Under the pieces are notes generated by a model. That model had not been told where the DNA came from and searched no databases. It saw only the letters and a list, made by a program, of their open reading frames with translations. From Horticoccus luteus (GTDB lineage Bacteria; Verrucomicrobiota; Verrucomicrobiia; Opitutales; Opitutaceae), in the NCBI RefSeq assembly GCF_019464535.1, contig NZ_CP080507.1, positions 3,840,001-3,872,000 of the forward strand: a stretch of 32,000 bases of DNA. Reading direction: 5' to 3'. Shown piece by piece: positions 1 through 32,000 of the stretch. Position 1 is the first letter of the stretch, and the number at the start of each line of letters is the position of its first letter. Both the position numbers and the translations under genes were made by a program.

Positions 1-1650
1 GCCGCGCCGTGTACGCTGATTTTTCAGCAGATCGTCGACAAGCCGCTGCACGATAAAAACATTCCCGGCATCCTCTGGTTCGCCGCGATCTTTATCGCCT
101 GCATGCTGCTCCATTACCTGTTCTCCGTCTGGGGCGCCAACGAGATCGCGAAGACGATGGCGCAACTGATGATCGGGATGCGCAGCCGCATTTTCTTCCG
201 CCTCCAATTCCTCAGCTTCAGCTATCTCGACGGACAAAAAACCGGCCGCCTCCTCTCGAAATACGCCTTCGATACGCAGAAGGTCGAGTCGCTGCTCTAC
301 GCCGTGCTGAACCAGCTGCTGCCCAATCTCCTGATGGGCCTCTTCATCTTTGCCACCCTCGCGTGGATGAACTGGCAACTGATGCTCATTCTGCTGCTCG
401 CCCTGCCGATCTACGTCGTCGCCAAATATTACTTTTTCAGCCGCATCAAACGCGTCAACACCGAGGCCCGGCTCGCTCAGGAAAAGCTCACCGGCACCGC
501 CTCCGAATACATCTCCGCCCTGCGGCTCGTGCGCAGTTTCGGGGAGGAGCAGCAGGCCGAGCGCGTGCTCGATGTTTCCAGCGAATCGTTCGCCCGCTCC
601 CGCGTCGACCAGTCCTACGTCAACGCCCTCTTCGGCACCTACGTTTACGTCGGCATGCAGGTGCTCTCGCTCATCATCGTGGCGGCAGGTGCGATCTTCG
701 TCATCCACGGCCACCTCTCGATCGGCACGCTCTTCGCGTTCATCGCCGGCTTCGGCTACATCCTCGGCCCGATCCACATGTTCATCGGCTTGAGCGAACC
801 CTATTTCGCCGCCGCCGAAGGCTACTTCAGCATCAAGGAGCTCATCGATTCCCGCTACGTCGAAGACTGGCACGGCAAGCGGCGCGAGCAACGCATCCGC
901 GGCGATATCGTTTACGAGAACGTCTCCTTTTCCTATCCGAGCGCCCCCGAAAAGCGCGTCATCAGCAACTTCAACCTCACCATCCAGCCCGGCGAAAACA
1001 TCGCCTTCGTCGGACCTTCCGGCTCCGGCAAGAGCACCCTCGCCAACCTCCTGCTCGGCCTCTACGCGCCCACCGAAGGCCGCATCCTCATCGACGGCGT
1101 GCCACAGGCCGATTGGGACATGCGCTGGATGCGCCGCCAGATGGCCGTCGTCATGCAGGACAGCATCCTGCTCTCCGGCTCCATCACCGATAACATCCGC
1201 TTCGCGCGCACCGACGCCACCGACGCCGAGATTCGCGAGGCCGCCCGCCTCGCCAACGCCGAGGAATTCATCCTCCGCATGCCCGAAGGCTTCCAGACCG
1301 CCGTCGGCGAACGCGGCGTCTCGCTCTCCGGCGGCCAGCGCCAGCGGATCGCCATCGCCCGCTCCATCCTCCGCAACCCGCCCGTCCTCATCCTCGACGA
1401 GGCGACCTCCGCACTCGATTACCAAAGCGAGAAACTCATCCAGGAAGCGCTCGACCGCCTCGCCGCCGGCCGCACCGTGATCACGATCGCCCACCGCCTC
1501 AGCACGATCAAAACCGCCGACCGCATCATCGTCCTCAAGGACGGCGAAGTGATCGAGCAGGGCAATTTCAAGTCGCTCGTCGCCCAAGGCGGCGTGTTCG
1601 CCGAACTTATTGCCTCGCAATCCACCGGCTCGGAATTCCTCGAAACCTGA
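1..1650 (+). CDS. ABC transporter, fused permease/ATP-binding protein (MsbA/ABCB-type exporter), 5' partial
   Basis: Frame 1 is open from base 1 with no stop before the first Met at 103, so the gene starts upstream of the window. Multi-TM N-terminal half, then an NBD with Walker A GPSGSGKST, ABC signature LSGGQRQR and Walker B LILDEATS. Confidence 0.9.
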   Translation, partial: AAPCTLIFQQIVDKPLHDKNIPGILWFAAIFIACMLLHYLFSVWGANEIAKTMAQLMIGMRSRIFFRLQFLSFSYLDGQKTGRLLSKYAFDTQKVESLLYAVLNQLLPNLLMGLFIFATLAWMNWQLMLILLLALPIYVVAKYYFFSRIKRVNTEARLAQEKLTGTASEYISALRLVRSFGEEQQAERVLDVSSESFARSRVDQSYVNALFGTYVYVGMQVLSLIIVAAGAIFVIHGHLSIGTLFAFIAGFGYILGPIHMFIGLSEPYFAAAEGYFSIKELIDSRYVEDWHGKRREQRIRGDIVYENVSFSYPSAPEKRVISNFNLTIQPGENIAFVGPSGSGKSTLANLLLGLYAPTEGRILIDGVPQADWDMRWMRRQMAVVMQDSILLSGSITDNIRFARTDATDAEIREAARLANAEEFILRMPEGFQTAVGERGVSLSGGQRQRIAIARSILRNPPVLILDEATSALDYQSEKLIQEALDRLAAGRTVITIAHRLSTIKTADRIIVLKDGEVIEQGNFKSLVAQGGVFAELIASQSTGSEFLET

Positions 1651-1721
1651 GGCAGTCCCATGGCACGAAAAAATTGCCTTCGTGTCTCCCTGCGTTCCTC
1701 GTTACCGCAACCACCCTGTCC

Positions 1722-2210
1722 ATGAAACGCTATCTCCTCCTCTTCCTCCTGGCCGCCGGCGTCGTCTCCGCGCAGACGCCGCTCTTTCCCGGCCTCAAGT
1801 CGATCATGACCGCCGAGGAATACGAGCGTTCGGGCCTCGCGCAGCTCACCCCCGAACAACTCTCGTTCATCGATGCCGCCATCATGCGCCACATCACCGA
1901 GCAGACCAGCGTCGGCGCCATGGCCAATCCCCGCAACGCCGACAACATCGGCCTCGACCAGAAGTCCCACTACGGACTGCCCGACCTCGGCGATGACTGG
2001 CGCGGCGCCCCCTCGCTCAAGGCGAAGTGCACCGGCTGGGTCGGCGGCAACAGCTTCAAACTCGATAACGGCCAGGTCTGGGAAGGCACCGAGCCGATTC
2101 CTTACGAACTCGTTAATCGCAACATCGAGATCCAACCGCGGCCAGGTGGCGCCTACGCCCTCATCGTCGAAGGCAAAAACACCACCATCCGCATCCGCCG
2201 GTTGAAGTAA
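1722..2210 (+). CDS. secreted hypothetical protein
   Basis: ATG at 1722 gives MKRYLLLFLLAAGVVSAQTP, a classic signal peptide. The ORF-track start at 1674 is a less likely upstream extension. No recognisable domain. Confidence 0.55.
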   Translation: MKRYLLLFLLAAGVVSAQTPLFPGLKSIMTAEEYERSGLAQLTPEQLSFIDAAIMRHITEQTSVGAMANPRNADNIGLDQKSHYGLPDLGDDWRGAPSLKAKCTGWVGGNSFKLDNGQVWEGTEPIPYELVNRNIEIQPRPGGAYALIVEGKNTTIRIRRLK

Positions 2211-2278
2211 GCCGCGCGCCCCCGCGCCGTTTTACTCCCCGGCTTCGGCCCGGCGCTCCGCCGTCCCGGCTTTCTCGC

Positions 2279-3133
2279 ATGCTACGCCTCGCCAATTCCG
2301 ACCTCACGGTCGAGTTGCTCGACCCCGCCTCCGCGGCCGATACGGCGCGCCAAGGCCCCCGCTTCTGCTGGGGCGGCTACATCTGGCAGATTCGCGATGC
2401 GGCGGGCGCGCCCCTCCTCGCCGGCCCCGAATGGCCTTTGCCCGATCCCATCGCGTTCAACGGCCAGGGCCTGCCAGAATCCTTCCGTCACGCCGAGCTC
2501 GCCACCGGTCGACCGCTTCTTCTTGAAGACGGCCGGGGGTTCATCATCGGCGTCGGCGATGTCGCGCCCGGTCCCGACGGCCTCGCCCTCACCGCACCCG
2601 CACGCTGGGCGATTACCCCCCTGCCCCACGCCATCGAGTTTTGCACCGCCCAGCAAAATGCCCGCCACGCCTGCTCGCTCACCCGCCACATCGCGCTCGC
2701 GGGCCGCGTCGTCACGTCTCTCACCCGCGTGGTCAACCACGGCACCCAGCCCATGCCGCTGCACTGGTTTGCGCACCCCTTTTTCGCGCTGACCGATCGC
2801 CTCCTCACAGCCGACCTTCCGTCCTCGTGGGGCATGGCCGACAACATCGGCTACGCGCTCGATGCGCAACACCGCCTCACGTTCAAACGCCGTTTCCTGC
2901 ACAAAGACGACGGCCATTTCGAATACCTCCGCATCGGCGCCGAACCCCTTCACGTGCGCCTCTCGCACCCCCACCTCGCGTGGCTGGATTTTTCGACCGA
3001 CTTCGTGCCCGACCTCTGCCCCGTCTGGGGCAACAGCAACACGTGGTCGATCGAGCCCTACATCACGACGGAACTCGCGCCCGGGGCCGCCCGGCAGTGG
3101 ACGCTCCGCTACGAATTCGGCCCCGCCGCCTGA
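2279..3133 (+). CDS. hypothetical protein (284 aa)
   Basis: Long ORF with an ATG start and host-like GC-rich codon usage. The antisense and overlapping ORFs look like GC artefacts. I cannot assign a family confidently. Confidence 0.55.
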   Translation: MLRLANSDLTVELLDPASAADTARQGPRFCWGGYIWQIRDAAGAPLLAGPEWPLPDPIAFNGQGLPESFRHAELATGRPLLLEDGRGFIIGVGDVAPGPDGLALTAPARWAITPLPHAIEFCTAQQNARHACSLTRHIALAGRVVTSLTRVVNHGTQPMPLHWFAHPFFALTDRLLTADLPSSWGMADNIGYALDAQHRLTFKRRFLHKDDGHFEYLRIGAEPLHVRLSHPHLAWLDFSTDFVPDLCPVWGNSNTWSIEPYITTELAPGAARQWTLRYEFGPAA

Positions 3134-3153
3134 AGCGCCGCGGAGCCGGCTAA

Positions 3154-3171
3154 CGCGCGCGGCCGCGCGCG
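3154..3171. terminator. 18-bp GC palindrome between convergent genes (possible bidirectional terminator hairpin)
   Basis: The palindrome cGCGCGCGGCCGCGCGCg lies between the stop at 3133 (+) and the stop at 3173 (-). There is no clear U-tract. Confidence 0.3.
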
Positions 3172-3172
3172 C

Positions 3173-4018
3173 TCACTTCTTCGTCCGCGCCCCGTCGGAT
3201 GCCGCGCTGCTTTCCGGCCCATGGTTTTCTCCCGCCGCACGGCGTTCGCCGGACGCGCCGCTCTTCTCTTCGCGCGCCCGCGGCGAGGCCGGTGTTTCCG
3301 GCACGACCATCGCTTCGCCCAACTCCACGTGACCGGTGCGCACCGGCGCTTTCACCCACACCGGCCGCGATGACTCCCGTCCAAATTGAGGAGCGCCACT
3401 TTCGACGAGCGCCTGGACGACATCGCTGATCTCCACGCCCTGCGCCGGCGTGCTCATGCGCGCCTGCCAGAGCTCCGTTTTCGTTTTCTTGCGCGCATCC
3501 GCATAGTCGTAAGCCGTCACGATGACGAAGAAACGATCCTGCGCCGCCGCATCGAGCACGCGCTGCCGTTCGATGCTCATCTGCAGATTATGCACCTCGC
3601 TCGCGCCCACCAGCGTCAGCATTTCCTGGGCGTTGAGCAGCACCGGATCGGGCGCGTCCGGATCATCGCTCATATCCTCGCTGTCCGCCGCGACCGCGCC
3701 CCAATAAAACACCAGCAGCAACGTCGGCGGCGGCGTCTTCGCGGTCGCCACGCGATAACCCTGCTGCGCGAGCGCCCGCACGAGTGGATGGGTCAACAAC
3801 GCCTCCGCGGGCGGCTTCTCCCCGGGCTCCACCGCATCATCCGTCCGCCAGTTCGCCAGCAACGGGAAATAATACGCCGGCCGCTCCGGCGTGGGCCGCG
3901 CCAACCTCCGCCCGGCCTCGGTCACGGAGCCGTTGACGTTGATTTCGCATCGCCGCTCGCGCGCGCCCAGGCCCGTGGCAGTGAAAACGCTCAACCAAAA
4001 ATAAATCGACCGGCGCAT
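3173..4018 (-). CDS. secreted hypothetical protein, tandem paralog 1
   Basis: ATG at 4018 gives MRRSIYFWLSVFTATGLGA followed by CEINVNGSVTEAGR. Collinear similarity to the neighbouring ORF 4171-4992 along the whole length (LLLVFYWGA / LLLVFHWGA, acidic insert, AYDYADA / AFDYADA, VVQALVESGAPQFGRE / VVQALVDSGAPYFGRE). Confidence 0.65.
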   Translation of the reverse strand: MRRSIYFWLSVFTATGLGARERRCEINVNGSVTEAGRRLARPTPERPAYYFPLLANWRTDDAVEPGEKPPAEALLTHPLVRALAQQGYRVATAKTPPPTLLLVFYWGAVAADSEDMSDDPDAPDPVLLNAQEMLTLVGASEVHNLQMSIERQRVLDAAAQDRFFVIVTAYDYADARKKTKTELWQARMSTPAQGVEISDVVQALVESGAPQFGRESSRPVWVKAPVRTGHVELGEAMVVPETPASPRAREEKSGASGERRAAGENHGPESSAASDGARTKK

Positions 4019-4170
4019 GGCTCGCCTCCAGCACGACCGGTCGCGCGCCCGACACAAGCGCCCGCCGCACCGTAAAATTACCCTCTAGCCAAACGCGCCG
4101 GCGCACTTCGCCACCCTTCGCAAACCATCGCTCCGCGCCTCCACCGCCGGCACCGCGTGCCTCGCCGCGG

Positions 4171-4992
4171 TCACTTCTTCGCGCCGGTCGCCGCAGGCAA
4201 CGCAGTCGACGGGGGAGCTTTTTCCGGCACCTCGATTACCTCGCCAAATTCCACGCGGCCCTCGCGCACCGGCGCCTCCGCCCAGACCGGGCGCTTCGTT
4301 TCCCGCCCGAAATACGGCGCCCCGCTGTCCACCAACGCCTGCACCACATCGGTCATCACCACGCCTCGTGACGGCGTGCTGATCCGCGCCCGCCAAAGCA
4401 GCGTCTTTTTCTTCTTCACCGCGTCCGCATAGTCGAAGGCCGACACCAGCACAAAATAGCGGTCCTCCTCCGCCGCCTGCATCACCGCATCGCGTTCGAA
4501 GTTGAGATCCAGTGCGCCAAACGTATTTCCGCCCACCAGCGCCAGCATCTGCGCCTGGTTGCGTACCTGCTTCTGCGGTTCTCCGTCTTCATCCTCCGTC
4601 TCGTCCTCGTCCACGTTCAGCGCTCCCCAATGGAAAACCAGCAGCAACGTGGGCGCGGGCGTTCCCGGTCCCATGACAAGATAACCTTGCCGGGCGAGCG
4701 CGCGTGCGAGCGGCTTGACCAGCGCCTCGCGTCGCGGTGCTTTCTCTCCCGCCTCCACCGGGCCTTCCTCCCGCCAGCCCGCCAGCAACGGAACGTAAAA
4801 CACCGGCTTCGCCTTCGTCGGCGGCGTGACCTTCCTCCCCGCTTCGGTGACGGAGACGTTGACGTTCACCTCGCAGGTTTTCGGTGCGGCCACCACGCCG
4901 GCGGCGAGCATCGACGCGAAACACGACGCAATGAAAGAGCGCACCGCGCGATGACGCACCAAGCCGCCGCTCGTTTCAAGCTCACGCCGCAC
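4171..4992 (-). CDS. secreted hypothetical protein, tandem paralog 2
   Basis: Paralog of 3173-4018. The start is probably GTG at 4992 or a nearby in-frame GTG. Hydrophobic segment SFIASCFASMLAAGVVAAP, then CEVNVNVSVTEAGR. Confidence 0.65.
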   Translation of the reverse strand: MRRELETSGGLVRHRAVRSFIASCFASMLAAGVVAAPKTCEVNVNVSVTEAGRKVTPPTKAKPVFYVPLLAGWREEGPVEAGEKAPRREALVKPLARALARQGYLVMGPGTPAPTLLLVFHWGALNVDEDETEDEDGEPQKQVRNQAQMLALVGGNTFGALDLNFERDAVMQAAEEDRYFVLVSAFDYADAVKKKKTLLWRARISTPSRGVVMTDVVQALVDSGAPYFGRETKRPVWAEAPVREGRVEFGEVIEVPEKAPPSTALPAATGAKK

Positions 4993-5168
4993 TGCCTATT
5001 TTTGCGCCGTATCGCACCGCCTCCGCGCCTTCTCCGCCCGGTATGAAAATAGCTTTGCCGTCCGGCCGCGGCGCCCACGCGCTCTCCGTCCGCTCGCCAA
5101 ACTAAAAATCGCCGGCGCCCGTTTGCACGAACGCCAGCGACGAAATCCAAACTCGCGCGTGAGCCCGC

Positions 5169-5534
5169 TCAGCCTTCGCCCAGCAGCTTCAGCGGCATCA
5201 CAAAGCGCCGGCCAGAATCGTGCGCCTTGCGCACATCGCCCTTGAAACGCCACTCGCGAAATGCGCTCACCAACTGGCGCTTCACAATCGGGTCATGCAC
5301 CGCCTGCACGCGGATATTCTGCGGCTGACCCGCCTGATCGAGCGAGAATTCCACTTTGACCGTGGAGTCGGCGCAGGCCAGCGGCAGGCCCGTCGGCGGC
5401 ACTACCTTGGCCGGCGTGACATGCAATGGCCCGCGCGCATCCTGACGGGCCGCCGGCGTTGCTGGATTGGCGAAAGCGGAGGCGGACACGAAAACACCGG
5501 CGAGCGCGGCGGAGAGGAGGGAGGACTTTTTCAT
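5169..5534 (-). CDS. secreted TonB C-terminal-like (energy-transducer-fold) protein
   Basis: Signal peptide MKKSSLLSAALAGVFVSASAFA. The remaining ~95 aa (VKVEFSLDQAGQPQNIRV ... VSAFREWRF) resemble the TonB_C fold, judged from memory of the family. Confidence 0.55.
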   Translation of the reverse strand: MKKSSLLSAALAGVFVSASAFANPATPAARQDARGPLHVTPAKVVPPTGLPLACADSTVKVEFSLDQAGQPQNIRVQAVHDPIVKRQLVSAFREWRFKGDVRKAHDSGRRFVMPLKLLGEG

Positions 5535-6131
5535 AATGAGGTTTCCGCAAAGCGGAGATGGATGAGGTTGAAGAGCAGTCCTGATTTCCGGATCATCCGG
5601 ATTTATCGCGAACTGTGCGGCCTGCTTTGCAACGCGCGTGCCAACACCCCTCGCGCCGTGCTTTCCCGCGCTCCTCCAGCGAGATAAAAAATCAGGATGC
5701 TTTCCTCGCTGCTCGCCGCTGACTCGGAATTGAAATCCGGTCTTCCCAGCCGTGGGAAAGTTGTAAGCGTCGCTTCGGGTGCCTCGTAGATACGCGACAT
5801 ACGAAGTGATAGTCTGCCGGAATGGCGATAACTACGACGGGAGCTGCAGCCTAGACCGCGGTGATCGAGACCGGGGAGCAGCGCGATGCGTTGGGCCGGC
5901 GGAGCGGCGCGCGGAGTTGTTGGCGGCGTATCGGTCGAGGAGGACAGTCCATCGACGACGTGCTGCTCGACGCCGCCCGCGAGTTTGTCGACGCCAGCCA
6001 CGCCCCCGCGCTCGTGGCGTGTTGGGATGCCTTTGACGAGGCCTTGATCTGGCAGCCGCCCGTCGCGCTTTTCACCGTCGCCTTCTCCTGGCAACGCACC
6101 CTCGAGCGGCCCTAGGGAATCGGTTCGATCC

Positions 6132-6170
6132 GGTGATAGGTGACAAACTGTCCGGAGTGATGGGTGACAC
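6132..6170. repeat. direct repeat GTGATRGGTGACA x2 (possible subterminal or terminal sequence of the decayed IS481-family element)
   Basis: GGTGATAGGTGACA at about 6132 and GTGATGGGTGACAC at about 6157, 25 bp apart. They lie just 3' of the transposase remnant on its coding strand, where they read TGTCACC... Confidence 0.35.
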
Positions 6171-6231
6171 TTTTGATAGAGGATAATGAGTTGTTGTAGC
6201 GAGAGGTTTGTAGGTTTGGGCGGAAGATATA

Positions 6232-6660
6232 TTAAGGGAGGGGTGCAGGGGAGGGAGCTTGCTCCCTCCCCGCTCTGACGGCCGCCGCAGGCGGTTGGAG
6301 GGGATGAGGCGCGGGCCGCGCCGGTTTGACGTAGGCGGTGGGGTGAAAGCGACCGCCCTCGGCGTCGTAGGCGAGATGGCCCAGATGTACGTTGGCAAAA
6401 TACACTTCGGTCTGGCCCGTGTCGCTGTGTTCCAAGCCGACCCGCTTGCCGGCAAACGCGTCGCCCATGTAGTAGTTGCGACCTTCGTGCGCGACATGGC
6501 CGGAGTCGGAGACGACTTTGACTTGTTGGTGGGCCGGATAGACCAGAGGTTTGTCGTTCTCGCCCAGTCGCCGGGCGCTGGGGCGGTAAAACTCGGCGGG
6601 CGGGCGCCAGGCCCGCCGATCTTCGCCTGTGCTCTTACGGAGAACAAACAAAGACCATAA
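6232..6660 (-). pseudogene. IS481-family (rve-type DDE) transposase, C-terminal remnant
   Basis: The translation WRPPAEFYRPSARR...VYPAHQQVKVVSDSGHVAHEGRNYYMGDAFAGKRVGLEHSDTGQTEVYFANVHLGHL matches the characteristic C-terminal tail of IS481-family integrase-core transposases. No catalytic core or N-terminal HTH lies upstream. Confidence 0.55.
6248..6271. repeat. perfect 11-bp inverted repeat (GGGGAGGGAGC tt GCTCCCTCCCC)
   Basis: Read directly from the sequence. It sits in the extreme 3' tail of the transposase remnant and could be a terminator or an IS-end structure. Confidence 0.6.
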
Positions 6661-6779
6661 CGCGCCGTCACCGGTGCTCCGATCAGCGCCCACCGACTGC
6701 CTCGACGCTCCGTTACATCGCGCCTGCTCGCCAGCGTTTGCCGCTCGCGTCAGCGCCACCGATTCCCACACTCGCGGTC

Positions 6780-6947
6780 GTGACCAAGCTCTGCATTTTC
6801 GGCGGCACAACCGTAGTCGGCTACGCCGCTTGGTATCTCGGCGACGCGCTCGGCATGAGCTTCTTCGGCTCCTTCATGCTGAGCGGGGTCGGCAGCATCC
6901 TCGGCGTTTATCTCGGCTGGAAACTTGCGCAACGCCTGGAGCAATAG
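6780..6947 (+). CDS. small membrane protein (about 55 aa, two hydrophobic segments)
   Basis: GTG at 6780 gives VTKLCIFGGTTVVGYAAWYLGDALGMSFFGSFMLSGVGSILGVYLGWKLAQRLEQ. The ORF-track start at 6738 is TTG. Start and reality are uncertain. Confidence 0.4.
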   Translation: MTKLCIFGGTTVVGYAAWYLGDALGMSFFGSFMLSGVGSILGVYLGWKLAQRLEQ

Positions 6948-6958
6948 CCGCCGGTCGT

Positions 6959-7249
6959 TCAACCATTGCCCGCCAGCCCCGAGGTCCGCGTGTCGCGTTC
7001 CTCTTCCTGCGCCCGTGAGTCGGCCTGCTGTTCTTGCGGCGCCGGGCGATTGAGGGGCGGTTTGGGCAACGCCTTCGGGTCGGCGCTGGCGGCATCGACC
7101 ATTTCGGCCAGCTCCGCCGCATCCTCGGCTCCGCCCGCGTGCGGTGCGCCGCCCGGCCGCCCTTCGTTCGCCAGACCAACGTCCCCCGATTGACGCGCGT
7201 CGGGCGACGCGGGAGTAGTTTCCTTAGGCTTCGAGCGTGGTTCGTTCAT
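6959..7249 (-). CDS. low-complexity hypothetical protein (questionable)
   Basis: ATG at 7249 (MNEPRSKPKETT...). Pro/Ala/Glu-rich with no domain. It may be a GC-frame artefact. Confidence 0.2.
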   Translation of the reverse strand: MNEPRSKPKETTPASPDARQSGDVGLANEGRPGGAPHAGGAEDAAELAEMVDAASADPKALPKPPLNRPAPQEQQADSRAQEEERDTRTSGLAGNG

Positions 7250-7348
7250 GCGCGCCGTTGACCGGTATTGCCGCCGCCGGTTCATCCGACACCGCCCGCA
7301 CGTTTTCCTATCGCCTCACGTCGTCTCGTTCGCCAACACGAATTCCGC

Positions 7349-8347
7349 ATGTCCTCCTCCCCTTCCCCCACCCCCTGGAAACGCGCCGACACCACTTGGT
7401 TTCGCGACTGCCGCTGGGGCCTCTTCGTCCACTACCTCGCCGATTCCGCGAGCAACCTGCAACCCATCGCGCTCTCCACCGACGACTGGAACCGCCGCAT
7501 CGATGCCTTCGACGTCGATGGCCTCGCGCAACAACTCTCCGACGCGCGCGTGCCCTACTTCGTTATCACGCTCGGCCAGAACTCCGGCTTCTACCTCTCG
7601 CCCAACGCCACCTACGACGCCATTGTCGGTCGTCAACCGAGCCGCTGCTCGCAACGCGACCTCATCGCCGATCTCTCCCGCGCGCTCGCGCCGCGCGGCA
7701 TCCGCCTGCTCGCTTACCTGCCCGGCACCGCCCCGCGCACCGACGAGCTGGCGAAGACCAAGCTCGAAGGCACGCCCGATGCCCGCAGCACGGAGCTGTT
7801 GCGCAACTGGGAAGCAGTCGTTCGCGAGTGGTCGCTGCGCTGGGGCTCGCGCCTCAGTGGCTGGTGGATCGACGGGCCTTACGATCAGGCCCCTTACCAA
7901 CATCCCGACGCGCCGAACTACCGCAGCTTCGCCGAAGCTCTGAAGGCCGGCAATCCCGACGCCATCGTCACCTTCAACAACGGCCTGCGCACGCCCATCT
8001 ATTCGAGCACCGAGTTCGAGGATTACACCGCCGGCGAAATCGAACGCGACCTCAGCGTGGCGCCCGGCTGCCTCCCCGATTACTCGCGCCTGCGCAATTA
8101 CGAACGCTACCTCGATGGCGCCCAGCTCCACGCGCTCACAATCATGGGCGAATGGTGGGGCACCGGCCCCGTGCGCTTCCCCGACGAACTCACGATCGGC
8201 TATACGAAATTCATCAACAGCAAGGGCGGCGTCGTTTCGTGGGATGCGCCGCTCACGGTCCGCGGCCATCTCGATCCCGCCTTCCAACCGCACATCGCCG
8301 CCCTCGGCCGCGCCATCGCTCAAGATAAAGCGAACGCCAACGCCTGA
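7349..8347 (+). CDS. glycoside hydrolase, alpha-L-fucosidase-like (GH29-like) catalytic domain
   Basis: ATG at 7349 (MSSSPSPTPWKRADTTWFRDCRWGLFVHYL...). The W-F-x-x-x-(K/R)-(F/W)-G-(I/L)-F-(I/V)-H motif and the TIM-barrel-like pattern resemble GH29. The family call is from memory, not a search. Confidence 0.6.
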   Translation: MSSSPSPTPWKRADTTWFRDCRWGLFVHYLADSASNLQPIALSTDDWNRRIDAFDVDGLAQQLSDARVPYFVITLGQNSGFYLSPNATYDAIVGRQPSRCSQRDLIADLSRALAPRGIRLLAYLPGTAPRTDELAKTKLEGTPDARSTELLRNWEAVVREWSLRWGSRLSGWWIDGPYDQAPYQHPDAPNYRSFAEALKAGNPDAIVTFNNGLRTPIYSSTEFEDYTAGEIERDLSVAPGCLPDYSRLRNYERYLDGAQLHALTIMGEWWGTGPVRFPDELTIGYTKFINSKGGVVSWDAPLTVRGHLDPAFQPHIAALGRAIAQDKANANA

Positions 8348-8511
8348 TCCGCACCGCCCGTCGGCGACGAACGGCCTTGTCGCCGCCACGCAGCGCAGGT
8401 GGACCTTGCGCTCCGCGCGCGGTGGTTGGCCGAGCCGCGCGCCGCGCGAGCAGCGCGCACCGCGCAGCCCACCGGTCAATCCGTGACGCCAGCCTCGATA
8501 GCCTTTCCTCA

Positions 8512-10158
8512 ATGATCCTCGACTACGGTTTCGCCTCCGACGTCGCGAGCCGCTCGTTTCGCCTCACCGCCAACGGCGCGCCGGTGAAGGTGGCGGAGAC
8601 GCCGCCGATGAGCGCCGCCGAACGCGCGCAACTCTGCGCGCACTACCGCACGCTGCCGTCGTATTGCCATATTTACGACGAGGCCGGGATGCACCTCCAC
8701 GTCGCGCATGTAGGCGCGGCGGGCGACGTCGAACTCACCGTCGAAACCGAGCACGAGATTCGCGCGTTCAACGTGCTGCCGCACCGGCGCGGCGGCGCCC
8801 GTCGCTGCACGGGACGCCGCCTCACTTTCACAAGCGGCATCGACGCCCCGCGCTATTTCATCGTCCGCGTCGACGCGTTGCCGCCGCTCATGATCGTGAT
8901 CGACGATCCCGTTCTCGACGCCTGTCCGGCCGATCCATCCTCGGTCGTCGACGCGACGTCCTTCCTCACCTCAACGTGCGCGACCAGCGACCGTTTGCCC
9001 CAAGGCCCGGAGAGCGCACGCATCCCGCGCGCTGCCGTCGACGTCCCGCCCAAGTCGTCCGCGCATGTCACGTCGTCCATTGATCACACGGCCGATCTGC
9101 AGCGCGCCCTCGCCGCCGTCGACGGCACGGGTCGCACCCTCGTTGTGCCGCCGGGCGTTTACACCATCTCGCAACTTCACCTGCGCGGCGCCCGCGACTT
9201 TCGCCTCCATCTCGCCGCCGGATGCCTGATCAAAGTCCGCCCCAGCGCGCCCGGCGCCAACGAGCACCGCCATGGTCTCTGGCTGGAAAACTGCGAACGC
9301 GTTTCCATCACCGGCCTCGGCTGCATCGATCACCAAGCCTACGAACATTTCGCCGTCGCGGGAAACGACTACCAGCACGGCCTGGTCGATTACTACACGG
9401 CCAACGACCTCGCGCCGTGGATCACGCAATCCCCCCTCTTCATCACCGGCTCGCGCCACATCGCAATCACCGGCGTCACCCTTCGCAACGGCCGCAACTT
9501 CAACCTCAATTGCCGCAACTGCGACGACGTGCAAATCCGGCACGTCAAAATCCTCACGCCGCCCGCCTGCACGCCCGAATACGCCGACGGCATCAACACC
9601 GGAAGCTGCCAGCGTGTGCTCATCGAGGATTGTCTGGTCGCCGCCAACGACGACGCGTTTGCCTCCGGCCACTACTTCTCATCCTACGATCGCCGCCCTG
9701 CCTCCCATCACGTCGTCCGCCGCCTCCTCGGCTGGAATCTCCGCGGCAGCGGCGTGCGCCTCGGATTTTACGCCGCGCACGATCAAGGCGACTTCGTCTT
9801 CGACCAGTGCGACTTCGTCGGCCAGGCCCACACCTCCGTGCTGGTTCACGCCTTGCAACGTCGCCCGGACGGTTCGCCGGCCCGCTACGGCACGATCCGC
9901 TTTGAAAACTGCTGCTTCGATGCGGCCCACCTGCACACGTTGCTCAGCATCGAAGGCGCGACGATCGAGCGCCTGGAATTTTGCCGCGTCGCTTTCGACG
10001 ACGCGCCAGCCTCCCTCGCGGTCGACCTGGCCGGTGCGCCGGACCATCCTATCGCGGCGCTGCTTTTCGCGGACGTGACCGTAAACGGCCGTCTCGTTCG
10101 CTCCCCCGCCGATCTCCCCGGCCGCATCGCGCACGTCGCCCGCGTGGAATTTCGCTGA
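8512..10158 (+). CDS. right-handed beta-helix glycoside hydrolase, GH28-like (polygalacturonase-type)
   Basis: ATG at 8512 (MILDYGF...). Repetitive beta-helix turns (ITGLGCIDHQ, ITGVTLRNGRNFNL, IRHVKIL) and the motif series ADGINTGS / NDDAFASGH / VRLG resemble GH28 NTD / GDD / GHG / RIK. Confidence 0.7.
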   Translation: MILDYGFASDVASRSFRLTANGAPVKVAETPPMSAAERAQLCAHYRTLPSYCHIYDEAGMHLHVAHVGAAGDVELTVETEHEIRAFNVLPHRRGGARRCTGRRLTFTSGIDAPRYFIVRVDALPPLMIVIDDPVLDACPADPSSVVDATSFLTSTCATSDRLPQGPESARIPRAAVDVPPKSSAHVTSSIDHTADLQRALAAVDGTGRTLVVPPGVYTISQLHLRGARDFRLHLAAGCLIKVRPSAPGANEHRHGLWLENCERVSITGLGCIDHQAYEHFAVAGNDYQHGLVDYYTANDLAPWITQSPLFITGSRHIAITGVTLRNGRNFNLNCRNCDDVQIRHVKILTPPACTPEYADGINTGSCQRVLIEDCLVAANDDAFASGHYFSSYDRRPASHHVVRRLLGWNLRGSGVRLGFYAAHDQGDFVFDQCDFVGQAHTSVLVHALQRRPDGSPARYGTIRFENCCFDAAHLHTLLSIEGATIERLEFCRVAFDDAPASLAVDLAGAPDHPIAALLFADVTVNGRLVRSPADLPGRIAHVARVEFR

Positions 10159-10215
10159 CTCCTCGACACGCCGCGCAAGAGCCCGGCGCGACGCGCTGCT
10201 CCCCAGCGGGGTTGA

Positions 10216-12120
10216 TCAATTCACGCCGGCGGCCGGATGCGCGCGATCGAGCGTGTCGTCGCTCCGCGGCGCATACGGCTCGATCGCCGCCCGCAATTCC
10301 GCGAGCTTTGCCGGCTTGGCGATGAAGCCGTTCATCCCCGCCTCCACGCAACGATTGCGCTCCTCCACGAGTGCCGCCGCGGTCAACGCCACGACCGGCA
10401 ACACCGAGGCGCGCCGCCGCTGCTCGTCGGGCTCCGTCGCCCACGCGCGCAGCCGCCGCGTGGTTTCCCAACCGTCGAGTTTCGGCATGTGGCAATCCAT
10501 CAGCACCACATTCGGCAACGCCCCTCCCACCAACGCCGCGAGCGCTTCCTCTCCATTTTGCGCGAGTGTATAGCGGCAGCCGAGCGTCATGAGCTGCGCC
10601 GCGAGGATGCGTTGATTCACCAGATTGTCCTCCACGATCAGCACATCCAGATTGAGATCGCCGCCGGGTGTTTCCGCGACGATCTCCTTTTCTGCTTCGG
10701 CCGCGCGCGGAAACGTGAGCGTGAAGAAAAACGCCGAGCCGCGTCCCGGCGTGCTTTCGACTTCCAGCGCTCCGTGCATCAAACGCACCAGATGCCCGCT
10801 GATCGCGAGCCCCAGACCGCTGCCGCCGAAGCGCCGCGTGGTCGACGTATCCGCCTGCATGAAGCGCTCGAACAGTCGCGCGAGCGTCCCTTTGTCCATG
10901 CCGATCCCGGTGTCGCGCACTTCGAAGCGCACTCGCAACGGTTGCCCCGGCTCGTCGGCGCCTTCGATGCTCACCGTCATCCGCACTTCGCCGCCGGGCG
11001 GGGTGAATTTCACGGCGTTCGACAACAAATTGAGCAACACCTGCCGCAAGCGGTAGCTGTCGCCGACGACCGGTCCCGCCAACGCTTTCGCCACCGCCAG
11101 GCTCAGTTGCACGCCCCCGTTCACGGCGTTGCTCTGCACGAGCGCCACGGTGTCGGTGATCAAGGTATCGAGCACAAACGCCCGCTGCTCCAGCTCCAGC
11201 TGGCCCGCCTCGATCTTCGAGAAATCCAGGATATCCCCGATCAATCGCACGAGATGGTCGCTGGAATCCACGATCATCCTCACCTGATCCGCCGCTCCTT
11301 CGACGAGATCCTTCCGCTGGTGCAGCAAATCCGCCGACGCCACGATGCCGTTCAGCGGCGTGCGAATCTCATGGCTCATGTTGGCCAGGAATTCGCTCTT
11401 CGCCCGCGTCGATTCCTCCGCCCGCCGCGTCGCCTCCTCCAGCTCGTGCGTGCGCGCCGACACGAGGCGTTCGAGATTCGCGTTCAACGCCCGCGTCTCC
11501 CGCAGCGCCTGCTCACTCCGCGCCTGCGCCGCCTCCACAATGCGCATGAGGGCGAGCCCCAGGCACAACATGCCGACGAGCGCCGCCAACCCATCGCGCA
11601 GCACCATGTCCGCCGCGAACCGCAGGGATCCGGCGATCGGATCCGCCGCCAGGCCGTGCGCGTAGAGCCAGCCCAGCCCCACGGCGCCCGCCGCAAACAA
11701 CACCAACGCCAGCGACCGCCGCGCAAAGACCAGCGTGAAGAGCAAAAACGTCGTGTCGGAGATCACGAGTTGCATCGCCGCGCTCACGGGCTGGCCAAAC
11801 GGCGCGTGAAATAAAAAGAGCGCCGCATGCGTCGGCACCAGAAACGCCAATGCCAGCCAATCGCCCGCGCGCTGCAGCTTGCCTCTCCACAACAAGGTCA
11901 GCGCTCCCACCGTGCCGATGAAGAAGCAGCCCATGAAAAACAACCGCAACGCGAGTCCCGGCGGGTGCACCCACAGCAACTTCACCAAGTTCGCCGGCAA
12001 CCCGATCAGCAGCAGTCCGCACACCACCGCCAGCGACCGCGCCTTCAACCGCGTGAAATACGATTCCTCCCGATAAACTTCGTCGAGCCGGGCCGCGAGG
12101 GATTTGAGAGGACGCAGCAT
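10216..12120 (-). CDS. hybrid sensor histidine kinase/response regulator (multi-TM sensor, HisKA, HATPase_c, REC)
   Basis: About 190 aa of TM helices, a coiled linker, H-box SHEIRTPLNG, N/G boxes (LLNLLSNAVKFT, DTGIGM, GGSGLGLAI), and a C-terminal receiver (VLIVEDNLVNQ ... LMDCHMPKLDG). Confidence 0.9.
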   Translation of the reverse strand: MLRPLKSLAARLDEVYREESYFTRLKARSLAVVCGLLLIGLPANLVKLLWVHPPGLALRLFFMGCFFIGTVGALTLLWRGKLQRAGDWLALAFLVPTHAALFLFHAPFGQPVSAAMQLVISDTTFLLFTLVFARRSLALVLFAAGAVGLGWLYAHGLAADPIAGSLRFAADMVLRDGLAALVGMLCLGLALMRIVEAAQARSEQALRETRALNANLERLVSARTHELEEATRRAEESTRAKSEFLANMSHEIRTPLNGIVASADLLHQRKDLVEGAADQVRMIVDSSDHLVRLIGDILDFSKIEAGQLELEQRAFVLDTLITDTVALVQSNAVNGGVQLSLAVAKALAGPVVGDSYRLRQVLLNLLSNAVKFTPPGGEVRMTVSIEGADEPGQPLRVRFEVRDTGIGMDKGTLARLFERFMQADTSTTRRFGGSGLGLAISGHLVRLMHGALEVESTPGRGSAFFFTLTFPRAAEAEKEIVAETPGGDLNLDVLIVEDNLVNQRILAAQLMTLGCRYTLAQNGEEALAALVGGALPNVVLMDCHMPKLDGWETTRRLRAWATEPDEQRRRASVLPVVALTAAALVEERNRCVEAGMNGFIAKPAKLAELRAAIEPYAPRSDDTLDRAHPAAGVN

Positions 12121-12264
12121 GGCGCGGGTTTACTGCGTTACAGAACAGAACCGCCCGTTGCTGCCACGCAAAAAAGGACGGCCCGCCCACGACTCACTCG
12201 CGTCATACGGTGGGTGCCCTTCACGACCCGCCCCGCCCAGCCCCGCGTTGCGTGGCGCCGCTCG

Positions 12265-12933
12265 TCACGGTTTCACGCCCCACGCATCCACCCACAGATG
12301 GCGCGCCCGCGTCTGGATCTGCGTGAAGCCGGCATGCGTCAGATACGTCTCCAGCTCCTGCGGCGTGGAGCATTTCGCGATATGCGTCGGCCGCTCGCCC
12401 GGCTTGAACGCCCGGCGATGCGTCTCGAAAAATTCCCAGCCCGGCGCCGTGAGGATGTTGACGTTGTCGCACCAAAACCGCCCGCCCGGCCGCAACACGC
12501 GGAACGCCTCTTCGATATACGTATAGCGATCCCACTCGTCGAGATGCATGAACACCACCGTCGAATACACCACGTCGAGACTCGCGTCCGCGATGCCTTC
12601 CAGCCCGTGGCCCGACACCTCCACCAGCTTCACGTTGCTCAACGCCGCCAGCCGCTCCCGCGCGTGCCGCAGCATTTCGCCCGCACAATCGCACCCCGTC
12701 CAACTCCGCACGAGCGGACTCAACGCCTTGCCGACGCGGCCCACGCCGCACCCAATCTCCAGAAAATCGTCCGTCGTCCGGATGCCCGTCGTCGCCTGCA
12801 AATAGGCGATGGTGTCCTTCGCCGTCGCATCGACGCTCGCCTCGTCCGTGCTGCCGCCCACGTAAAGCAAGGCGTCCGCCCGCGTCTTCGACAACGCATT
12901 CCACGTGCCCTTGTAGTCTGACCGATTGCTCAT
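12265..12933 (-). CDS. class I SAM-dependent methyltransferase
   Basis: Motif I FLEIGCGVGRVG, post-I acidic residue, and VVYSTVVFMHL and LRPGGRF motifs. Confidence 0.85.
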   Translation of the reverse strand: MSNRSDYKGTWNALSKTRADALLYVGGSTDEASVDATAKDTIAYLQATTGIRTTDDFLEIGCGVGRVGKALSPLVRSWTGCDCAGEMLRHARERLAALSNVKLVEVSGHGLEGIADASLDVVYSTVVFMHLDEWDRYTYIEEAFRVLRPGGRFWCDNVNILTAPGWEFFETHRRAFKPGERPTHIAKCSTPQELETYLTHAGFTQIQTRARHLWVDAWGVKP

Positions 12934-13040
12934 AAATAAAGTTAAACGTTACCCCGGCGAGGAGATGAAAGTGCGTCCTGAACTGCGGACGAACCGGCGG
13001 CTTGGCAACTGCGTTCGCCGCGCCATTCCTGCTCCGTCTG

Positions 13041-13652
13041 TTACGCGCCGCTCCGGTTGTTTTTCGCCAGCACGCCCGCGATCAGCGCGAGCACCGCCGC
13101 CCGCCCCGTCCCCGACTTCGCCGAACTCACGACAAACTCCGGCGGCACCTCCTGCCACTCCGCCACCGCCCGCAGAAACACATTCACGTTTTCCTGCGTC
13201 CTGGTCGCCGACTGCTTGTCGGCTTTCGTGAACACCAGCGCATACGAGACCCGGCAGCCGCCGATCCAGCGCAAGAAATCCAGATCGATCCGCTGCGGCG
13301 GCAAACGCGAATCGATGAGCACCAGCACCAACTGCAACTGCCGCCGCTGCCCGATGAAATCCGCCACCGCCTCGTTGAACTCCAACCGCCGCTGCTTGCC
13401 GACTTCCGCGTAACCGTAGCCCGGCAGATCGACCAGCGCCCACGCGCGATTGATCACGAAGAAATTGATCAACTTCGTCTTGCCCGGCGTATCGGACACC
13501 TTCGCCAGATCCCGCCGCTCCGTCAGCGCATTGATCAGCGATGATTTGCCGACATTCGACCGCCCGATCATCGCGAATTCCGGCAACGCCCATTCCGGAC
13601 AACCCCGCAGGTTGGGCGCACTGACTTCAAACTCCGCCGATTTGATCTTCAT
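13041..13652 (-). CDS. engB: ribosome-biogenesis GTP-binding protein EngB/YihA (YsxC)
   Basis: G1 GRSNVGKSSLINAL, G3 DLPGYGYA, G4 TKADK. Size and N-terminal layout are typical of EngB. Confidence 0.9.
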   Translation of the reverse strand: MKIKSAEFEVSAPNLRGCPEWALPEFAMIGRSNVGKSSLINALTERRDLAKVSDTPGKTKLINFFVINRAWALVDLPGYGYAEVGKQRRLEFNEAVADFIGQRRQLQLVLVLIDSRLPPQRIDLDFLRWIGGCRVSYALVFTKADKQSATRTQENVNVFLRAVAEWQEVPPEFVVSSAKSGTGRAAVLALIAGVLAKNNRSGA

Positions 13653-13676
13653 AAATTAAACGCCTCCCGCCGCCGC

Positions 13677-14966
13677 TCACGCGCCCGGCTCGTCTGCCGC
13701 CGAATCGCTCGCCGCCGCGTTGTCCTCCGCCGGTTCGCCGCGCGCCAGCGCCTCGCGAAACTTGTCCTTCTTGCTCTTGCGCCGACCCTTCACGCCGCCG
13801 GTCCCGCTCGGCGCCGCCGCGGCCAGCTCCACCGGCTCAAACCCCGCGATCTGCTCCCGCGCAATTGCCAGCCGCTGCCGTTTCTCGATCAACCGGAAAT
13901 GCGGAAACGTCGCCGCGCTCACGAAGCTCACCGCCACCCCGCGCTCGCCCGCCCGACCCGTGCGACCGATGCGATGCGTGTAATCCGTCGGCGACCGCGG
14001 CAGATCGTAGTTCACCACCACCGGCAGTTGCGCGATATCGAGTCCGCGGGCCGCCAGATCGGTCGCCACCAGCACGTGCAATTTTCCCGCCTTGAAATCC
14101 GCCAGCGCCAGAGTGCGCGCGCCCTGGCTCAACTCCCCGTGCCACGCCGCCGCCGCCAGACCAGCCCGCCGCAATTTTTCCGCCACATGCTCCGTCGCGT
14201 ATTTCGTCGCAACGAATACCAGCACCCGCGTCCAGCCCTCCGTCTGGATCAAGTGCCGCAACAACTGCGTGCGCCGCGGGGCATCGACTTCGATCGCCCG
14301 CTGCTCGATGTCCGGCGCCGACTCCGGCTCCGTCGCGACCGCCACCCGCACGGGTTCGCGCAACCAGCCCTGCGCGAGCGCCTCCACCTCCGGCGGAAAC
14401 GTCGCCGAAAACAACAGCGTCTGCCGCTGCGCCGGCATCAGGCGCTTGATGCGCGCCAGCTCGCCCGCAAATCCCAGCGCCAGCAGGCGGTCCGCCTCGT
14501 CGAGCACCAGCGTCGCCACGCCGCCGAGCGACACCGCGTTGTGCTCCACCAAATCCAGCAGCCGCCCCGGCGTCGCCACGAGAATATCCGCGCCCCCGCC
14601 CAGCGCCATCATCTGCGGGTTAATCGATACGCCGCCGTAAACCACGAGGGTCTTCAACGGCTCCGCCAGAAACCGTCCATAACGCCGAAACGCCTCGCCC
14701 ACCTGCGCCGCCAGCTCGCGCGTCGGCACCAGCACCAACGCCCGCACGAAGCGTCCGCCCGGCCGCCGGCCCGCCGAGAGCCGCTCCAGCATCGGCAGGG
14801 CAAACGCCGCCGTCTTGCCCGAACCCGTCTGCGCCGACGCCCACACATCCGCCCCGCGCAACACCGCCGGAATCGCCTCCGCTTGGATCGGCGTCGGCGC
14901 GTCGTAACCCTTCTCCGCCACAGCGCGCAACAACGGCACCGAAAGTTTGAGCGCGGTGAAGCTCAT
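13677..14966 (-). CDS. rhlE: DEAD-box ATP-dependent RNA helicase (RhlE-like)
   Basis: Q-motif region, motif I AQTGSGKT, motif II DEAD, motif III SAT, motif VI HRIGRTGRAG, and a basic C-terminal tail. Confidence 0.92.
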   Translation of the reverse strand: MSFTALKLSVPLLRAVAEKGYDAPTPIQAEAIPAVLRGADVWASAQTGSGKTAAFALPMLERLSAGRRPGGRFVRALVLVPTRELAAQVGEAFRRYGRFLAEPLKTLVVYGGVSINPQMMALGGGADILVATPGRLLDLVEHNAVSLGGVATLVLDEADRLLALGFAGELARIKRLMPAQRQTLLFSATFPPEVEALAQGWLREPVRVAVATEPESAPDIEQRAIEVDAPRRTQLLRHLIQTEGWTRVLVFVATKYATEHVAEKLRRAGLAAAAWHGELSQGARTLALADFKAGKLHVLVATDLAARGLDIAQLPVVVNYDLPRSPTDYTHRIGRTGRAGERGVAVSFVSAATFPHFRLIEKRQRLAIAREQIAGFEPVELAAAAPSGTGGVKGRRKSKKDKFREALARGEPAEDNAAASDSAADEPGA

Positions 14967-15156
14967 GCGGACACCCCTCCGTTTCGCCGACCCGTCCCAT
15001 CACCTTTTCCACCGCCGATCCGGCCGCTCATCGCATCACGCATTCCTTCGCCCATCGCATCGCCCGACGCGACCGCCCTCCCGCGCACAAGATCGACCCG
15101 CCGCCCCCGTTCTCCTCGTGCTCCGCGCCTTTTGCGAAGATTGGCCGCGCGCGCTG

Positions 15157-15396
15157 TCATCCGACTTTCACCACGATCGTCTGGCCTGCGATCGTCACGC
15201 GATCGCCCGCCACGAGTTGTTTCCGCTTCCGTGTTTCGAGCGCGCCGTTGAGCAGCACGCCACCCTCGGCGACGAGCTGCTTCGCCGCGCCACCGCTCTC
15301 CGCGAGCCCGCCGAATTTAATGAACTGGCACAACTCGATCGGCACCTCACGCACGGCCACCTCGCGTGGTTCGGAAGAAGCATTTGGATTCGCCAT
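15157..15396 (-). CDS. S4-domain RNA-binding protein (YbcJ-like)
   Basis: ATG at 15396 (MANPNASS...). The stretch IELCQFIKFGGLAESGGAAKQLVAEGGVLLNGALETRKRKQLVAGDRV is the small S4-like fold typical of YbcJ-family proteins. Confidence 0.75.
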   Translation of the reverse strand: MANPNASSEPREVAVREVPIELCQFIKFGGLAESGGAAKQLVAEGGVLLNGALETRKRKQLVAGDRVTIAGQTIVVKVG

Positions 15397-15479
15397 CGCG
15401 CACACGATTCACCGTGACCGCGAGTGAGTCGACGCTCGATTGCACCGGTGTCGACTGTTTGCGGGGCGTGCCGCGTGAA

Positions 15480-15731
15480 CCGCCGCGCGGCGGTTCGCGC
15501 CCATCCGCGGCGAACGCCCCCTCTCGACGGGCGAAAGCGAACGCCGCCGGCACGCGCGCCCGCGACCGGCGCAAGCGGTCGCCGTCCGGCGCTGCGTCCG
15601 CCCATCGGCGGTCGGAGGCCACTACAAAACGCATAAGTGGCGGTCGTAACCGCGGACGCCTCCGAAACGGGCTTGTTCAACCCGCGTCCCGCTGCGCGCT
15701 ACGGCGCAACAGAACGCTCAGAGTTCGGCTC
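15480..15731. repeat. Repeat A copy 1 (long form; conserved ~62-bp core at about 15670-15731, attC-like core 15675-15729)
   Basis: Starts with the 14-bp palindrome CCGCCGCGCGGCGG. Aligns with 19636-19861 along its length (with indels) and with 17700-17862 (more divergent). Core: GTTCAAC cc GCGT ccc GCTGCGC gctacg GCGCAAC aga ACGC tcaga GTTCGGC. The stop codon of ORF 15718-16275 lies inside it. Confidence 0.85.
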
Positions 15732-16275
15732 TGGTTTTCTTTTCTGTTTTTTGGGTGTTCGCATTTACAGATGGCGAAAAAATAAAAAATAATAAAAACA
15801 GCCAGCCGACCCAAGGTATGACGTAGAAAAAAATCATGTAAGGCGAATTACCTAAGTCTCTAGCTCTTTTGATGTGCGCACAAATAAAAGTCCATCCGCT
15901 GAGAATGAAAAACGGCAGACATAAAATTATGGCTAAATCGCCACCGCTGCTGTAATAGCCTTGACCTTGGGACTTGATAATTACTCCGCCGAGGATAAAA
16001 ATAAATGCGCAGCAAAATAGTAAGATCGTGAATATGGATCTTGGGATTTTTCCGTAGGGTGAAAAGAGAATCGATGCGATTCCGACTCCAATAGTCGCTG
16101 TTGCATATCCTCGTTCGGCTTTTAGTAACTGTTCGGCGCGAAATCTTAAGTAATTTGCCTTGGCTTTCTTTTCATCACCTTCGGAAAAGGCCATGGCCTT
16201 AACCCAAATGCCTTGAGATACTTGCTGGGTCTGAAGCTCTTGGAGAGCGGCATTATATGCGTTTTCTTCGGTCAT
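15718..16275 (-). CDS. DUF805-like inner-membrane protein with a soluble N-terminal segment (island cargo 1)
   Basis: AT-rich ORF. Start at ATG 16275 (MTEENAY...) or the in-frame ATG 16293 (MPGQNTM...) inside repeat B. The C-terminal half has about 4 TM segments and the RARDLGNSPYMIFFYVIPWVGWLFLLF motif typical of DUF805/YhaH-type proteins (from memory). Confidence 0.7.
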   Translation of the reverse strand: MTEENAYNAALQELQTQQVSQGIWVKAMAFSEGDEKKAKANYLRFRAEQLLKAERGYATATIGVGIASILFSPYGKIPRSIFTILLFCCAFIFILGGVIIKSQGQGYYSSGGDLAIILCLPFFILSGWTFICAHIKRARDLGNSPYMIFFYVIPWVGWLFLLFFIFSPSVNANTQKTEKKTRAEL

Positions 16276-16291
16276 GGTATTTTGCCCAGGC

Positions 16292-16297
16292 ATTATA
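16292..16297 (-). promoter_or_regulatory. perfect -10 hexamer TATAAT facing out of repeat B1 into cargo ORF 1
   Basis: The minus strand reads gcagcTATAATGcctgggcaaaataccATG. No convincing -35 at 16-18 bp. The same arrangement occurs at 18524-18529. Confidence 0.3.
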
Positions 16298-16422
16298 GCT
16301 GCGATGAAGGAGCGGAAAGCGAAGAGGGTGCTTGTCCCCGGTGAACGCGGGTTACCCTCGAATAGCGCCGATCCGCAGGGGTGTGGCGTGTAACCGAAAC
16401 AACCAAAACCAGAGGCAAGCAC

Positions 16423-16696
16423 ATGAAGCTCAAGCAAAGATACGTGGGCCTGGATGTCCACAAAGATACTATCACGATAGCGACGGCGGAAGGCAGCCGC
16501 GAAGGCGAGTTGCGCGTGTATGGACGGGTGAGTTCAGACCTGCGGATGTTGGAGAAGACGTTGCGCAAGATTCGGATATCGAGATCAATGCGAACGTCTT
16601 TCGTCGAGCTTGGAAACGTGGCGTGCGCAACGTGCTCGGGCGGGGGTGCCCGCAATTCGCTTCGTTTGTCAAGAGTCAAGGCGTGCGGTTTTATGG
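16423..16696 (+). pseudogene. IS110-family transposase, N-terminal fragment
   Basis: The YVGLDVHKDTI signature contains the first catalytic Asp of DEDD transposases. The reading frame degenerates after about 60 codons, and homology to copy 2 ends at 16696. There is a 2-nt indel relative to copy 2. Confidence 0.75.
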
Positions 16697-17592
16697 GGTT
16701 TTCGTCGATGTGTTTGTCAGCGGCCCCACCCATGAGCTGCTGCCCACGCCGACGATCGTGCCCGGGACCGGAGCCCGTATCGTGCAGGCGGGTTACTATG
16801 CCCGGTGGGTCGGGCGGCTGGAACTCACGGTGGACCTGGAAACCAGGAAGGTGATCGAGGCCGCGGGCGAGGCGATCCCCATGAGACATGACCGGACGCC
16901 GGTCGACGCCGCGATGCTGGCCTGGGTGCGGCAGCGGGAGAGTGAATTGTGCCCGGAGGCGAGCGACGTGCTGGTGAAGGACTCCGGGATGTTGACCATG
17001 AATGAGGTGGCCTGGCTGGGAGCGGCGGCGCTGCGGCGCCAGGCAAAAACCGATGTGGGCTTCTGCCATGCCGGGCAGGGTCATCCGCAGTCCGATCTTC
17101 CCGGGACCGCTCGACGTCAACGCCCTGTTCCTCGCCGGCGGGGATCGCGGCAACGCCACGGTGCGCACGGAACTGACCGGCGCGGAGATCGAGGCCTATT
17201 TGCGGGCGTTGGGTGAGCGACAGGATCAGACGAGCTGGTCCGGGTTCAAGGTCGTGTCGGGGGCGGCGAATCCCGGGCGATTGGCCACGGACCTGGAGCC
17301 GGCGCGGAGTTACACGGTGATCATGCCGGCTAAGGAATGGGACACCCGGTTTCTGCGGATGGTCGAAAACGCCAGGAAGTCCAGCCGCGGCAACCCACTC
17401 ACGGCGCGCCCGTTTGCCGCGACTCCCGCCCCGACGGTGTCGTTCACCGTGGCCATGCGAAACTACGTGGAGCAGCTGACGGCGGCGAAACAATCGCTCA
17501 AGGCGGAGGCGGACCGCTTGTCCACCGCGACCGGCGCACGGCCGACCGCCCCGGCCGATTGGGCGGCCACCGCGGGTCAGGCCGGTCGCTGA
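16697..17592 (+). pseudogene. 5'-nucleotidase / metallophosphatase family protein, C-terminal portion, frameshifted
   Basis: VDVFVSGPTHELL ... IVQAGYYARWVGRLELTVDLETRKV ... then, after a frameshift near 17070, VIRSPIFPGPLDVNALF ... VRTELTGAEIEAYLE-like. This resembles the end of the phosphoesterase domain plus the 5'-nucleotidase C-terminal domain. Host-like high GC, native stop at 17592, N-terminus replaced by repeat B1. Confidence 0.6.
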
Positions 17593-17699
17593 AGGCTCCG
17601 GGCGGAGTGCCCGTGCGAGTGGGTGACGCGGCGCGGAGCTCTCTCGTGAACGACGTCCAGGTTTGAGCCGGCAATCCTGCGTGTTGCAGTGTATAAAGG

Positions 17700-17862
17700 G
17701 CGCTCCGCATTTCTCCCCCGCCCGTAGGACCGCCGCGGGTCGGCGCGCCCACAACAAAGCGACTAAGCGCGCTCGTCGCGACGGCCTGCACCCGCAACCG
17801 GGCTTGTTCAACCCGCGTCCCGCTGCGCGCTACGGCGCAGCAGAACGCTCAGAGTTGGGCTC
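17700..17862. repeat. Repeat A copy 2 (divergent extension 17700-17799; conserved core 17800-17862; attC-like core 17806-17860)
   Basis: The core GTTCAAC...GCTGCGCgctacgGCGCAGC...GTTGGGC is near-identical to copies 1 and 3. ORF 17830-18507 reads into the core and stops at the TAG inside the palindrome loop. Confidence 0.85.
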
Positions 17863-18507
17863 CTTCTTCTTCAACATCTCGTCATAGTTCGGTGGAGGTT
17901 CGTGCCGAATCTCAATCCTGGCATTCTCAATCTCGCTGATCTTCTGCACAATGGCCGGCTCGTCAGGATGGAGTTTCGCATACTCTCTCAGGTGCGACAA
18001 GGCCTTCGCCTTGTCTCCTTGGCTGAGGTAGACAAACGCCAGCGTGTAGTGGGCGTCGGTGACGCCAAGTGCCAAAGCCTTCTCCAGATAGGCAATGCTA
18101 TCTTTCTGCCGGGCGGCCGTGGCGGACAGAAAGGCGCCGTAATAGAAATTCGCTCGGCTGTCGTTGGGCTTCAACTCCAGCAGCCGATCGAAAGCCTTGA
18201 AATACTTCTGCGCACAACCCTCGAAATCGAGATTGTGCCCCATCGCATTCGCAAAACCGTCACGAAACAATAGCTCTGGATTGTCGGGATACTGAGCGAC
18301 TGCGGCGTCCAGCATCACAAGCAATTCCCTAAGCTGAGCCTCGATCTGCCTCCGTTCCGCCACCGAAGAAAAACTCGGCGGGAAGTCTTGGGCGTGGGGA
18401 GCGATCACCGACAATGTCGAGTCAATCGACTTCAGGCTCAGCGACACTTCCTTTGCCGACAAACCTGTAACTGCAATCAAGACGACGGTCAAAAAGATGG
18501 AACGCAT
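17830..18507 (-). CDS. secreted TPR-repeat protein (island cargo 2)
   Basis: ATG at 18507 gives the signal peptide MRSIFLTVVLIAVTGLSA. TPR-like helices follow (AQKYFKAFDRLLELKPNDSRANFYYGAFL, YLEKALALG, AHYTLAFVYLSQGDKAKALSHLREYAKLHPDEP). The longer ORF-track form (to 18693) runs antisense through repeat B2. Confidence 0.75.
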   Translation of the reverse strand: MRSIFLTVVLIAVTGLSAKEVSLSLKSIDSTLSVIAPHAQDFPPSFSSVAERRQIEAQLRELLVMLDAAVAQYPDNPELLFRDGFANAMGHNLDFEGCAQKYFKAFDRLLELKPNDSRANFYYGAFLSATAARQKDSIAYLEKALALGVTDAHYTLAFVYLSQGDKAKALSHLREYAKLHPDEPAIVQKISEIENARIEIRHEPPPNYDEMLKKKEPNSERSAAP

Positions 18508-18523
18508 TTGGTTTAGCCCAGGC

Positions 18524-18529
18524 ATTATA
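18524..18529 (-). promoter_or_regulatory. perfect -10 hexamer TATAAT facing out of repeat B2 into cargo ORF 2
   Basis: The minus strand reads gcagcTATAATGcctgggctaaaccaaATG. This is the same geometry as at B1. Confidence 0.3.
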
Positions 18530-18654
18530 GCTGCGATGACGGAGCGGAAAGCGAAGAGGGTGCTTGTCCTTGGTGAACGCGGGTTACGCTCGAAGAGCGC
18601 CGATCGGCAGGGGTGTGGCGTGTAACCGAGACAACCAAAACCAGAGGCAAGCAC

Positions 18655-18926
18655 ATGAAGCTCAAGCAAAGATACGTGGGCCTGGATGTCCACAAAGATA
18701 CAATCACGATAGCGACGGCGGAAGGCAGCCGCGAAGGCGAGTTGCGCGTGTATGGACAGGTGAGTTCAGACCTGCGGGTGTTGGAGAAGACGTTGCGCAA
18801 GATCCGGATAACGGGAGCAATGCGAAGGTCTTTCGTCGAGCTTGGAAACTTGGCGTGTGCAACGTGCTCGGGCGGGGGCCTGCAATTCGCTTCGCTTGTC
18901 AAGAGTCAAGGCGTGCGGTTTTATGG
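18655..18926 (+). pseudogene. IS110-family transposase, N-terminal fragment
   Basis: MKLKQRYVGLDVHKDTITIATAEGSREGELRVYGQVSSDLRVLEKTLRKIR..., truncated at 18926. Confidence 0.75.
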
Positions 18927-18983
18927 CTTTACTTACGGCGGGAGATTATACACCCGCCTTCTCGTTCCTACTGGTTCGGCTTT

Positions 18984-19376
18984 TCATCTGCTGGAATATT
19001 CTCGATGCACCTTATCGAACGGAGCGTCGGCCAACGCATCGTAGACTCGAGTGGAACAGAGCCCGATGACGATCAAGTGCGTCCGCGTGGTCGAATCCCG
19101 CTGAAGAATCGACTTTGCGTCCATCGGATACTGATAGCTGTGTCTATAAAGTGTGTTGCCGACCTTTACGAACGGAAGCCACCGCCAAAACGGGCGTTCG
19201 ATTTCGACCCTCGCAATCAAATCACCGCTTCGCTCTTTTGCGGCCTCTCGATTGCTCGTGGTAGAAGCGAATTGTGACGAGTAGCAGCTGATTAAGCCGG
19301 TCTGATCGATCGCCGCCAAAATCAGCACGGATGCTCCGAGAATCGCTGCGATTTTCTTTTGAGGGAATATGGCCAT
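18984..19376 (-). CDS. small N-terminally anchored/secreted hypothetical protein (island cargo)
   Basis: ATG at 19376 gives MAIFPQKKIAAILGASVLILAAI. AT-rich with no recognisable domain. The ORF-track start at 19400 is a GTG inside repeat C1. Confidence 0.55.
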   Translation of the reverse strand: MAIFPQKKIAAILGASVLILAAIDQTGLISCYSSQFASTTSNREAAKERSGDLIARVEIERPFWRWLPFVKVGNTLYRHSYQYPMDAKSILQRDSTTRTHLIVIGLCSTRVYDALADAPFDKVHREYSSR

Positions 19377-19393
19377 TTTTTGCCGTTCACTTT

Positions 19394-19457
19394 TATTCAC
19401 CCTTACCCGATTGCCTTACCCGAAAGGGATTCATGGGAATAAACATGCACACAACGC
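19394..19457. repeat. Repeat C copy 1 (upstream module with tandem CCTTACCCGA x2)
   Basis: tattcaCCCTTACCCGAttgCCTTACCCGAaaggg..tcatgggaata.acatgcacacaacgc is shared with 21655-21718. It lies immediately 5' (minus-strand sense) of ORF 18984-19376. Confidence 0.8.
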
Positions 19458-19471
19458 GCGACGGCTAAGAT

Positions 19472-19591
19472 GGGGTCAAGACGCTAGTTGGTAATCCCAG
19501 CTTTGAGACGTGCTTATTAATGTTCCATTGCACTACAAGTAGGCAAGGCAGGGCTGTACGATGCAAAATTAACAACTAGTGCCTTGACCCC
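19472..19591. repeat. 120-bp AT-rich element bounded by 19-bp imperfect terminal inverted repeats (MITE-like or long hairpin)
   Basis: GGGGTCAAGACGCTAGTTG at 19472-19490 versus CAACTAGTGCCTTGACCCC at 19573-19591. 16 of 19 positions are complementary, with a central 3-nt mismatch. Confidence 0.6.
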
Positions 19592-19635
19592 GCTCCACGG
19601 CTACAACAACCGGCTGAGCGGGTGGGCCATGCGCT

Positions 19636-19861
19636 CCGCCGCGCGGCGGTTCGTGCCCTTCCGCGGCGGACGCCCTCTCGGCGGACGAAAACCGACCCCG
19701 CCGGCACGCGTGCCTGCGACCGGCGCTGTGTCCGCCACCGGTGGGCGGCCACTACAAAACGCATAAGCGGCGGTCGGAGCCGCGGCCGCCTTCGTCCCAA
19801 GCTTGTTCAACCCGCGTCCCGCTGCGCGCTACGGCGCAGCAGAACGCTCAGAGTTAGGCTC
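19636..19861. repeat. Repeat A copy 3 (long form; attC-like core 19805-19859)
   Basis: Starts with the same CCGCCGCGCGGCGG palindrome as copy 1. The core is GTTCAAC...GCTGCGCgctacgGCGCAGC...GTTAGGC. The core begins 2-3 nt after the TAA stop of ORF 19863-20408. Confidence 0.85.
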
Positions 19862-19862
19862 T

Positions 19863-20408
19863 TTATACATAGCGCTCGATGTGCTTCTTATCAGATAGAA
19901 AAAACGACGCTACGAATCTCGCATTATCGGAGTAGGCAAGCTTCCCAACAGCCGATGTAAAGTGCAGCTCGTGGTCGTGACTGGGCTTCCTTCCAATTAC
20001 GCTCCATGCAATCCAAAGACCGATCAACGCTTCCAACTCTTCTTCTTTCTTCTCGTGGAGCGCGTCGAAACACGGGATAACGTCGGATTCTATCGCTCCG
20101 TGCGGAAGCTGCAAAAGAAAGCTACACAAACCCTGTATAGCTGCGACGAATCGCGAACGAACAGAAAGGTCGATGCCCTGCACGATACCAGCGTGAAGTC
20201 GCGAATAGTCGTGCTTTCCGAGAAAGCGCTCTATGCGCGCAAGAGTGCCGACAATCACTGCACTCTGGTAAATATCGCCGAACAGCGCCTCTTTCTTCTC
20301 AATGCCAAGCTGCGGGAATCGGGCTTCGAGTGGCCCAATCGTGTCCGACGTAAAATTGAAGGCCCACATCAGCACTTGCCCGTGTGGTGTGCGAAGATCA
20401 GCGGGCAT
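19863..20408 (-). CDS. hypothetical protein (about 181 aa, island cargo; last gene of a 3-gene operon)
   Basis: ATG at 20408 (MPADLRTPHGQVLMW...). The ORF-track start at 20420 is TTG. Lower GC than core genes, no recognisable domain, no signal peptide. Confidence 0.6.
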   Translation of the reverse strand: MPADLRTPHGQVLMWAFNFTSDTIGPLEARFPQLGIEKKEALFGDIYQSAVIVGTLARIERFLGKHDYSRLHAGIVQGIDLSVRSRFVAAIQGLCSFLLQLPHGAIESDVIPCFDALHEKKEEELEALIGLWIAWSVIGRKPSHDHELHFTSAVGKLAYSDNARFVASFFLSDKKHIERYV

Positions 20409-20491
20409 ATTTTTTGCCAACGTCAGCAGTCAGCCACGGAGGGGAGCGTCAGTTCCCCGGAGTTGGCTGTGATGCTCTGGATCGGCCTGCT

Positions 20492-20986
20492 TCATTTCTC
20501 GAGGAGTTTCTTCTTCGCAGCCTCAAACTCCGCATCAGTGATGATGCCCTTCTTTCGCAGATCATCGAGCTTGGTAAGCTCGGTGTAGAGATCCGGAGCT
20601 TTCTCTTCTTTTGTCTTAACGTCCGCGGCGATCTTCTCGGTCTTCTCGACCACGATGTCCGCTCGGGGCACTAGAGCTGTGCGCTTCGCTTCGGGATCAT
20701 CTTTGTCAACGACGCGAAACTGGTAATCGAACGACGCGAACTGACCGATCGCCATCGGCGTCTCTTGAGTCGAAAGTGGGATTGCCACTTTCCCTTGCTT
20801 GGCGGCGAACTCATTCGCTTCATGTATAACCTCCGCCTTCATCTTGCTGGCGTTCCCGAATATGCCGCCCTTGTCCGTGCGCGAGATAAAGTATGTGTCT
20901 GGCGAAATCTGCACGACGCCGGGATTGGCGCAACCGGCTAAAATCAGGGAACAGCATGCTAGAAACGTGAGGACTAAGGGTTTCAT
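20492..20986 (-). CDS. lipoprotein with C-terminal SHOCT domain
   Basis: Lipobox MKPLVLTFLACCSLILAGC. The C-terminus LTKLDDLRKKGIITDAEFEAAKKKLL is the SHOCT (short C-terminal oligomerisation) motif. Confidence 0.8.
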   Translation of the reverse strand: MKPLVLTFLACCSLILAGCANPGVVQISPDTYFISRTDKGGIFGNASKMKAEVIHEANEFAAKQGKVAIPLSTQETPMAIGQFASFDYQFRVVDKDDPEAKRTALVPRADIVVEKTEKIAADVKTKEEKAPDLYTELTKLDDLRKKGIITDAEFEAAKKKLLEK

Positions 20987-21633
20987 AATTCTTCTGCCGA
21001 TGTTATAGGTGAGACGCGAGGGGGCGCAGCCACCTCGTTGTCTGTGCCGTCTTGTTCGCCCTCTGCCGGTTTTCGCAAAGATGTCAGCCGATCAAACTGA
21101 TCAGGCGACATGTGAGAAATAACATGAATAGCCGACTTTCCCTCTATCAACCCCCTAATCTTCTTTCTGATCTGGTGCTGATCCTCCTCAATCTCTCCAT
21201 AACCCTTTGGATAATAAGATGAACTCTTTATATGGCCCTTATCAAATTCGTAACCTAAGCATTCCGCCATGTCGTGAAGAAGATCTACGAGCAATTCTGC
21301 TCGCCGATGATTCCATGACTCAGGTGGGTAGCTGTGGTCGCCGAGATGCGCGTGATACAGCTTCCATGCCGACACCACTCGCTTTTCTTCCGCGCCTCGA
21401 TGATCGAACTCGATGTCTATCAGATTCAATGCCTCAACGTGCGTCGGAGACAGTGATGAAGCGCGAGTCGCCATCAGCGTGCGGAACACATGAATCTGCC
21501 GATCACGCTTTTCTTTCTTCAGGCGTAGACCTTCCGTCACGCGAACTGCGAGGTAAGGCCCTGCAAACACCGCGAGAATCATCACGAGGTCGGTCGCTCT
21601 GGCGGTCCAATCTATGGCCAATGCTGCGATCAT
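20983..21633 (-). CDS. N-terminally membrane-anchored hypothetical protein (216 aa; possibly DUF6680-like)
   Basis: ATG at 21633. One N-terminal TM segment (LVMILAVFAGPYLAV), then a helical soluble domain (IHVFRTLMATRASSLSPTHVEALNLIDIEF). The stop overlaps the start of the SHOCT gene (ATGA). The family assignment is from memory and tentative. Confidence 0.65.
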   Translation of the reverse strand: MIAALAIDWTARATDLVMILAVFAGPYLAVRVTEGLRLKKEKRDRQIHVFRTLMATRASSLSPTHVEALNLIDIEFDHRGAEEKRVVSAWKLYHAHLGDHSYPPESWNHRRAELLVDLLHDMAECLGYEFDKGHIKSSSYYPKGYGEIEEDQHQIRKKIRGLIEGKSAIHVISHMSPDQFDRLTSLRKPAEGEQDGTDNEVAAPPRVSPITSAEEL

Positions 21634-21654
21634 GGTTTTCTTCGGCGAACAATG

Positions 21655-21718
21655 TATTCACCCTTACCCGATTGCCTTACCCGAAAGGGGCTCATGGGAA
21701 TAGACATGCACACAACGC
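21655..21718. repeat. Repeat C copy 2 (upstream module with tandem CCTTACCCGA x2)
   Basis: Near-identical to 19394-19457. It lies 22-85 bp 5' (minus-strand sense) of ORF 20983-21633. Confidence 0.8.
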
Positions 21719-21790
21719 TCGGAGTATCAATACTTGCGCAGCTTGGGTAAGTTTTTTCGTCCTAGGCGGGGCACGTTCGTGCGGAATCGA

Positions 21791-21940
21791 CGAAATGCTG
21801 AGGCGTTCCGCCACACGAGCCGCGCGGACGGCAGGGATCAAACGAAACGCTGACGCGTTCCGGCACTCGACTGACGCGGACTGAGACCGATAGCGCGAAA
21901 TGCTCACGCGTTCCGATACAGGACCGGGCGGACCAGCGCC
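21791..21940. repeat. tandem repeat, 52-53-bp unit, about 3 copies, each starting with the imperfect palindrome CGAAAYGCTSASGCGTTCCG
   Basis: 20-mers at 21791-21810, 21843-21862 and 21896-21915. The intervening 32-33 bp also align with each other (..CAC.CGA....CGCGGAC.G..). Located between the island and the stop of the nucleoside hydrolase gene. Confidence 0.7.
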
Positions 21941-21953
21941 AAAAAGGCGTCCC

Positions 21954-23006
21954 TCAATCCTCGTGGCGCACGCGCGCGAGTTTCGGCGGCGCCACCATCA
22001 ACGCTTCGATCACCGCCGCGAGGCGCGCCGGATCGCCGGCAATCTTCACATACGCCTGCGCGCTCCCGTCCGTCTCCACCCAGTTACTATTTCCGTCCGC
22101 CGCCAATTCCACACGCCCACCGCGCACGAGCGTCCAAAATTCTTTCTCCGACCCACGCACCGTATAAAGCGCCGCCGCTTGGTCATAGCTCGGCTTGCCC
22201 TTTTCGATCGCCGCCGGCCCGTGACTCAAAAACTGGTAACGCGTCTCGAACGCGCGGCGCACCGGATTGTGTTTCGCCACCGATTTGAGTCCGGCTCCCG
22301 TAATGAGAACCCGCCCCACTTCGTCGCCCTGCCAGATAATCTCTCCCGGCCACTCCGCCACCACGATGCGCGCCGGCTCGGGATGCGTGGCGATGTTCGT
22401 CTCCGGCTTCGACGACACAGGAAATTCGCCCGCCATGACCACCAGCCGATGCACCTTCTGCCGCACGAGGTCCGGCGCCGCCCGCCACAACGCCGCGAGA
22501 TTCGAGAACGATCCAATGCTGCAAATTGTCACGCTGCCGTCCGGCTGCGCCTGCAGCGTTTCCCGATACACCTTCAACGCGTCCGGCATCGCGTCGTCCG
22601 GCCCCGCGTGATGCGGAAACTCGTCGCGCAACACCGTGGTAAACGTGCTCCGCCGCCGCAGCGCTGTCGGCGCCTGCTTGTCCGTGCCGATCGGAATATC
22701 CCCGCGCCCGTAGTAAGTATTGATTACGTCAACCGCCGCCGCCGAAGCGTTCGTCAAATCCCGGCGATTCGTCACGACGGCCAGGATCCGGCACTCGCCG
22801 CGATCCGCCAGCGCATGCAACACCGCGAGCGCACCCACATCGTCGCAATCCCCCGACATGTCGGTGTCGAGGATCACCGCCACCGGAGCCGCCGCGGGCC
22901 CCGCCGGCGCAACGGCGCAAAGCCCGCCGCACGCGAAGATCAACATCGCCAGCCGTCCGGCCGTCGCAGCCGCCACGCGCAAAAACCAAAATCGCCAAAG
23001 CGTCAT
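21954..23006 (-). CDS. secreted inosine/uridine-preferring nucleoside hydrolase family protein
   Basis: An N-terminal hydrophobic signal, then VILDTDMSGDCDDVGALAVLHAL, which is the DTDxxxDD aspartate cluster of IUNH-family hydrolases. Confidence 0.8.
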   Translation of the reverse strand: MTLWRFWFLRVAAATAGRLAMLIFACGGLCAVAPAGPAAAPVAVILDTDMSGDCDDVGALAVLHALADRGECRILAVVTNRRDLTNASAAAVDVINTYYGRGDIPIGTDKQAPTALRRRSTFTTVLRDEFPHHAGPDDAMPDALKVYRETLQAQPDGSVTICSIGSFSNLAALWRAAPDLVRQKVHRLVVMAGEFPVSSKPETNIATHPEPARIVVAEWPGEIIWQGDEVGRVLITGAGLKSVAKHNPVRRAFETRYQFLSHGPAAIEKGKPSYDQAAALYTVRGSEKEFWTLVRGGRVELAADGNSNWVETDGSAQAYVKIAGDPARLAAVIEALMVAPPKLARVRHED

Positions 23007-23206
23007 CCCTCATCGCTGAGCACTATCATCGATTCCGCCAACTGTATACACCGCGCAGATTCATCTGGCCGACGCAAAATGCTGCTTCCGCCGCTGGCCG
23101 GCCTCCTCTTCACATTCTGCTGCGTCTCCGCTCAGGCACCCGATTTTTCGCCTCGATTCACTTCCGGCGGGTTCTCACGCTTCGCGATAATTCCAGCCTG
23201 TTCTTA

Positions 23207-25237
23207 ATGTTGAAATTCCTCACCCCATCCGGCCGCGCCGCCGCCGTCTTATTCGTCGCCCTTGTCTCGCTCTGCCCGGCGCGGCTCCCTGCCGCCCACC
23301 AATGGCAGCCACCCGATCCGGCCGAACTCGCCGCCTCGGTCCCCCGGGTCGATCCCGACGCCGGCGCGGAGATTCTCCTCCGCGAAGTCACGGAAACCGA
23401 CGAGGACAACACGATCCCGCAACGCACCGTTTACGTGCGCGCCAAAGTCTATTCCGAACGCGGCCTCGCCCAACTCGCCAAGGTCGAAATCCAATATGAT
23501 AAGTCGAGTTCCATCCGGGAGATTGCCGCCCGCACCATTCTTCCGGATGGCACGATCATACCGCTGCGGCCGGATGAAATTTTCGATCGCGAGGTTCTAA
23601 AAACCGGCAGCGAGCGCGTGAAGGTGAAATCATTTGCGCCTCCCGGCCTGGTGCCCGGCAGCATGGTCGAATATTTCTATCGTGAGCAAATGGACTATTT
23701 GCCCCGCACTCGCGTGTTTTCCCTCCAAGCCGACCTGCCGACGCAGTGCGTTCGCTTCCATATCCGGCCGAACAACTATCACGACCTCCAAGCCCTGTTC
23801 TTCAATTGCGCCCAGCAAAATTTCGCGGCCGACAAAAACGATTTCCGCCACCTCGAGCTGACCAATGTGCCCGCGCGTTTGAACGAGCCCTTCGCTCCGC
23901 CCGCGCTCGAAATTGAACCCACCGTACTCATTTACGATAACGTCATGTTCTTCGGCGCCACTTCCTTGCCGTGGACCGAACGCGGCAAGCTTCTCCAATA
24001 CTGGGTCGATAAGTTGCTCAAACCCACCAAACGGCTCAAGGCCGTCGCGGAGAAACTTACGACCCCGCAGGATTCCGCCCAGGACCGGATCACGAAGTTT
24101 TACAACTATTGCCGCACTCAGATTGTAAATCGCGACGACGACACCGCCGGATTTACCGACAAGCAGCGCGACAAGTTGCCGCCCAATATCGACCCCGATA
24201 AGACGCTGAAACTCGGCCACGGCGTCACGCAGGATATTAACCTGCTCTTCGCCGCCCTCGCTCGCACCACCGGACTCGACGTGCGGCTGGCGCTGACGGG
24301 GGACCGCAGTTTTATCTTTCCCACCCCTGCACTCACCGAAGCGTTTGCACTGCCGAAGCTGATTGTGGCCATCCATGTCGGAGCGGATTGGACCTACTTC
24401 GATCCCGGCAATCGCTACCTCGCTCCGGGGCAACTCGATTGGAATAATTCCGACATCCAGGCCGTCATCGCCGACGCGGACAACGGCCAGATTGAGCGCG
24501 TGCCGGGCGTGCCTGCGGAGGACTCTATCCGTCATCGCACGGGCACCTTCAACCTCGATCCCGAGGGCAATCTCGACGGTGATGTGCACGTTGACTACTC
24601 CGGCCTTTGGGAGGTCGAGATGAAGAACACGCTGGACGCTCAGACCCCCGACGAACGCGCCACGACGATCAAAAACGAAATCGTGGACGTGTTACCGCTC
24701 GCGGAAGTCACGAGCATCGCAGTCGAGGGCGCCGCCGATCCCTTGGGTCGGCTCACCGTCCGCTATCACCTGCGGGTGCCCCACTACGCCGAGCGCACCG
24801 GCTCGCGCCTGTTCGTCCAACCCGCCGTGTTCCAAAAGGGAGCTGCGGCGGTCTTCGTCAAACCCGACCGCAAAACCAATCTTATCTACAAATATCGTTT
24901 CACTGAGTCGGATAAGATGAGCATCAAGCCGCCGGAAGGCTACACGCTCGAAGCGGGGAACGCTCCCGCCAACCTCGATCTCGGCGAGGCCGCCAGCTAT
25001 CGCGTCTCGCTCGGCGTCACGAAGAAGACCCACACGATCATCTACCAGCGCGAGTTCGCTCAGCACATCATGTATCTGCCACGCGAGAATTACGCCGCGT
25101 GGAAACAGGCGCTCGACGAGATTCGCACTCGCGACGGTCACACCCTCTCCCTCCGCCGCCCCGCCCCCGCGGCTGCGGAAACGCCCCCGGCCGACGCCGC
25201 CACCCAACCCGCGTCCGCCGCGCCCACGGGCCTCTGA
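23207..25237 (+). CDS. DUF3857 / transglutaminase-like / DUF3858-type protein (catalytic Cys apparently replaced)
   Basis: Signal peptide, and an N-terminal DUF3857-like region with the architecture typical of this family. The core aligns to the downstream paralog, but GHGVTQDINLLFAALARTTGLDV has Thr where the paralog has Cys (GDCKDKSTLLRALLAAHGVES). Confidence 0.75.
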   Translation: MLKFLTPSGRAAAVLFVALVSLCPARLPAAHQWQPPDPAELAASVPRVDPDAGAEILLREVTETDEDNTIPQRTVYVRAKVYSERGLAQLAKVEIQYDKSSSIREIAARTILPDGTIIPLRPDEIFDREVLKTGSERVKVKSFAPPGLVPGSMVEYFYREQMDYLPRTRVFSLQADLPTQCVRFHIRPNNYHDLQALFFNCAQQNFAADKNDFRHLELTNVPARLNEPFAPPALEIEPTVLIYDNVMFFGATSLPWTERGKLLQYWVDKLLKPTKRLKAVAEKLTTPQDSAQDRITKFYNYCRTQIVNRDDDTAGFTDKQRDKLPPNIDPDKTLKLGHGVTQDINLLFAALARTTGLDVRLALTGDRSFIFPTPALTEAFALPKLIVAIHVGADWTYFDPGNRYLAPGQLDWNNSDIQAVIADADNGQIERVPGVPAEDSIRHRTGTFNLDPEGNLDGDVHVDYSGLWEVEMKNTLDAQTPDERATTIKNEIVDVLPLAEVTSIAVEGAADPLGRLTVRYHLRVPHYAERTGSRLFVQPAVFQKGAAAVFVKPDRKTNLIYKYRFTESDKMSIKPPEGYTLEAGNAPANLDLGEAASYRVSLGVTKKTHTIIYQREFAQHIMYLPRENYAAWKQALDEIRTRDGHTLSLRRPAPAAAETPPADAATQPASAAPTGL

Positions 25238-25239
25238 GC

Positions 25240-27246
25240 GTGCGGCTGCTCCTCACCTTTTTCGCGGTCGTTCTCGCGCTGGCGGCCCACGCTCGCACCA
25301 CCGCTCCCGATTGGATGCGCGAAGCCGCGCGCCTCGCCCCGGCCGCCGCTGCCGCGGAGGTGGACGCCACGATTCTCCTCGACGAGCAACGCCTCACCGT
25401 GGAGGCGAACGGCACGTATCGAATTCGCGTGCGCAAGGTCACGAAAATCCTGACCGACAACGGTCGCACCCAAGCCCGCGCCTTGTTCGCTTACGAGCAA
25501 GGCGCGGAAAAAATCCGCTCCCTCGATGCGTGGCTCATCCGCCCCGATGGCGCCACGACGAAGCTGGATAAATCCTGTTTCGCCGATGTCGCCGTTTACG
25601 CCAGCGCCTTGGAATTGTATAGTGAGCGGCGCGCCCGGCTGGGATTGCCCGCCGAAAACGCCGACCCCGGCTCCATCTTCGGCTACGAAGCCGATGTCGA
25701 GCAGACCGCGGTGCTCGGACAACTCACGTGGAGTTTCCAACGCGCCTTGCCCGTCGAGCGCTCGGTCTTCGCCGTGAGTCTGCCCGACGGCTGGACGCTC
25801 GATGCCCGTGTTTTTAATCATGCTCCCGTCGAACCGCGGAACGCCGGCGGCACCGCCGTGTGGGAATTACGCCACCTGCCCGCCTTCGAAAACGTCCCGT
25901 TCGGAAATTCGTTCGCGGCCGGCGCCGTCCAACTCGCCCTCGACCTCAAACCTCCGCTGCGGCCAGGCCGGCCGGAGGTCCGCGCCACGTTTTCCGACTG
26001 GCGCGCGGTCTCCGCTTATTTCACACCCGCCTTCGATGCCGCCGCCGTCCCGGATCCCGCGATCACGCAACGCGTCGCGCAGGCCGTCGCCGTCGCGCCC
26101 ACGCCGTGGGATCAAGTCACCGCGCTTTGCCGCCTCGCGCAGTCGGCCAACTATATTTCCATCGATCTCGACGCCGCGCACGCCGGCGGTTTTCGGCCCC
26201 GCCCGGCCCCGGCCGTTTTCCGCTGCAATTACGGCGACTGCAAAGACAAGTCCACGCTGCTCCGCGCCCTGCTGGCGGCCCACGGCGTGGAATCCTGGCC
26301 GGTCGCCGTTTTCGCCCTCGACCGCGACCGCGTGAAACCCGACTGGCCCTCGCCGCTCCAGTTCAACCACTGCATTCTCGCCATCCGGATCGGCGACAAC
26401 GCCCAACCGCCCGCCCTGCTCGTCCATCCGACCTTGGGCCGGCTCATGCTCTTCGACCCGACCGATCCCTACACGCCCCCCGGATTGCTGCCCACCGGCG
26501 ACCAAGGCGGCTTCGGTTTGCTGCTCGCCGGAGAGTCAGGCGGTTTGATCACGCTGCCCACGCTCGATGCCGCCCATCATCATCTCGACCGCCAGATCCG
26601 CGCGCGAATCGCCCCCGACGGCTCCATCTCCGGCACGATCGAAGAACATTTCGCGGGCTCCGAATCGTCCGCCGTTCGCGCCGGCTGGCGTGCGCAATCG
26701 GCCACGGATTTCCAGGCCCGCCTCGCCACTTGGCTCGCCACCACGCTCAACGGCCCGCAGATCACGCGCTGCGAGCCCCGGGATGATTTTGTGCAAGGCA
26801 ACTTCGATCTCGGCGTGGATTTCAACGCCACCCGCTTCGCCCGGCGGATGCGCAACACGCTGCTGATCTTCAAACCCGTGGTTGTCGCCCGGCGTTCCGC
26901 GGTAATCCTCAAGCCCGAACCCCGCCTCAGCCCCATCGCGCTCCCTGCCACTCGGTTTACCGAACGCACCGAACTCGCCCTGCCCGCAGGCTACCGCCTC
27001 GACGAAATGCCCCCGCCGCTGGAACTGCGCACCTCGTTCGGCACCTATACCTCCCACGGCGCGATCGCCGACGGTAAGTTCATTTTCTCACGCCGCCTGG
27101 AGTTGCAGGCGACCACGCTCCCCGCCACGGAATACGAGCACGTCCGGCGCTTTTTCGAGCAGGTGGCGGAGACCGAAAACACGCCGGTCGTTCTGGAGAG
27201 AGTCGAACCGACCGAATCGCCCGCCGTCGATCCTGCCGACTCCTGA
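25240..27246 (+). CDS. DUF3857 / transglutaminase-like protein (Cys-His-Asp core present)
   Basis: GTG at 25240, 2 nt after the upstream stop, followed by VRLLLTFFAVVLALAAHA. Core motifs YGDCKDKSTLLRALL, NHCILAI and FDPTD. The ORF-track start at 25099 overlaps the upstream gene and is unlikely. Confidence 0.8.
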   Translation: MRLLLTFFAVVLALAAHARTTAPDWMREAARLAPAAAAAEVDATILLDEQRLTVEANGTYRIRVRKVTKILTDNGRTQARALFAYEQGAEKIRSLDAWLIRPDGATTKLDKSCFADVAVYASALELYSERRARLGLPAENADPGSIFGYEADVEQTAVLGQLTWSFQRALPVERSVFAVSLPDGWTLDARVFNHAPVEPRNAGGTAVWELRHLPAFENVPFGNSFAAGAVQLALDLKPPLRPGRPEVRATFSDWRAVSAYFTPAFDAAAVPDPAITQRVAQAVAVAPTPWDQVTALCRLAQSANYISIDLDAAHAGGFRPRPAPAVFRCNYGDCKDKSTLLRALLAAHGVESWPVAVFALDRDRVKPDWPSPLQFNHCILAIRIGDNAQPPALLVHPTLGRLMLFDPTDPYTPPGLLPTGDQGGFGLLLAGESGGLITLPTLDAAHHHLDRQIRARIAPDGSISGTIEEHFAGSESSAVRAGWRAQSATDFQARLATWLATTLNGPQITRCEPRDDFVQGNFDLGVDFNATRFARRMRNTLLIFKPVVVARRSAVILKPEPRLSPIALPATRFTERTELALPAGYRLDEMPPPLELRTSFGTYTSHGAIADGKFIFSRRLELQATTLPATEYEHVRRFFEQVAETENTPVVLERVEPTESPAVDPADS

Positions 27247-27338
27247 GCCTTTCGGCTCGCGGGAACCCAGCCAACGAAGTCCGCCGCGTTTTTTTCTCGC
27301 CCGCCCGCGCGCGCTCCTGACGCTGTCCGCACTCCCAC

Positions 27339-28250
27339 ATGCTTTCCGGCATCCTCCTCGCCCTGGCTGCGTCGCTCGTTTACGGTTTTCTCGGCGTCGC
27401 GTTCGAAGCGGCCGGCAAACGCCACTACCCCGCGTGGCCTTTCATTTTCTGGAAACAGCTCTGCGGCACCGTGCTGATTTTCGCCGTGCTGCTGATCATG
27501 CGCACGCCGCTTTATCACCCGCAGGTGCTCGGCCTCGCCGCCATCGGCGCCCTCAGTTACGTCCTCACCTGCGCCTGTTATCTCACCGCCTCCCGCGAGC
27601 GCGACATCGCCGCCAACTGGACCATCGTCAACCTCTCCGTCCTTGTGCCGCTGCTCGCCTCCATCTTGTGGTTTGGCGACAAGTTCACCGGCCTGAAGGC
27701 CGCCGGCGCGCTCCTCACGCTCGTCGCCATCGTCCTCGTCAGCGGCAACGCCACGCTCGGCAGCGTCGCCCGCGGCGATTCGCGGTGGAAGACCTTCATC
27801 TTCGGCGCGTTTCTCCTGAACGGCGTGCTGTCCACACTCTTCCGCTGGGTGCCGCCGGCAGATGCGTTTCTCTTCGTCGGTTACTTCTACGCCGTGAGCT
27901 TCGTGATGGCGGCGCCCTTCATGTTCACCGCCACGCGTGCGCCGGCGACCTCCGCCGCGTCGCCCTCCGCGCCGCCGGCGTCCAGCAAACTTTCCCGCGG
28001 CATGCTCGGCTGGAGCCTCGTCGGCGCCGCGTCGCATTGCACCGGCATGCTGCTGACGATGGCCGCGCTCGCCACCGTGGCGAAGGTCAGTCACGAGCCC
28101 GGCGTCATCGTCTATCCGATCACCAACGGCTTCGTCATCCCGCTCGGCGTCGTGCTCGGCGCGCTCATTCTGCGCCAGGCCATCGATCGCCGCCGCTGGC
28201 TCGGCGTCGCCGTCGGCATGGCCGGGCTTGTTTTGCTGTCGCTGCCTTGA
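27339..28250 (+). CDS. 10-TM DMT-superfamily transporter (EamA/RhaT-like, probable sugar or sugar-acid uptake)
   Basis: About 10 hydrophobic segments in a two-halves arrangement. Its context is next to an enolase-superfamily dehydratase and an SDR. The subfamily is uncertain. Confidence 0.7.
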   Translation: MLSGILLALAASLVYGFLGVAFEAAGKRHYPAWPFIFWKQLCGTVLIFAVLLIMRTPLYHPQVLGLAAIGALSYVLTCACYLTASRERDIAANWTIVNLSVLVPLLASILWFGDKFTGLKAAGALLTLVAIVLVSGNATLGSVARGDSRWKTFIFGAFLLNGVLSTLFRWVPPADAFLFVGYFYAVSFVMAAPFMFTATRAPATSAASPSAPPASSKLSRGMLGWSLVGAASHCTGMLLTMAALATVAKVSHEPGVIVYPITNGFVIPLGVVLGALILRQAIDRRRWLGVAVGMAGLVLLSLP

Positions 28251-28320
28251 CGCCTCGTTGCCGCGGCTGATTCTGAGCGACCTTCATGTTGTTGCGTCGC
28301 ACCCGCTCCTTTCTCACTCG

Positions 28321-29445
28321 ATGAAAATCACCGAGGTCATCTGCCAGATCCTCCGCATCTCAACGGTCGAAGCGAAAACCGCCGGCACCCAGGATACGCT
28401 GCTCATCCGCGTGCGCACCGACACCGGCCTCGAAGGCATCGGCGAATCCGACGCCTCGCCCGAGATCCTCAAGGCCATCATCGACGCGCCCTTCAGCCAC
28501 AACATCGCGAGCGGCCTGCGCCGCCTCCTCCTCGGCCTCGATCCGCTCGAGACCGATTTCATCCGCGAAAAGCTTTACCGCGCCACGATGTATTACGGTC
28601 GCCGCGCCGTCGGCGTCGCTGCGATGGCCGGCGTCGACATGGCGCTCTGGGACATCAAAGGAAAATTTTTCCAGCAGCCCATCCACCGTCTTCTCGGCGG
28701 CAAACGCCACGCCACCATCCCCGCCTACGCCTCGATCCTCTTCGGTCGCGATGGCCAGCAGACCAAGGACATCGCCCAGCGCTGGCGCGCCGCCGGTTAT
28801 CGCGCGATCAAGTTCGGCTGGGAGCCCATGGGCCAGAGCGAAGCCCTCGATGTCGAACTCGTCGCGGGCGCGCGCGCCGGCGCCGGCGACGATGCCACCG
28901 TGCTGATCGACGCCGGCTGCGTGTGGGACGCCCGCACCGCCCTCAGCCGCGCGCAACGTTTCGAAGCCTTCAACATCGGCTGGCTCGAGGAGCCGCTTTC
29001 GCAGGACGACCTCGACGGCTACGTCTGGCTCCGCGACCGCTCGCCCGTGCCGATCGCCGCCGGCGAGGGCGAATGCGGCCGCGCCGCCTTCCGCCCGTGG
29101 ATCGACCGCCACGCGCTCGACGTTTATCAAGTCGATCTCGCGCGCAACGGCTTCACCGACTCCCTCTACATTCGCCAACGCGTCGAGGAAATCGGTGCGC
29201 GCCTCTGCAACCACTGCTACAAAACGCCCATCAGCGTCGCCGCCTGCCTGCATTGGCTGAGCACCTGCGCCGGCGCCTTCATCTTCGAGGATTGCGTGGA
29301 GGATTCGCCTCTCCGCCACGAACTCACCCACGAACGCATGCAAGCCGTCGATGGCGTGATGACTGTGCCCGACGCCCCCGGCCTCGGCATCACGCTCAAC
29401 GAAGATTTCGTCCGCGCCCACCTCGTCTCCGAGTCCCGCGCCTGA
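28321..29445 (+). CDS. enolase-superfamily enzyme (mandelate racemase/muconate lactonizing family; probable sugar-acid dehydratase)
   Basis: ATG at 28321 (MKITEV...). Capping domain, then a barrel with VDMALWDIKGK, the metal-ligand pattern IDAG...WLEEP..., and IAAGE. Confidence 0.85.
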   Translation: MKITEVICQILRISTVEAKTAGTQDTLLIRVRTDTGLEGIGESDASPEILKAIIDAPFSHNIASGLRRLLLGLDPLETDFIREKLYRATMYYGRRAVGVAAMAGVDMALWDIKGKFFQQPIHRLLGGKRHATIPAYASILFGRDGQQTKDIAQRWRAAGYRAIKFGWEPMGQSEALDVELVAGARAGAGDDATVLIDAGCVWDARTALSRAQRFEAFNIGWLEEPLSQDDLDGYVWLRDRSPVPIAAGEGECGRAAFRPWIDRHALDVYQVDLARNGFTDSLYIRQRVEEIGARLCNHCYKTPISVAACLHWLSTCAGAFIFEDCVEDSPLRHELTHERMQAVDGVMTVPDAPGLGITLNEDFVRAHLVSESRA

Positions 29446-29467
29446 GCCCGCTTTTCTCCCGTTCGCC

Positions 29468-30226
29468 ATGAGCGCCTCGTCCTTTGCCGGCCAGCACGCC
29501 ATCGTCACCGGTGGAGGCACCGGCATCGGCCGCGCCCTCGCGCTCGCCCTTGCCGCGCGCGGCGCCACCGTCCTCATCGTGGCCCGCAACGCCACGCACC
29601 TCGCCGAAGTCGCGTCGCACCGTCCGGACCTCATCCGCACCGCCGCCTGCGATCTGCACGATGCCACGCGTTGGACCGAACTCATCCGCGCGCAGCCGCG
29701 CCTCGATCTCCTCATCAACAACGCCGCGCTCAGCGTCCCCACCGATCTCGCCAACCCCGCCGACACGTCCCTTGCTGAAGTCATGGCTGTGAATTTCGGC
29801 GCCGCCTGGACCGGCTCGCGCGAAGCCGCCCAGCACATGCGCGCCGCCGGCGGTGGCCGCATCGTCAACATCACCTCCGTCCACAGCCGCCTCGCCGAAC
29901 GCGGCAGCACCGCCTACGGCGTCGGCAAAGCCGCCCTCGAACAACTCACGCGCTGCCTCGCCGTCGAGTGGGCGCCGCACGGCATCCTCGTCAACGCCGT
30001 CGCCCCAGGCTTCGTCGATACGCCCATGAGCCGCGCCACCGGCATCAACGAACTGGAGACCGATTGGTTTCGCCAAAACTACCTCGCCAGCGGCCGCATC
30101 CCGCTGCGCCGCGCTGCGCAACCCGACGAAATGGTCGCCCCCGTCCTCTTTCTCGCCAGCAAGGAAAACACCTACGTCACCGGCCAGACGATCATCGCCG
30201 ACGGCGGCCTCTCCCTCACGCTCTAG
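29468..30226 (+). CDS. SDR-family oxidoreductase (short-chain dehydrogenase/reductase)
   Basis: TGGGTGIG cofactor motif, NNAA, a catalytic S...YxxxK (YGVGKAAL), and a PG motif. Confidence 0.9.
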   Translation: MSASSFAGQHAIVTGGGTGIGRALALALAARGATVLIVARNATHLAEVASHRPDLIRTAACDLHDATRWTELIRAQPRLDLLINNAALSVPTDLANPADTSLAEVMAVNFGAAWTGSREAAQHMRAAGGGRIVNITSVHSRLAERGSTAYGVGKAALEQLTRCLAVEWAPHGILVNAVAPGFVDTPMSRATGINELETDWFRQNYLASGRIPLRRAAQPDEMVAPVLFLASKENTYVTGQTIIADGGLSLTL

Positions 30227-30342
30227 CCCGCAAAGTCTCCTCCGGGAAAACCGTTCTCCCCTTTCTTTTTCTTTCTCCTTCGTCCGTTCCGTTTCGTTCC
30301 TTCCTAGCGCTCGTTAGCGGTTAACCGAAACCTCTCCTTCCT

Positions 30343-31053
30343 ATGAACATCATCTTTTTCGGGGCTCACCCCGACGACCTCGAAATCCTTTGCGCCGGCA
30401 CCATCGCCGCCTGCGTCGCCCGCGGCCACACCGTTTGGATGGCCGTCGCCACCAACGGCAATGTCGGCAGCCCCACGCTCACCAACGCCGAGATCGCCGC
30501 CACCCGCCACGCCGAAGCCGAAGCCGCCGCCAAAACCCTCGGCGCCGCCGGCCTCATCTGGATGAATGAGAACGACGAGTTTCTCTTCGACGACGAACGC
30601 ACCCGCCTGAAATTCGTCGACGCCGTGCGCCAGGCAAAGGCCGACGTGATCGTCACGCATAACCCCAACGACTATCACCCCGACCACATCGCGTGCTCCA
30701 AACTCGCCTCCGATGCGCGCATCCTTTCCGCCGTGCGCCTCATCCCGACCGCGCATCCGCATCTCGCGAAATCTCCCGAACTGTTCCACATGGATTCGAT
30801 TGCCGGCCTCCGGTTCGAACCCCAGTTCTTCGTCGACGTGTCGCCCCACTTCGAGCTGAAGCAGCGCGCCGTGCAGTGCCACCACAGCCAGAACGCCTGG
30901 CTGAAGGCCATCTTCAACACCGACCTCTCGCACCACGTGCAAGTGCAGTCCGCTTTCCGCGGCTTGCAGTGCGGCGTCGCCTACGCCGAAGCATTCGTGC
31001 AACCGGTCTACTGGCCCCGCACCGCCATCTCGCTGCCGTTTCTGACCCGCTGA
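30343..31053 (+). CDS. PIG-L/LmbE-family deacetylase
   Basis: FGAHPDDLEI (AHPDD zinc-binding motif), HPDH further on, and typical size. Confidence 0.85.
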   Translation: MNIIFFGAHPDDLEILCAGTIAACVARGHTVWMAVATNGNVGSPTLTNAEIAATRHAEAEAAAKTLGAAGLIWMNENDEFLFDDERTRLKFVDAVRQAKADVIVTHNPNDYHPDHIACSKLASDARILSAVRLIPTAHPHLAKSPELFHMDSIAGLRFEPQFFVDVSPHFELKQRAVQCHHSQNAWLKAIFNTDLSHHVQVQSAFRGLQCGVAYAEAFVQPVYWPRTAISLPFLTR

Positions 31054-31137
31054 TTTCTCCGCGCCGTTAAATTCCCGCGGTAAGGACGCCGCTCGCCGGC
31101 GTCCGTCTTACCGCTCAATTCCAGCCCTCGCGCGGGT

Positions 31138-31920
31138 CTACTCCGCCAGCACTTTCTTCGCCGCCTCCTGCAACGCCGCCGCCATCGCGTTGTAAGGAAA
31201 CGGCCCGTGACTGATGCGCGCGACGCCCAACTGCGCCAGCTCCGCCTTCGACGGCGCTCCCGGTTTCGCCAAGATATTCACCGGCCGCGGTGCGCGGGCG
31301 CACACCACGCCGATCAAGCGCGGATCGACCAACCCCGGATAGAACAACCCGTCGGCACCCGCCGCCGCATACGCTTCGCCCCGCTGCAGCGCTTCTGCCA
31401 CCAGCGCGTCGTTGTGCGCCTCCGGCGGATTCTTCAGAAACAAATCAATCCGTGCATTGAGAAACGCGCGCACCCCCGCCGCATCCGCCCCGGCCCGCGC
31501 CGCGCGCACCCGCGCCGACTGTTCCTCGATCGAATACAGCCCCGTGCCGCCCACGATCTGGTCTTCAAAATTGATGCCCACGGCGCCCGCGCCGACGACG
31601 CGCGCCACATTCTCCTGCACCGTTTCCGCGGCGCGTCCGTAGCCGCCTTCAAAGTCCAGCGTCACCGGCACATCCACCGACGCCACGATCCGCTTCAAAA
31701 GCGTTACGACCAACTCCAACGGCACCTTCTCGCCGTCCTCAAACCCTTGCGCGGCGGCCACTGACCTGCTCCCCGTCGCAATCGCTTTCGCTCCCGCGGC
31801 CCGCACCGCTTTGGCGGAACCGGCATCCCAGATATTGTAGAGCACGACGGGATTTCCCTTCACATGAAGTGCGGAAAAGGCCCGCGCGTGAACCGCCTGT
31901 TCGGAATCTTGATGTGCCAT
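31138..31920 (-). CDS. isocitrate lyase/PEP mutase family protein (2-methylisocitrate lyase / carboxyvinyl-carboxyphosphonate phosphorylmutase-like)
   Basis: ATG at 31920 (MAHQDSEQ...). Motifs NIWDAGSA, TGS, DFEGGYG, GINFEDQ. The ORF-track start at 31986 is an upstream extension. Confidence 0.8.
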   Translation of the reverse strand: MAHQDSEQAVHARAFSALHVKGNPVVLYNIWDAGSAKAVRAAGAKAIATGSRSVAAAQGFEDGEKVPLELVVTLLKRIVASVDVPVTLDFEGGYGRAAETVQENVARVVGAGAVGINFEDQIVGGTGLYSIEEQSARVRAARAGADAAGVRAFLNARIDLFLKNPPEAHNDALVAEALQRGEAYAAAGADGLFYPGLVDPRLIGVVCARAPRPVNILAKPGAPSKAELAQLGVARISHGPFPYNAMAAALQEAAKKVLAE

Positions 31921-32000
31921 GTTCGCATCGTTGGACACCGCAGCGCGCAGCGCAACTCCGCGGCGCCTGATCGAGGCTCGTGTCACAGGCTGACAAGGTG

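Follow-up and report, generated by a model that had tools for sequence, protein, structure and literature searches.

We consider it probable that the island analyzed here is what remains of a sedentary chromosomal integron, a gene-cassette array now without its integrase, and that its recurrent repeat A is the right end of an attC-specific IS91-family element. Coordinates refer to the window, i.e., the whole 32,000-nt stretch of DNA that was analyzed. The host genome is of the Opitutae type (Verrucomicrobiota); as an element, the island is of an ordinary kind. It comprises six cassettes, two intact attC sites, three attC sites split by A1 through A3, two 417-bp IS110-family mini-elements (repeat B), one MITE, and two attI-like sequences (repeat C):

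15420-15474, minus: 3' part remnant of the DUF805 cassette attC; palindrome AGTCGAC...GTCGACT, read from the sequence
15475-15722, plus: A1, putative mini derivative, lacking the transposase gene, of an IS91-family/tyrosine-recombinase (TR) element (alignment)
15718-16275, minus: DUF805 membrane protein cassette ORF (PF05656, E=7e-10)
15723-15729, minus: R'' box of the DUF805 cassette attC (GCCGAAC on the minus strand)
16280-16696, plus: B1, 417-bp IS110-family mini-element; left end 4 nt from the DUF805 ATG
16698-17592, plus: GC-rich frameshifted gene fragment in two reading frames (GC 63-67%)
17730-17853, plus: A2, 5'-truncated right end (~124 nt) of an IS91-family/TR element (alignment)
17830-18507, minus: TPR protein cassette ORF (PF13428, E=4e-10)
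18512-18926, plus: B2, second IS110-family mini-element copy; internal structure as in B1
18927-18980, minus: attC remainder of the small-ORF (130-aa) cassette; hairpin GGCGGG..CCCGCC, fold z = -3.1
18984-19376, minus: 130-aa cassette ORF (ORF list; family search)
19383-19471, minus: C1, second attI-like copy; 7-bp box, ATTCACCC junction motif, two CGGGTAAGG direct repeats
19472-19591, no strand: 120-bp MITE inserted in an attC; inverted-repeat pair
19592-19616, minus: attC 3' arm remnant of the 185-aa cassette; plus-strand end ...CCGGCTG
19617-19852, plus: A3, putative mini derivative, lacking the transposase gene, of an IS91-family/TR element; 82-89% identity to A1
19863-20420, minus: 185-aa cassette ORF; R'' box GCCTAAC at 19853-19859
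20415-20486, minus: intact attC (repeat "D") of the SHOCT cassette (covariance model R1)
20492-20986, minus: SHOCT-domain lipoprotein cassette ORF (PF09851, E=2e-9)
20996-21060, minus: intact attC of the DUF6680 cassette (covariance model R1)
21061-21633, minus: DUF6680 cassette ORF (PF20385, E=8e-51, residues 13-172)
21645-21721, minus: C2, attI-like sequence heading the array, beside the nucleoside hydrolase gene
21791-21947, no strand: three degenerate ~52-bp tandem units, where intI would lie

The cassette array and its attC sites

The drop in base composition put forward in the original prediction is found in windowed GC, which is 49-60% at 15.5-16.5 kb and 18.0-21.5 kb versus 62-71% in the flanks; between these two low-GC blocks, the 16.5-18.0 kb block keeps 63-67%. 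The cargo indeed consists of small minus-strand ORFs, and the suggestion of a cassette array also holds: the ORFs are co-oriented, flanked by covarying 7-bp boxes, and separated by structured attC sites, whose structure and covariation identify the ORFs as integron cassettes. Most cassette ORFs start 5-9 nt past a 7-bp box, and they end at, or a few nucleotides before, the complementary R'' box of their own attC. The box pairs are TTAGGC/GCCTAAC, TTCGGC/GCCGAAC, TTGGGC/GCCCAAC, ATCGGC/GCCGATC, GTTGGCC/GGCCAAC, and GTTCGCC/GGCGAAC. In the family search, neither the 130-aa nor the 185-aa ORF had a match.

attC sites were called with a covariance model built in this analysis (R1), not with IntegronFinder's curated model. 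Only 20415-20486 and 20996-21060 were called in the window; two of its approximately six attC sites are intact, and relatives show co-oriented arrays. The first, with homologues in L003 and L013, scored 60.6 bits (E=3e-13) as a member of the R1 training set, and the second, outside that set, scored 38.9 bits (E=1.4e-7). The R'' box of the second (GGCGAAC) is the exact complement of the box adjoining C2, and the DUF6680 open frame runs on through this attC as far as 20983. What had been described as a three-gene operon is thus three separate cassettes, split by these two sites. The attC alignment shows an L stem of 7 bp without breaks in 10 sequences and a conserved one-base bulge; compensatory changes affect three L-stem pairs (5 of 11 predicted pairs overall). 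Circular-form sites, when reconstructed, gave z values between -3.2 and -5.5, and their folds contain an R stem of 7 bp, then a bubble, then an L stem with a bulge.

Among the interrupted sites, the DUF805 attC remnant aligns with the attC 3' arm and left-end junction of L005 and L004; it is parted by A1 from its own R'' box, which doubles as the GTTC target tetranucleotide adjoining oriIS. The R'' box of the 130-aa cassette (GCCGAAC) lies at 18974-18980 and that of the TPR cassette (GCCCAAC) at 17854-17860, where the TPR reading frame extends into A2.

The two copies of repeat C are 94% identical (19394-19460 versus 21655-21721), and fold tests of C1 and C2 gave no significant hairpin. C2 is conserved beside the nucleoside hydrolase gene in the closest relative (L014), and its motif is common to L024 and to the attI beside intI in L018. 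Position and this short shared motif (box plus AGTGTTATTC), which is imperfect in the window versions, suggest that C corresponds to attI. The predicted "3 x 52 bp" tandem repeat is present, albeit degenerate (~77% column identity, no TRF call on 21791-21947), and L014 has approximately one unit. When relatives' proteins were used as tblastn queries, no integrase or transposase was found in the window, in keeping with the earlier statement that it carries no integrase, recombinase, or intact transposase.

A complete integron is present in a relative. The Opitutae-type contig L018 carries intI (TIGR02249, 372.8 bits versus a cutoff of 265) divergent from the array, with an IS91 element inside. 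Since this integron contains the same elements, the minus strand of the window is the cassette strand. Comparison with L014 reveals the module-level variation that the original prediction had proposed to look for: there, the nucleoside hydrolase gene and C are followed by a different first cassette, then by A.

Mobile elements within the array

A 34-nt core of repeat A is identical at 15675, 17806, and 19805, always on the plus strand, with zero matches expected in shuffles, which bears out the three direct copies of a ~62-bp core (15669-15732, 17800-17863, and 19800-19862). All three also lie at a cargo stop codon. A1 and A3 have ~200 nt more in common upstream of the core (82-89% identity), and A1 combines a degenerate left end (GTGAACCGCCGC..GCGGCGG) with an oriIS-type right end bearing a 14-bp hairpin. 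By contrast, the upstream extension of A2 is only ~63% like that of A1/A3 and instead ~80% like the copies in L003, L009, and L012, which suggests that A2 comes from another sub-lineage; A2 itself matches the right ends of these three loci and of L013 at ~80% identity. A1, A2, and A3 encode no protein. Because A1 and A3 have degenerate left ends and their alignments lie in GC-rich sequence, it is not secure that these are internally deleted mini copies rather than truncated ones.

In five loci (L002, L004, L007, L008, and L012), a tyrosine recombinase gene is followed by an IS91-family Y2 transposase gene (NF033538, 349 bits) and, 250-300 nt downstream of the latter, by the A core; the same arrangement recurs in L018, L019, and L024. 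Therefore, A is the oriIS-type right end of this element. Palindromes at the right end abut GTTC, GTTA, GTTG, or GATC (GATC replacing GTTN at three right junctions), and the left end is GTTG followed by a palindrome, both in agreement with the IS91-family end rules quoted in PMC13181058. All junctions seen (8 left, ~20 right) lie within attC, between the R'' box and the remaining hairpin: a complete attC hairpin precedes the left junction in all eight independent cases, and the right junctions lead into the box and then a minus-strand ORF stop.

The element would thus enter attC at this one point and in one fixed orientation, which explains why each A begins at a cargo stop codon. Its ends (GTTGAAC... 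and ...GTTCAAC-hairpin) imitate R boxes, so that one attC would become two attC-like sites and the element would sit like a cassette. Either the HUH transposase or the recombinase may be the inserting enzyme, as the junctions alone fit both. An attC-specific, cassette-mimicking IS91 element may be undescribed so far.

The copies of repeat B are 96% identical over the first 300 nt and ~95% over 417 bp. B1, read as internally deleted, has a left end, the ~50 N-terminal codons of a DEDD transposase, and a tail of ~115 nt; between this N-terminus and the full-length IS110-family transposase of L002, identity is 66%. B2 is situated within the attC of the following cassette, at a distance of 4 nt from the TPR ATG. 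The GC-rich fragment trapped between B1 and A2 had been predicted to be a 5'-nucleotidase pseudogene; it is frameshifted, and its family match is weak (PF02872, sub-threshold, E=0.08), so that the fragment is possibly the C-terminal part of a 5'-nucleotidase. The MITE has 24-bp terminal inverted repeats that are 88% complementary.

Altogether, on the minus strand and starting from the nucleoside hydrolase gene, the array consists of C2 followed by the DUF6680, SHOCT lipoprotein, 185-aa ORF, 130-aa ORF, TPR, and DUF805 cassettes, six small and promoterless-looking units. The integrase gene is gone, the IS91-family element has entered three attC sites, and the two B mini-elements and the MITE sit in or beside others. 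Through rearrangements, a second attI-like copy (C1) would have arisen and the GC-rich gene fragment become trapped.

Alternative readings of repeat A

Alternatively, the A hairpin could be the upstream cargo's own attC, and the IS91/recombinase unit would then be a genuine integron cassette whose limits are TTGAAC... on one side and ...GTTCAAC plus the next hairpin on the other, and which is moved by IntI or its own IntI-like recombinase instead of the HUH transposase. The first 6 nt of the element (TTGAAC) are complementary to the GTTCAAC box, the rebuilt junction folds (z = -3.2 to -4.1) into a hairpin plus a stem of 12 bp that has one bulged base, and a G|TT crossover also fits the junctions seen. 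In addition, the best family match of the tyrosine recombinase is integron integrase (168 bits), and IS91 recombinases have been reported as the nearest relatives of IntI (10.1101/542381). We nevertheless regard this reading as unlikely. A near-identical A hairpin occurs beside >20 different cargo genes in several lineages and in every case leads into the IS91 3' non-coding region, indicating that it moves together with the IS rather than with the cargo. Cargo genes distant from the IS have variable D-type attC. Moreover, given the L018 intI orientation, the implied crossover falls on the R'' side and not at the canonical R' site, and the gap between VchIntIA-aligned stretches is 45 aa in the recombinase versus 72 aa in IntI4, so that the IntI-specific segment appears largely missing.

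The original prediction had favored A as a chromosomal att site of which each inserted module leaves another copy. The three direct copies at cargo stop codons and the ~250 nt common to A1 and A3 would fit such serial insertion, but it is contradicted by A being physically part of an IS91-family element in at least eight loci and by the three distinct attC targets (R'' boxes GCCGAAC, GCCCAAC, and GCCTAAC); the A2 upstream extension resembles another copy group instead of A1/A3, and the S4-domain gene flank is not common to loci elsewhere. We therefore hold it to be very improbable. Even less credible is the proposal that two gutted IS110-family copies account for both repeats, B being their left end and A their right end with cargo in between, despite the transposase N-terminus carried by B and the 1.3-1.6-kb spans from B1 to A2 and B2 to A3. 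Both B copies have discrete boundaries on either side, 417 bp apart; the full-length L002 relative stops well short of any A and borders on an attC; the genes upstream of A are of the IS91 family; and an unrelated gene fragment lies within the B1-A2 span.

Relation to integrons and attC-targeting elements

Clusters of attC sites without integrase are termed CALINs, as reported by Cury et al. 2016. As in sedentary chromosomal integrons and CALINs, the island has low GC, co-oriented small ORFs of mostly unknown function, a structured attC after each ORF with an R'' box complementing its own cassette start, attC sites homogeneous within the lineage, and a first cassette that differs between relatives, and intI is divergent from the array in the related contig L018. 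The window differs in having no intI, only two of ~6 attC sites intact, and two attI-like copies. In addition, some island boxes have ATC/GAT instead of AAC/GTT, and the host is an Opitutae-type verrucomicrobium.

With the IS91 family (IS91, IS801, IS1294, and ISCR), the element behind A shares an HUH Y2 transposase with a zinc-binding domain, a terIS-like left end (GTTG plus palindrome), an oriIS-like right end (two palindromes abutting a GTTN tetranucleotide), the lack of target duplication, and tandem and truncated copies. Its recombinase is of the integron-like subgroup, as in the IS91 sub-group with an upstream tyrosine recombinase. It differs in that its target goes beyond a tetranucleotide, being in every case one fixed position and strand of attC, and in that its ends mimic R boxes, whereby insertion would rebuild two attC-like sites; the window copies also lack the transposase and recombinase genes.

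According to PMC11187229, the IS1111-attC group of IS110/IS1111 (ISPa21, ISKpn4, and ISPst6), traced there to Tetu & Holmes 2008 and Post & Hall 2009, targets one attC end in one orientation. B and its full-length relative in L002 lie at cassette/attC boundaries and are candidate kin of this group, although B is a 417-bp non-autonomous derivative, and the transposase family of A is an unrelated one. Group IIC-attC introns, as described in PMC3001079, are mobile elements that likewise target the folded attC strand in one orientation; these are, however, retroelements, unrelated to A or B in sequence and in mechanism.

Cassette structure of the island

The GC content of the window is ~66% and falls to 49-60% between 15.5 and 21.9 kb, the stretch 16.5-18.0 kb excepted. 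This profile, together with the small minus-strand ORFs and the 34-nt core shared by the copies of repeat A, which gave 0 matches in 100 shuffles, bears out the original prediction of a low-GC island with small minus-strand genes and three A copies. The island contains the following elements.

Repeats and ORFs of the island (window positions)
15675, 17806, and 19805, + strand: repeat A (A1 to A3), identical 34-nt core within a common core of ~62 bp; A1 and A3 are alike over ~200 nt more upstream (82-89%), where A2 is weakly similar
Two copies (B1, B2): repeat B, 417 bp, 96% identity over the first 300 nt
Two copies (C1, C2): repeat C, 67 bp, 94% identity
Within the island: a MITE and a degenerate 52-bp tandem repeat
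Minus strand: small credible ORFs (DUF805, TPR, SHOCT lipoprotein, DUF6680, and two orphans)

Searches of the window for tRNA and structured RNA (ARAGORN, and Rfam at gathering thresholds and at E<=1) gave nothing relevant. Exact-protein look-ups with the S4-domain protein (in two start-codon versions), DUF6680, and two Horticoccus luteus recombinases gave no match. No plasmid matches to the island were found, and defence-system models did not match any of the six cargo proteins. A GC-rich, frameshifted gene fragment of host-like composition lies between B1 and A2 within the array (16698-17592). Its match to 5'-nucleotidase is weak (E=0.08), and either one-ended transposition of IS91 or a rearrangement mediated by an IS may have brought it in. 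Just past the nucleoside hydrolase gene, at 23207-27246, two large ORFs adjoin on the + strand; both have DUF3857 domains, and one also has a transglutaminase core. The first stretch of this region is lower in GC (57-62%).

On the + strand, the cargo ORFs are framed by a G(TT/AT)NGGC box and its exact complement, mostly 5-9 nt beyond the ATG. The R'' box is complementary to the start of the cassette that it belongs to, and about ten such perfect, covarying pairs, with seven box sequences, were found across the window and the related loci; two near-misses occur in the window (GCC-AAC and GCCGATG). Between the ORFs lie imperfect hairpins of 60-115 nt. When rebuilt in their circular form, the attC sites (i.e., cassette recombination sites) fold into a 7-bp R stem, an unpaired bubble, an L stem with one bulged base, and a variable loop, with z-scores of -4.6 to -5.5. 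In an alignment of ten sites, the 7-bp L stem is unbroken, three of its pairs are changed on both sides, and the bulge is conserved.

We called attC sites with a covariance model built in this analysis from ten sites, instead of with IntegronFinder. In the 32-kb window, the model found sites only at 20415-20486, a member of the training set, and at 20996-21060, which is new (E=1.4e-7); in related loci, it found co-oriented attC arrays. The two intact sites of the window lie 510 bp apart and, by the standard of at least two attC sites, form a cassette array (CALIN). Moreover, the box beside C2 has its exact complement (GTTCGCC/GGCGAAC) in the site at 20996-21060. Given the two intact attC sites, the covarying boxes, and the attC-shaped folds, the earlier suggestion of a cassette array was right in kind. 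The supposed DUF6680-SHOCT operon did not hold up, since the newly found site divides the pair into two cassettes.

Three further observations concern the borders of cassettes. At 20983-21120, the DUF6680 frame has no stop before the attC, runs ~26 codons through it, and overlaps the SHOCT start (ATGA). The TPR frame passes through its own R'' box into A2. In the related locus L016, a different MITE of ~140 bp (9634-9775), with ends GAGATTGTCGGAAAA and TTTTCCGACAGTCTC, lies directly after an attC box with AAC on both flanks, and is a further case of small elements gathering in such attC sites.

Integrase, repeat C, and the closest relatives

A complete integron is present in the contig L018 (GCA_964629125.1). 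Its integrase gene, intI (a single full-length match to TIGR02249 at 372.8 bits, where the cutoff is 265), and the adjoining platform site, attI, are followed by minus-strand cassettes with the same attC type and by a full IS91/recombinase element, that is, a transposon with a Y2 transposase gene and an upstream tyrosine recombinase gene. The contig also holds a truncated second copy of this element with a solo A core. Based on this complete integron, the minus strand of our window is the cassette (top) strand, and the + strand is the attC bottom strand. In the island itself, tblastn with the L018 IntI detected no intI, also none near the 52-bp repeats, and Pfam scans of the larger ORFs of the window detected no recombinase.

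The attI beside intI in L018 opens with a box and then AGTGTTATTC. This motif also stands at the head or the end of the arrays of four other loci (L024, L008, L004, and L010) and of the closest relative, L014, and is found in imperfect form in C2 and C1. C2 lies at the head of the array and is kept beside the flanking gene in L014. Since C shares the motif of the L018 attI and has no hairpin fold, and considering its position in the array, we infer that it is attI-like. Two attI-like copies (19383-19471 and 21645-21721), each with two CGGGTAAGG direct repeats, occur in one array, and the inner C copy is joined via the MITE to the middle of another attC. This double copy could stem from a duplication or from a fusion of two platforms.

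The closest nucleoside hydrolase is that of L014, with 88-90% amino-acid identity. In L014, the features after this gene are, in order, a single 52-bp unit, a C element with 91% identity, a different cassette of 135 aa, and, where the contig ends, an A core. Relatives therefore differ in their modules. At the nucleoside hydrolase site, intI was found in neither the genome of the window nor L014. The same layout recurs in L023-L030, whose recombinases form a lineage farther away (73% identity), with cassette content differing between samples. Altogether, the island is a decayed chromosomal integron, an ordinary and known kind of object, and this identity explains the composition of the island as well as its repeats and the variation between strains.

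Repeats A and B as remnants of insertion sequences

The original prediction treated A as an att site copied by serial insertion or, alternatively, B and A as the two ends of gutted IS110 copies. Both readings proved incorrect: in related loci, A is the right end of an IS91-family element, and B carries an IS110-type left end. Specifically, an IS91-family Y2 transposase gene ends 250-300 nt before the A core in five loci (L002, L004, L007, L008, and L012), and a tyrosine recombinase gene precedes the transposase gene in L002, L004, and L005. The transposase of the relatives matches NF033538 (349 bits, E=3e-104), as well as PF04986 and PF14319. To the right of the A core, the sequence diverges in all loci directly after ...GCTCAGAG|TT, into the 3' end of differing small minus-strand ORFs.

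The published rules for IS91 are a left end, terIS, and a right end, oriIS, with palindromes, abutting a GTTC/CTTG-type tetranucleotide (PMC13181058). As in an oriIS, the right end of A has two palindromes and shows no target duplication; the tetranucleotide that comes next is GTTC, GTTG, or GTTA in the window, and GATC in three loci. The left end GTTGAACCAAGCCGCTGCGCGG of the IS91/recombinase element fits the terIS rule. As the window holds no HUH Y2 transposase gene, A1 to A3 are non-autonomous remnants. At the left end, A1 and A3 have only a degenerate match, beside an attC remnant; A2 (~124 nt) has no left end, and its extension is closer to the copies in L003, L009, and L012 than to A1/A3. 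Deletion derivatives are common, e.g., in L012, where the left end is joined to the transposase gene at codon 222, and in L018, with its 5'-truncated copy.

We also considered two other identities for A. An exact search of 185,579 representative genomes with a 26-mer of the A core gave 2 occurrences, which lie in a single Opitutae MAG, and metagenome contigs yielded another 11; this rarity rules out a genome-wide REP element. We also rejected A as the canonical attC of the cargo, since its hairpin always accompanies the IS91 3' region. No conserved S4-domain gene flank was found at other A copies.

Repeat B consists of a left end and the first ~50 transposase codons, followed by a jump to a ~115-nt tail. 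Over these codons, identity to the full-length IS110-family transposase of L002, which has PF01548 and PF02371, is 66%; the B fragment alone matched no Pfam model. B1, B2, and the L002 element share one orientation, and each is 2-4 nt away from a cassette ATG, with attC sequence on the far side for B2 and L002. In these three insertions, the placement resembles the attC insertion known for the IS1111-attC group. On the cassette strand, the IS110-family left end reads GCTATAATGCC TGGGC AAAA (16276-16300 and 18508-18532; L002 1996-2000, original coordinates), with an outward-facing TATAAT ~20 nt before the cargo ATG and a box-like CTGGGC. Judging from these motifs, the IS110-family element may replace the R' box and promoter of the downstream cassette.

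Insertion of the IS91/recombinase element into attC sites

Full copies of the element carry the left end GTTGAACCAAGCCGCTGCGCGGCGG at eight independent junctions; in all of them (8/8), a full attC hairpin that ends in ...CTG comes before the junction. At the right junctions (~20, drawn from several lineages), the next features are the complement of the R'' box and the stop codon of an ORF. These junctions place the element with the R'' box on one side and the remainder of the attC on the other, and its orientation relative to the attC sites is always the same. Its ends, GTTGAAC... and ...GTTCAAC-hairpin, are complementary across the circle junction, where they pair into a 12-bp stem with a single bulge (z = -3.2 to -4.1). 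Once the element has inserted, each half of the split attC again looks like a complete site. All insertions have the same strand and orientation relative to attC, which suggests that transposition may be rolling-circle and single-stranded. A circular form of the element would be expected to carry the junction ...GCTCAGA|GTTGAACC....

Several right ends (A core on +) bear a 5-14-nt tandem duplication, namely those of L008 (~641-668), L010 (~505-524), L018 (9479-9506), and L019 (~4878-4890). The duplication, e.g., GAACGCTCAGAGTT occurring twice, includes GTTGAAC, the first bases of the left end, and these sequences look like scars of tandem insertion beside a resident oriIS, followed by deletion. 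Tandem full elements with a single cassette between them are found in L019 (2345-5309) and L005 (176-2892), which hints that one cassette may be co-mobilised with the element.

Regarding the enzyme responsible, we favour insertion by the HUH transposase, since both IS91 end rules are followed. Alternatively, the element could be integrated by its IntI-like recombinase. The best family for this protein is the integron integrase, its identity to the L018 IntI is 32%, and IS91-borne recombinases have been placed next to IntI, without the extra helices of IntI (10.1101/542381). However, its TIGR02249 score of 168 bits, in two stretches, is below the cutoff of 265, and the region between the two stretches aligned with VchIntIA (2A3V) is 45 aa, compared with 72 aa in IntI4, consistent with the published lack of the extra helices. 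The recombinase thus differs from an integron integrase both in its score and in apparently lacking most of the IntI-specific insertion.

We tentatively raise a further possibility, which we hold to be rather unlikely as a whole: IS91/recombinase elements, as carriers of the nearest known relatives of the integron integrase, might be dedicated parasites or passengers of cassette arrays. They would enter the folded attC bottom strand at one position, their R-box-like ends would rebuild two working attC sites, and the transposon would become a cassette, available for excision and re-insertion by IntI or by its own recombinase. If true, this would connect integrons functionally with rolling-circle IS91 elements in a way not recognised before, and would offer a concrete scenario for the origin of IntI and of attC recombination.

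In the full-text literature, we found no report of attC-specific, cassette-mimicking insertion by IS91-type elements. Since the recombinase of the element belongs to the group reported nearest to IntI, it provides a testable handle on integron recombination in relation to single-strand transposons, and the insertions are relevant to the ways in which cassette arrays are eroded or reshuffled by such elements. Insertion specifically in attC is described for IS1111-type elements (PMC11187229) and is also known for group IIC introns (PMC3001079). What stands out here is repeat A, with junctions at the same point of attC across several lineages and ends built like attC boxes.

Follow-up and report, generated by a model that had tools for sequence, protein, structure and literature searches.

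An attC-like repeat in a Horticoccus luteus cassette array is probably the junction between an integron inverse core and the oriIS end of an IS91-family element

Insertion sequences of the IS91 family (IS91, IS801, IS1294 and the ISCR elements) encode a Y2 HUH transposase. They have subterminal palindromes at oriIS, a palindrome at terIS and a target tetranucleotide at oriIS, and they insert without target duplication; IS91 itself always keeps T at position 2 of its target and uses a single-stranded intermediate of the bottom strand (PMC13181058). Integron attC sites, or 59-base elements, run from an inverse core R'' (consensus RYYYAAC) to an R' box (consensus GTTRRRY) and naturally fold as single-stranded DNA. 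IntI-type enzymes are known to cleave R' of the bottom strand, not R''. Cassette arrays are specifically invaded at attC by insertion sequences of the IS1111-attC group, which combine a DEDD transposase with a guide RNA, and by group IIC-attC introns, which are retro-homing ribozymes. Predicted attC sites have also been placed at or just after ISCR28, adjoining sul4 (PMC12772301).

We analysed a 32-kb stretch of the Horticoccus luteus genome (the window), in which three near-identical copies of a 55-bp unit with attC-like anatomy lie at 15675-15729, 17806-17860 and 19805-19859, as confirmed by a three-way alignment and by a search with a 34-nt core pattern (exact matches at 15675, 17806 and 19805; 0 expected from 100 shuffles). 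The minus-strand sequence of each copy is (A)GAGCC[G/C/T]AAC TCTGA GCGTTCT G[C/T]TGCGC CGTAGC GCGCAGC GGGACGC GG GTTGAAC AAGC, and the G/C/T variable base falls at 15726, 17857 and 19856 in copies 1, 2 and 3. The original prediction of a 7-bp perfect-palindrome terminal stem holds except in copy 1, where GTTGCGC replaces GCTGCGC (A at 15709), so that the stem contains a T.G pair and the palindrome is imperfect. Together with the supposed L arms, the 7-bp stem forms one 14-bp stem, in which two positions pair as G.T on the minus strand and are C.A mismatches on the plus strand. Conservation does continue past the unit, as had been noticed: about 75 further nucleotides are common to all copies, up to CTTATGCGYTTTGT.GTGG, and copies 1 and 3 are alike over ~240-270 nt (15464-15732 vs 19620-19862). 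Each copy lies where a different low-GC ORF of the minus strand terminates, again in agreement with the first description. The stop of ORF 15718-16275 is the TGA of CTCTGA within copy 1, that of ORF 17830-18507 is a TAG in the hairpin loop of copy 2, and that of ORF 19863-20420 is a TAA located 3 nt ahead of the 55-bp unit (19859), abutting the preceding AGAGCC. We propose, with a probability of roughly 0.88, that each core repeat is a junction at which a 7-base attC R'' (GCC[N]AAC on the minus strand) meets the oriIS end of an IS91-family element, the IS side comprising TCTGA, the 14-bp hairpin, GG, GTTGAACAAGCC and some 75 bases beyond.

The island that houses the repeats (15.4-21.9 kb) is a decayed integron gene-cassette array. 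It holds two intact attCs, four interrupted attCs and two attI-like sites (Table 1), and no fewer than five IS remnants plus one small MITE-like insert with inverted repeats are crowded into its ~6 kb; TRF found no tandem array at 21600-22100. As in CALINs, there are at least two attC sites, and tblastn located no IntI anywhere in the 32-kb window, including the position upstream of the attI-like site at 21644..21721 where intI would be expected; the suggestion of a CALIN-like array with no intI in view is thus borne out. The crossover site GTTCGCC of that attI-like sequence is 10 nt ahead of the first cassette ATG and is complementary to the R'' (GGCGAAC) of the intact attC at 20996-21060, which itself falls within the 3' end of the mechanical ORF 20983-21633. 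In six related Opitutaceae loci a divergent gene for an integron integrase, or a fragment of one, lies 0.5-5 kb away from the repeat, and the IntI genes near repeat-bearing arrays of relatives score 370 and 376 bits (TIGR02249 cut-off 265). In one relative (L005), where the real cassette boundaries are GTTNGGC, the reverse complement of the cassette R'' equals the R' preceding the same cassette in five cases out of five, a rule also valid for cassettes F and E of the window. GCC[N]AAC, predicted to be an inverse core, is a genuine attC R'' whose variable base is cassette-specific; GCC[C/T]AAC meets the R'' consensus and GCCGAAC is off at one position. A strict scan for canonical attCs (R boxes of 7 bp, a spacer of 4-6 nt on either side) returned almost nothing even in real arrays and was replaced by lineage-specific patterns and a covariance model (R1); the spacers of this lineage are 5 and 2 nt. 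Real attCs score 44-77 bits with R1, which has only 8 base pairs and therefore mostly tests sequence homology.

Table 1. Features assigned to the island, in window positions.
Feature	Position	Strand	Parts and basis of assignment
Probable IS91-family oriIS-end remnant W1, without transposase gene	15464..15722	+	Homology to full-length elements; invariant box GGCTTGTTCAAC 15670-15681; 14-bp hairpin 15684-15717; terminal TCAGA 15718-15722
Cassette ORF A, DUF805 membrane protein	15718..16275	-	
R'' GCCGAAC, attC of DUF805 cassette	15723..15729	-	Uninterrupted attCs of the lineage start with R'' GCCNAWC, then CAG; tally of 42 IS-end right flanks
IS110-family derivative, internally deleted, ~415 bp	16280..16696	+	
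Probable IS91-family oriIS-end remnant W2	17744..17853	+	Box 17801-17812; hairpin 17815-17848; TCAGA 17849-17853
Cassette ORF B, TPR lipoprotein-like protein	17830..18507	-	
R'' GCCCAAC, attC of TPR-lipoprotein cassette	17854..17860	-	
IS110-family derivative, second copy, in attC after ORF 18984-19376	18512..18926	+	
attC 5' part (GCCGAAC CAGTAGG...), severed by IS110 derivative	18927..18983	-	Weak CM match 18956-18980, 9.8 bits
Second attI-like copy (repeat D4), upstream of ORF 18984-19376	19394..19460	-	
Probable IS91-family oriIS-end remnant W3	19620..19852	+	Box 19800-19811; hairpin 19814-19847; TCAGA 19848-19852
R'' GCCTAAC, attC of cassette with ORF 19863-20420	19853..19859	-	
Cassette ORF D, without family match	19863..20420	-	
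Intact attC, SHOCT-lipoprotein cassette (R'' GCCGATC, R' GTTGGCA)	20415..20486	-	CM R1 59.3 bits (belonged to R1 training set); alignment with attCs of IntI-linked arrays
Intact attC, DUF6680 cassette	20996..21060	-	CM R1 44.5 bits, E 6e-9 (outside training set)
attI-like site	21644..21721	-	By-eye alignment with attI regions of L001 and L002, adjoining IntI genes; two GGTAAGG direct repeats, GAATACATT, crossover site GTTCGCC

Evidence for the origin of the repeat comes from relatives and metagenomes. A genome-collection scan placed the repeat at nine loci of Opitutaceae/Verrucomicrobia MAGs. At three of these (L008, L001 and L005) tblastn detected a convergent IS91 transposase gene ~300 nt past the repeat, only a fragment in L005, and at L002 DNA alignment found one at the contig end. 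On one contig L003 and L009 form a near-perfect palindrome whose halves meet 78 nt into the repeat, and L004 and L006 end 78-93 nt inside it, which we read as assembly breaks at a multi-copy element. The transposase is of the IS91 Y2 type (NF033538, 348 bits; Pfam Y2_Tnp and Zn_Tnp_IS91) and was used to retrieve 80 metagenome loci, in ~40 of which a 135-nt unit stands 200-300 nt downstream of the transposase stop on the same strand. These loci establish the repeat as the end of an IS91 lineage. The full element is ~2.8 kb and consists of a left end GTTGAACCAAGCCGCTGCGCGGCG, a tyrosine-recombinase gene, the Y2 HUH transposase gene, a spacer of 200-300 nt, the box GGCTTGTTCAAC, the hairpin and a terminal CTCAGA. 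The recombinase lies upstream of the transposase in 70 loci; its best NCBIfam match, in two stretches and below cut-off, is integron integrase (3.7e-49), and in L008 the catalytic R, K, H, R, H and Y are apparently present by eye. The box is identical in 41 of the 42 collected ends, copy 3 of the window being one base off (AGCTTG...). Full-length copies all come from MAGs or metagenome contigs, and their mobility is putative. Remnants without a transposase gene occur elsewhere, since L018:788-1151 equals the last ~365 nt of a full copy in the same locus.

The flanks of the element define where it inserts. After ..CTCAGA the tetranucleotide is GTTG (15), GTTA (9), GATC (8) or GTTC (4) in 36 of 41 flanks, and the bases that follow are GGC in 25 of 41, usually continued by CTTTCTTCA or a close variant; read in reverse complement, this flank is the cassette end TGAAGAAAGAGCC-NAAC. 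At the opposite end a motif, TTGAACCAAGCCGCTGCGCGGCG, is found upstream of the recombinase gene in ~35 loci, as is a palindrome, GCCGC..GCGGC, and the bases outside the motif are the rest of an attC in reverse complement. The two flanks rejoin as one attC, split between R'' (..NAAC) and CAGCC with no repeated bases, and this shows at which point of the attC the element inserts. In 15 loci or more, full-length R1 matches of 25-73 bits end 5-6 nt inside the left end, taking GTTCAAC of the IS as R''. Tandem or circular copies are represented by oriIS-terIS junctions in L055, L061 and L067 and, in degenerate form, in L075; a circle junction would read ..CTCAGA followed directly by GTTGAACCAAGCC.., and the junctions of these loci fold as one long hairpin (z -3.3 to -4.6; none of 200 shuffles as stable). 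In copy 1 of the window the sole attC-derived part is the R'', whose GTTC on the transposase-sense strand is also the target tetranucleotide adjoining oriIS.

Covariation demonstrates that the hairpin itself is conserved. Compensatory changes affect 9 of its 14 pairs and give a covariation score of 0.349; shuffles gave 0.065 (none of 500 reach the observed value) and slid controls at most 0.051. On the transposase-sense strand two positions form C.A in 35/36 and 29/36 copies, which corresponds to G.T on the opposite strand. This bias, like the more stable fold of the minus strand in the window (energies below), fits the bottom-strand intermediate described for IS91 (PMC13181058).

In its Y2 HUH transposase, in an oriIS placed downstream of the transposase gene with a subterminal palindrome, in a palindromic left end starting with a target-like tetranucleotide (GTTG), and in oriIS-terIS junctions without target duplication, the element resembles the IS91 family. 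The oriIS of IS91, IS801 and IS1294 abuts a tetranucleotide of the GTTC/CTTG type; here it is GTTN or GATC on the transposase-sense strand. Unlike those relatives, the element accepts a GATC flank, targets a specific position inside an integron attC and not just a tetranucleotide, and has an IntI-like tyrosine-recombinase gene upstream of the transposase; a few IS91 members listed in ISfinder also have such a gene. Like IS1111-attC elements and group IIC-attC introns it specifically invades attC in cassette arrays, but it does so with HUH and tyrosine-recombinase enzymes and at the R''/L'' boundary. The IS110-family derivative of the window likewise sits in attC R' sites: it consists of a left end, the first 52 codons and a right end, the left end of the copy at 16280..16696 abuts ..GGC aaaatacc ATG (an R' remnant of the next cassette), and its two copies are 94-96% identical over two compared repeat blocks (D1 and D7). 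ISShvi3, from a Shewanella integron, and ISCR28 differ by description, with no split attC, defined insertion point or attC-like circle junction reported.

The anatomy that first suggested an integron site could mean that the 55-bp core is itself the cassette attC, in which case R'' GCCNAAC would pair with R' GTTGAAC, IntI would recombine between G and TTGAAC, and the hairpin would be the L box plus variable terminal structure. The sequence does match RYYYAAC...GTTRRRY, its initial 7 nt do form a genuine R'', the copies stand at cassette-ORF 3' ends in real integron arrays, and the R''-5 nt-stem-2 nt-GTTRRRY layout copies natural attCs of the lineage. We nevertheless consider this very improbable, for the spacer, the L''/stem/L' arms and GTTGAAC, all assigned at first to the cassette, travel instead with the IS91-family element: GTTGAAC is an IS inverted-repeat box; the hairpin, invariant or covarying with the IS and not the cassette, recurs 3' of dozens of unrelated ORFs and is tied to IS91 genes in ~40 loci; sampled cassettes lacking an IS end after R'' all have an attC of the CAGCC...GGCTGAC type; and the remainder of the normal attC is found at the other IS end. 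GTTGAAC continues into ..GTTGAACAAGCC in 40 of 40 copies, and with the same AAGCC always following there is therefore no cassette crossover at that site. The attC covariance check gave no match of R1 at the three cores at E up to 10. Folding gave -16 to -17 kcal/mol for the minus strand and -12 to -14 kcal/mol for the plus strand, which would be the attC bottom strand and is weak (z 0.07 to -1.7), with C.A mismatches and with R'' and R' unpaired in the minimum-free-energy folds, whereas a natural attC bottom strand pairs its R box. A 135-nt 'long attC' with R' at GTTGGGC was rejected as well, because conservation fades gradually past GTTGGGC rather than ending at a crossover between G and TT, because the window copies have no GTT there and because the 135-nt unit is linked to IS91 genes. 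The repeat might otherwise be a transcribed RNA element, such as a terminator or 3'-UTR stabiliser maintained by selection for cassette expression, and G.U pairs on the ORF strand, a covarying hairpin and its greater strength on the ORF-sense strand directly past stop codons would all suit such a role; yet no T-run follows the hairpin, searching 15000-22500 against Rfam with E up to 1 yielded nothing beyond a spurious microRNA match, linkage to IS91 genes accounts for the position, and the IS91 bottom-strand DNA intermediate predicts the same strand bias, so we hold this to be highly improbable. That the sites are ends of an IS had been named as the outcome that would overturn the attC reading, and they are, though of the IS91 family and not of IS110 as then envisaged. 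An end or preferred target of an IS110-family element with 5' fragments nearby retains almost no credibility: IS110-like left ends do lie one ORF from copies 1 and 2, and L008 shows the same arrangement, but the IS110 that is complete there (NF033542, 235 bits) bears the core at neither end and sits in the R' of a different attC, with GTT before it and GGC after, and the core is physically tied to IS91 genes. The complete L008 element and the 80 IS91 loci together refute it.

A further reading accepts the IS end but makes it a functional attC mimic, with the tyrosine recombinase, rather than the HUH transposase, performing and targeting integration. We think this unlikely. The circular form would present GTTCAAC (from the left end), TCTGA, the hairpin, GG and GTTGAAC as an attC-like folded site; the element's own IntI-related recombinase, or a host IntI, might then recombine that site with the folded top strand of a target attC, between AA and C in the RYYYAAC of R'', the HUH enzyme merely producing the single-stranded circle. 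In its favour are the junction architecture, which is that of natural attC top strands, an exchange point within the shared AAC that is compatible with cleavage between AA and C, the recombinase gene with the profile match and catalytic residues described above, and a target specificity that exceeds four bases and tolerates GATC. Against it, cleavage by IntI-type enzymes is known in R' of the bottom strand and not in R'', and the IS91 paradigm alone accounts for duplication-free insertion beside a GTTC-like tetranucleotide (PMC13181058). On the same doubtful footing, the lineage might be a hybrid of rolling-circle transposon and integron cassette. Its circle junction (GTTCAAC, 5 nt, a covarying stem with fixed G.T pairs, 2 nt, GTTGAAC) would then be a structural attC, and integration between AA and C in R'' of the top strand would mirror that of IntI at the bottom-strand R'. 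Each insertion would conceivably turn one attC into a pair of attC-like sites, with the array perhaps still competent for recombination.

Returning to the IS91 junction, which we favour, the element inserts inside attC between R'' (..NAAC) and CAGCC without target duplication, the hairpin and box probably serving as the single-strand recognition structure for the transposase and the strand with G.T instead of C.A being presumably the bottom, active strand. Transposase-less copies may have arisen by deletion or by premature ending of a rolling-circle transfer begun at oriIS, and the copies in the window would have lost recombinase and transposase genes, neither of which was found there, leaving a 110-260 bp oriIS end in three different cassettes. 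Their probable assignment as IS91 ends derives from homology of the last ~65-130 nt. In W1 homology to full-length elements is confined to ~15598-15722, and what lies further in is common to W3 alone; BLAST matched none of the full-length elements to the inner ~135 nt of W1 and W3. An inner palindrome of these two, GAACCGCCGCGCGGCGGTTC, is loosely terIS-like, with a score within the shuffle range. Local alignments to the left end also fell within that range, so that W1 and W3 as complete mini-elements with a terIS were rejected as a result and stand as a bare possibility. After the inner end of W3 (near 19616) the cassette strand reads CAGCCGG.., a suggestive continuation of the attC split by W3, and the real terIS motif is absent there. 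W2 is preceded by a 5'-nucleotidase-like pseudogene, as in L005, and ORF B reads through R'' into the IS hairpin. Two findings sit awkwardly with an IS91 mechanism: the GATC flanks (8/41) have no T at position 2, and the target preference extends well past four bases, which a canonical HUH mechanism does not obviously explain.

The practical implication is that transposon ends can pass for attC palindromes at cassette ends, both for structure-based finders and for human readers, and published attC sites 'at the end of' ISCR28 or next to ISShvi3 may reflect the same effect. The lineage would add another class of mobile element that homes to attC, after the IS1111-attC insertion sequences and group IIC-attC introns. 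It is always accompanied by an IntI-like recombinase gene, and its single-strand-specific enzymes act on a site that is naturally folded as single-stranded DNA. If targeting is the work of the recombinase, rolling-circle transposition and integron-type recombination would meet in one lineage, which would also offer a compact system for DNA insertion at folded hairpin targets.

The core repeat, originally predicted to be an integron attC site with its inverse core (R''), hairpin and core box (R'), is in our reading an attC R'' joined to the oriIS (right) end of an IS91-family element (probability about 0.88); R'' and the array stand, but the hairpin and R' had been wrongly assigned. The 34-nt core pattern recurs exactly at 15675, 17806 and 19805, matching in none of 100 shuffles. 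On the minus strand the copies read (A)GAGCC[G/C/T]AAC TCTGA GCGTTCT G[C/T]TGCGC CGTAGC GCGCAGC GGGACGC GG GTTGAAC AAGC, with a single differing base in the stem of copy 1 (A at 15709). The predicted stem is present, but instead of a perfect 7-bp palindrome it comprises 14 bp with two G.T pairs (C.A mismatches when the plus strand is read). Folded as single-stranded DNA, the core reaches -16 to -17 kcal/mol on the minus strand versus -12 to -14 on the plus strand. Conservation does extend beyond 55 bp, about 75 further nt being common to all copies and 240-270 nt to copies 1 and 3, and each copy begins at or just past the stop codon of a different minus-strand ORF within a low-GC island (50-55% versus about 66%).

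Features of the island and its surroundings in the window
Feature	Position	Strand	Remarks
Repeats D3 and D5	3663-3949 and 4589-4875		adjacent; 70-74% identical; 926 bp apart
S4-domain gene	15157-15405		one border of low-GC island
IS110-family derivatives	16280-16696 and 18512-18926	plus	about 415 bp each; internally deleted
Frameshifted fragment	16700-17592	plus	high GC; opposite strand
attI-like, repeat D4	21655-21721 and 19394-19460	minus	match to IntI-adjoining attI regions of genome loci L001, L002
Short element	19472-19591		about 120 bp; 24-nt inverted repeats, 88% complementary
attC	20415-20486	minus	R1 59.3 bits; member of training set
DUF6680 cassette, mechanical ORF	20983-21633	minus	
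attC	20996-21060	minus	R1 44.5 bits, E 6e-9; new site
Three units	about 21790-21925		about 40 nt each; loosely alike
Nucleoside hydrolase gene	21954-23006		other border of low-GC island

The array itself is a decayed integron. A covariance model (A7, R1) trained on 14 attCs of the type seen at genome locus L005 gave two significant sites in the window, both on the minus strand, and D4 shares with the attI regions of L001 and L002 two GGTAAGG direct repeats and GAATA.CA.T, then GTTNGCC. Locus L005 is a textbook array whose cassettes end ..gaaGAGCC[N]A[A/T]C CAG.......GGCTGAC......G[T/A]TNGGC aagaaATG, and there the R' preceding a cassette is the reverse complement of that cassette's R'' in 5/5 cases, the signature of circular cassettes that cross over at G|TT. 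The variable base lies within R'', as had been noted, because it is specific to the cassette. The first two window cassettes obey the same rule (attI GTTCGCC with R'' GGCGAAC; R' ATCGGC with R'' GCCGATC), and tblastn found no IntI in the 32-kb window; the island is therefore a CALIN-type remnant, as predicted, and GCC[N]AAC a genuine R''. Two attI-like sites in one island suggest two fused or duplicated integron platforms, the inner copy having the crossover site GTGAACGGC instead of GTTNGCC. The DUF6680 ORF runs through its own attC (21060-20996), which thus encodes its last 25 or so residues, and shares an ATGA overlap with the next ORF. Three units (gaaatgctgaggcgttccgcc.. / gaaacgctgacgcgttccggc.. 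/ gaaatgctcacgcgttccgat..), none of them reported by TRF, occupy the expected intI position between attI and the nucleoside hydrolase gene. D3 and D5 are probably tandem paralogous genes, unrelated to the core repeat.

Scanning 185,579 species-representative genomes located the repeat at nine loci, all in Opitutaceae/Verrucomicrobia MAGs and each preceded by a different ORF. Integron-integrase genes or fragments lie near six of the nine, 0.5-5 kb upstream and divergent from the cassette ORFs: single full-length TIGR02249 matches (cut-off 265 bits) at L009 (370 bits) and L002 (376 bits), both with the IntI-specific KYP..W.WQWVFP segment visible, a 252-bit match at L004, and fragments at L001, L003 and L005. 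L009:5478-5600 and L003:1-123 belong to one contig (JAYRJE010000022.1), on which two integron arrays point towards each other. The oriIS ends of these arrays join as a near-perfect palindrome, each locus stopping 78 nt inside the repeat; the join is a true inversion junction or else a chimera assembled across a multi-copy IS. L004 and L006 end 78-93 nt inside the repeat, and our reading of all these stops is that assembly broke off at a multi-copy element.

What follows R'' distinguishes the core copies (TCTGAGCG...) from natural attCs (CAG(CC)). On the far side of the repeat tblastn detected an IS91 Y2 transposase, oriented convergently to the cassette ORFs, at L008, L001 and, as a fragment only, L005, and DNA alignment placed the 3' end of one at the L002 contig end. 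The transposase matches NF033538 (348 bits) and Pfam Y2_Tnp and Zn_Tnp_IS91, and a tyrosine recombinase gene lies upstream of it. Among 80 metagenome loci retrieved via the transposase (61-84% identical to it in most, 42-48% in ten outliers), about 40 carry the 135-nt unit 200-300 nt past its stop. Of 42 collected ends, 41 have an identical box GGCTTGTTCAAC, window copy 3 being a one-base variant (AGCTTG...). The 14-bp hairpin shows compensatory changes at 9/14 pairs, its covariation score being 0.349 versus 0.065 when shuffled (reached by 0/500) and at most 0.051 in slid controls; nearly all copies carry C.A at two places in the stem on the transposase-sense strand, hence G.T on the opposite one.

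After the terminal CTCAGA come GTTG (15), GTTA (9), GATC (8) or GTTC (4), then GGC in 25/41, mostly followed by CTTTCTTCA or a near variant; reverse-complemented, this flank gives the cassette end ..TGAAGAAAGAGCC-NAAC. The left end, (G)TTGAACCAAGCCGCTGCGCGGCG, was found upstream of the recombinase gene at about 35 loci, its outside flank being the reverse complement of an attC remainder; at 15 or more loci (at least) R1 gave full-length matches of 25-73 bits ending 5-6 nt inside the IS, with terminal GTTCAAC taken as R''. A cassette end on the right and an attC remainder on the left place the element within an attC, where it separates ..NAAC from CAGCC and duplicates no bases. Junctions of oriIS with terIS (the left end) at L055, L061 and L067, and a degenerate one at L075, fold as a single long hairpin (z -3.3 to -4.6). 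These features agree with what is published on IS91: subterminal palindromes in oriIS, which lies directly against a GTTC/CTTG-type tetranucleotide; a palindrome in terIS, whose first bases are a target-like tetranucleotide; no duplication of the target; and a bottom-strand single-stranded circle as the active intermediate (PMC13181058). At L020:6405-6480, L026:2655-2730 and L030:1417-1490 oriIS ends in a tandem repeat of its final 11-12 nt, the second copy following GTT or GGT (..GAACCCTCAGA GTT GAACCCTCAGA GTTCGCC..); rolling-circle initiation that was aborted or repeated at this end may have left such a footprint. In L018, L021, L024, L026 and L063 nearly the same left flank of about 70 nt (..GGGCCATGTGGAGCG..ATCAAGGGCGTTG.GCTGTGGCTGACTG), read by the model as a long, roughly 135-nt attC, recurs in different samples, so that one downstream cassette seems to accompany the IS.

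That the core is itself a genuine attC is excluded by membership tests and is now very improbable. Its 2-nt spacer had been listed as a departure from canonical attC but is normal in this lineage, since the natural attCs run R'', 5 nt, stem, 2 nt, R'. An RNA element, for which we found no independent support, is if anything slightly less credible. The complete IS110 of L008 excludes an IS110 end, since its own ends differ and it interrupts another attC, at R' between GTT and GGC.

Why an IS91-family end should resemble attC admits two accounts. Behind the host R'' the IS adds TCTGA, stem, GG and GTTGAAC, and at its other end GTTCAAC ahead of the host attC remainder; in the circle junction GTTCAAC and GTTGAAC lie on either side of the hairpin and base-pair. 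On one account this may be no more than the IS91 layout of inverted repeats plus hairpin, and AAC/GTT pairing at the hairpin foot might offer the HUH enzyme its cleavage site, much as a guide pairs with the cleavage site in IS200/IS605. On the other, the junction may function as an attC mimic on which the element's own recombinase acts, a protein present in 70 loci and best matched, as two stretches below cut-off, to integron integrase. Crossover at GTTGAAC left no sign, the same AAGCC following 40/40 hairpins, and junction sequences fit both accounts equally because the exchange point falls within the AAC common to both partners.

With no IS91 transposase or recombinase gene in the window, the element is reduced there to its last 110-260 bp in three different cassettes (remnants W1-W3, beside the R'' boxes GCCGAAC, GCCCAAC and GCCTAAC). 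A remnant in L018 equals the last 365 nt or so of a full copy at the same locus; oriIS-end-only remnants thus recur, and may arise by internal deletion or by premature stop of rolling-circle transfer from oriIS. An inner palindrome common to W1 and W3, GAACCGCCGCGCGGCGGTTC, is loosely terIS-like but no more similar to terIS than shuffled controls. W2 is preceded by a 5'-nucleotidase-like pseudogene. The frameshifted fragment between an IS110 derivative and W2, taken by eye as a 5'-nucleotidase C-terminal piece, matched nothing in Pfam; L005 has a 40%-identical homologue at the corresponding place (887-1249), next to a truncated IS91 transposase. The short element between W3 and the second attI-like site (GGGGTCAAGACGCTAGTTGGTAAT / ATTAACAACTAGTGCCTTGACCCC) looks like a MITE in attC remains.

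The two IS110 derivatives (94-96% identical over two repeat blocks compared) each retain the first 52 codons (MKLKQRYVGLDVHKDT..) between a left end and a short right end. On the left they adjoin ..GGC, 8 nt and the ATG of the next cassette. Together with the insertion in L008, these positions suggest an IS110 lineage targeting attC R' sites, comparable to IS1111-attC elements; attC targeting is established for IS1111-type elements and group IIC introns, as the Shewanella paper states. In the literature searched we found no description of an attC-targeting IS91 lineage, although two reports (ISShvi3 in a Shewanella integron, and ISCR28 next to sul4) look related. The feature is the end of a known kind of element, of the IS91 family, with an attC-like junction and a target specificity that is unusual and, it appears, undescribed.

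Follow-up and report, generated by a model that had tools for sequence, protein, structure and literature searches.

Why should two copies of the beginning of a transposase gene stand, with the same ends, before two unrelated genes of a single cassette array? In the window, by which we mean the whole 32-kb stretch of Horticoccus luteus DNA that was analysed, MAFFT alignment and repeat search (families D1 and D9) show that positions 16284-16696 match 18516-18926 collinearly, with 94.9% identity (392/413 columns, one 2-nt indel). Similarity ends abruptly on both sides of each copy and the flanks are unrelated, in agreement with the initial annotation, which had described a sharply bounded, duplicated unit in unrelated DNA. 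The unit is composite. The left end of an IS110-family element supplies the first ~290 nt, and an unrelated RAYT-type element supplies the last ~120 nt. We propose, with a probability of about 0.75, that the repeats are dead left-end stumps of an attC-targeting IS1111-type element, each capped by a decayed RAYT-type fragment. The analysis shows the identity of both halves, the target site, the fold of the leader and the absence of the 3' RNA domain. The parts of the two copies are as follows.

16273-16286, minus strand: flank of copy 1, with the start codon of cassette gene 1 (CAT, 16273-16275) and TTTTGCC (16280-16286), recognised from the left junctions of relatives.
16287-16422, plus strand: IS left end and 5' leader of copy 1, from 78% nucleotide identity to the full-length relative L008 starting at its first base, and from the leader alignment and fold of 21 relatives.
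16294-16303: left subterminal inverted repeat of copy 1, TATAGCTGCG.
16328-16339 and 16411-16422: strands of the leader helix of copy 1.
16345-16353: the 9-mer of copy 1.
16423-16575, plus strand: first 51 codons of the IS110-family (DEDD) transposase in copy 1, from BLASTP to L008.
16576-16696, plus strand: decayed RAYT-type (Y1 transposase) miniature of copy 1, from an exact shared 15-mer and 17-mer and from alignment.
16666-16680: right repeat core of this miniature, TTGTCAAGAGTCAAG, with the element terminus near 16696.
18505-18518, minus strand: flank of copy 2, with the start codon of cassette gene 2 (CAT, 18505-18507) and the half-site TTTAGCC (18512-18518).
18519-18654, plus strand: IS left end and leader of copy 2, with the left repeat at 18526-18535, helix strands at 18560-18571 and 18643-18654, and the 9-mer at 18577-18585.
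18655-18807, plus strand: first 51 transposase codons in copy 2, from BLASTP (37/51 to L008).
18808-18926, plus strand: decayed RAYT-type miniature of copy 2, with a 2-nt deletion relative to copy 1 and the right repeat core at 18896-18910.

The composite also occurs outside the window. A third copy, L001, comes from another sample, and a fourth, L002, also from another sample, is ~70%-diverged while remaining collinear and keeping the same architecture. The two window copies and L001 are equidistant, with pairwise identities of 94-95%. The junction between the IS and the second element, as well as the right end, is the same in L001 and collinear in L002, which bears out the earlier view that the copies have one origin and are not independent decay products. 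The claim that they share both boundaries exactly was correct as to the sharpness of the ends, but the leftmost 3 nt, GCC (16284-16286 and 18516-18518), belong to the conserved target half-site TTTTGCC and lie outside the element. The IS end falls at 16287/16288 in copy 1 and 18519/18520 in copy 2, and the exact insertion point is given to within ~1 nt because an A may be common to the IS end and the target. A metagenome scan with the leader pattern returned one more family member (L088) and zero new composite copies.

The IS110-family (DEDD) origin first suggested for the coding part is supported by comparison with L008, whose 372-aa transposase matches NF033542 (E=1e-71) and also PF01548 and PF02371, the N-terminal DEDD/RuvC-like and C-terminal domains of the family. 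The fragment is identical to this protein at 38/51 residues (75%) in copy 1 and 37/51 (73%) in copy 2, both BLASTP alignments stop at residue 51, and the nucleotide match to L008 positions 1-287 (78%, blastn) ends at 16574 and 18806. Transposase homology accordingly spans only 51 codons and not the ~91 of the initial annotation, the remaining ~120 nt being the other mobile element. The first catalytic Asp (in GLDVHK) is the only catalytic Asp left. Searches of Pfam, NCBIfam and PDB with the 91-aa or 52-aa fragment gave no match, and family identity was therefore taken from the full-length relatives. At E<=0.001, a sequence-level search matched no solved structure. Among plasmid-borne transposases, the closest reach only ~47% identity. 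On these alignments, the window fragment is most probably derived from an IS110-family member and is itself incomplete.

Eight full-length relatives of ~1.6 kb were found in Opitutaceae. Their left end reads (S)AGACAY followed by TATAGCTGCG and their right end CGCAGCTAGA followed by TCA, that is, with extensions of 6-7 nt and 3 nt; the 5' leader is ~135-150 nt long and the 3' non-coding region 340-390 nt. The parent is assigned as IS1111-type on this architecture of subterminal repeats, short 5' leader and 3' non-coding region, which matches the IS1111 description in PMC11187229. The window copies retain the left subterminal repeat only, and no trace of the remainder of the IS, of right-end DNA or of the 3' region was detected elsewhere in the 32-kb window.

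The position of these elements is highly regular. A cassette start codon (CAT) lies 11-29 nt from the IS end in 20 of 21 distinct left junctions, and most of the 21 left flanks fit the consensus TTTTGCC. On the right, seven of eight junctions read AACG[AT]TT and continue into attC-like imperfect palindromes. The lineage is thus site-specific and inserts in one orientation in the attC R' box, at ~GTT^(N)GGCAAAA in the cassette sense; the earlier link to attC-targeting IS1111 relatives proved right, as the relatives sit in attC R' boxes. Insertion lands directly upstream of the start codon of the next cassette and places the transposase gene in antisense to the cassettes. The canonical left junction is seen in both window copies, each time at a distance of 12 nt from a cassette ATG, and the two genes concerned are unrelated; the copies share the same left end because insertion is site-specific and occurs just before the cassette ATG. 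In L025, a bona fide integron integrase is encoded ~3 kb from the IS copy (TIGR02249, 362 bits, cut-off 265). A tblastn search of the 32-kb window with an IntI1 query found no integrase homologue. With co-oriented ORFs and attC-like sites at 15460-21720, the array in the window looks like an attC cluster with no integrase in view. Its features that concern the stumps are listed here.

15718-16275, minus strand: cassette gene 1, 185 aa, DUF805 membrane protein (Pfam PF05656, E=7e-10), directly downstream of stump 1 in the cassette sense.
17830-18507, minus strand: cassette gene 2, encoding a 225-aa TPR protein whose N terminus has a signal-like segment, directly downstream of stump 2.
17806-17860, minus strand: A-type attC of gene 2 (repeat families D2 and D4; sequence read directly).
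20411-20422, plus strand: unoccupied target-like site TTTTTGCCAACG at the attC R' box that immediately precedes cassette gene 4, by comparison with the joined flanks of full-length relatives.

The last of these sites holds no IS and serves as a model of the empty target. The minus strand of the A-type attC consists of R'' GCCCAAC, a 14-bp stem and R' GTTGAAC, and sister copies lie at ~15675-15729 and 19805-19859; all three are free of IS. An A homologue in L015 shows compensatory changes in the stem. When the A repeat, its long tail and repeat B were compared with the full-length IS, only a short leader match was found, at E 0.1 or higher.

The right-hand part of the unit has a different source. 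It has an exact 15-mer in common with both terminal repeats of a Y1_Tnp element present in L003-L006; an exact 17-mer is shared with L089, and the same motif was seen by eye in L092. L089 and L092 show that the RAYT-type element is independent of the IS. The Y1 element encodes a 329-aa Y1_Tnp protein that carries the database label 'REP element-mobilizing transposase RayT', belongs to a family with >1,800 relatives at E<1e-20, and matches PF01797 above cut-off; with the RAYT model NF047646, it reaches 54.9 bits, which is below the 80-bit cut-off. The right repeat of the miniature agrees at 15/15 positions in its core and ~25/31 overall, the left repeat is degenerate (~50% similar), and the fold is no better than that of shuffled sequence (z = +1.8 and +0.6). 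The right terminus of this multi-copy RAYT-type element is the sharp right boundary of the unit. In L003, a full RAYT-type element occupies approximately the same IS position, where that IS copy is truncated, and in L020 another truncated IS copy breaks off at a ~85-nt miniature with related repeats. Two other candidates for the right 120 nt were rejected. The 5' continuation of the neighbouring plus-strand ORF (5'-nucleotidase-like, E=0.081) was rejected because copy 2 and L001 share the 120 nt and not the downstream DNA, and because the Y1 terminal repeat is present; a conserved antisense ORF across the miniature was rejected as its frames differ between copies.

A composite with fixed ends could also be read as a non-autonomous, MITE-like mini-IS of 413 nt that was moved in trans, either by an IS1111-type transposase with its RNA or by one-ended, RAYT-type action. 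The same two boundaries do occur in at least three unrelated contexts and in a diverged fourth, divergence is star-like (94-95%), and each left junction observed resembles a canonical site-specific IS insertion (that of L002 is off its contig). However, mini-IS mobilisation in this IS family has been found to require both IS ends (~50 and ~46 bp) together with target flanks (PMC11187229), and the unit carries the left end only: by eye, its right end has no counterpart of the right subterminal repeat CGCAGCTAGATCA, and the window holds no IS right-end DNA. Moreover, the left repeat of the miniature is degenerate, its fold does not exceed shuffles, the right flanks lack a common target motif with an attC remainder adjoining L002 only, and just four copies were found across very large databases. 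We therefore regard a mini-IS as unlikely. In the one-ended variant of this explanation, the RAYT-type transposase would start at the intact right repeat and end at the terminal hairpin of the IS.

Under the stump explanation, an IS1111-type parent from Opitutaceae (Verrucomicrobiota) would have inserted in attC R' boxes, and an IS variant that already contained the miniature would have reached several attC sites while both of its ends were intact. Each copy may later have been cut short on its right side, through deletion or recombination anchored at the miniature. All that survives of the IS is its left terminus, the leader of 136 nt and 51 codons. The stumps have no right end, little of the transposase and none of the 3' RNA domain on which guided transposition of IS1111-type elements depends, and they are therefore capable neither of guided movement nor of supplying a guide RNA. 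Two observations run counter to the relic view: the identical composite is found in three or four contexts with different flanks on both sides, and equidistant copies, together with a ~70%-diverged L002 of the same architecture, look more like a propagating lineage than passive relics. That the composite is still propagating or under selection in the arrays, through one-ended movement, an outward promoter or attC recognition by a leader motif, nonetheless seems to us highly unlikely. In the third of these routes, the motif (C)GGGACGCGGGTT, a mirror of the L'/R' half of the A-type attC, would act beside the 3' RNA.

The leader deserves separate attention. It is 136 nt long in the window copies, and the alignment of 21 relatives yields a consensus fold in which 97.9% of cells are paired and seven pairs show compensatory changes; on four of five measures, 0/500 shuffles were as good. 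In a covarying 11-bp helix, the 5' part of the leader pairs with the Shine-Dalgarno region, and the covarying fold predicts that the leader is a translational-control leader that sequesters the RBS. Among the stems that had been proposed from the window alone, CGCTC/GAGCG is a hairpin that covaries across relatives, but GGTTAC/GTAACC lies outside the consensus fold; it is present in the window sub-lineage and absent from L008 and the other relatives checked.

The initial annotation instead proposed that the leader encodes a bridge/seek-type guide RNA, in which ACGCGGGTT would direct insertion by pairing with the A-type attC at its L'/R' junction. The 9-mer does occur in both leaders and, on the minus strand, in each of the three A cores, some relatives extend it to 11-13 nt (L023 has CGGGACGCGGGTT), and in A it ends exactly at GTT, the insertion position of the IS family in other attC sites. 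The match alone, however, is not significant, because the chance that any 9-mer is common to a 140-nt leader and a 55-nt core of this composition is estimated at ~0.1; the word also appears once in unrelated DNA (25206-25214), against an expected count of 0.53 in the window. It is near-invariant in the 21 leaders, whatever the neighbouring attC, and its GCGG is base-paired to CCGC further downstream, a pairing in which L003 shows one compensatory change (GTGG/CCAC). Against the real right flanks, AACG[AT]TT (..AATCGTT, ..AAACGTT), the motif agrees in the final GTT only. No relative sits in an A-type attC, all five A-type copies seen being free of insertions, and in L015, where a full-length IS lies beside an A-type cassette, the leader and A motifs agree at 6/9 positions. 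The leaders contain no conserved TTTTGCC/GGCAAA or AACGWTT segment, and thus no guide complementarity to both target flanks was found. In addition, the stumps have no transposase that could use a guide. Rfam 15 gave no relevant family for the window, the leader, the full-length relatives or their 3' region (E<=1-10). With an IS1111-type architecture, a leader that folds as an RBS helix and a covarying RNA 3' of tnp, a guide role for the leader is not supported, and we consider it largely refuted.

That covarying RNA is far larger than the structure in the leader. In the relatives, the 3' region forms a strongly covarying structure of ~280 nt; of its 68 consensus pairs, 24 show compensatory changes, pairing reaches 94%, and 0/500 shuffles were as good. 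The guide RNA of IS1111-type elements, the seekRNA, is encoded downstream of tnp (PMC11187229), and from this placement and the covariation we infer that the 3' domain of the relatives may be the guide RNA. The window stumps do not contain it. There are two candidate guide segments, GGGCAA, which is complementary to the left flank, and AGAUCAG, which is the same as the right end or circle junction; both are suggestive, and they were set aside as no covariation with differences in the flanks was found.

Compatible with the stump explanation is the possibility that a stump is kept as an outward-facing promoter or as the 5' leader of the following cassette. On its minus strand, the left end reads GCTATAATGCCTGGGC, which contains TATAAT without a mismatch, each of the three close copies has the cassette ATG some 20 nt further downstream, and the order of stump, gene and A-type attC recurs with three different genes. 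Group IIC-attC introns, another attC-specialised mobile lineage, have outward promoters that can express the downstream cassette, as has been described (PMC3001079); unlike the present element, they are retroelements. Nevertheless, there is no acceptable -35 hexamer, a sigma-70 scan calls no promoter at the outward face of the stump, TATA(A/G)T is part of the conserved subterminal repeat in every family member, and the proximity of the ATG is fully accounted for by insertion-site specificity. Such retention is, in our judgement, quite unlikely.

Elements of the IS1111-attC group include ISKpn4, ISPst6, ISPa25 and similar, and IS1111 stands within the IS110 family of ISfinder; IS elements that target attC are best known from proteobacterial clinical integrons. 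IS621-type elements carry their bridge RNA in the 5' (left-end) region. The present lineage resembles the IS1111-attC group in its DEDD/IS110-type transposase, in subterminal inverted repeats with short asymmetric extensions, in site- and orientation-specific insertion at one end of an integron attC, and in a short 5' leader with a long structured non-coding region downstream of tnp (PMC11187229). It differs in that it resides in chromosomal cassette arrays of Opitutaceae rather than in proteobacterial integrons, in that the 3' domain of the relatives measures ~280 nt whereas described seekRNAs measure 70-100 nt with a 154-nt precursor, and in that the window holds only dead left-end stumps. 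With IS621, it shares the broad transposase family, and RNA-guided recombination would be expected of the intact parent; in contrast to IS621, its 5' leader folds into a helix that sequesters the RBS, and the large covarying RNA follows tnp on the 3' side. The right 120 nt resemble RAYT/REP systems, those of the REP-associated tyrosine transposases (Y1 HUH), in being short, non-coding, flanked by inverted repeats and furnished with the terminal repeat of a Y1_Tnp element, although that element scores 54.9 against the 80-bit cut-off of the NCBIfam RAYT model and, unlike REPIN-like miniatures, the present one is degenerate in its left arm and forms no convincing hairpin.

An attC-targeting IS1111-type lineage is thereby documented in integron arrays of Verrucomicrobiota. 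Its defined target, the R' box before a cassette start codon, and its large covarying 3' RNA may help the mining of RNA-guided recombinases. For annotation, both repeats are best treated as inert scars of former insertion sites and not as bridge-RNA genes. Finally, in three IS lineages the truncated copies break off at a RAYT-type miniature, which offers a small clue to how such scars form.

The repeat pair at 16284-16696 (copy 1) and 18516-18926 (copy 2) represents two inert scars of a parent insertion sequence (IS) of the IS110 family and IS1111 type. In a MAFFT alignment, the two copies are collinear with a single 2-nt indel and lose similarity abruptly on both sides, and their pairwise identity is 94.9%. 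A repeat search of the window recovered the same pair (families D1 and D9), in agreement with the initial annotation, which had described two units with both boundaries in common. Each copy adjoins the start codon of a low-GC small gene on the minus strand.

Features beside the unit or near an IS copy in the window and in related contigs
15718-16275, minus strand: gene 1, DUF805 protein, beside copy 1
Right flank of copy 1: high-GC degenerate ORF
17830-18507, minus strand: gene 2, TPR protein, beside copy 2
Right flank of copy 2: middle of the gene 3 attC hairpin
Right flank in L001 (contig with a third copy): other DNA
Right flank in L002 (contig with a diverged version): attC remainder
L025 10628-11581 (Opitutaceae MAG carrying an IS copy): complete integron integrase, TIGR02249 above cut-off

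The GC content is approximately 50-55% across 15.46-21.72 kb and approximately 65% in the rest of the window. Six co-oriented small ORFs lie on the minus strand of this low-GC block (15460-21720), encoding a DUF805 protein, a TPR protein, a 130-aa protein, a 185-aa protein, a SHOCT lipoprotein, and a DUF6680 protein, and an attC-like hairpin follows each of them. The block looks like an integron cassette array without an integrase, as no integron integrase homologue was found across the 32-kb window. High-GC core genes border the array, namely 15157-15405 (S4-domain protein) and the minus-strand ORF 21954-23006 (putative nucleoside hydrolase on visual reading).

A protein database search using the 92-aa reading frame of the unit returned only four proteins. 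Among the contigs with relatives, the entire unit is present a third time in L001, with both ends the same, between an A-type attC repeat plus another small gene (left) and unrelated DNA (right), while L002 carries a collinear, roughly 70%-diverged version. L003-L006 encode the leader and approximately 50 codons followed by a complete 329-aa Y1 transposase (Y1_Tnp) gene between ~30-bp inverted repeats, and L007 encodes an ordinary IS110-type N-terminus. When genome collections were scanned using the N-terminal 52 residues, the closest relatives belonged to Opitutaceae and other Verrucomicrobiota.

The left ~290 nt of the unit were identified with L008, a high-coverage contig of 1,534 nt encoding a 372-aa protein that matches NF033542 'IS110 family RNA-guided transposase' (E=1e-71) and both family Pfam domains, which bears out the IS110-family origin proposed initially. 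At the nucleotide level, the window copies align with L008 from base 1 through nt 287 (16288-16574 at 78% and 18520-18806 at 77.5% identity). Protein identities are 38/51 for copy 1 and 37/51 for copy 2, and the alignment stops at residue 51; thus, the transposase remnant comprises 51 codons, not the ~91 first assigned, and contains the first catalytic aspartate only. Finding a full-length copy in relatives had been proposed as a check, and eight copies of ~1.6 kb were found (L011, L013, L015, L021, L022, L023 twice, and L027). Their left end is (S)AGACAYTATAGCTGCG and their right end is CGCAGCTAGATCA, forming 10-bp subterminal inverted repeats with extensions of 6-7 nt and 3 nt; the 5' leader spans ~135-150 nt and the region 3' of tnp 340-390 nt. 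Such features, including 7 (or 6) and 3 bp extensions, separate IS1111 from IS110 proper according to Siddiquee et al. (PMC11187229), and the full-length relatives share those of IS1111. No further pieces of the IS were found anywhere in the window.

The target of the IS can be read from its junctions in relatives. Of 21 distinct left junctions, 20 have a reverse-complemented ATG at a distance of 11-29 nt from the IS end, and the consensus TTTTGCC fits most of the left flanks; one further base on the left does not vary within an IS lineage and is for this reason probably IS-derived. On the right side, 7 of 8 junctions have AACG[AT]TT and then an imperfect palindrome (GAGCC...GGCTC...GGTTGG type). 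In the orientation of the small genes, these junctions are attC: R'' (RYYYAAC), a stem that includes an extra-helical base, and R' (GTT). The insertion point lies directly after GTT, with the next cassette start codon ~12 nt further on, and an empty target, TTTTTGCCAACG, is present at 20411-20422 upstream of gene 4. In L025, an integron integrase (TIGR02249, 362 bits with a cut-off of 265; 46% identical to IntI1) is encoded ~3 kb from an IS copy, indicating that IS-occupied arrays belong to genuine integrons. The junction and attC evidence thus identifies the family as an attC-targeting IS1111 lineage, the same kind of element as the known ISKpn4, ISPst6, and ISPa25 (PMC11187229), and the attC connection drawn in the initial annotation is upheld by the placement of relatives in R' boxes. 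Both window copies and L001 retain the canonical left junction, which is why the left boundaries of the copies coincide and why the left GCC, formerly counted within the repeat, is target DNA.

The right ~120 nt (16576-16696 and 18808-18926) exhibit no similarity to the IS and end in TTGTCAAGAGTCAAGGCGTGCGGTTTTATGG. The 15-mer TTGTCAAGAGTCAAG occurs exactly in both inverted repeats of the L003-L006 Y1_Tnp element (expected count 0.28 per window with up to 3 mismatches allowed), approximately 25 of 31 terminal bases agree with the L003 right end, and an exact 17-mer is in common with L089, another contig carrying such an element. The terminal repeats of L089 and of a further contig, L092, carry the same motif when read by eye. 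The left arm is conserved at about half of its positions only, and the segment folds no better than shuffled sequence. The Y1 protein scores above the PF01797 cut-off and below that of the RAYT model NF047646; its family is very large (1,872 members at E<1e-20), and many of them lie on ~1.1-kb contigs and bear the JGI label RayT. No IS fragment precedes the element in L089 and L092, so the RAYT-type element is an independent mobile element. L003 has a complete element at approximately the point in the IS that marks the start of the window miniature. On this evidence, the unit is a composite of the IS left end to codon 51 and a decayed RAYT-type miniature, and its sharp right boundary is the right terminus of the miniature. 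RAYT-type elements with terminal inverted repeats lie at ~1482-1570 of L020 (a ~85-nt miniature) and at 1155-2215 of L003 (with the full 329-aa gene). In these two other lineages, a truncated IS is broken exactly where the element lies, which suggests that RAYT-type elements are involved in truncating the IS. A ~90-nt insertion (~145 nt replacing ~55) near codon 25 of a family-member transposase gene in L029 (~6076-6219) is unrelated to the miniature.

The three close copies (two in the window, one in L001) differ pairwise by 5-6%, and the distance between the window copies is no smaller than their distance to L001; L002 puts the origin of the composite further back. Because the internal junction and the right end are shared, independent decay is ruled out, as the initial annotation had argued in favor of one origin. 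The left junctions resemble separate site-specific insertions ahead of three different genes. We prefer a reading in which the IS would first have acquired the miniature at codon 51, becoming a non-autonomous, two-ended element spread in trans to several attC sites, and the right part of each copy would later have been lost via deletion or recombination anchored at the miniature. That the composite is itself mobile finds little support. The stumps are without the 3' RNA domain, the right end, and most of the transposase, and movement of mini-IS constructs in the IS1111 family required both ends and target flanks (PMC11187229), from which we infer that they are immobile by this route. Selection of the stump as an outward promoter is likewise little supported: the minus strand carries GCTATAATGCC ~20 nt ahead of the ATG, but a usable -35 is lacking and a promoter scan made no call. 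In the same sub-lineage, L035 (5865-6075) exhibits another truncation, with the left end and ~23 codons joined straight to an attC remainder (GCGTTCAAGATGAGCC...); here the deleted part ends almost exactly at the IS right boundary.

The leader had been proposed to encode a bridge RNA. A consensus fold of 21 non-identical leaders pairs GUGCUUGUCCCC with GGAGACAAGCAC, the Shine-Dalgarno region up to the AUG; this outer helix surrounds a GCGG/CCGC stem, and the innermost element is a hairpin of variable sequence, to which the CGCUC gaa GAGCG hairpin noted in copy 2 corresponds. In total, 97.9% of cells are paired, 7 of 18 pairs show compensatory changes, four of five measures have observed values that none of 500 column shuffles reaches, and slid-partner controls give 29-49% pairing. 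Single window leaders are of unremarkable stability (z = -0.3 and -0.95), and the GGUUAC/GUAACC stem described earlier is missing from more distant relatives. The leader is thus structured as claimed, with a structure that sequesters the ribosome-binding site in place of a bridge-RNA role. Such sequestration is a common means by which insertion sequences block translation from read-through transcripts.

The 9-mer ACGCGGGTT, suggested previously as a possible guide toward A, occupies columns 67-75 of the leader alignment and is unchanged in most of the 21 leaders (single-base variants in five). Its GCGG forms the 5' side of the inner stem; a change to GTGG in L003 is matched by CCGC -> CCAC on the partner strand. 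The DNA beside real insertion points (...TAATCGTT, ...GAAACGTT, and ...TTGAACGTT) has only GTT in common with the 9-mer, and none of five A-type attC copies (three in the window, L001, and L015) contains an insertion. In L015, a full-length IS lies one cassette away from an A-type attC, where the A sequence is ACGCTGGTT and that of the leader GCGCGGATT; the two agree at 6/9 positions without co-variation. With an expected count of 0.53 per window, the 9-mer is not rare in this composition, and an isolated extra ACGCGGGTT occurs at 25206-25214 in unrelated high-GC DNA. The leader-to-A match reaches 11-13 nt in some relatives (E >= 0.1 in that small search). The match is most likely fortuitous or the product of a structural constraint, and we conclude that the 9-mer is not a target guide.

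In four members of IS1111, among them the attC-targeting ISKpn4 and ISPst6, the transposase-bound seekRNA derives from the region 3' of tnp and bears short matches to both target strands (Siddiquee et al., PMC11187229); by analogy, the guide RNA of the present lineage probably lies in the same region. Here, seven sequences (L011, L013, L015, L021, L022, L023, and L027) form a highly conserved multi-helix domain of ~280 nt with a long closing helix (GGCGGCAA..CAGGGACCGGGC paired with GCCCGGUCCCUG..UUGCCGCC) and 68 pairs, 24 of which show compensatory changes. Pairing holds in 94% of cells (36-40% in slid controls), and 0/500 shuffles match on all five measures. We regard this domain as a candidate long seekRNA. 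Its conserved unpaired GGGCAA is the complement of the left flank TTGCCC, and its conserved unpaired AGAUCAG corresponds to the right end or circle junction; no covariation of these segments with flank differences was found, and they may serve as leads only to a guide function. No Rfam model matches the leader or the 3' region.

The parent element adds a new member to the attC-targeting IS1111 group; to our knowledge, such elements are little described in its phylum. Its transposase is ~47% identical to the nearest plasmid-borne IS110-family genes and has no sequence-detectable relative among solved structures. Of the initial interpretation, the family, the shared origin, and the attC link stand; a bridge RNA in the leader and a 9-nt guide do not.

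Other repeats and fragments also occur in and beside the array. The frame abutting stump 1 (16697-17592, plus strand, high-GC) runs against the cassette direction with an apparent frameshift near 17090; its sole match is weak (5'-nucleotidase C-terminal, E=0.081), and it is probably a pseudogene fragment. Three imperfect direct repeats of ~40 nt each (GAAAYGCTSASGCGTTCCG...GCGGAC), read by eye at 21790-21925 just past the second repeat B, received no call from Tandem Repeats Finder. Two of the A-type attC copies sit inside a longer GC-rich repeat (15464-15732 and 19620-19862; ~245-270 nt, 79% identical) that runs ~200 nt past R' in the cassette sense and whose tail has no similarity to the IS; the middle copy (17740-17863) consists of the attC part only. 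Repeat B (67 nt, 94% identical; 19394-19460 and 21655-21721) lies directly upstream, in the cassette sense, of the gene 3 and gene 6 start codons and has an R'-like end (...GAACGGCAAAAAATG or ...GTTCGCCGAAGAAAACCATG); it could be a promoter, an attI-like segment, or an ORF-less cassette.
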